Shown here piece after piece: positions 1 through 35,607 of a stretch of 35,607 bases of DNA. Every line of letters starts with the position of its first letter. Position 1 is the first letter of the stretch. Made by a program: the position numbers and the translations under genes. The stretch covers positions 1 through 35,607 of the forward strand of contig JBFRWD010000080.1 of NCBI GenBank assembly GCA_051439425.1, in the 5' to 3' direction. The DNA comes from Synechococcus sp. Its GTDB lineage: Bacteria > Cyanobacteriota > Cyanobacteriia > Thermostichales > PCC-7336. Below the pieces are notes generated by a model that was not told where the DNA came from, searched no databases, and was given only the letters and a program-made list of their open reading frames with translations.

Positions 1-111
1 GGCACGACCACTAGAGGGAGCTTTGTTGAAGAACTATTCTTTGACGGAAGTCAGTATGGGCTACAAAGCAATGACATCTTTGCTGTAGATTCCACATTCA
101 ACGCTATTTAG
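1..111 (+). CDS. 3' end of a CDS entering from the left edge (…GSFVEELFFDGSQYGLQSNDIFAVDSTFNAI*), product unknown
   Basis: Frame +1 is open from base 1 to TAG at 109-111 with a protein-like translation; too short to assign. Confidence 0.4.
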   Translation, partial: GTTTRGSFVEELFFDGSQYGLQSNDIFAVDSTFNAI

Positions 112-374
112 TCTGACACCTGACTCGATTAGGGACCTATCTACTCACTTAGGGACAAAGGCGATCTCGCACCAAATTTTGATACGAGCACGCAGCATTT
201 GTCTTCTGTAGATGCTTGCCGACAGAAAATGCCGTCGGGGACAGAAGTGAGTTCTGATAGGTTCAAAGGCAGATCAAAACCTCTGACGATAAACCGTTGA
301 GATGAATCGCGTCATCGGACGCTCTCGATATCTAGTGGGTTCGTGAGACGCGTCTTCCCGTTAGAAAACACGAC

Positions 375-630
375 TCAATTCAACTCAAACACTCTTTCCA
401 ACACAGCCAGTGACTCCTGGCTGATGTAGCTATCGGGAACCAAGACCTTTGGAACGCGAATCAACTGCGATCGCATCTTCTGAATCACCCCTTTCACCAC
501 CTCCACACTCGATCGCCCACACACAATCAACTGCGCCCGCTGCACAACAGTCCTCAACTGCACGTCATCATCCGACGTCGCTGACAGCATCAACAAGTTA
601 TCCCCGTGCCGACTCGTTAGCACCACTTTG
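375..630 (-). pseudogene. Duplicated 3' fragment of the plmA-like GntR gene, with no 5' end
   Basis: 394-630 matches 4666-4902 with 6 mismatches in 237 bp, and the stop codons align (375 vs 4647, offset 4272). The track ORF's N-terminus (MCAQNQPDN) comes from the adjacent IS1 remnant. Confidence 0.9.
394..630. repeat. Direct repeat copy 1 (left island boundary)
   Basis: Base-by-base comparison with 4666-4902; constant offset of 4272. Confidence 0.95.
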
Positions 631-934
631 TTGTCGGGCTGATTTTGAGCACACAAACAGAATCGCGGATTCCACTCCCCTTCATTGCCAGATCCAGAAT
701 TTGCTCTTTGCTCTCTGCAGGATAGCCTCGGTTGACATAGTCACGGATGAACGTAATCGAGGGCAATCTGCATTTCGACATCGGCATCATGCTTGCCTTC
801 GGCTGAATAGCAATGTTTGACTACATTGGTCTTGTGGCAGCAGGGACACTGGACAGTGTCTAAAATCATTGGCCAGTCGTAATCCTCTACGGCCCTCTCA
901 GTTTGGACTACATCCATAGACTTAGAGAACTACC
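631..934 (-). mobile_element. insA: Decayed, truncated IS1-family element (putative left end plus insA remnant)
   Basis: The minus strand from ATG at 869 reads MILDTVQCPCCHKTNVVKHCYSAEGK /fs/ CRCRNADCPR /fs/ TFIRDYVNRGYPAESKEQILDLAMKGSGIRDSVCVLKISPT. This gives an InsA zinc finger plus the GSGIRD…VLKISPT HTH, with two frameshifts. An IS1-like GGTAGTTCTC end starts at 934 (minus). No insB or right end seen. Confidence 0.8.
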
Positions 935-955
935 ACTTTAATTTGGAGCAAGGAT

Positions 956-1228
956 ATGTATGTAACAGCGATCCTGCAGCTTGCCGTAGCCCAAGAACTG
1001 CATCAACAGCAGCCCAGACTGGCGGCCTCCGAACAGCTCATACAGCTAGCTCAAGAACTCAACGTCCTATTGGAACCTTTACACCCAGGTGAGACCGATC
1101 CATATCTGGTTCCCTATTTCAAAGTAGAAGTCCCTGACCAAACAACAGCAGATCGGGTAATCTTCCATTTCCAAACTCTAGATGCTATCGAAGGAGCCTA
1201 TATAAAACCATCAGCAGAACTGCCTTAG
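956..1228 (+). CDS. Small protein resembling a stand-alone subtilase propeptide (I9-like inhibitor/chaperone, inferred)
   Basis: ATG has GGAG/AAGGA upstream. EPL…PYLVPYFKVEVPD…IEGAYIKPSAELP aligns by eye with EPL…PDLSVFYRVHAAD…IEAAYVKPAVALA in the prodomain of the neighbouring S8 protease. Confidence 0.75.
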   Translation: MYVTAILQLAVAQELHQQQPRLAASEQLIQLAQELNVLLEPLHPGETDPYLVPYFKVEVPDQTTADRVIFHFQTLDAIEGAYIKPSAELP

Positions 1229-1626
1229 GAAATACCTGGACAGTACACCAGAGGTCCAAATGACGGGCCGTTACACTGATTGCAGGTTCTACACCCGTTT
1301 GCTAAGAGTAATCCTCAACGCCCCTCTCAGCTTGGCCCATATCCACAGACCGAGAACATTCCCCAGGAAGATCGGAAAATAGTCAAAGCTGGTTTATTAC
1401 AAAATCTTCAAAACCTTATACGCGGATCGTCGTATTGCGTTCCAAGATCCATTTCCGCGAATATGTATCTGAGAAGATTGCTTGGCACTGACTCTACCAA
1501 AGAACCTTCGATACAGAGACAAAGGGAATAGCTGTCTAAGAAAAGGACAAGCACCTTATAAAAATAGGTTTTTTCCTTTTATTAGACATAAAAGTAGCGT
1601 CGATTCTTATAAAGATTCGGTTGAAA

Positions 1627-1664
1627 GTGAGCTGGAAATTTTTCCAAAAAAGTTTCCAGCTCAC
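1627..1664. promoter_or_regulatory. Long inverted repeat upstream of the S8 protease
   Basis: GTGAGCTGGAAA (1627-1638) and TTTCCAGCTCAC (1653-1664) are perfect arms, extendable to 17 bp with one U-G pair around a CCAA loop. Confidence 0.5.
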
Positions 1665-1798
1665 CTTCCAATGAATCTCTCAAAAGGATGGATGGCTAGC
1701 ATTGCTGGTTCCCGGAGAGCTCAAATCCCAATCGCAATACATCGAATCAGGCACGGCAGAATCTCTCAAAGGAAAGTGAAGACAAAAGAGGTTTCATA

Positions 1799-3553
1799 AT
1801 GACGAACACAGTCAATAATCCTTTGGTTTCAGAAGAATTACCAATGGAAAGGGAACTGATCTTGATCGCAAAGCGCGAAGCTGAACTAAGAGTTAGCCGA
1901 GAGGGAGTAACCTCCACCACAAGTGATGTTTTACCCCTAACCAGCCTGCTTGAGATAGAGGACGCAACGATAGAGCCCCTCTTTGGGGATACTGAGGCAC
2001 GACTCCAACTGGAGGCCGAATCTCTGGCTTCAGAAACGAATGAAAACGTGCCAGACTTATCAGTTTTCTATCGAGTGCATGCTGCCGATGACCGACTAGA
2101 TGAACTGGCCAGCCGTTTAAGCGGTCAGGAAATGATAGAAGCTGCCTACGTGAAACCAGCGGTTGCCCTAGCGGTGATGGCTGGAGAAGTAGCTGAAGAG
2201 GCCGTTGAAGAGGAAGCGATTGAATTTGGCGAAGTCCTCAACGATCTGATGCCTGCAGAAGCAGAAGCACCACCAGCAACCCCTAATTTTACGAATCGCC
2301 AGGGATACCTGAATAGAGCCCCAGAGGGTATTGATGCGAAATATGCCTGGACCCGGCCCGGTGGTAGCGGCAAAGGGGTTTGCATCGTTGATATTGAAGG
2401 GGCTTGGCGATTCGATCATGAAGACTTGAGGCAAAATCAAGGAGGTGTCATTGGGGGTACACCTACCAGCGATCGGTCCTGGCGCAACCACGGTACCGCA
2501 GTCATCGGAGAATTTGGCGCTGACCGTAATGCCTTCGGCTGTACAGGGATTTCGCCCGATGCTCGCGTACGAGGTGTTTCGATTTTTGGTGGAATGGGAA
2601 CTGCCGGAGCCATACGCCATTCTGCTAACTCCTCAAAACCGGGCGACATCATCCTGATCGAACTCCAGCGAGGAGGGCCCCGCAGTCGATATCTGCCTCT
2701 AGAGTTTTGGCCCGATGACTTTGCAGCGATTCGCTATGCCGTCACCAAGGGGGTCATTATTGTCGAAGCCGGCGGAAACGGTGGCGAGAACTTGGATCAC
2801 CCCCTCTACAACAATCGACCGAACGGATTCCCTCGCTCGTGGAAAAATCCATTTAATCCAGCCAACCCAAATTCAGGGGCAGTAATGGTAGGCGCTGGAG
2901 CACCACCACCTGGGACCCACGGTAGAAACCACGGACCAGATCGATCCAGATTAGGTTTTTCTAATTATGGAAGACGTGTGGATTGTCAGGGTTGGGGCCG
3001 TGAAGTAACTACTGCAGGGTACGGCGATCTCCAAGGCGGAAGCAGTGAGAATCTGTGGTATACCGACCAATTTAGCGGTACTTCCAGTGCATCTCCAATT
3101 GTTGTTGGAGCACTAGCCTGCGTCCAAGGGGTGTTGCGAGCCCACGGTAGGATTCCGTTGAGTCCTGCCCGGGCGAGGCATTTACTCCGGATTACAGGTT
3201 CACCCCAACAGGATGCCCCCGGACGGCCAAGGACGCAGCGAATTGGTAAACGTCCTAATCTACGTCAGCTGATTCCCTATGCATTGCAAACAAGGGAATG
3301 GGTCGGTGTTCAGTTCCATGGGAAGATTGCCGCCGGTCAAACCAAACGCTGGTTTACTTGGGGTTGGCCAGCCCACTGGCATGTAGTTTGGACAGTGGTA
3401 CCGGTGACGCCGAAACGAGGAGGTCCCCAGATTAAGTGGGAGGTACAAGTCGAGCGGGCATCTGACGATCGCATCACCTACTGGATCGATATCTCTAACG
3501 TCAGTTCGGAAGAGGTGAATATCGAGGCCCGCTATGCCGTACAAGGATGGTAA
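1799..3553 (+). CDS. S8 (subtilisin-like) serine peptidase with N-terminal prodomain and Trp-rich C-terminal domain
   Basis: Catalytic motifs IVD198IEG, NH231GTAV, oxyanion AGGN327G and GTS429SASP. GAGGT RBS; no signal peptide; extra ~84-aa C-terminal domain. Confidence 0.93.
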   Translation: MTNTVNNPLVSEELPMERELILIAKREAELRVSREGVTSTTSDVLPLTSLLEIEDATIEPLFGDTEARLQLEAESLASETNENVPDLSVFYRVHAADDRLDELASRLSGQEMIEAAYVKPAVALAVMAGEVAEEAVEEEAIEFGEVLNDLMPAEAEAPPATPNFTNRQGYLNRAPEGIDAKYAWTRPGGSGKGVCIVDIEGAWRFDHEDLRQNQGGVIGGTPTSDRSWRNHGTAVIGEFGADRNAFGCTGISPDARVRGVSIFGGMGTAGAIRHSANSSKPGDIILIELQRGGPRSRYLPLEFWPDDFAAIRYAVTKGVIIVEAGGNGGENLDHPLYNNRPNGFPRSWKNPFNPANPNSGAVMVGAGAPPPGTHGRNHGPDRSRLGFSNYGRRVDCQGWGREVTTAGYGDLQGGSSENLWYTDQFSGTSSASPIVVGALACVQGVLRAHGRIPLSPARARHLLRITGSPQQDAPGRPRTQRIGKRPNLRQLIPYALQTREWVGVQFHGKIAAGQTKRWFTWGWPAHWHVVWTVVPVTPKRGGPQIKWEVQVERASDDRITYWIDISNVSSEEVNIEARYAVQGW

Positions 3554-3960
3554 AGGAGACTGTGAAAATGCGCATTATCATTGAAACAGAAGGTGATGCA
3601 GTGGCTCCGGCCATAAAGGTTGAGAACGCTAATGATGTCAAGGTGATAGACGCGGGTTCTCCACCTCAGTATCTGCTTCAGCTAACGGCAGAACAATTGG
3701 CTGGGAGAGACAATGCCCCTGCCTCGGAAGATGCAATCGATGCTGGACCTCCCTCGCCAAGCTTAGAGGCTGCTTTTCGAGCAGTTGCCTCACTCAACTC
3801 CGAGCTAGATGAAGAAACGGCTGATTTGGCGATCGCTGACGGTGGTGGGATGGTGCCGGATTTTCCTCCACCTTTAGTGGTTTCTGAGGCCAAGGAGGTA
3901 TCGCCAACTACTGACGTAGAAGATGCCATAGATGCGGGCTCGCCTCGCCAACGGCTATAG
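3547..3960 (+). CDS. Acidic Ala/Pro/Asp-rich protein with repeated IDAG(S/P)P motifs (probable start ATG 3568)
   Basis: Overlaps or abuts the S8 stop; AAGGAG at 3553-3558 lies 9 nt before ATG 3568. Motifs VIDAGSPP, EDAIDAGPP, IADGGG and EDAIDAGSP. Confidence 0.8.
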   Translation: MVKETVKMRIIIETEGDAVAPAIKVENANDVKVIDAGSPPQYLLQLTAEQLAGRDNAPASEDAIDAGPPSPSLEAAFRAVASLNSELDEETADLAIADGGGMVPDFPPPLVVSEAKEVSPTTDVEDAIDAGSPRQRL

Positions 3961-4646
3961 GATACCTCGCAGCTCGCGACGACCGAAGGAGGAGTGGTTC
4001 ACATCCTAGAGACCTAAACAGACCTGGGGTGGGTGTTCCTATCATTGTTTGGCTTTAATATCCACACGCCAGTATGGTTTAGCAGCTCGCTATACTATCT
4101 GGTTCGATCGCACCCACCCTTTGCTAACCAGACGTAGGTACGGAGGAAGCTACTTTCATACCTTTCTACAGCAGTGCGTTCCTCTCGGATACTGGTTCCA
4201 CCGAATTGGTCCGCAGAACTATTTTCTGATGAGGGATGTAGCAAACGCTAGCAAAAGCAATATACGGACTCAGCCCTGCAACCCCTCCAATATGAGGAAT
4301 TAACCAGAAACTCGAACGACTAATGCCCGTATTTGGGTGATTAACAACATAGATATCGGTTTAACAATCGAATAGTGGCTACTACTTGCTATGTCACGCT
4401 CCATAACTTGGAGGGCTCTACACACCATTCCAAACCTGGACAAGCTACAGGTATAGCGAGTGATAAGGGAACGAAAGCAATCAACCATTGAGCTGGTAAA
4501 CGAGAGCTGGCAACAACTGAACAACAAACCATCGAGTGCTTCGACGACTCAATGAGATTGTCGGATCGCTTTCGGTTAGCACTATTCCCAGTTGGCAATT
4601 GAGACTGTGAGTTGGTTGCTCGAAGGGCTGACTTTAGAATGCTCCG

Positions 4647-5636
4647 TCAATCCAAGACAAGTGCCCTTTCCAACACAGCCAGTGACTCCTGACTGATGTA
4701 GCTATCGGGAACCAAGACCTTTGGAGCGCGAATCAACTGAGATCGCATCTTCTGAATCACCCCTTTCACCACCTCCACACTCGATCGCCCACACACAATC
4801 AACTGCGCTCGCCGCACAACAGTCCTCAACTGCACGTCATCATCCGGCGTCGCTGACAGCATCAACAAGTTATCCCCGTGCCGACTCGTTAGCACCACTT
4901 TGGCCACCTGCAATACCTCCGGGCTAATCGACACCAAGCCCACGCAGCTATTGGGGTCGAGGTGACCGATCGCCTCAATCTCCTGCTCGTACCGATTTAC
5001 ATCCACCGCGATCGCTCGCGCCCCATACTCCGCCGCCACCGCCTCCACCGGCTGCAAATAATATCGAGTGGTCAACAGCGTCACCGACGGGTTCTCCTCC
5101 AACACTGGTGCAAGATTTTCCAGCGCGATTGCCTGCACCGACAGCCCTAACTCCTGCATCAGCTCGTATGTCATCAGACGCCCCACCCCCTCCTGTTCCA
5201 GAGGCACCGTCACAATCGCCTGCGCGCCACACTGCTGCCGCCAATCAATCGCCTCTACCATCAGCGATCGCACCTGAGCCAGCGAATATCCCAACCGACT
5301 CAATCCATCAATCGCCTCCCGCACAATCCCCCGTGCCTTAGCCAAACTGCCCTCACAGTCTGCCGATTCAGAATTAGGAGTCGCTCTCGTTCCCTCCTCT
5401 CGCACATACATCCCCGAACCCGCTCGCGCCTCAATCAGCCCTTCTTTTTCTAGATGAGAGTAGACCCGCGTAATCGTGTTGCGGTGCAGTCCCGTTTGCA
5501 TAGCTAACTGCCGAGTACTGGGTAGACGACTGCCGGGGGCGACTTGCTTAGAAGCGATCGCGAATCCAATTTGGCTGGTCAATTGCTGCGATGCTGGAAT
5601 CTCGCTATCGGGCTGAATATAAAACTTGGGAATCAT
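4647..5636 (-). CDS. plmA: GntR-family transcriptional regulator, cyanobacterial PlmA subfamily
   Basis: wHTH …PASQQLTSQIGFAIAS…GSRLPSTRQLAMQTGLHRNTITRVYSHLE…AGSGMYV; ~330 aa with a PlmA-type C-terminal domain. Confidence 0.85.
   Translation of the reverse strand: MIPKFYIQPDSEIPASQQLTSQIGFAIASKQVAPGSRLPSTRQLAMQTGLHRNTITRVYSHLEKEGLIEARAGSGMYVREEGTRATPNSESADCEGSLAKARGIVREAIDGLSRLGYSLAQVRSLMVEAIDWRQQCGAQAIVTVPLEQEGVGRLMTYELMQELGLSVQAIALENLAPVLEENPSVTLLTTRYYLQPVEAVAAEYGARAIAVDVNRYEQEIEAIGHLDPNSCVGLVSISPEVLQVAKVVLTSRHGDNLLMLSATPDDDVQLRTVVRRAQLIVCGRSSVEVVKGVIQKMRSQLIRAPKVLVPDSYISQESLAVLERALVLD
4666..4902. repeat. Direct repeat copy 2 (inside the plmA 3' end; right island boundary)
   Basis: Matches 394-630. 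Confidence 0.95.
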
Positions 5637-5659
5637 GGCCGACTGCCGAGTAACAAGGA

Positions 5660-6829
5660 TTAAGCAGGCACGCTCGCCGGAAATTTTGGATGGGCGATCG
5701 TACGTCCAGAATCCCCATCAAACAGATGCAAGCGATCTCGATTCAGCGTCCACCCCACCTGCTCCCCCGTTCGATAACCCAACTCTGGAGCCACACTAAC
5801 TTGAACCTTAGTCTCTCCCCGATCTAAATCCGTTTCCCCTAAATCGGTTACCACTAATGTCTGTGCCCCCAGCACTTCAACCACCTCAACGGTTCCCACC
5901 ACATCAGCGGTTTCCACACTGCCCGGCATCGCCCGCTCCGGTCGAAATCCCAACATCAATGGGCGATCGCGAGCGACTACCTGGCGCATCTCCCAATTGG
6001 GCGGAACTGGTAACGGCTTGCGCAGATGCTGACCCACCAGCAATCCCTCTGGGTCGAGCGTCACGGGAATCAGATTCATGGGAGGCGACCCAATAAACTG
6101 GGCCACAAACGTATTCGCGGGTCGCCGATACAAATTCAGCGGAGTATCCACCTGCTGCAGGTGGCCGTCCTTCAGCACCACAATCCGATCGCCCATCGTC
6201 ATTGCTTCCACCTGATCGTGGGTGACGTACATCGCTGTGGTGCCCAACTGCCGCTGCAATTGCACAATCTGCGATCGGGTCTCTACTCGCAACTGAGCAT
6301 CCAAATTCGACAGCGGCTCATCTAACAGAAAGACCTGGGGATTGCGCGCCATTGCCCGCCCCAACGCCACACGCTGCTTTTGCCCTCCCGATAATTCCTT
6401 CGGCTTGCGCCACAAGTAACGTTCGATCTGAAGCTGTTCGGCGATCGTTCTCACCTGTCGATCGATCGCCTGCCGACGCTTGCGCCCCGTCGCCGACAGC
6501 GGATTCATCACCCGCCTCCCCTGTCGCCGCAGTCCAAACGCCAAATTGTTGTACACACTCAGATGGGGATACAGCGCGTAGTTCTGAAACACCATGGCAA
6601 TATCCCGTTGCTTTGGCGGGAGCTGGGTGACGGAGCGATCGCCGATGGCTATCTCTCCAGCAGTCGGGAACTCCAACCCAGCCACAATTCGTAGCAGCGT
6701 GCTCTTGCCACAACCCGAGGGACCAACCAATACCATAAACTCGCGATCGCGAATCTCAAGGTCAATCGAGTGCAATGCCGTAGTGTTGCCAAACTGCTTC
6801 TGAATTCCAGCCAGCTTTACGGATGCCAT
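5660..6829 (-). CDS. Carbohydrate ABC transporter ATP-binding protein (MalK/UgpC family)
   Basis: Walker A GPSGCGKS, VFQNYALYPH, signature LSGGQKQR, Walker B LLDEPLSNLD, YVTHDQ, and a C-terminal TOBE-like region. Confidence 0.93.
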   Translation of the reverse strand: MASVKLAGIQKQFGNTTALHSIDLEIRDREFMVLVGPSGCGKSTLLRIVAGLEFPTAGEIAIGDRSVTQLPPKQRDIAMVFQNYALYPHLSVYNNLAFGLRRQGRRVMNPLSATGRKRRQAIDRQVRTIAEQLQIERYLWRKPKELSGGQKQRVALGRAMARNPQVFLLDEPLSNLDAQLRVETRSQIVQLQRQLGTTAMYVTHDQVEAMTMGDRIVVLKDGHLQQVDTPLNLYRRPANTFVAQFIGSPPMNLIPVTLDPEGLLVGQHLRKPLPVPPNWEMRQVVARDRPLMLGFRPERAMPGSVETADVVGTVEVVEVLGAQTLVVTDLGETDLDRGETKVQVSVAPELGYRTGEQVGWTLNRDRLHLFDGDSGRTIAHPKFPASVPA

Positions 6830-6980
6830 ACCAGCGATCGTCCGAATCGATGTCTCACAGATTAAGGACTACTCTACCGAGTCCCCAGAAAGAAAGGTCT
6901 CTTACGAGACCTATGAACTTCCTAAAATTGCTTGTCACCTCAGGTCCAGCAGCTTGGTCGATCGAGCAAACATCGGAGAG

Positions 6981-7403
6981 TCACCCTAACTTACGTCCCC
7001 TAAACTGCCCCTGTCTCTGCGGTACAGCCCGGAGAGCGGGAGCAAGTGAGGAATCCGAAATAGGTCGACCTCTATAAGTCGGTTGCAGCCTCTCTTCACT
7101 GCGAGCCTGTTGGTCAATATTGGCCACATTTAAATCAACCACATTTGATTCTCTGAGGGCTTCATCGGAGAGGTAAAGCGAGAAGCCACCACTCTTCTCA
7201 ACCACAAGCGGGAGAGTTTTTGCGTCTGAGGGCGATTCGAAATACTTCCTTGCCGCTTCGCAAGCTCGTTCAAAGCTGCATCCAGCCATCACTTCCTTCC
7301 AAAGATGCTGGGCATACCGAATCCCCTTGATAGGGTGCTCGAACTCTTGGGCAACTGACATCAATTGCAACTCAAGTGCCTCGTCAACAGAGATAACGAA
7401 CAT
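6981..7403 (-). CDS. Hypothetical protein
   Basis: 140-aa ORF with AGGAG RBS; weak by-eye resemblance to small cyanobacterial MF(I/V)…Y…LLEE…FS(V/L)W-type proteins, unverified. Confidence 0.65.
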   Translation of the reverse strand: MFVISVDEALELQLMSVAQEFEHPIKGIRYAQHLWKEVMAGCSFERACEAARKYFESPSDAKTLPLVVEKSGGFSLYLSDEALRESNVVDLNVANIDQQARSEERLQPTYRGRPISDSSLAPALRAVPQRQGQFRGRKLG

Positions 7404-8050
7404 GACCCAAAACTCCTAACACACGAAAAACGTAAATTAAGTCAAAATTGAGAATCAGAATGCCAAAAAAGCGATCAACGGGTCGTTTATCTGTATAAAT
7501 AGCTATTGATGCAGTATTTACACTTAAGTGTATACGTAATCTTCCGTTATCTAGACTTTATTTCCAAATATTTTGCAATTGACTGCGCAATATAGAACCA
7601 CAGACCTCTAGCCTGTAAAGATTTTGTTGAAAATCTCGACCCCAGACATGCTGTGTCCGAAATAAACAGTGTCGTAGCGCTTGCATCGCATAGGCTGCGC
7701 AGTAACAGATCGCCACAAGTCCTACCCCCTCTACGATTCAAGCAACGCAGACCCCTTTAATAACTGGGATTGAAGTAGACAGCATACATCCTGGAACTCA
7801 CTGCCAAACGCCATCAATACTATTGAGTAATTTAGATTTGATAGCAGCCTCGAACTGTTACTCGAAAGCAAAACGGCGAGCAACATATCATTTTGTCCGC
7901 CAGGCGCCCAAAACAGATAGATTTTTTACAGGCGCTCAATGCTATTCCCTTTGGAGATTGCTTGGCTTCGAGCTGAACGTCTCGAATAGAGAGTATTTTT
8001 ACGCATTCAAATCAAAAAAGCATATCAAAATATTGATGTTGGCCAATACC

Positions 8051-8683
8051 TTAGTTTGAAGACCAAAGTGTACCTTCAAGAAGCTGCCCCCACTTCGCAT
8101 TAAACGGATGAACCTCTTGAACGGGAGCCTCGTCTCGTACCAGACGACGACCTTCGTTAGCCCAAGCAAAAATTGACCCTTCAAGGTTGTACACCGCTGT
8201 AAAGCCTGCCGCTTCTAGATCTTGGGCCACTGCTGAAGAGCGATATCCCACCGAGCAGTACACAACAATCGCTCGATCCCTGGGAATGCGCTCTAGTGCA
8301 GCAAGGGCATCTTCAGTGGTAGTTGCCAGAATCGCGCCCTCTATCTGGCTGACCTTGAATTCTTCTGGTTCTCGAATATCTAACATCACGGGAGTGAGAC
8401 CGCCCTCCAGCCAATTAGACAAGTCATCGGTGCTGATGTGCCGAACGGTGGGAAACGCCTTTCGAATTTCCCGATACAGTGCTGGCCACGTAGGCGCAGT
8501 TTGTCGGAAGGCAAGAGTCCGAAGTGCCAAACCAGCCACTGCAACCGTGACCACGAACACGGTCAACAGGATCCCATTGGACAGGCGGGGAGGTCTGAAC
8601 AGCTGGAGAGAGAGAAGGCTTAGTAATAGGTGGCGAAGCGACATCTCTGTCCCTGTGTAGCGGCCGAACTGAATATCGACCAA
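8051..8683 (-). CDS. Membrane-anchored rhodanese-like domain protein (probable start ~8644)
   Basis: LDIREPEEFKVSQIEGA, active-site loop VYCSVGYRS, NLEGSIFAWAN, and an N-terminal hydrophobic helix. Confidence 0.88.
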   Translation of the reverse strand: MVDIQFGRYTGTEMSLRHLLLSLLSLQLFRPPRLSNGILLTVFVVTVAVAGLALRTLAFRQTAPTWPALYREIRKAFPTVRHISTDDLSNWLEGGLTPVMLDIREPEEFKVSQIEGAILATTTEDALAALERIPRDRAIVVYCSVGYRSSAVAQDLEAAGFTAVYNLEGSIFAWANEGRRLVRDEAPVQEVHPFNAKWGQLLEGTLWSSN

Positions 8684-8718
8684 AAAACTGAATATCTACT
8701 GGACTTGATAGCTGAATG

Positions 8719-9831
8719 TCAGGCAGAGCGCTGTAGCCATTGCTCCAAGAGCGGGAAAATTTTTTGGTTGGCTACAGGGAATGCATAATCCTTCAATTGA
8801 TCGAACGTTACCCAACGAACGTCGTCCACCTCCAGAGTCTGGGGCTCACCCGATAGGTGGCGACAGATAAACGTGCTCAGAGTAACGGAGAAATGGCTAT
8901 AGGCATGATCGACTGTCCCCAACTCTGCGATCGCCTCTACCTCCAGCCCCACTTCCTCTTTAACTTCCCTGATCGCGCAGGCTTCTGCAGTTTCCCCTGC
9001 TTCGATTTTTCCGCCAGGAAATTCCCATAAGCCTCCCAACATGCCTTGCTCGGGTCGCTGGTCGATGAGTAGCAAGTCGTTTTTCATCACAATCGCAACA
9101 GCAATCTGCTTGTGGGGCCGCTCGGATTTAGGAGATTTCATCGGATAGCGATCCTGTTGTTGGGTCTTGAAGGCGATGCAGTGGGATTGCCAAGGACAGC
9201 GCGGACAGTCCGGCTGGCGAGGACGACAGAGGGTGGCCCCCAAGTCCAGCAGTGCTTGGTTATAGTCGCGGGGATTATCGGGATCGATCAGAGCTTCCGA
9301 CAGTTGCCACAACTGGTTCAGAGCTTTTGCTGGGGGCTTGGGTAGAGCACTCAAACGAGCCAATACTCGTTTGACATTACCATCCAGAATTGCAGCGGGC
9401 AGGTTGAACGCCGAGCTCAGAATCCCGCCTGCAGTAGTGCGTCCAATACCGGGGAGTTGGATGGCACCTTCCAGATGTCTAGGAAATTGACTGTCGTATT
9501 GGTCAACCACCACCTGAGCAGCACGATGGAAGTTACGGGCACGACTGTAATAGCCCAATCCTTCCCATTGCTTGAGAACGAGATCGCGGGGGGCAGCGGC
9601 TAAATCTGCCACCGTCGGAAATGCCTCTAGCCAGCGTTGGTAATAGGGCAGCACCGTTTTCACCTGCGTTTGCTGCAGCATGACCTCGGACACCCAAATG
9701 GCATAGGGATCTTGAATATTTCTCCAGGGGAGCGATCGCCCTTCGCGGGCGTACCAGTCTAGTAACTGGCGGCGCATAGTTGGGTATGGAAGGCCGGTCG
9801 CGGTTGGGGGATTAGTGGTTTTGCGGCTCAC
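8719..9831 (-). CDS. mutY: A/G-specific adenine glycosylase MutY with C-terminal MutT/Nudix domain
   Basis: WVSEVMLQQTQV, WEGLGYYSRARN, HhH LPGIGRTTAG, DGNVKRV, 4Fe-4S motif C-x6-C-x2-C-x5-C, and a complete Nudix box. Confidence 0.95.
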   Translation of the reverse strand: MSRKTTNPPTATGLPYPTMRRQLLDWYAREGRSLPWRNIQDPYAIWVSEVMLQQTQVKTVLPYYQRWLEAFPTVADLAAAPRDLVLKQWEGLGYYSRARNFHRAAQVVVDQYDSQFPRHLEGAIQLPGIGRTTAGGILSSAFNLPAAILDGNVKRVLARLSALPKPPAKALNQLWQLSEALIDPDNPRDYNQALLDLGATLCRPRQPDCPRCPWQSHCIAFKTQQQDRYPMKSPKSERPHKQIAVAIVMKNDLLLIDQRPEQGMLGGLWEFPGGKIEAGETAEACAIREVKEEVGLEVEAIAELGTVDHAYSHFSVTLSTFICRHLSGEPQTLEVDDVRWVTFDQLKDYAFPVANQKIFPLLEQWLQRSA

Positions 9832-9895
9832 ACATTATTTGGGGCTGCGGGGTGACTGTCATGATACGGCGGGTTGGGGAGATGGAGTGGAGTTC

Positions 9896-9949
9896 TTTGT
9901 CACTGGTCATTAGTCACTTCACTGGTCATTGGACATTGGTTACTGGTTG
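9896..9949. repeat. STRR-like heptamer tandem repeat ((T/C)T(G/T/A)GTCA)
   Basis: tttgtca ctggtca ttagtca … ctggtca ttggaca ttggtta in the mutY/thyX divergent gap; resembles the cyanobacterial STRR TT(G/T)GTCA. Confidence 0.6.
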
Positions 9950-10088
9950 TGATGGTGATTAGGGGGCAAGAGCAACAACCTGAGAAAAAAATGCTAAGAA
10001 CTGTTCCTCTCTGAAAAATCTGGCTGACAATCGAGCCACTGCAGCTAAAGGCTGGTTGGTTCTCTCGGTCGTCTTGGTGAGGCTAGCG

Positions 10089-10907
10089 ATGCAATCCGTA
10101 CAAGTTGGAACTTCTTTTGAGAGCAATAGCGTTAACGAGCAAGGGGGGAACCTGCATATCGATCCCAAGTTCCAAGTCACGGTGCTCAATGCCACCCCCG
10201 ATCCCGAACGGGTGATGTATCAGGCAATGCACCAGGATTACTCACCGGAATACATTTCCCCCCAGTCCAGCTTGCCGGATAACTATGGTGAAGTTGTTGT
10301 TAAACGCTTGATTGAGGGAAATCGCGGACATTACGGTCCCCTAGAACATCCACAAATCACTCTGGGGGTGGGCTACTTCCCGCACACCGTCATGCAACAG
10401 GCCCGCACCCATCGCGTGGGAGTCTCGTTTGATGTTCAGAGCTTTCGCTATACCGGAGCACAGGTTGCAGAGCTAGGTAAATCGCTCAAGGAAGGCGTGG
10501 CAGATGAGCGAGCTGCAATTGATGAACTGTTTTATATCCCCCAAACAATTAAGGACGGACAAGCAAAGACGCGGCAGGGAATGGTGCCCATTTCATCTGA
10601 GGCGCTCAAAATTGTTTTAGAACAATATCGGCAACAGGCGATCGCTTACTACCGCCTAGTCGAAGAATGTGGCGTGCCTTACGAAGATGCCAGAAATGTA
10701 ATTGGATACGGTATTCGTCAGCATTTTGTGGTGTCTTTCAACGCCCGTAGTTTGATGCACTTTCTCGATCTACGAGCCAAAGCAGATGCCCAAGGGGAAA
10801 TTCGCCAGTTGTGCGATTTAATGCTGCCCCATTTTCAAGAGTGGTGCCCGCATGTAGCTGCTTGGTACGTTCAAAATCGCTGGGGCAAGGCGCGCCTGTC
10901 TCCCTAA
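10089..10907 (+). CDS. thyX: FAD-dependent thymidylate synthase ThyX
   Basis: GHYGPLEHPQIT, QQARTHRVGVSFDVQSFRY, RQHFVVSFNARSLMHFLDLR and the cyanobacterial GKARLSP C-terminus. ATG 10089 preferred over the track's 10056. Confidence 0.93.
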   Translation: MQSVQVGTSFESNSVNEQGGNLHIDPKFQVTVLNATPDPERVMYQAMHQDYSPEYISPQSSLPDNYGEVVVKRLIEGNRGHYGPLEHPQITLGVGYFPHTVMQQARTHRVGVSFDVQSFRYTGAQVAELGKSLKEGVADERAAIDELFYIPQTIKDGQAKTRQGMVPISSEALKIVLEQYRQQAIAYYRLVEECGVPYEDARNVIGYGIRQHFVVSFNARSLMHFLDLRAKADAQGEIRQLCDLMLPHFQEWCPHVAAWYVQNRWGKARLSP

Positions 10908-10948
10908 GAGCTAGCCTTTATCCAGTGGTAACGGCTACTTGTAATGTT

Positions 10949-10978
10949 GGGCTAGTGGAGTCGAACCTCCGCTAGCCC
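10949..10978 (+). terminator. Strong hairpin downstream of thyX (terminator or stabiliser; no U-tract)
   Basis: GGGCTAGTGGAG-TCGAAC-CTCCGCTAGCCC: 12-bp stem with one G-U pair. Confidence 0.45.
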
Positions 10979-11140
10979 TCGTTCGTGAATGCGCTATTCG
11001 AGAGGGCCTTTCCTGCCAACAGCAATTGGCCTCTTTCGCTTCCGATCGGTCTGCGTATACATTAAGGGACAAGTTTGTGCCCTCAGTTAGCCTGGTCTGA
11101 GCATTGCGAACTGGAGCACTCGATACCGGGAGAAAAATGT

Positions 11141-12439
11141 ATGGGACTGTGGCCCATTGTCTGGAATGTTCTACGCTCGCCCTCTGCTAGCGCCCCCAAA
11201 CGCACGTATCTAGCAGCCACTAACAACAACGTTATCTCTGGCGACACCGATCTCACCATCGAGGGTCATCCCCGCGTCGACTCTTTATCATCAGACCGTT
11301 GGAAGCTGCCTGTTCTCTTTCTCAAGGGCACTGACTACGAGATTGGATTACAACATGGACGCATTCTTAAAACCGAAATTCAGGCATTGACCCGAAACTT
11401 TTTCGACGCCTTTGCCCAGGGTGCCGGAAAGCTCTTCTACGACTACATTGCTCCCAGTCGCCTTTATCACCTATTTAAAGCAGTACCGCAGCACTATCAG
11501 GCAGAATTACACGGAATGGCAGACGGAGCCGAACTGCCGCTGTCCTCAATTTTGTTGATTAACTTCTTTGACGACATTCTTAATCTGCTGGAGTTGGGGT
11601 GGGCCTATTCCTGTTCCACAGTAGCGGCCAAAGGTGCAGGCGCTCGTACCCTGATGGGTCGCAATCTGGATTACAACGGCGATGTAGGCAACTTGGTGCG
11701 CAACTACCAAGCGATTGTCGTGCGCCAGCCTCACAATGCTCCGGCTACAGCCAGCGTTACCGTGGCGGGCCAGGTGGGAATTCTCACCGGAATGAATCAA
11801 CACGGACTGAGCCTGGGGTCTATGACCTCCCAAAGCACCGAGCAAGACTGGAATGGTTTGGGATGCTCTATTCTTTACCGCCTCATGCTCGATCGCACCT
11901 CAAACGTGTCAGAGGCGATAACACTATTCCAGGACTCCACTCCCGCCCAGGGAAATAATTTAATGTTGGCGGATGCCAATGCAGGGGCTCGGTTGGAGTT
12001 CACCAGTGCCCGCCATCGGATTACTCACCTCGCCCAACAACCATTGGGAATGAGCAATCATTTCTTAGATCCAGAATTGGCCGCCACCCATTCTGAGCTG
12101 TACCACCGCATTACCGCCCCAGGATCTCAGTCCCGCTACAGTCGCCTATGCGAGTGGAGTACCAACGTGTCCACAAGCGATATGGATAATATTGATATTG
12201 CCAACATCACTGCAGCCATGACCGATCGCCAAATCAATCCGGACTACCCTCTGGGCGATCGCGAAGCGTGGCAGACAGCTGGAGTCGTCAATAATCAAGG
12301 CACGCTGCACAGCGTTATCTTCGATCCCAAACATCACACCATGCACGTAGCCGTCGGGTTAGGAGACGCGGCGATCGAGACTTCCGACTTTGTTGCCTTT
12401 CAACCGTTCGAATCATTCTCCCGGCAAGCTGTGGCCTGA
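11141..12439 (+). CDS. C45-family autoproteolytic Ntn-hydrolase (acyl-CoA:6-APA acyltransferase/NAAA-like)
   Basis: GTDYEIGLQHG, ELHGMADGA, Cys nucleophile in YSCST, GRNLDY, GILTGMN, SNHF. ATG 11141 follows GGGAG. Confidence 0.85.
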   Translation: MGLWPIVWNVLRSPSASAPKRTYLAATNNNVISGDTDLTIEGHPRVDSLSSDRWKLPVLFLKGTDYEIGLQHGRILKTEIQALTRNFFDAFAQGAGKLFYDYIAPSRLYHLFKAVPQHYQAELHGMADGAELPLSSILLINFFDDILNLLELGWAYSCSTVAAKGAGARTLMGRNLDYNGDVGNLVRNYQAIVVRQPHNAPATASVTVAGQVGILTGMNQHGLSLGSMTSQSTEQDWNGLGCSILYRLMLDRTSNVSEAITLFQDSTPAQGNNLMLADANAGARLEFTSARHRITHLAQQPLGMSNHFLDPELAATHSELYHRITAPGSQSRYSRLCEWSTNVSTSDMDNIDIANITAAMTDRQINPDYPLGDREAWQTAGVVNNQGTLHSVIFDPKHHTMHVAVGLGDAAIETSDFVAFQPFESFSRQAVA

Positions 12440-12618
12440 ACGAACCGCTATCTAAGCTAATCATCGCATTAAGCATCATCGAAACCGAACATCACGAAAC
12501 AACCGAGACGCACCCTAGAGTCAGGTCGTCCCCATAGCGCTGGCAGCGCTACACTAACCACATCCGTCCCAACTCATTCTCAGAAATACTCCGAGAATCT
12601 CCCCCCCAATCTCCGCTT

Positions 12619-12996
12619 GTGAACGCACTATCTCTACCCACTTGGTTCATCCATATCGCGAGTGTCGTGGAATGGATTGCCGCCATTTTCTTGGTGTGGC
12701 GCTATGCCGACAGTATCTCCGTGCCTGCTTGGCGCTACCTGTCTTGGGGCATGGTACCCGCGTTGATTGGAGCAATGTCGGCGGTCACTTGGCACTTTTT
12801 CGACAACCTGCCCGATCTGGAGTGGATTGTCACCCTCCAGGCCAGCATGACGCTACTAGGCAACTGCACAATGGCCCTGGCAGCCTTCCTGATTTGGAAA
12901 CAGTCTCGCACCGACAATGCTGGCGCTACCAATTTTGGAGAGTCCAATACTGAAGGGTCAATCGACAACGATCCATCCATTGTTGACACGATCTGA
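12619..12996 (+). CDS. ycf49: Ycf49/DUF2499 membrane protein
   Basis: ALSLPTWFIHIASVVEW…MVPALIGAMSAVTWHFFDN…LQASMTLLGNCT is characteristic of the family. Confidence 0.88.
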   Translation: MNALSLPTWFIHIASVVEWIAAIFLVWRYADSISVPAWRYLSWGMVPALIGAMSAVTWHFFDNLPDLEWIVTLQASMTLLGNCTMALAAFLIWKQSRTDNAGATNFGESNTEGSIDNDPSIVDTI

Positions 12997-13070
12997 ACAT
13001 GCTGACGCGGGCTGAACATGCTGACGCGAGCTGAATATGCTGAAGTGAATATGCTGACGCGTGTTGAATA
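12993..13070. repeat. Imperfect 19-bp tandem repeat (CTGAA(C/T)ATGCTGACGCG(G/A/T)G), ~4 copies
   Basis: Units at 12993, 13012, 13031 (truncated) and 13045; no spacers. Confidence 0.85.
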
Positions 13071-13158
13071 GTCAGAAGAGCTCGAACGTTGGCAACGAGT
13101 TGGTGGATATAGTTGGGGTGAAACTGCCTTCAAAGGTATGCATTTTAGGAGCAGCAGT

Positions 13159-13761
13159 ATGACATTCGGCGATCCTTACACGATCGATCGCTCTCGCCGC
13201 GATTTCGCCCCTGGGGTGTCCCAGTTATTCACAGAGCGCTGGTCGCCGCGAGCCTTTCGCAAAGTAGACATTCCAGCCGACACCCTAACCGCGATTTTTG
13301 ACGCTGCCCGCTGGTCCCCCTCCTGCTTCAACGACCAACCCTGGATTTTCTTCACATCTACTGACCAAGCCTCGTTCGATCGCTATCTCGGCTTGATCGT
13401 TGAAGGCAACCGCGCCTGGGCCAGAAATGCCAGCATACTGGGGTTTGCGATCGCCCGCCGTCATTTCGCACATAATGGCACTCCCAATGACTGGGCAGCC
13501 TTCGATACTGGGGCAGCCTGGATGGCCATGACGCTTCAGGCCCGCCAGTACGGCTTGTATACCCATGGCATGGGGGGAATTCATAAGGACGCTGTCTACA
13601 ACCAACTTGAAATCGATCGCGAAAAGTACGAAGTAATATGCGGATTCGCGATCGGTGCCCTCGATGTGCCCGACACCCTCCCCCGAGACTTACGCGAGCG
13701 GGAGGTGCTCTCGCAACGCAACCCCCTCTCAAGCATGTGGAATCCGACCGACCTGAGCTAG
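13159..13761 (+). CDS. Nitroreductase family protein
   Basis: ERWSPRAF, AARWSPSCFNDQPW, FDTGAAW, LYTHGMGG. AGGAG RBS before ATG 13159. Confidence 0.92.
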   Translation: MTFGDPYTIDRSRRDFAPGVSQLFTERWSPRAFRKVDIPADTLTAIFDAARWSPSCFNDQPWIFFTSTDQASFDRYLGLIVEGNRAWARNASILGFAIARRHFAHNGTPNDWAAFDTGAAWMAMTLQARQYGLYTHGMGGIHKDAVYNQLEIDREKYEVICGFAIGALDVPDTLPRDLREREVLSQRNPLSSMWNPTDLS

Positions 13762-13859
13762 CAACAACCAAAATCTCGCGTATCGAGAATACGCGGGCTT
13801 GAAAGTCTTGTCTTGAATTCTGTCGCCTTGAACCTTGTTGTCTTGAAATTAACTCTATT

Positions 13860-14222
13860 ATGTCGTCCGCCAAAAATGTCTTGGGTACCGATCTCTCCCC
13901 CTGCTGTACATCACCGATGACTGGATTTTATCGAGATGGATTTTGCAATACTGGGGCGGGCGATTTTGGGGCTCACGTGGTGTGCGCCGTGATGACAACC
14001 GAATTTTTGGCCTATACCAAAGCTCAGGGGAACGATCTCAGTACTCCGGTTCCCGCGTATCAATTTCCGGGATTGAAAGCAGGCGATCGCTGGTGTTTGT
14101 GCGCCTCCCGCTGGAAACAAGCCCTAGATGATGGTGTCCCCCCTAAGGTAGTGCTGGAGGCAACCCATGCGTCCACAGTAGAGTACGTCACCTTAAGCGA
14201 TCTGCAAGCTCACGCTCTTTAA
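13860..14222 (+). CDS. DUF2237 family protein
   Basis: NVLG…PMTGFYRDGFC…H.VCA.MT.EFL…GNDLSTP.P…FPGLK.GDRWCLCA.RW. Confidence 0.92.
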   Translation: MSSAKNVLGTDLSPCCTSPMTGFYRDGFCNTGAGDFGAHVVCAVMTTEFLAYTKAQGNDLSTPVPAYQFPGLKAGDRWCLCASRWKQALDDGVPPKVVLEATHASTVEYVTLSDLQAHAL

Positions 14223-14274
14223 GATCGAAAACTCTACCGAGGGATTTGCTTGGCTCTGTCTGTCGGTGGAGTTC

Positions 14275-15291
14275 CTACTGCAGAATCAACACCGAGACCC
14301 CCTGATTGCGCAGGTTGTCAGCCATGTGTCTGGCGTATTCGAGTTGATCGAACGCGGCAAGCTGGACGTAGGTTTCGCCATCTAACTGCTTGATAAACGC
14401 CCCCCGAGAATATTTCCTTGCTTGTGACAGGCTGTTGTCCCCTTGATAGGCCATCAGCACTAAATAACTCCCTTCTCCAAAGCTTGGCCCCAAATCCAAA
14501 CGCGGGGATGTCGTCCTCGCCTCAGCCACATTGGAGCTTTCTACGATCTCGCGATCGCTGGTGTTGCGATCTCTAGTGTTGCGATCGCTGTTATGGCGGT
14601 CTAGGTGCCGCTCTGAAAAGGAATCCTCAGTAGCAGAATCTTCAGGAAAGAACTGGCGTGACGTCGACACCTCTGGAGAGGATATAGGGCTATCCCACAG
14701 ATCGCTCTGTCGCACATTGGGATTCACTGCGATCGCCCCATCGCGAGACAGAATCTCGCTCTCTCTAGATGGCCGGCTTGACTCGTCTCTAGCGCGATCG
14801 TAGGCATCTAAATCGGCCGTAATGTGGGAGGAGCGCACTCTACTTGTGGCGGACGGATCGACTGGAATGAGCGGCATCTCGGTTAGGGGGATTCCCAGTG
14901 GGCCACTCTCTTCTCCACCAGTCTCTCGGCCATCGCTCGGTGTGGAAGCACGAACTTCGGGGGAATTCAGCCCGGCCCCTTCCAGCTCCGTGCGTCCAGA
15001 GCTAGAACCATTAATGACAGACTCGGGACCGCTGCGATCGCCCTCAATTTGGGCAATTTCAATCGGTTCGGTGTTGCGCTCGCGAGAGGCTGTGGGAGAA
15101 ACGGGGGACATTAGCCAGGAAAACGCCAGTCCAATCCCTACACAAGCTCCTCCTAGACCTAGGGCTGCAACCCATGGGAACCATTGGTTCCCTTCTCCAA
15201 GCCCGTCGTTATACATATCCATATCTTCCAGATAGGTATACTCAGTGTCCGGCTCGGAAGCGGAATGACGAGGATCGCGAGATTGAAACAT
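14275..15291 (-). CDS. Membrane-anchored protein with disordered linker and C-terminal SPOR-like domain
   Basis: One TM helix (WVAALGLGGACVGIGLAFSWL), an S/R/E-rich linker, and C-terminal YVQLAAF…ARHMADNLRNQG. Confidence 0.7.
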   Translation of the reverse strand: MFQSRDPRHSASEPDTEYTYLEDMDMYNDGLGEGNQWFPWVAALGLGGACVGIGLAFSWLMSPVSPTASRERNTEPIEIAQIEGDRSGPESVINGSSSGRTELEGAGLNSPEVRASTPSDGRETGGEESGPLGIPLTEMPLIPVDPSATSRVRSSHITADLDAYDRARDESSRPSRESEILSRDGAIAVNPNVRQSDLWDSPISSPEVSTSRQFFPEDSATEDSFSERHLDRHNSDRNTRDRNTSDREIVESSNVAEARTTSPRLDLGPSFGEGSYLVLMAYQGDNSLSQARKYSRGAFIKQLDGETYVQLAAFDQLEYARHMADNLRNQGVSVLILQ

Positions 15292-15764
15292 AGACTAACG
15301 CCGCATGATGACAAGAGAAAACTGCCGATATCGGCTAAATCGTGACTCGGCACATGTTGCCGTTGGAAAACGCAGCTATCTTTCCCACACTTCGCGCAAC
15401 CAGAGCGCTAGCTTGACGAGAAATCAACCACAGTTGGAGTCGGTAATAATCAGACAAATAACTACATGATTGCAGAGATTTATCCAATGTTTAGAGCGAT
15501 CCCAACCTCATTCAACACTCAATACACAAGGTGCAAGGAAGTCGGGCTGAGAGAATGGTTAGCTGAGAGGATATCGGGCCGACAGTAGTTTCGGTACGAT
15601 TCCTTTCAGAAAACACGATCCCGCAAGAAGTATAAAGGTATGTCACGGTAAGCCCACAATCGGTGGACGCGAATTCCAAAGCACGCACATGCGCACTCTT
15701 TTGCCTCAACGATAGCGCAGGCACCAAGACTATCGGCTTGATAGACAGTGCGCATAACAGTGAA

Positions 15765-15786
15765 CCCGCTCTCATACGAGAGCGGG
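15765..15786 (-). terminator. Hairpin downstream of the DUF3386 gene
   Basis: CCCGCTCTC-ATAC-GAGAGCGGG: perfect 9-bp stem ~90 nt past the stop. Confidence 0.5.
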
Positions 15787-15878
15787 ACTAGGGCTCTTGC
15801 AACAGCGAAACTAGCTCTTGAGAACGTGAAATAGGTCTTACTCTCGCAGCCCGACTACTTCGCAAGACAAGTTCAAAC

Positions 15879-16526
15879 TTAAGCAGTCAAAAGCTGAACG
15901 TTTGAAAACGTCAGATTGGTAACCTCTTTCTCCTCTCCCGCTCCTGACTGGATGTTGCGTCCGGTGAGCACATAGTAATCACCAACCAGCTCGAAGGTGT
16001 CGACAAACGCTTTGCTTTGCCCCTTTACTTCTTGGGTCTCAGCATCCAGATAGATAGAGTCGTAATGGGTGGCTAAATACCCCCGGTCGGTGTTTTGTAC
16101 CTGGTGGGTGTGAATGTTGACGATGACATCGCGAATTTGGCGATGAACGAAGCAAACAGTACGATCGCGAACTTTATAGAGATTGCCGTGAGCTTTTCCG
16201 CTGACCAAAATGTTAACGGCACCAGATTCGTCCGTATCTCCCAATTCAAATGTATTCTCGCCGTGGGTTTTCTCAAAGCCGTGATTAACGCGGTGAATGG
16301 TCATCTCCCATAGCTGTCCTTCAATCATTTTTGCGGCAGCCGTGTCGTCAACTCCCGAGACTTCGTAACTGAGGTCGGCACCAACGCGAACGCTACCGGA
16401 ATGCTCTTGACCCGCTAGGGTGAGCGTCACATCGGCGATAAACCCTGGAAAATTTGAATCCCAAGTGTAGCGATTCTCGTAGGCTTCTTTAAAAATTTCG
16501 CGGGCATTTGCTGCAGTTGCAACCAT
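15879..16526 (-). CDS. DUF3386 family protein
   Basis: AREIFKEAYENRYTWDSNFPGF…IHRV…FEKTHGENTF. ATG 16526 follows GGAG. Confidence 0.85.
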   Translation of the reverse strand: MVATAANAREIFKEAYENRYTWDSNFPGFIADVTLTLAGQEHSGSVRVGADLSYEVSGVDDTAAAKMIEGQLWEMTIHRVNHGFEKTHGENTFELGDTDESGAVNILVSGKAHGNLYKVRDRTVCFVHRQIRDVIVNIHTHQVQNTDRGYLATHYDSIYLDAETQEVKGQSKAFVDTFELVGDYYVLTGRNIQSGAGEEKEVTNLTFSNVQLLTA

Positions 16527-16672
16527 GGTTTCGGAGTCTCCAAACACTTAAATTAAATGGGTCTGTGACGGGATATTCCCTGCAGCTACAAAATGAAGGG
16601 CAGCTGCTTATCGATTCTAGTGTGGCGCGCACATTCATTCATCTGATGTGGCGCTCGGCTGATTTTTGATAC

Positions 16673-17815
16673 TTAGCCCTGAGATTGCTGAGAATCCGGG
16701 GGATTTTGATCGTGCATCATGCGATCGATGCGCTCGGGTAAAGGCTGATTGACTTGCAGGCTGCGAATGACACTGTTGAACTGCTGCAAACTTTCTAGGC
16801 TCAATCGCGACTCGCGGACTTTGTGGAACACCGAACGCGACATTAACAACGTCCGCTCCATATCAGTAGCCCCAATCTTCATCAGAAACTCTTCCCGCTC
16901 TGGCTGATAGTCCGCCGATGTCACGTACAGCGACTGCGGGGGACATTGCTGGGCCAGTTTGGCCATCTTGCCCACTAGTTCGGGGTATAGCCAGGTATAG
17001 GCAGGATGGACGGTAAGTTGAGCAACGTGGGGTTGATTGCCGGTGTGGGATAGCTTCAGGTTGAAATAGCCGATCGCGCACTTGCGCTCGGGTTCGTACA
17101 CGTAAGCCCGCACTCGCTCAGTATTGCTGACCGACTGCTTGAGGCTGTCGATCGACGTGGCAAACAGGCTGCGGTTAAAGTCACTGGCGGCGCGATCGTA
17201 AATCTGTCGCACTTGCGGCGGCATCGACGCCGTGTCCAGTTGATAGATTAGATAGGCGTCACCGTTACTAACCGGCTTGAAATTGAGTGGGGAAACCTCT
17301 TCCTGAGACAGTTCCACCAAGGTGGAGGGATCGATCGACCAGTAGGTCAGTTCTGCTAACTGCTGGAAACCGTTGCGCCGATACAACGCCATCGCCCCTT
17401 TGTTGTGGATGTTCACTTCCAACATCCATGTGCGGGCTTCGCGAAAGTGATCGGCACAGTGGCGAATCAGCTTGGAACCAATGCCCTGACGCTGGGCTTT
17501 GCTAGACACAGCCACGTGATCGATGCGCCAGGTGGTGCGGTTTTGATTGAAGGGAGACACCTGAACCATGCCGAGAATCTCGCCATCTCGCTCGGCCACA
17601 TGGACGGTGAACATGTGCTGGAAGCGATTGGGAAATACGCTCAGTACCTTGAGAGGGGCAAACCAGCGGCGAATGCGGCGAATCTGAGCGGCAATATCCA
17701 CCGAGCGGCTACCGTACTCATCAGCAAATGCCTCTTCGAACAGTGCCTCGATCGCCTCTAGATCGCCGTAGCGAACCGGGCGAATGTGAATTTCATTCAA
17801 AGCAGTGTCAGACAT
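16673..17815 (-). CDS. Conserved cyanobacterial GNAT N-acetyltransferase (tandem-fold)
   Basis: QVSPFN..RTTWR, QRQGIGSKL, LEVN..NKGAMALYRRNGFQ, LTVHPAYTWLYPEL, ADYQPERE. Confidence 0.88.
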   Translation of the reverse strand: MSDTALNEIHIRPVRYGDLEAIEALFEEAFADEYGSRSVDIAAQIRRIRRWFAPLKVLSVFPNRFQHMFTVHVAERDGEILGMVQVSPFNQNRTTWRIDHVAVSSKAQRQGIGSKLIRHCADHFREARTWMLEVNIHNKGAMALYRRNGFQQLAELTYWSIDPSTLVELSQEEVSPLNFKPVSNGDAYLIYQLDTASMPPQVRQIYDRAASDFNRSLFATSIDSLKQSVSNTERVRAYVYEPERKCAIGYFNLKLSHTGNQPHVAQLTVHPAYTWLYPELVGKMAKLAQQCPPQSLYVTSADYQPEREEFLMKIGATDMERTLLMSRSVFHKVRESRLSLESLQQFNSVIRSLQVNQPLPERIDRMMHDQNPPDSQQSQG

Positions 17816-18030
17816 AGTGGCAAACCGGTGGCAAGAAAGAAAACTAGGCTGAAAAGGTTCGATGGCAACCCGAGCAAGTCATGCATCTCCCCAATCAACA
17901 GTACCCAGAGGTAACGATATCAAGAGACATTGGAGTTGGTCGGGTCTACTCGAACAAGCGCTAGAACTAACCTTAGCGGTCAAGCTCAAGTAAGAGGTCA
18001 AGCTCAAGGACCAGTGACTCAAGTAGTCAC

Positions 18031-19182
18031 TCAAGCATTGGGACGAACGAGCAAGATAGGAGTCTGTTCGTCTGCGTTTCCTGCAGGATTCTCCCGCAAC
18101 GCCCGCACAACCCGTTCGGCGTCAATGCCGGGGGTTGATGCCAGTATCTTAACTTCTTTCAAATCATTAGCATCCACAATCGCTGTCTCCATGCCGGTTT
18201 TCTCTTTCACCATCGCTACCGTTGCGGCGGGATTTGCCGGCCCCAGCACAATAAATTGGTCGTAGGGCGAGATGGTTCCGGTCACATCATCTATCAAAGC
18301 AGCTTGATATCCAGCCAACGCATAGAAGACGCCACTAATGCCCACCAACTTGGCGGCAGCCCCTACCACAAAAGCAAGCGCCACCTGCCAAGCACTGGAT
18401 GTATCGATCAAGGTTTGCATACCGTAGGCACTGCACAGACTTGTTTTTGATGGAAAGAAGAAGCACAAACGGCGAGCCAGCCACCCAGGATTAATATTGC
18501 CGGGATAACGGAAATTGTTTTCCACAATCGCCGTAGCGGTTTCCGCCAAGATCAAATAGTCACCAGACTGGCTGAAGGGCTTAACATACGTCTCCACAAT
18601 TGCGGGTTGACTGTCTTGATTGGTCAGCAGGGGAGTGCGGATGGGGAGTACGAGGGCTCCATCTCGCTGCTGCCAATCGTCTTCCGTGGTCGGTACGGGC
18701 TCGGTCAGGGGAATGACGGCATGACCGGACTTTTCGATGCGCTGCTGGCGACCGTATTGAATAAAGGCCACCTTTAGCCACGCTACTTTTAAATGGCTGA
18801 GGTCATCCCCACAGATCTCAATGGTGAACTCAATTGGCAAGCCGGTTTTAGGGCCGATTAGTGTCGCGCTCCAGTAGTTATCGGAGCGGGGAAATTCGGG
18901 GTTGGTGAAGCGGATGGTAGTGGTGATACCGCTCGGCAGTTGGGCACCTAATAGTTGGACGTTCGGGTCTATGTCAGCCAAGGTGCATTCGTAAAGGGGA
19001 TTGTGGTTGGTAGCCACCATCTTGCCAGACAATCGATAGCACTTGGGGTCGGAGCGATCGCAGCTCCAGCCCTGAGGATCGATTTCGATGGCATCTTTTT
19101 GGCGCGATCGGTAGCGCAGCTCGAACCCAATGAATAGGAGAAAGACTGCGACCAGTACTCCCACAATTATTGCTACCGCCAT
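18031..19182 (-). CDS. F420-0:gamma-glutamyl ligase (CofE)-like protein with N-terminal TM helix
   Basis: LPIRTPLL, ALIDDVTGTISPYDQFIVLGP, AIVDANDL, NPAGNADEQTP. ATG 19182 follows GAGGTG. Confidence 0.8.
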   Translation of the reverse strand: MAVAIIVGVLVAVFLLFIGFELRYRSRQKDAIEIDPQGWSCDRSDPKCYRLSGKMVATNHNPLYECTLADIDPNVQLLGAQLPSGITTTIRFTNPEFPRSDNYWSATLIGPKTGLPIEFTIEICGDDLSHLKVAWLKVAFIQYGRQQRIEKSGHAVIPLTEPVPTTEDDWQQRDGALVLPIRTPLLTNQDSQPAIVETYVKPFSQSGDYLILAETATAIVENNFRYPGNINPGWLARRLCFFFPSKTSLCSAYGMQTLIDTSSAWQVALAFVVGAAAKLVGISGVFYALAGYQAALIDDVTGTISPYDQFIVLGPANPAATVAMVKEKTGMETAIVDANDLKEVKILASTPGIDAERVVRALRENPAGNADEQTPILLVRPNA

Positions 19183-19410
19183 ACAATCACCTCTACACCG
19201 CGTTATGCGATGCAATCATAGCGGCTTGAAACACCGACATTCGGTATTTTCCAGGGGGTCTTTGAGATCGCTCTGGTTTATTATGCGGGCGTGTCTAATC
19301 CGGGTACCGAGAACCCCGTAATAACCGAATCAATCTCTAGGTAATTGCCCAGTTGTTGATACCCTGGCTGTCACCGATACATTGTCGACTAACCTCACCG
19401 GAACGCGAGT

Positions 19411-20235
19411 ATGACCTCCGACTTGAACGCGCTATTGCCTGGCGTCATCAAAATTGCCAAGCAGGCGGGCGATGCGATCATGACCATCTACACCGATGAA
19501 AACCAAGATTTTGGCATCTCGAAAAAAGACGATAACTCCCCTCTAACGAAGGCTGACTTGCTCTCCAACGATGTCATTACGGCAGGATTGCAGGAATTAA
19601 CACCCGATATCCCCATTTTGTCGGAAGAGTCGAAAAAGACCGAGTATGCGGAGCGATCGGGCTGGTCTCGTTTCTGGCTGGTGGATCCAATTGACGGCAC
19701 CAAAGAATTCATTAAGCGCAACGGCGAGTTCACCGTTAATATTGCCCTGATCGATGGCAGCAAACCGGTGATGGGAGTCGTGCATGCTCCGGCTCGCACA
19801 ACGACGTATTGGGGAGCAGAAGGATCCGGAGCCTTCAAGCAAAGTGGAGAGGCCGATGCTGAGCCCATGCACGTCAGCAAAACCCACGAAGGGCTTGAGG
19901 CCGTCACGGTGGTAGCCAGTCGTTCCCACGCTGGCCCCGAAACTGTCGCCTTCCTTGAAAAGCTGGAGTCGGCAACCGGACCGCTGAACAAAGTATCTGC
20001 CGGTAGTTCCCTCAAGCTGTGCCTGGTAGCGTCTGGAGAAGCACAACTTTATCCCCGCTTTGGTCCCACGATGGAATGGGATACCGCGGCTGCCCATGCG
20101 GTTGTCCTGCAAGCAGGTGGAGACGTCTGCAACATGGACGGAGAGCCACTGCAATACAACAAAGAGAACCTGCTCAATCCATTCTTCGTGGTCAGCGATG
20201 CCTCTGGTTTGAATTGGAAAGACTATGTAGGTTAA
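19411..20235 (+). CDS. cysQ: 3'(2'),5'-bisphosphate nucleotidase CysQ
   Basis: SPLTKAD, ILSEE, WLVDPIDGTKEF…GEFTVNIALI, SRSH, GSSLK.C.VA.G, YPR.GPT.EWDTAA. Confidence 0.95.
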   Translation: MTSDLNALLPGVIKIAKQAGDAIMTIYTDENQDFGISKKDDNSPLTKADLLSNDVITAGLQELTPDIPILSEESKKTEYAERSGWSRFWLVDPIDGTKEFIKRNGEFTVNIALIDGSKPVMGVVHAPARTTTYWGAEGSGAFKQSGEADAEPMHVSKTHEGLEAVTVVASRSHAGPETVAFLEKLESATGPLNKVSAGSSLKLCLVASGEAQLYPRFGPTMEWDTAAAHAVVLQAGGDVCNMDGEPLQYNKENLLNPFFVVSDASGLNWKDYVG

Positions 20236-20287
20236 GGCTCGCGGGCTGACCGAGGCCCCATTGACTCATCAATTAAATACCGCTTAA

Positions 20288-20328
20288 CCCCCTGCTCCGC
20301 GACTATTGCGAGGCAGGGGGCTGTTTTT
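20288..20328 (+). terminator. Intrinsic terminator between convergent cysQ and the LapA-like gene
   Basis: CCCCCTGC…GCAGGGGG stem followed by CTGTTTTT. Confidence 0.6.
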
Positions 20329-20351
20329 CAGCCAACCACTCTGACCAGCAG

Positions 20352-20588
20352 TTAACGAAATGCTTTAAAGGCAGATTGCACGGGACGGCGACGCTTGGAG
20401 AAAATGCTGACGAAAATCATCGAACTCCAAACCCCCAAAACAACAGCAGCAATCAGCACCAGCCCGAGGGGCAGCTCGACAGAGTTCAACCGAAAGAGCC
20501 TGAGGGAAACAGTCGCTGTGTTTTGCCCCGCAAAAATCGCAGCCATCAGCAAGGTCAGACATCCAACCAGCATTTGCAGAAAGCGCAT
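20352..20588 (-). CDS. Small two-TM LapA/DUF1049-like membrane protein
   Basis: MRFLQMLVG…AIFAGQNTATVSLRLF…ELPLGLVLI pattern; start placed at ATG 20588. Confidence 0.7.
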   Translation of the reverse strand: MRFLQMLVGCLTLLMAAIFAGQNTATVSLRLFRLNSVELPLGLVLIAAVVLGVWSSMIFVSIFSKRRRPVQSAFKAFR

Positions 20589-20998
20589 AAGCAATAAATC
20601 TCCGGAGCGATCGGAAGGGGGAGGATGGTTGTGACCAGTGAAAGCGTTAACGCCTTGCTGCAACGTAACATCCTGAATCAAACTGGTACGAATATCTGTC
20701 TGTTGAGTGAACCGACTAGAACTACGGTAGCTCGACTGTTGCCGATTTGCTGGCGCAGTTCAAGTTAGTGTAACGCTATTGGCTACTCATCAAATCCTCA
20801 AATCCTTATCAACTAAGCTTTTGTGATGTTCGACCCCTGCTGAGAGTGTTACCTTAACGCCCAGGAGTTTGAACCAGGCCCCCAAACCTACGCCAACACA
20901 ACTGATTTGCACGAGAAACTCGGCTTGAGTGTTACCCTGCGTTGAACCTCGCCCGATCGTGCGATTGTGTCCATCCCTAGCAGGCTGGACATGAGATA

Positions 20999-21814
20999 TT
21001 GTGGGCACAGCAAAACTGGCTGGTGGCTGGGTTGAGGAGGTTTGTTGCTGTGCGTAAGCGCCGCGATTATTCATTGGCAGTGTTCACGGGGCTCATCCTG
21101 CTCATCCTTGTGATGATTGTTGGGAGCGTTGCGTTTCTGTTCGGGTTTGAATTCGGTGAAAAAGCTCTGAGAGGGGTAACGCCGCTTGAGACGAACGAAG
21201 AAGGGCGGAGTCGTAATGGCAACGGACGGGGATCGGTGTCTCTGATTGATGAGGAGGAGTTGCGGGAAGAAACAGCTTCTCTGTTAGAGATACCGGATCG
21301 ATATTTGATTAGCGAGAATCCGAGGCTGAAAGATATTTCGTCGGTTCCCACTCCACGCCCCACTCCCACTCCCGATGCAACTCCAACCCCCGATGCAGAC
21401 GAGAGTTCGAATTCAGGGGACAGCGAACCAACACCTGCCCCGATCGCTACGCCAGCCCCTCCGTCGGCGGCAGGCAACCCTGCTCCGTTACCGGCAGGAA
21501 GTGTAGTGATGAATGTGTTGTCGGTGCAGCGTCAGGGGGGGGCGGTGGTGCTGAATGTGACGATGCAGAACAACAGCAACCGCACGGTGCGATTTTTGTA
21601 CAGCTTTATGGATGTGCGGGATAACAACGGACGAGCGCTGAGTGCCAGCACATCGGGGTTGCCGGGTGAGTTGCCGCCAGGGAGTCCGGTATATAGCGGG
21701 GTAGTACGGATTCCCGAGATTTTTGTGCAAGGGGCCAGCAGTGTGTCGCTGAGTCTGCCGGATTATCCCAGCCAGAGTATGTGGTTGCAGGTAGGTGGCG
21801 TGCCGTTGCCGTAG
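20999..21814 (+). CDS. Conserved cyanobacterial membrane-anchored hypothetical protein (start uncertain)
   Basis: TM helix, FG.KAL.GV, PT-rich linker, and C-terminal beta domain VRFLYSF.DV.D..GR.LSA.T.GLP.ELP…L.DYP. Confidence 0.75.
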   Translation: MWAQQNWLVAGLRRFVAVRKRRDYSLAVFTGLILLILVMIVGSVAFLFGFEFGEKALRGVTPLETNEEGRSRNGNGRGSVSLIDEEELREETASLLEIPDRYLISENPRLKDISSVPTPRPTPTPDATPTPDADESSNSGDSEPTPAPIATPAPPSAAGNPAPLPAGSVVMNVLSVQRQGGAVVLNVTMQNNSNRTVRFLYSFMDVRDNNGRALSASTSGLPGELPPGSPVYSGVVRIPEIFVQGASSVSLSLPDYPSQSMWLQVGGVPLP

Positions 21815-21889
21815 TAGGGGATCTTTATAGGGATTCGGGCCATTTGACCAGTATTAGAAATAAGGCTGGCTATTGAATTTGAGTGAAAA

Positions 21890-22234
21890 CTACTCAACGA
21901 TGTTCCAATTGGACGCGTTTGGACCGTCTTCGTTAAATCTGAGGTTGATGGAAAATTCGCGATCGCATCCTTGAACCACCCATAATTCTCTCCACGATCT
22001 AGAGCCTTCCTCGCCAGCGGGGAGTTGGGTGACGTAGGGCGAGACTTGTTCGGGGGTATCGCATCCTAATGTCGAAGTTTTGGCAGACACGCCAACCAAG
22101 GCGTCTTGAATTAGGGTCTGATTGGCTAAAGATCCGGCCTGAATGGCTCCTTCGGGCATTGGTTCTTGTGCTAGGGATGGAGAGGTGAAGGCAATCGGCA
22201 GCAAGAAAAGTAGGGCCTTAAATACAATCTGCAT
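21890..22234 (-). CDS. Hypothetical secreted protein
   Basis: Signal-peptide-like N-terminus (…AFTSPSLA|QE), two Cys, and WRELWVVQGC. Confidence 0.7.
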   Translation of the reverse strand: MQIVFKALLFLLPIAFTSPSLAQEPMPEGAIQAGSLANQTLIQDALVGVSAKTSTLGCDTPEQVSPYVTQLPAGEEGSRSWRELWVVQGCDREFSINLRFNEDGPNASNWNIVE

Positions 22235-22653
22235 TAGATGCCTCGGCGCTTTCTGTGAAGCCTAGCAGGAATTCTTTCTCGTGGTTATTGGCTCGGGCAA
22301 CTTACAGTGCTTGATGCACGCAGATACTGTAGCTGTTAGCAATCCGCAAAGCAGATTGCGGCCTGTTTCTTGCCTTGTAGGGGCTGAAGCCAAGTAATCC
22401 CTCAGAACCTTAGTATTTCAGTAGCCAATAGATCCGGGCTATGGTGCCGGGGTAGCTGCCGTTTGGGCGGAGATGGTGGCGCGGTTGTCGGCGCAGTGAT
22501 TGGGTGAATGAAGCACTTACAAGTTCAACAGTCACACCACAATCCACATTCCTGAAGCGGAAACTTGCATCCCACTGAAAAAGAATGAAGTTGGGTTAAA
22601 ACTAAGCATAAAGATACAAGCGCGCGTATCTGATTTGCTGGGGTTGGCAAGCT

Positions 22654-24723
22654 GTGAGCAATCTTTTAACAAAGATTTGGCTGAAGGTACCGACAGGAAT
22701 ACGGGAGACTCTAATTGCAGAAATAATCCTGCTGGTCTTGTTCAGTGGGATCGCTTCGGCGTTGTTGAAGTGGGCGGGAGCCAATCCCTTACAGTTCGCC
22801 GCTTTTCTCTGCTTAGGGCTTTTGTGGATTAGTTGTGCATACCTTGCCTTCGGAAAGCGACCCGTCAAGGTTTTCCAGAGTGGCATGACTGTAAGGAAAC
22901 CATTTGGCAAACGGATTAAACAATCGGCATTTGCAGTATTTGTGGCCAGCTTGATAATCGCTCCTCTTACCTGGCACGGATATAAAGTCGCGACAGCCCC
23001 ACCAGTAGACGATCGCGTTTTGGTATTAGTGGCGGAGTTTCAGGATACGCAGAATGCGGACTCTTTGGGGGTGACTCGGCAGATTTTACAGGAGCTGGAG
23101 GAGGTGGCGGATGACTATGGGGATGAGTTAGTTGTTAAGCCGTTTTCCACTGCTACTGACGAGGTTGTGCGAGATAACGATTGGTTTAGGGAGCAGGGGG
23201 AGGAATTGGGAGCGGAGATTGTGATGTGGGGGGATTATGTCACGGTTGGGGAGCAGACGAAGCTAGCAGTGAATTTTGAAGTGTTGTCAGTTTCCAACAG
23301 GTTAGCGCTAAGCGAGTCGCGACAGTCGATGGAATTTGCCACTCTGGAAAGTTTTGACATCATGGCTGTTTTGTCGAATCAGACGAATTATTTGACGTTG
23401 TTGACATTGGGGTTGGCGCAATATGAAGCGGGAGATTATTACGGGGCAATTGCTCGCTTGACTGAGGCGGCAAATGAGGCGGAAGAGTCGGTTGAGATTT
23501 TGGAGGGAACTACAGCACAGGGGATCGAGCAAGTTGTTGGATTTGAGGTGGTGTATTTTTTTCTGGGAAAGACCTATTTTGAAACGATTAAATACGAAGA
23601 GGCAATCTCTGCTTACCGAAGGGCGATTGAGTACCAACCTGAATATCCCGAAGCTTTAAATAACCTGGGGTTAACGTTGATTGAATGCGGAAAATATTTA
23701 GATGCGCAAGAGGTTTTGGAAGATGCTCGCAAGACCAACATTCGTTTATTGGGGGACAAGCATCCTGATGTCGCAATCAGCTTGAACAATTTGGCATCAC
23801 TCTATCGTGTGCAGGGTCGCTACGAGGAAGCCGAATCCCTATACATCCAAGCACTGGAGTTGATGCGAGAGCTGTTGGGGGACAAGCATCCCGATGTCGC
23901 TAGCAGCTTGAACAATTTGGCATTACTCTATCGTGCGCAAGGTCGCTACGAGGAAGCCGAACCCCTTTACATCCAAGCATTAGACATGCGCAAAGAGCTG
24001 TTGGGGGCTCAACATCCCGATGTCGCTAGCAGTTTGAACAATTTGGCATTACTCTATGAATCGCAGGGTCGCTACGAGAAAGCCGAATCCCTATACATCC
24101 AAGCGTTAGAGATGTTCCAACAGCTGTTGGGGGCTAAACATCCTTCCGTTGCTCTCAGCTTGAACAATTTGGCAGGACTCTATTAATCGCAGGGTCGCTA
24201 CGAGGAAGCCAAGCCCCTTTACATCCAAGCATTAGACATGCGCAAAGAGCTGTTGGGGGCTCAACATCCCTTTGTTGCAAACAGTTTGAATAATTTGGCT
24301 GGTCTTTATCTTGAGCAGGGTCACTATAAGGAAGCCGAACCCCTCTTCATCCAAGCTTTGGAGATGTTCCAAGAGCTGTTGGGGGACCAACATCCAGATG
24401 TTGCTACCAACTTGAATAATTTGGCTGGACTCTATCTTGAGCAGAGTCGTTACGAGGAAGCCGAACCCCTCTTCATCCAAGCGTTTGAATTGAGGCAACA
24501 GCTATTGGGGGGCCAACATCCCAACACGATCGCCACCCAAAACAACCTCGACTACCTAAGATTCGAAATGCTAATTCACCAGCTCATTTCAAATCCAGAA
24601 TTTCAGCCAGTTTTAGAAGCCTGGAATGCCCCCACAGAAACCAAAGCCTTCATGGAGCAACTCATCTCCGATCCTCAACTGCAGCAAAATGTCAAAGATT
24701 ACTTCCAAAACTTGCAGCAATAA
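22654..24723 (+). pseudogene. Membrane-anchored TPR protein (42-aa kinesin-light-chain-type repeats) interrupted by an in-frame TAA at 24184-24186
   Basis: Track ORFs 22654-24186 and 24238-24723 share one frame. The TAA aligns with GAA (24058) in the preceding repeat. About three N-terminal TM helices. Confidence 0.85.
23761..24545 (+). repeat. 126-bp tandem repeat array (6 full units plus a partial unit) encoding the TPRs
   Basis: Units begin CATCC at 23761, 23887, 24013, 24139, 24265, 24391 and 24517. Confidence 0.95.
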
Positions 24724-24726
24724 CCA

Positions 24727-25683
24727 TCAATTCCCCATATCAACATCCTCAACCAACCAAGGCATCCTCAACACCCCCTCAACATGCTCCTTCACCCCCG
24801 CACAAATCCCATCCAACGGTAAATCATTCGGATCGCGCCCAAACGGATTCTCAATCTCCAACCCAATCTCCTCAATCCCAAACACCGTAAACGCCACCAA
24901 CCCCACCACGATCGCCGTCCACATCCCAAACTCATCCACAAACACAAACGGAATCGTCAAACAATAAATAAACAACAACTGCCGCAAATGAATCGAATAA
25001 GCCATCGGCACCGGCGTCTTCAAAATCCGCTCGCAAATCCCCAACACATCCACCAGGGTGTCCAGCAGTTTATGCAAATCCGATAGCTGATACACCGACA
25101 CCCGTCCCTTCCCAAAAGACTTCTGGAAATAGCTACCCAACTCGAAAGCAATCTCCAACGGCACATGCGGCGACTTCTCTAGCCGCATCGCCAACTGCGG
25201 CGACACCAACGGCAACAGCGCCGGATCGATCGCCTCCCCTCGCAAATGCTGTTTCAGCCCGTAGCTATACGCCGCCACCAACCGCAACGCCTCCCGCTTC
25301 TCCCGCCGAATATGTTCTAGTGCTTCAGGCTCTGAACTCTGAGCATCGCTTGCCGCATCCGGCCCAGAATCCGAAATAGCCACCACCATCAACCGCACCA
25401 AATTCCGCGACGTATTAATCAACGTTCCCCACGCCTTGCGCCCCTCCCAAAACCGCTCGTACGCCGTATTCGTCCGAAAGACTAATAGAAGTCCCAACAC
25501 CAACGTCGGCACAATACTGCCCTCCACCGGCCAAGACATCTGCAGCCCATTTAACTGCGCCAACGACACGGCAAAGGCAAAGGCACTACAAACAGCAACC
25601 TTGGGCCAGATCGACAAAATCACCGACCCCTGCAAATGGGAAAACACACCCACCCAAGTAGTCCGGGGCAAAGGCATATGCAA
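24727..25683 (-). CDS. Bestrophin family (YneE-like) channel
   Basis: LGLLLVFRTNTAYERFWEGRKAWG, CERILKTP.P..Y, IEEIG.EIENPFG.D.NDLPLD.IC. Confidence 0.93.
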   Translation of the reverse strand: MHMPLPRTTWVGVFSHLQGSVILSIWPKVAVCSAFAFAVSLAQLNGLQMSWPVEGSIVPTLVLGLLLVFRTNTAYERFWEGRKAWGTLINTSRNLVRLMVVAISDSGPDAASDAQSSEPEALEHIRREKREALRLVAAYSYGLKQHLRGEAIDPALLPLVSPQLAMRLEKSPHVPLEIAFELGSYFQKSFGKGRVSVYQLSDLHKLLDTLVDVLGICERILKTPVPMAYSIHLRQLLFIYCLTIPFVFVDEFGMWTAIVVGLVAFTVFGIEEIGLEIENPFGRDPNDLPLDGICAGVKEHVEGVLRMPWLVEDVDMGN

Positions 25684-25798
25684 ACCGGTTGCGACACATC
25701 ACAACACAGCATATTGAGCGAATGGCGCTGGAGCACGTTTTCACTCTGTACTACTGGCTAAATCGGCCATAATAAACTGACTAGAATTCCGCCGGTTC

Positions 25799-27145
25799 AT
25801 GACTATTACCACCGACATTTCCATCCGCCCCGACACCTTCCGCACCCGTCGCCAGAAACTCGCCGACAAAATTGGCAACGGCACCGCGATCGTGCGCAGC
25901 GGTTCCCTCGCCGTCATGAACAACGACGTCGAATACCCCTTCCGCCAAAACAGCGATTTCTATTACCTCACCGGCTTCAACGAACCTGACGCCGTCGCCG
26001 TCATCGCCCCCCATCACCCCGAACATCAATTCGTCCTATTTGTTCGCCCCCGCATCCGCGAACAGGAAATCTGGACCGGCTACCGCACCGGCATCGAAGG
26101 AGCCAAAGAGCGCTACGGAGCCGACGAAGCCTTCCCCATCTCCGAACTAGCCGAGAAGCTACCCGAATACCTCAAAGACGCCGATCGCATCTACTACCGC
26201 CCCGGCCACGACGATACATTTAACCAACAAGTCTTCAAATTCTGGCAAACCCAACTGCGCCAGTACCCCCGCCGCGGCCGCGCCCCCGTCGCCCTCACCG
26301 ACCTCTCCCCCATCCTGCACAGCCTGCGCAACATCAAAACCGCTGACGAACTGGACATGATGCGCAAAGCCGCCGCGATCGCCGCCGAAGCCCACAACCT
26401 AGCCCGCGAAGCAGCCCAACCCGGCAAATACGAATACGAAATCGAAGCGCTGATCGAAGGATACTTCCGCCAGCAAGGTTGTCTCGGCCCCGCCTATCCC
26501 TCCATCGTTGCCTCCGGTGCCAACGCCTGCGTGCTGCACTACATCGAAAACACCCAGCAAATGCAGGACAACGACCTGCTGCTGATCGACGCCGGTTGTT
26601 GTTATGGCTACTACAACAGCGACATCACCCGCACCTTCCCCATCAACGGCAAATTCACCAGCGCCCAAAAAGACGTCTACGAACTGGTGCTGAAGGCCCA
26701 AGAAGCAGCGATCGCCCAAGTCAAGCCCGGCAACACCTACAACCAGCCCCACGACATCGCCGTCCGCACCATCACCGAAGGCTTGGTCGATCTCGGCCTG
26801 CTAGTTCCCGAAGACGGTGAAGACATCGATAAGCTAATCGAAGATGAGAAGTACAAAGCCTTCTACATGCACCGTACCGGCCACTGGCTGGGCATCGACG
26901 TCCACGACGTCGGAGCCTACAAAACAGCGAACGACGAATGGCTCACCTTCCAACCCGGCATGGTGCTGACCGTCGAACCCGGCATCTATATCTCTCCCGA
27001 TCGCGATGTAGAAGAACTGAAGCACGTAGGGGAGGAATGGCGCGGCATTGGCGTCCGCATTGAAGATGACGTCCTAGTCACCAACAACGGCTGCGAAATA
27101 CTCACCTCTGCTACCCCCAAAGCAGTCGCCGATCTGGAATCTTAG
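25799..27145 (+). CDS. pepP: Xaa-Pro aminopeptidase P
   Basis: FRQNSDFYYLTGF.EP, LHY, LIDAG, SDITRT.P, H..GHWLG.DVHD, TVEPG.Y, G.RIEDD. Confidence 0.95.
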   Translation: MTITTDISIRPDTFRTRRQKLADKIGNGTAIVRSGSLAVMNNDVEYPFRQNSDFYYLTGFNEPDAVAVIAPHHPEHQFVLFVRPRIREQEIWTGYRTGIEGAKERYGADEAFPISELAEKLPEYLKDADRIYYRPGHDDTFNQQVFKFWQTQLRQYPRRGRAPVALTDLSPILHSLRNIKTADELDMMRKAAAIAAEAHNLAREAAQPGKYEYEIEALIEGYFRQQGCLGPAYPSIVASGANACVLHYIENTQQMQDNDLLLIDAGCCYGYYNSDITRTFPINGKFTSAQKDVYELVLKAQEAAIAQVKPGNTYNQPHDIAVRTITEGLVDLGLLVPEDGEDIDKLIEDEKYKAFYMHRTGHWLGIDVHDVGAYKTANDEWLTFQPGMVLTVEPGIYISPDRDVEELKHVGEEWRGIGVRIEDDVLVTNNGCEILTSATPKAVADLES

Positions 27146-27293
27146 TGTTTTTCAGGCTTGCTCTTGGGAATACCGTCGAGCAGTAAATGTATTGCAGCCA
27201 GCCTGGATGGAGATGCCATCTTGCATTTCTTGGTAACAGAACACTACCCCCACAGTTCGAGAATCCAAATTTCCACACAATCTCTGGCGGGGA

Positions 27294-28604
27294 ATGGCCC
27301 AAAACGGCATAGACTGGTATGCCGACGATCTAGAGGTTGGATTGACCGTTTCCACCCCCACCATTCCCCTGCCATTTCCACTGGAACTCCTGCCCCAACC
27401 CGCCTACTTGGTTGGGGGAGCCGTACGGGATTGGTTGCTTGGTCGCACGGTGGGGCCAATCCTTGACATTGACTTGGTGGTGGAACGGGACGCGATCGCC
27501 TACGCCTCCAGGCTGGCCAAACAATTGGATGGCGGCTTTGTGGTGCTGGATGACGTCCGTCACATTTCCCGCATCGTGTTGGATAACGCCACCATCGACA
27601 TTGCCCAACAAGCAGGCACCACAGTCGAAGACGATTTAGCCCTGCGGGACTTCACCTGTAACGCCATCGCCCTAGAACTGCACACCGATCGCTGGATCGA
27701 CCCTCTCAACGGTCGCCAAGACGTGCGCGATCGCCGGTTGCGTATGGTGCATCCCGATAACCTCACCGCCGATCCCCTGCGCCTGTTGCGGGGCTATCGC
27801 CAAGCCGCTCAATTAGGATTCACCCTGACCGAAGACACCCGCCAAGCTACCGCCCAACGCCATCACCTGCTCAAAACCGTGGCAGCAGAGCGTGTGCGCA
27901 CCGAACTGCACTATCTGTTGGAGTTGGGAGATAACGGCCTCAATTGGCTAAAAGCGGCTTGGGAAGATCGGCAACTAACTGACTGGCTACCGGAGTTAGA
28001 TCCCAGCTCGTTCCAGGCTGCCGCTCAGCTACCCAATGCCCTCACATTCCTGCAGGAACACCACCCCGATAGTTACGACCAACTCAAGCAGCCCATTTGC
28101 GATCGCCGCAGCGGCATCGCCACGATCTTCTTCGCGGTTCTGTTTTTGCATATCCCCAGCGATCGGCTCAACACCATCATGCAACGGCTCAAATACAGCC
28201 GTATCGAGCAACAATGGGGCGATCGGATTGCCACTCTTGTCCCCCAGTTGATCGGCGATCTCTCGGCAAAATCTAGTTGCCAGAAAACCAGCCGCAGCGA
28301 ACGACTACAACTCTTCGAATCCGCTGGCAAAGCTTTTCCGGCTGTTGCCCTCGCCGCTCTCGCCGCAGGAGCTGCAACGAACAAAGTCGCACCCCTACTC
28401 TCGCGCTACGAGAATCCCCAGGATCCACTCGCCCACCAAATTCCACTCATTGACGGTCGCCACCTCATCCAATCCCTCAAACTCAAATCTAGTCCCACCA
28501 TTGGATTGCTGCTGAAGCAGCTGAGGCTAGCACAAGCGGATTGCTTGATTTCTACTCGGGAAGAAGCGGTTGAGTATGCGCGGGAGTGGCTGAAGCAGCA
28601 ATGA
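27294..28604 (+). CDS. Class II tRNA nucleotidyltransferase, probably CC-adding type (start may be TTG 27342)
   Basis: YLVGGAVRD, DIDLVV, DL.LRDFT.NA, IDP.NG..D, DPLR.LR.YR, AAERV..EL. Very short loop before motif B; no DHH/CBS domains. Confidence 0.85.
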   Translation: MAQNGIDWYADDLEVGLTVSTPTIPLPFPLELLPQPAYLVGGAVRDWLLGRTVGPILDIDLVVERDAIAYASRLAKQLDGGFVVLDDVRHISRIVLDNATIDIAQQAGTTVEDDLALRDFTCNAIALELHTDRWIDPLNGRQDVRDRRLRMVHPDNLTADPLRLLRGYRQAAQLGFTLTEDTRQATAQRHHLLKTVAAERVRTELHYLLELGDNGLNWLKAAWEDRQLTDWLPELDPSSFQAAAQLPNALTFLQEHHPDSYDQLKQPICDRRSGIATIFFAVLFLHIPSDRLNTIMQRLKYSRIEQQWGDRIATLVPQLIGDLSAKSSCQKTSRSERLQLFESAGKAFPAVALAALAAGAATNKVAPLLSRYENPQDPLAHQIPLIDGRHLIQSLKLKSSPTIGLLLKQLRLAQADCLISTREEAVEYAREWLKQQ

Positions 28605-28608
28605 GCCC

Positions 28609-29538
28609 CTAATCCATCACCACCCAATCCCGCAACAACTGCTGCCGACGGGGATGCCGTAACTTCCGCATGGCCTTGGCCTGAATTTGTCGCACGCGTT
28701 CTCGCGACAGGCTGTACAAGTCACCAATTTCGGCCAACGTATGACTGCGTCCATCTTGTAGGCCGAAGCGCAAGCGAATAATGTCTCGCTCCCGAGATGT
28801 TAGATGACCCAGCACCTCATCCACTTGCTCGGAGAGAAGTTGTAAGTCGATGCGATCATCCGGAACTAGCTCGTCAGCATCTTCGATTAGCTGCAGTAGC
28901 TCGGTATCTTCCTCTTTGCCCACTTTGGTGTGCAACGATAGTGTCCGCCGTCCGGCATCCATCACCGCATCTAGCTTCTCTGGGGTCAGCTCCAGAGCTT
29001 CAGCAATCTCCTCTTTAGTCGGTCGCCGACCTAGCTCTTGAGCGAGTTCTCGACGAGCTTTCTTCACTTGGTTCAGCTTTTCAACCATGTGAACTGGCAG
29101 CCGCACCGTACGAGACTGGCTGGCGATCGCCCGAGTGATCCCCTGGCGAATCCACCAATAGGCATAAGTCGAAAACTTATAGCCACGCTCGTAATCGAAC
29201 TTCTCGGCAGCACGCATCAGGCCAATGGAGCCTTCCTGAATCAGATCGAGAAAGGGCACACCGCGATTGAGATATTTCTTGGCGATCGATACCACCAGTC
29301 GCAAATTTGCTCGCACCAACTTGCGCTTCGCTCGCTCTCCTTCCGGGCCTCCCGCCACAATAATGCGCGCTAGCTCTACCTCCTGACTGGCGGTTAAGAG
29401 CGGGTAGCGAGCCATCTCTCGTAAGAAGACCCCGATTGAATCCTGCTGAGAGCGTGCTTGCCGAGTCTTTGGATCGGAAACTGTGACCCGAACCCGGTCG
29501 CTGGAATGGGATGTAGAACTCTGAGCAGAAACTGTCAT
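28609..29538 (-). CDS. sigE: Group 2 sigma-70 factor, SigE-like
   Basis: [52 protein letters not shown]; no region 1.1. The region 1.2 sequence G.F.(R/K)EMARYPLL and the NtcA promoter fit SigE (orthology tentative). Confidence 0.75.
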
Positions 29539-29688
29539 ATTGAAACCCCGAATATTCGACGAGCGCAGGAGAGCTAACGAAATAACGCTAAAAAATGACT
29601 CAAACCCTGCAGTCTAAGGGAACAAATCTTGTAGAGGATAGACCCTTTGAAATAGGCAGAAGTAAAATAGTTCCTCTACTTGAACCTC

Positions 29689-29731
29689 ATCCTAAACCTA
29701 CGGTTCAAAGATTGTTGTAAAAGGTATTACA
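29689..29731 (-). promoter_or_regulatory. Canonical NtcA-activated promoter for the sigma factor gene
   Basis: TGTA-N8-TACA at 29716-29731, followed on the minus strand exactly 22 nt after the GTA-N8-TAC core by the -10 box TAGGAT (29694-29689, TAN3T). Confidence 0.8.
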
Positions 29732-30321
29732 TCCTGTGAACCGAAATCTTTGATGGAGTAGGAATTAAAGATTTGCTTTAAGTTGACACTGCCAATCTCG
29801 CAAAGAAAAGTAAAGTAACGGTTGCCATTGCTCCACCTTGGTCCGAAAGGTCTGGAAAATCTGACGAAAAATATCCCAATCGTACGGAAAAAATTGGTGT
29901 TAAATGTAACCCAAAAAGTGTTCTACAGAACACCCATTCAATGGGTATTTAATAGTTATTCAATCGCCAAATTTCCAGGTATTGCTTATGACATGAAGCC
30001 TGTGGCGATCTACAAGAGAAATCGGACCCCGCGAAGCAATCCCATCAAACGCTCGCGTCTTTCGCTGCAAAACTGACATAGCCTTTTGGCACACCCCCAA
30101 AATAGCTCTGACACAAAAGGCCACACATGCTGTACTTTTCGGCAAGCAAGGCCGCGTAGTCAAGAAGAGGGATGTACTGCGAATCCTCCAGCCGTTTCGC
30201 CCGCAACACTGAGTTCGCTCGAACTAGGCGAGTTCCTCACTCACTCGAAGATTCATTAAACGGAATATCGCTGTGTGGTGGAATATAGCAAACCCAACCA
30301 ACCATTACCTTTGACCGTGGC

Positions 30322-30906
30322 CTAAGTCGCTTGAGAAGAGTTCTTTCCTTCAGGGGGAATGAACTCCAAAGTCTGCCCCATCAAAACCATTGTGGTGCTG
30401 GAATTTTCTTCAAAGCCAATCCGTTTGTAAAAGTCCTGCTGATAGGTTGTGAACAGATAGACACGCTCTACCCGCTGCATGTCGGGGTGAGCAATCAGAG
30501 TTTCCACAAGCTTGCGACCCAGCCCTTGCTTGCGATAATCGTCATCAATAACCACATCCCACAACACGGCCCGATAGACGCCATCTGAGGTGGCACGGGC
30601 AAATCCTATCAGTCGTTCTCCATCCCACACGGTAACCACTGGATGGCTGTGGGCAACGGCCCGCTCCAAATCTTCCCGAGAACGATCGCTGGCCCAAAAC
30701 GCATTACGGCGAAACAGCTCCAGTAACTGGTCAAAATCTACGTCTGAGGCATCTAGGGAAAACTGGATGCGGCGATTATCGGGTTGCGACTGTTCTGAAT
30801 AGCGATCTCTGCTGGTTGGCGTAATCTCGGGATTGAGGAGATCGTGCTTGCGATCTCGCCCATTACTCAGAGCTTGCTGCGAACTGGGATCGAACTCCTG
30901 AACCAC
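30322..30906 (-). CDS. GNAT family N-acetyltransferase
   Basis: AFWA..RS, LIGFARATSDG.YRA..WDVVI, YRKQGLGRKL, FYKRIGF. Confidence 0.9.
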   Translation of the reverse strand: MVQEFDPSSQQALSNGRDRKHDLLNPEITPTSRDRYSEQSQPDNRRIQFSLDASDVDFDQLLELFRRNAFWASDRSREDLERAVAHSHPVVTVWDGERLIGFARATSDGVYRAVLWDVVIDDDYRKQGLGRKLVETLIAHPDMQRVERVYLFTTYQQDFYKRIGFEENSSTTMVLMGQTLEFIPPEGKNSSQAT

Positions 30907-31178
30907 TCGGTGCCTACTTACGTCTTGCGCGCACTTGTGTAAGAGCCATCTACAGTGTTACCCAATAGCTAGAAGACTGCTTGACGGCTGAGCTCTTAGA
31001 CTAGCAGGTCCTTAGGGTTTGGTATAGGTGTTGAGAGATAATTTTTTCAGACTGGCTCGGGCCTTTGTGTTCCTTACAACCAGGTCTTGCAGCCAGTCTG
31101 GGGTCACGGTTACTCAGACTGGCGCAGGCACGGGCAATCTTGGGGTCAAATACTGCAGCCAGCCAGGTTATACGACTT

Positions 31179-31634
31179 CTAGCTAACCTCGACCGAGCGG
31201 GGGTGGGTGGCGATATAGGTTTTAAATCGTTCTAAATCCGCTTGAATTGTGGACTCGACTACACGGCCCACGAACAAGCTGCTCATCAGGCTAGCCAGCC
31301 AACTCGGGACACCATAGGCCACCGTTAATCGCACAATCGTGCCTTCTTCCTTGCGATCGTAAAACCGCAGCGTACCGCGATTGGATAAGCCGCTGACCGA
31401 TTCCCACTCAATCCGTTGGTGTTCGATAGTGGTGTGGGTGTGCGAAGTCCAAGAAAACGAAAATCCTCGACTGTCCAGCTCCCATTGGGAGAGGTTGTCA
31501 TCCAGCATCGTCACCGACCGGATCCATTTCATCCACTGAGGCAGCAATTCTAGATTCACCCACAGCGCCCATACGCGATCGATGGGTTCGGGAACTAGGA
31601 TCTGGCAGGTGTGTTCAAGCCAGGTTTCGGCCAT
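31179..31634 (-). CDS. SRPBCC (polyketide cyclase/dehydrase) family protein
   Basis: WLEH, P.WMKWI.SV, I.WESV.GL.NRG.LRFYDR, VEST.QADLERF. Confidence 0.88.
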   Translation of the reverse strand: MAETWLEHTCQILVPEPIDRVWALWVNLELLPQWMKWIRSVTMLDDNLSQWELDSRGFSFSWTSHTHTTIEHQRIEWESVSGLSNRGTLRFYDRKEEGTIVRLTVAYGVPSWLASLMSSLFVGRVVESTIQADLERFKTYIATHPRSVEVS

Positions 31635-31970
31635 GCAACCAATGTAAAAAATACTTCAGCCCTACTTTAGACGATTTTTTTGCTCTAAATGGCGATCTCC
31701 AGTTCAGCCCAAGCTTCCGCCCAGCCCTTTTCATCACCGTTTAACTAAATGCGTATTGCTCCAAAAAGTCACAACTGACAAGCTCAACTTGTCTGACGCC
31801 AGGTGAAAAATTGTATCGAGACATTGTGTATCGCGGGTAATGCTTGCGGGAATGGGGCCGCGTCGCTTTACCCTTTTAAGTGTTTCTCATCGGATATCGA
31901 ACTCATCAGGGGCGACCGAGTCACCGGGATCGATTTGCAGAGGTTTGTTCGTAGAGGTTTGTGGTGAGCT

Positions 31971-34900
31971 ATGGCGAAGCTGCAATGGCTGGCTAAAGAG
32001 AAGAAAACGCTATGGCAGAGATGGCTGCATCGAGGACAGAGAGTTGCAATAGCACTGATATTGACCGTGGCGATCGGGTTGTCCGGCTGCGGCCAATCAT
32101 CTGAGGTGTCCGCCCCGGAGTCCGTTACATCTGTAGGCTCGGTGGCCACAGCTCCCATCCCAACCGAAATCGCCAAGCTCGATCGCTACATGGAGTCTTA
32201 CCGGCCAAAGGTGACGATCGTCAGCCCCAAAGCCGACGAAGTCTTGCAAGACACCCAAATCTCCGTGCGATTTAACGTGCAGGACTACCCTCTGTTTAAA
32301 GACGAAGAGCTGGGCCTTGGACCCAATTTGCATGTCATTCTCGACAACAAACCCTACATCACTCACTACGACGCCAACCGTCCCCTGCTCTTCACCGATC
32401 TAGAGCCCGGAACCCACACACTGCGGGTATTTGCAGCCCGCCCCTGGCACGAGAGTTTCAAAAACCGAGAAGCCTACGCTCAGACCACATTCCATGTCTT
32501 CACAAAAACTGAGGAGTACGCTCCGCAAGATCGATTGCCGGTACTGACCTACAGCAGCCCATCCGAGAGTTACGGAGCTGAACCCATTCTGCTGGACGTA
32601 TGGCTGGCCAACGCCCCCATCCGCGAATCCCTCGTGCCCGATGTTCCCAAAGATTGGCGCATTCGCTACACCCTCAACGGCAAGCGCAGCACCCTCGATC
32701 GCTGGCAACCGATCTACCTGACGGGGCTGAAATCCGGGCGCAATATTGTGTCGGTGGAACTGGTAGATGGCGACGGTCAACCCATTCGTAATGTTTTCAA
32801 CAGCGCCGCTCGTGCAATCGAGTACCATCCTGGCGGCACCGATACACTGTCTAAATTAGTCAGAGGGGTTTTAAAAGCGGAAGACGTTCTGGCAATTGTG
32901 GGGGCAACTCCCGAACTCGAACCGGAACCGGAACTCGAACCTGAATTTACCAAGCCGGCCCCTACCGAGCCGGTAGAAACTGAGCCAATCGTTGCCGAAC
33001 CCGAACAAACGTCTACCATCCCTGACGAAGAAGAAACACAGGTAGAAGAGAGAGAGAGAGAAGAACCGCCAGAGGAGGCTAAATCTGTTAACGAACCAGA
33101 GGTAGAGGAGATCGAGGCAGATTCAGAATTTGAAGCGGATGAAGCACTGAAGGAAATAGACGAGCAAGAACCGGTTGCCCCAACTGCAACAGCTCCCGCA
33201 GTGGACGTGGAGATCGAACCACAGGCACCTGTTGAAGATACAGAGATTGAAGAAAAACAGCTTGAAGCGAAAGATGAGCCGGTAGATTCCGAACAGGCAA
33301 GCGAACCTGACATCAGCGAGCCCGAGTCACCCAATGAATTCGATGAGGTGGACAGCTTAGAAGACATTAGTGAGCCGGCATCCTCCACTGTCGAACCCTT
33401 GACGTCCCCCAGCAGCTCTAGCGATCGCCCCACAAGCACTAACCAAGGAGCCCGAAGCTGGTGGCAGAAGCTACGCGGACAATCCGAGCAAGACAAAAAC
33501 TTGAAACTGGAAGCAGAGGAAAAACTCTCGGACGAAATCCCTCAACCCCTCGCTCCTACTGAAGCATCTACAGATAGCGAGAACGAGCTAGATAGCAATC
33601 CATCTGAATCAAGCGAATCAGAGGGAGATCGCCAATTTGACGACGCAGTAGATTTAGAAATTGCAGAACCTACCGATACGGTAATCCCCGAGGAACCAGC
33701 TGCTGAAGCAGAAGAAGAAGGTATCACTGAGGATGTGCTGGATTCAGACACACTCGATTCAGGCCCACTCGATTCAGGCACAACTGGAGTAGATGACAGC
33801 CTCGATGACACAGAAAATTTGCCAGAGGAATCAGTAACAGAAGCAGCGCCAGCGGCAACAACAGAGCGTCCGCTCAATTTCTGGCAGAAATTCCTGCGCG
33901 ATCGCCAACCCATCCCCGCCGATAATCAGGAGTTAATGCCAGAGGAGCCCGCTCGACTAGCAGCCCCAGAATTCAAGCCGGAAGAGGAAATTGAAGCCTC
34001 TATAAAAGAACTCGATAAGTCTGAAGAAACACTAGACACCAAAAGTACACCCGATGGTGAACGTACACCTGATAGCGAGAAGACACTAAATAACCCACCA
34101 GCCGGCCAACTACCATCTCAAGCATCTACCCAGCCAGAGCCAATCGACTCTGATGTCCCAGCAGACATTGAAGACTCTGAATCCAACGCAGAGCCGCGTA
34201 GTGCCTTAGAACGTGTCCAACAACAGCGCCAGCAAACGCCTTCTCCCAAGCTCATCCAAGAAGAATCCAAAGACTTCACGACACCTGCAGACCAAGACGA
34301 TGAGTCAGAGGTTGAAGACACTACGCCACCGATTGAAGAGCCGTCAACCCCAACCCAACTTGAAACCGAGCGCCCGCTGAACTTTCTGCAAAAGCTCCGG
34401 CAACAGCAGCGTCCAGCATCTCCTTCCAAAACTGAGCTGCCCAAAACCCTGACCGGTGATGAAGCGCAACTCACGACAGAAGACACAGAACAGAAGCCTG
34501 TCCAATCCGACACAACGTCCTTCGAAGATACTCCTGAGGCGACCGGCACCATTAAAACGGAGCGATCGGAACAACAGGGCAAAGACTCAGAACCCGCGAC
34601 TCAATCCGATCTCCCTAGCGGATTCCTGCAGCGACTCCAACGGCGCAGCCAACAATTCTTGCAACAATCACCCCAACCATCACAATTTGAAGAAGCCCCA
34701 GCGCCAGAAACGACGACTCAACCCCTAGATAACCAGCCCTCTCCTTCTGCGAAGCCCCCTACCGAACCATCTCCCGAAGCACCAGTCGAGGCCTCGCCCG
34801 AGTCACCCGAGGCAAGCCCCTACCCATTCTTGGAACAGCTCAAACGCGATCGCGAGGCACCGCCCACCTCATCTGGGCAAACCAGCACCACCACTCCTGA

Positions 34901-35195
34901 CACAACTACGCAGGACACAAGTACTAGCGATCGCCTTCCCGCCGACATCCAGCAGAATCCCCAAGCACCTACTTCACCCCCACGCCCTGAACCAAGTTCT
35001 CCTACTATCGAGCAACAATCGAGTCAGAAAACTTCAAGAAACTTCAATCCTTCTTTAGAAAAGGACTCCGTGCAACAGCCAGAAATAACTACAGTTAAAA
35101 AGCTCAGAACTCCCACGGGTACTGGGGGTAACAGCCTTCTGCCGCCCTCAATTTCCGACCAACCTCAACGGATTTCAATACCACCAAGGCTTTAG
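31971..35195 (+). CDS. Large putative lipoprotein: conserved N-terminal beta domains plus ~750-aa acidic disordered tail
   Basis: Lipobox GLSGC after a hydrophobic stretch; LGP.LHVILDN…PGTHTLRVFA.RPWHESFKN; E/P/S/T/Q-rich tail. Confidence 0.8.
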   Translation: MAKLQWLAKEKKTLWQRWLHRGQRVAIALILTVAIGLSGCGQSSEVSAPESVTSVGSVATAPIPTEIAKLDRYMESYRPKVTIVSPKADEVLQDTQISVRFNVQDYPLFKDEELGLGPNLHVILDNKPYITHYDANRPLLFTDLEPGTHTLRVFAARPWHESFKNREAYAQTTFHVFTKTEEYAPQDRLPVLTYSSPSESYGAEPILLDVWLANAPIRESLVPDVPKDWRIRYTLNGKRSTLDRWQPIYLTGLKSGRNIVSVELVDGDGQPIRNVFNSAARAIEYHPGGTDTLSKLVRGVLKAEDVLAIVGATPELEPEPELEPEFTKPAPTEPVETEPIVAEPEQTSTIPDEEETQVEEREREEPPEEAKSVNEPEVEEIEADSEFEADEALKEIDEQEPVAPTATAPAVDVEIEPQAPVEDTEIEEKQLEAKDEPVDSEQASEPDISEPESPNEFDEVDSLEDISEPASSTVEPLTSPSSSSDRPTSTNQGARSWWQKLRGQSEQDKNLKLEAEEKLSDEIPQPLAPTEASTDSENELDSNPSESSESEGDRQFDDAVDLEIAEPTDTVIPEEPAAEAEEEGITEDVLDSDTLDSGPLDSGTTGVDDSLDDTENLPEESVTEAAPAATTERPLNFWQKFLRDRQPIPADNQELMPEEPARLAAPEFKPEEEIEASIKELDKSEETLDTKSTPDGERTPDSEKTLNNPPAGQLPSQASTQPEPIDSDVPADIEDSESNAEPRSALERVQQQRQQTPSPKLIQEESKDFTTPADQDDESEVEDTTPPIEEPSTPTQLETERPLNFLQKLRQQQRPASPSKTELPKTLTGDEAQLTTEDTEQKPVQSDTTSFEDTPEATGTIKTERSEQQGKDSEPATQSDLPSGFLQRLQRRSQQFLQQSPQPSQFEEAPAPETTTQPLDNQPSPSAKPPTEPSPEAPVEASPESPEASPYPFLEQLKRDREAPPTSSGQTSTTTPDTTTQDTSTSDRLPADIQQNPQAPTSPPRPEPSSPTIEQQSSQKTSRNFNPSLEKDSVQQPEITTVKKLRTPTGTGGNSLLPPSISDQPQRISIPPRL

Positions 35196-35607
35196 ATTGT
35201 ATTGAGATTAGGCAAATAACCTTCTACAGTCCTTCTCGAATTCGGGAAGGACTTTCTTTAGGTTCCCTTCAGGGGCTCTACCCAGAATGAGCTAGCAGAC
35301 TTTCCTGCTTAACAATATTTTTAGAATTATTGATTAACCGTCAATCTTCGTTAGCCGAAGTATTTACATAACAGTGAGCGATCTCCGACAGCCTGACATA
35401 CAGCGCTTTTTGAGCCTTCTCTGGCCACCTGCCACTACCCGTAGTGGGCTACTGAAATGTCGCAATTTAACTTTTCTTACACAAAATTCTGAAAAAGTAC
35501 TAGCTAAAAAGCAGGAAAATGCTTTACGAAAAAGCCAAACATTGTTATTAATAAGGTGCTCTTCCGACAGTAGGTGGTGACATGGAAAGCACCGTTCAGC
35601 ATCAAGA

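Follow-up and report, generated by a model that had tools for sequence, protein, structure and literature searches.

The analysed window comprises 35,607 nucleotides of a contig from Synechococcus sp. (JBFRWD010000080.1), and the genes described here lie on a 4.3-kb island bracketed by the two copies of a 256-nt direct repeat, which are 95% identical to each other. The left copy (positions 375 to 630) duplicates the 3' end of a GntR-family gene; the right copy (4647 to 4902) lies inside the intact GntR-family gene (4647 to 5636, minus strand). The island carries IS fragments and is missing from three of three same-genus genomes. An Rfam scan of positions 1 to 6000 returned no RNA family. The plus strand of the island encodes a stand-alone prodomain-like protein of 90 amino acids (956 to 1228), a leaderless S8 protease (subtilase) of 584 amino acids (1799 to 3553) and an acidic, disordered protein of 130 amino acids (P0001; 3568 to 3960). 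A single S8 gene is present here as well as at each related locus.

The S8 protease consists of an N-terminal prodomain, a catalytic domain and a C-terminal domain. The catalytic domain was located by Pfam at residues 219 to 466 (PF00082, 46.1 bits, cut-off 21.8), and the sequences VDIEG, NHGTAV, and SGTSSASP around the D/H/S residues are conserved in 16 aligned relatives. NCBIfam gave only a sub-threshold mycosin match (43 bits, cut-off 279). Judged by eye, the protein has no signal peptide. Among its nearest relatives of solved structure are intracellular subtilisins, at E-values of only 4e-8 to 1e-5. The C-terminal domain (residues 496–584; 3284 to 3550, plus strand; WFTWGWPAHWHVVW..TYWI) is a Trp- and His-rich, six-stranded beta-jelly roll of approximately 85 amino acids, in which the residues W23, W28, H33, W36, Y66, and W67 are invariant or nearly so. 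It usually occurs fused to a leaderless S8 protease, sometimes with an additional free copy. It had no sequence-family match in Pfam and no Foldseek match at E ≤ 1e-3, and the best VIA-align Z scores (8.5 for a GOLD domain, 8.2 for YPM, and 7.8 for the Tk-SP jelly roll) are at the level that the tool itself calls typical of models without a true match. The predicted fold is thus a generic one. The stand-alone prodomain-like protein is a paralogue of the S8 prodomain (BLASTP E 5e-4), with an invariant K-P in an alignment of 14 sequences, and stops a few residues past this K-P (..AYIKPSAELP). Such stand-alone paralogues end in ..KP-x-(D/E)-E-(L/P)-P, sometimes followed by two or three further residues; the S8 proteases have KPPAEP(P/A) at the corresponding site.

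The acidic gene had been placed at 3547 to 3960 in a preceding sequence-only reading. This open reading frame is present on the plus strand, but the ATG at 3547 overlaps the stop codon of the S8 gene, and translation most likely starts at the ATG at 3568, since all distant relatives begin with M(R/K)I.. and a ribosome-binding site, AAGGAG (3553 to 3558, plus strand), is located 9 nt upstream of this codon. A GGAG-type site also precedes the M(R/K)I.. start at all 11 other loci. The gene begins 14 nt past the stop codon of the S8/C-domain gene and ends with TAG (3958 to 3960). In its relative at locus L016 (83% identical), TCG is found at this position, and the protein continues for 21 residues, ending in a ..TDGGAAPC motif. 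Past the TAG, the window DNA lacks 15 nt and has 1 nt inserted, and the stretch from 3958 to 4023 (plus strand) comprises the premature stop codon and what is left of the decayed C-terminal tail, which contains the last ..DGGAAP motif in relatives. This motif is absent from the window copy because of the nonsense change. Given its loss and the decay of the island, the window's own copy of the acidic protein may be impaired, and its function in this genome is uncertain because the copy is truncated and the island carries IS fragments.

The acidic protein contains 25 acidic and 8 basic residues (net charge −17), in agreement with its earlier description as acidic. It begins with MRIIIETE (3568 to 3591, plus strand), which is conserved more strongly than any other element of the family and is presumed to be a beta-strand. 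M1 and E6 are invariant and I5 is nearly so among 38 family sequences, and none of the eight columns varies among close relatives (72% to 91% identical). The AF2 monomer model contains no strand, and the beta-strand proposed earlier is a presumed one. All motif copies were found on the plus strand where the sequence-only reading had put them. Copy 1, VIDAGSPP (residues 26–33, nt 3643–3666), is followed by a predicted helix at residues 34–45 (unit 3643 to 3702). Copy 2, AIDAGPPSP (residues 56–64, nt 3733–3759), runs into a predicted helix at residues 64–83 (unit 3733 to 3816). The degenerate copy 3, IADGGG (residues 89–94, nt 3832–3849), is followed by a conserved DFPPP (3859 to 3873; unit 3832 to 3873), and copy 4, AIDAGSP (residues 120–126), covers 3925 to 3945.

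The copies are spaced by 30, 33, and 31 residues, which bears out the spacing of about 30 residues given earlier. They are encoded by different codons (GAC GCG GGT, GAT GCT GGA, GAC GGT GGT, and GAT GCG GGC, respectively), and no direct DNA repeat was reported inside the gene, which confirms that the motif is maintained at the protein level rather than by DNA slippage. The only match of the gene within the DNA, 27 nt with 70% identity to nt 6355, looks like chance. A 4-mer is present three times; 34 out of 20000 composition-preserving shuffles reach the same. The AF2 model calculated from 38 sequences (mean pLDDT 64, pTM 0.23) shows two helices only, both directly after a motif. The protein is therefore predicted to be intrinsically disordered with a helix after each motif, and an ordinary globular domain, which would have spoken against the sequence-only reading, was not obtained. 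Among the 72% to 91% identical relatives, conservation is concentrated in the N-terminal strand and the motif cores, and approximately half of the columns vary in the acidic, low-complexity linkers.

Four close relatives of the acidic protein were found, and a profile search of 1.84 billion representatives added three more. With profile A2, the unnamed family comprised 39 proteins at E ≤ 0.1. Its hallmarks are the invariant N-terminus M-(R/K)-(I/V)-x-I-E, one to four copies of the motif (E/D)(A/V)(I/V/L)-D-A-G-x-P-(P/S)-(E/Q)-x-L-L-Q-x-L, a strongly acidic composition and disorder by prediction; the sequence logo of 80 motif instances reads (E/D)(A/V)(I/V/L)DAG(P/A/S)P(S/P)(E/Q)xL(L/V)Q(S/A/L)(L/I/M). 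The window protein fits this "MRIIIE/DAGxPP" family with its MRIIIE, three clear and one degenerate motif copies, its acidity and its position behind a gene whose product ends in the C-domain. With a permissive pattern, at least one motif copy was detected in all 46 family sequences examined, down to approximately 20% to 30% identity, so that the motif is indeed conserved in homologues. Its multivalency, assumed earlier, is not constant across the family: 22 of these 46 members possess a single motif, a whole clade has one motif only, and the internal copies are rather degenerate in the Saprospiraceae clade. Outside the cyanobacteria, the family is found in Lysobacterales, Saprospiraceae, and metagenomes.

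No known family could be assigned to the acidic protein in Pfam, NCBIfam, or PADLOC (each E ≤ 1) or in PHROGs (E ≤ 0.01), and the members P0010, P0015, and P0037 had no curated-family match apart from noise. The best result of a PDB profile search had an E-value of 1.1, and ESM Atlas searches with the acidic protein and with the free C-domain led to unnamed clusters only. Literature searches with the motif strings and with subtilase-partner keywords found no description of the family, which is not proof that none exists. No fused forms of the acidic protein were seen among longer proteins, a kind of search that the tool itself rates as weak evidence. The family defined in this analysis is unannotated and crosses phylum boundaries. 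Derivation of the acidic gene from a degenerated copy of the C-domain or the prodomain was rejected, as there is no profile–profile relation to either; for the acidic family (A3) and the prodomain family (A7), hhalign gave a probability of 0.1% and an E-value of 0.47. Separately, the K-P tails of the stand-alone paralogues and the S8 prodomains faintly resemble DAGxPP; mimicry of the prodomain's active-site-binding tail by the motif is a lead only, the similarity being too short to count.

The gene order of the module is prodomain-like protein, leaderless S8 protease with C-domain, optional free C-domain, and acidic protein. At all 14 loci, namely, the window, 11 measured loci, L020 (where the end of the C-domain is visible), and L037, the acidic gene is located 10 to 61 nt downstream of a gene whose 3' end encodes the C-domain. 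Because L018, L019, and L020 are copies of one sequence, this corresponds to approximately 12 distinct sequences. At L014, L015, and L037, the S8 protease belongs to another subfamily (Pfam E 2e-27 to 8e-30) and has the same domain fused to it; these loci also harbor a free copy of the domain and the acidic gene. No MRIIIE-type open reading frame was found at any of the 10 related S8 loci without the C-domain (L002 to L006, L008 to L011, and L013), seven of which were aligned and have catalytic domains 49% to 54% identical to that of the window. The acidic gene thus tracks the C-domain and not the S8 catalytic lineage. In 6 out of 6 genomes, the C-domain occurs only at the locus of the acidic gene. 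Co-distribution was assessed in samples of 401, 201, 81, and 12 genomes: acidic gene and C-domain were present in the same single genome of the 401 sampled from the phylum and in the same two of the 12 from the genus Haliscomenobacter, and the module was found in 1 of 201 genomes of a further sample. A locus has one or two copies of the C-domain, and this number does not go along with that of the motifs. No extra conserved gene was seen in the window or at L016, L018, L022, and L037 (Pfam scan for L037, ORF translations inspected by eye for the others).

Contigs from RNA libraries of two studies (X6 record 17, X7 record 21, and X3 record 16) contain a relative of approximately 91% to 93% identity and extend from within the S8 gene through the whole acidic gene; this is weak evidence because DNA may be present in libraries of this kind and one contig need not stem from one transcript. 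An integrase is encoded near the module at L016, and an IS element adjoins it at L018. In the cultured Haliscomenobacter G504 (8.37-Mb single contig), the intact module is located between an AraC-type regulator and the isc genes. The free C-domain copy of G504 covers positions 9834 to 10088 of locus L037. The operon is rare, moves horizontally, and is found in several bacterial phyla.

Strict adjacency and co-distribution, which hold in at least three phyla and with two S8 lineages, favor a functional coupling of the acidic protein to the protease. We tentatively propose, with somewhat less than even confidence, that the C-terminal domain of S8 has a dedicated, disordered client in the acidic protein, which would serve as its substrate or as its regulator. 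The acidic protein would dock on the jelly roll via its N-terminal strand MRIIIE, via its short linear motifs or via both; in each motif, (I/V)DAGxPP presumably makes a turn and xLLQxL an amphipathic helix behind it. Once docked, the flexible acidic chain would reach the active site, where it might be cut at or near the motifs or might restrain a cytoplasmic protease together with the prodomain paralogue. The sequence-only reading had offered the motifs as multivalent ligands of the C-terminal domain; the gene neighborhood (14 of 14 loci, two S8 lineages, free copies of the domain, absence from 10 of 10 loci without the domain) favors a ligand of this domain, and the binding itself is putative. 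When residues 159–584 of S8 and residues 1–50 of the acidic protein were co-folded, both as alignments, ipSAE values of 0.28 and 0.29 were obtained, below the mark of 0.32, which speaks neither for binding nor against it. Jelly-roll domains at the C-termini of subtilases could serve a purely structural role. As this may apply here and the predicted fold is generic, the neighborhood alone could overstate a specific interaction.

A role as an inhibitor or antitoxin-like regulator, in which the acidic chain silences the potentially self-harmful S8 at the active-site cleft or an exosite until the chain is degraded, as in a conflict or addiction module, is unlikely when taken on its own terms. It would suit a protease that lacks a leader and has intracellular subtilisins among its nearest, if distant, solved relatives, and a module that also has a stand-alone prodomain paralogue. 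I9-type propeptides are known protease inhibitors, and most serine proteases cut poorly at Pro-rich sites such as GxPP. The sporadic, island-borne distribution (1/401, 2/12, and 1/201 genomes, 0/3 in the same genus) with an integrase or IS nearby points in the same direction. However, neither protein matched PADLOC, the acidic family is unrelated to the prodomain family by profile, the module of G504 does not lie in a defense island, and the acidic gene, last in the operon, is truncated in the window without obvious loss of S8. That the acidic protein acts as an independent, co-transcribed protein, be it a DNA or protein mimic or operon filler, without direct interaction with the protease, appears very improbable: no relation of the family to a known domain could be detected, which would suit this view, but the adjacency and the co-distribution with the C-domain described above are difficult to reconcile with it.

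The sequence-only reading had also considered the motifs as recognition sites flanking variable cores. In its full form, that is, a ribosomal peptide precursor cut by S8 at the motifs into several active peptides of approximately 30 residues, resembling multi-core cyanobactin or pheromone-type precursors, this explanation is very improbable. Short conserved motifs do alternate with more variable stretches, their spacing is regular in the window clade, the copy number differs between relatives as in multi-cassette precursors, and S8 is directly upstream at all 14 loci; this number includes L019 and L020, whose visible upstream sequence shows the free C-domain gene only. Against these points, almost half of the family members examined have a single motif, and only one motif type exists, where the recognition sequences on the two sides of a cyanobactin core are distinct in the excerpted text of PMC4663559. 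The linkers, being acidic, of low complexity and only approximately 50% variable among close relatives, are not hypervariable; the residues after the motifs form a conserved helix and hence belong to the motif rather than to a free core. The family shows no conserved Cys/Ser/Thr pattern. Neither a second protease nor a cyclodehydratase, ATP-grasp, or other tailoring gene was found in the window island or at L016, L018, L022, and L037, neither a signal peptide nor an export gene is present, and NCBIfam does not recognize the S8 protease as PatA/PatG-type.

Returning to the dedicated client, the conserved module of three to four genes offers a clear pairing that can be put to the test, between a jelly-roll domain and a disordered protein with several motifs. 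Should this pairing prove real, it would represent bacterial short-linear-motif recognition that directs a subtilase to a dedicated client, and it would give a function to a type of accessory domain that is common on subtilases and poorly understood. Experiments are feasible because G504 carries the intact module. A more far-reaching version, which we consider rather improbable, is an undescribed self-contained protease system in which the jelly-roll exosite recruits the leaderless disordered protein through the strand and the DAGxPP-helix motifs, and S8 either cuts this protein at the motifs into defined peptides or is released upon its destruction. Cutting would make the family a new, tailoring-free class of ribosomal peptide precursors; release would indicate a new conflict or addiction system that is based on a protease and spreads horizontally.

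Among known systems, the cyanobactin PatE system shares with the module a small protein beside an S8 protease and a short motif recurring one to four times. As far as described in the excerpted text of PMC4663559, the two S8 proteases of cyanobactin clusters (A and G) both carry a PatA/PatG DUF, the clusters also contain patB/patC-like genes and usually one for a heterocyclase or prenyltransferase, and their hypervariable cores are flanked by distinct recognition sequences of four to five residues. The module, in contrast, has one S8 protease without a PatA/PatG DUF (Pfam gives Peptidase_S8 only), one motif type, and units of approximately 30 residues including a conserved helix; patB/C/D-like, heterocyclase, or prenyltransferase genes were not seen at five loci, and the acidic family occurs outside cyanobacteria as well and, in the sample from the window's phylum, turned up in just one genome out of 401. 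The sequence xLLQxL may resemble the ILELQ motif of class III lanthipeptide leaders; no lanthipeptide synthetase gene was found near the module. The I9-type propeptides and inhibitors have a counterpart in the element at 956 to 1228, which is, however, a separate gene, whereas the acidic protein is unrelated, disordered, and without a beta-alpha-beta fold in AF2. Tk-SP (PDB 3afg) and KP-43 (1wmd) also possess an accessory beta-sandwich at the C-terminus of S8, with which the C-domain aligned at background level (Tk-SP residues 412–517: Z 7.8, rmsd 2.7 over 80 residues; KP-43: Z 6.5). Unlike in these enzymes, the C-domain of the module is also found as a free gene, always followed by the acidic gene, and we know of no acidic-type partner for Tk-SP or KP-43. 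In the way it might work, and only by analogy, the pairing is comparable to the proline-motif recognition domains SH3, WW, GYF, and EVH1, in which a small aromatic-rich domain meets a disordered partner with xPP motifs.

The open reading frame at 3547..3960 (+) was confirmed in the window. The true product is likely a protein of 130 amino acids that starts with MRIIIETE at the ATG at 3568, because an AAGGAG sequence (3553-3558) is located 9 nt 5' of this codon and all distant relatives start with M(R/K)I... The protein contains 25 acidic and eight basic residues. The four motifs of the sequence-only reading were found exactly where they had been placed, all on the forward strand: VIDAGSPP (residues 26-33, nt 3643-3666), AIDAGPPSP (residues 56-64, nt 3733-3759), the degenerate IADGGG (residues 89-94, nt 3832-3849), and AIDAGSP (residues 120-126, nt 3925-3945). 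The spacing, proposed to be about 30 residues, was measured as 30, 33, and 31 residues, and the motif copies indeed differ in codon choice. Apart from a single, probably fortuitous match of 27 nt to nt 6355, no DNA repeat was detected within the gene. A 4-mer in three copies was reached by 34 of 20,000 shuffles.

The acidic protein had no match in Pfam, NCBIfam, PADLOC, or PHROGs, and the best hit of the family profile among PDB sequences had an E-value of 1.1. A search of 5.8 billion proteins returned only three close relatives (72-91% identity), to which a profile search against 1.84 billion representatives added three distant ones (E 2e-6 to 5e-4). The broader profile A2 retrieved 39 proteins of 82-158 amino acids at E<=0.1 from 8000 scored candidates. 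Using a permissive pattern, at least one motif was found in each of 46 family sequences (41 proteins and five translations from loci); since the motif is conserved in the homologues, the earlier observation stands. The proteins carry one to four copies, 22 of the 46 only a single one. The logo of 80 instances reads (E/D)(A/V)(I/V/L)-D-A-G-(P/A/S)-P-(S/P)-(E/Q)-x-L-(L/V)-Q-(S/A/L)-(L/I/M). The most conserved element of the family is the N-terminus, M-(R/K)-(I/V)-x-I-E. In many members the last DAG(A/P)AP lies close to the C-terminus, and the Lysobacterales clade ends with ..SRH.

The AF2 model of the acidic protein (38 sequences; mean pLDDT 64, pTM 0.23) displayed only two helices, at residues 34-45 and 64-83, which argues against an ordinary globular domain. 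Because both helices start immediately after a motif, the repeating unit is modeled as an IDAGxPP turn that leads into an amphipathic helix, within an acidic disordered chain. Among the relatives with 72-91% identity, none of the eight columns of the presumed N-terminal strand is variable and the motif cores are invariant; about half of the linker columns vary. The window gene is, judging from the alignments, a truncated copy. Two relatives (P0003 and P0004) and the copy of the related locus L016 run 21-24 residues further, to ..TDGGAAP(C). The TAG of the window aligns with TCG in L016, and the DNA 3' of it lacks 15 nt and has 1 nt inserted relative to L016. The 91% identical relative P0002 has its stop at the same position as the window copy.

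The gene at 1799..3553 (+) encodes an S8 protease (Pfam 46 bits, cut-off 21.8) with conserved catalytic motifs. Solved subtilisins are only distantly related (best E 2e-8, with intracellular ones among the hits), and no signal peptide was recognized by eye. The final ~85 residues constitute a domain of their own (WVGVQF..WFTWGWPAHWHVVW..TYWI..ARYAVQGW; C-domain), rich in conserved Trp/His residues and predicted by AF2 to be a six-strand beta sandwich (pLDDT 87, pTM 0.76). Foldseek returned no match at E<=1e-3; the VIA-align scores of a GOLD domain (Z 8.5) and YPM (Z 8.2) lie at the stated background of the tool. At 2898-2986, ~92% identical relatives from three RNA-library runs have 108 different letters where the window's S8 gene has 87 nt, marking out a variable segment on the protease surface.

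The ORF at 956..1228 (+) encodes a stand-alone paralogue of the protease's own prodomain (BLASTP E 5e-4). K119-P120 is invariant in an alignment of 14 prodomain sequences, and the stand-alone proteins, of which more were found among the related loci, stop 5-7 residues past K-P. In L018 and L022 this gene abuts the S8 gene; in the window ~570 nt (1229-1798) lie between. Because an inverted repeat of 31 nt (1613-1643/1648-1678) lies in this spacer and short parts of the spacer (about 1383-1448) recur elsewhere in this and one sister genome, it is possibly a MITE-like insertion uncoupling the prodomain-like gene.

Related loci were drawn from genome contigs, metagenomes, and one complete Haliscomenobacter genome. 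Their gene order is prodomain-like gene, S8 gene with C-domain, an optional free C-domain gene, and acidic gene. The acidic gene follows a C-domain-ending gene in all 14 loci, which amount to about 12 distinct sequences; they include L020, where the C-domain end lies within the first 180 nt, and L037, with the same gene order. The distance from stop to start is 10-61 nt, with a GGAG-type site, in the window and all 11 measured loci. A free C-domain gene intervenes in L014, L015 (frameshifted assembly), L017, L018/L019, and L037. L014, L015, and L037 encode another S8 subfamily and another prodomain, yet the same C-domain, free copy, and acidic gene. Related S8 loci without the C-domain carry other C-terminal modules; in seven aligned cases (catalytic domains 49-54% identical to that of the window) these are a linker rich in Lys and Glu plus a coiled-coil tail (six) or W-rich repeats (L003). 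None of ten such loci (L002-6, L008-11, L013) contains an MRIIIE-type ORF, L005 and L008 being weak negatives because both end close to the S8 gene. The C-domain is confined to the acidic-gene locus in six of six genomes. Both profiles matched solely the window's genome in a 401-genome phylum sample and the same two of 12 Haliscomenobacter genomes. Only the starting genome was matched by the C-domain profile among 201 genomes of the order Lysobacterales and, in the Haliscomenobacter family sample of 81 genomes, by the acidic profile. What the acidic gene is coupled to is thus the jelly-roll domain and not any one catalytic domain.

In seven loci (L002, L004, L005, L006, L008, L009, L011; catalytic domain 49-53% identical), a linker rich in Lys and Glu stands in place of the jelly roll, together with a coiled coil and the conserved tail ..HFI(G/S)xELRPDLxxGAL... 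Where the sequence continues, two genes follow, the second encoding a RimK-type ATP-grasp protein (Pfam E 2e-9, L004). These loci apparently represent an S8 module in its own right that has no published description, with the protease tail possibly being the substrate of the ATP-grasp ligase. In L003 (3941-6304), of the same S8 clade, a long C-terminal repeat array (..G.LWHTIRR.DG.W..FGDVEGQAGDRG..) takes this place. Evidently, the catalytic module of these S8 proteases goes together with modules at the C-terminus that can be exchanged for one another.

The module lies on a 4.3-kb island bracketed by a pair of direct repeats, each 256 nt long (375-630 and 4647-4902, 95% identical). They duplicate the 3' end of a GntR-family gene, 4647..5636 (-), within which the right copy is located. 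This gene is present in three of three same-genus genomes (67-84% identity), none of which matched window 1799-3960. The repeats resemble what an integrative element would leave behind, although the island retains no integrase. Two short ORFs at 617-917 (-), with sub-threshold Pfam matches to the IS1 InsA zinc ribbon and HTH (E 2e-3 to 3e-3), are probably what remains of an IS1-type transposase at the island's left edge. The first ~350 nt (1-354) are a dispersed repeat that has copies of 74-93% identity in at least seven other places of the assembly (two on contig C72, others on C177, C81, C178, C131, C5, and C108). A tyrosine integrase is encoded 1.4 kb downstream of the module in L016, a transposase adjoins it in L018, and in the Haliscomenobacter genome G504 it has an AraC-type regulator on one side and iscS-iscU-iscA on the other.

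Contigs with a ~91-93% identical relative, extending from inside the S8 gene to slightly beyond the acidic gene, came from RNA libraries of two studies: X6 record 17 (2747 nt; 1737-2898 and 2986-3980), X7 record 21 (2595-3980), and X3 record 16 (3020-3972). They only hint at expression of the module, because DNA may be present in RNA libraries and a contig need not represent a single transcript. Directly 3' of the acidic gene of L016 (~2500-2560), an inverted repeat, GGGGTGGATG-CGATCG-CACCCACCC, may end the operon. At 4020-4130 of the window, the hairpin arms (about 4024-4035 and 4105-4119) are split by a ~69-nt insertion, a stretch that the RNA-library contigs also skip (joints 3972/3980 to 4080/4101).

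Because the acidic gene is coupled to the jelly-roll domain and not to a catalytic lineage, the disordered acidic protein is tentatively read as a dedicated client of the C-domain. It would dock via its N-terminal strand, the DAGxPP-helix motifs, or both, and the conserved Trp/His-rich face of the C-domain could plausibly serve as a surface that binds proline motifs; the S8 protease would in turn either act on the acidic chain or be held back by it. A leaderless protease, an additional prodomain paralogue in the module, and a sporadic distribution on islands would also suit an inhibitor or antitoxin-like regulator, which we consider unlikely and for which PADLOC gave no match.

The sequence-only reading had suggested, as one of two options, that the motifs flank variable cores. 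Such a multi-core precursor is quite improbable: family members with a single motif occur, the conserved helix belongs to each unit, the linkers are not hypervariable, and neither a tailoring gene nor a second protease gene is seen in the five best-covered loci. A function independent of the protease, more doubtful still, is hard to square with the co-distribution with the C-domain. As for known systems, the C-terminal jelly roll of the subtilase Tk-SP (VIA-align Z 7.8) and the subtilase KP-43 (Z 6.5) compare with the C-domain at the stated background of the tool, and the acidic-protein system departs in three defining features from the cyanobactin definition, as set out in an excerpt of PMC4663559.
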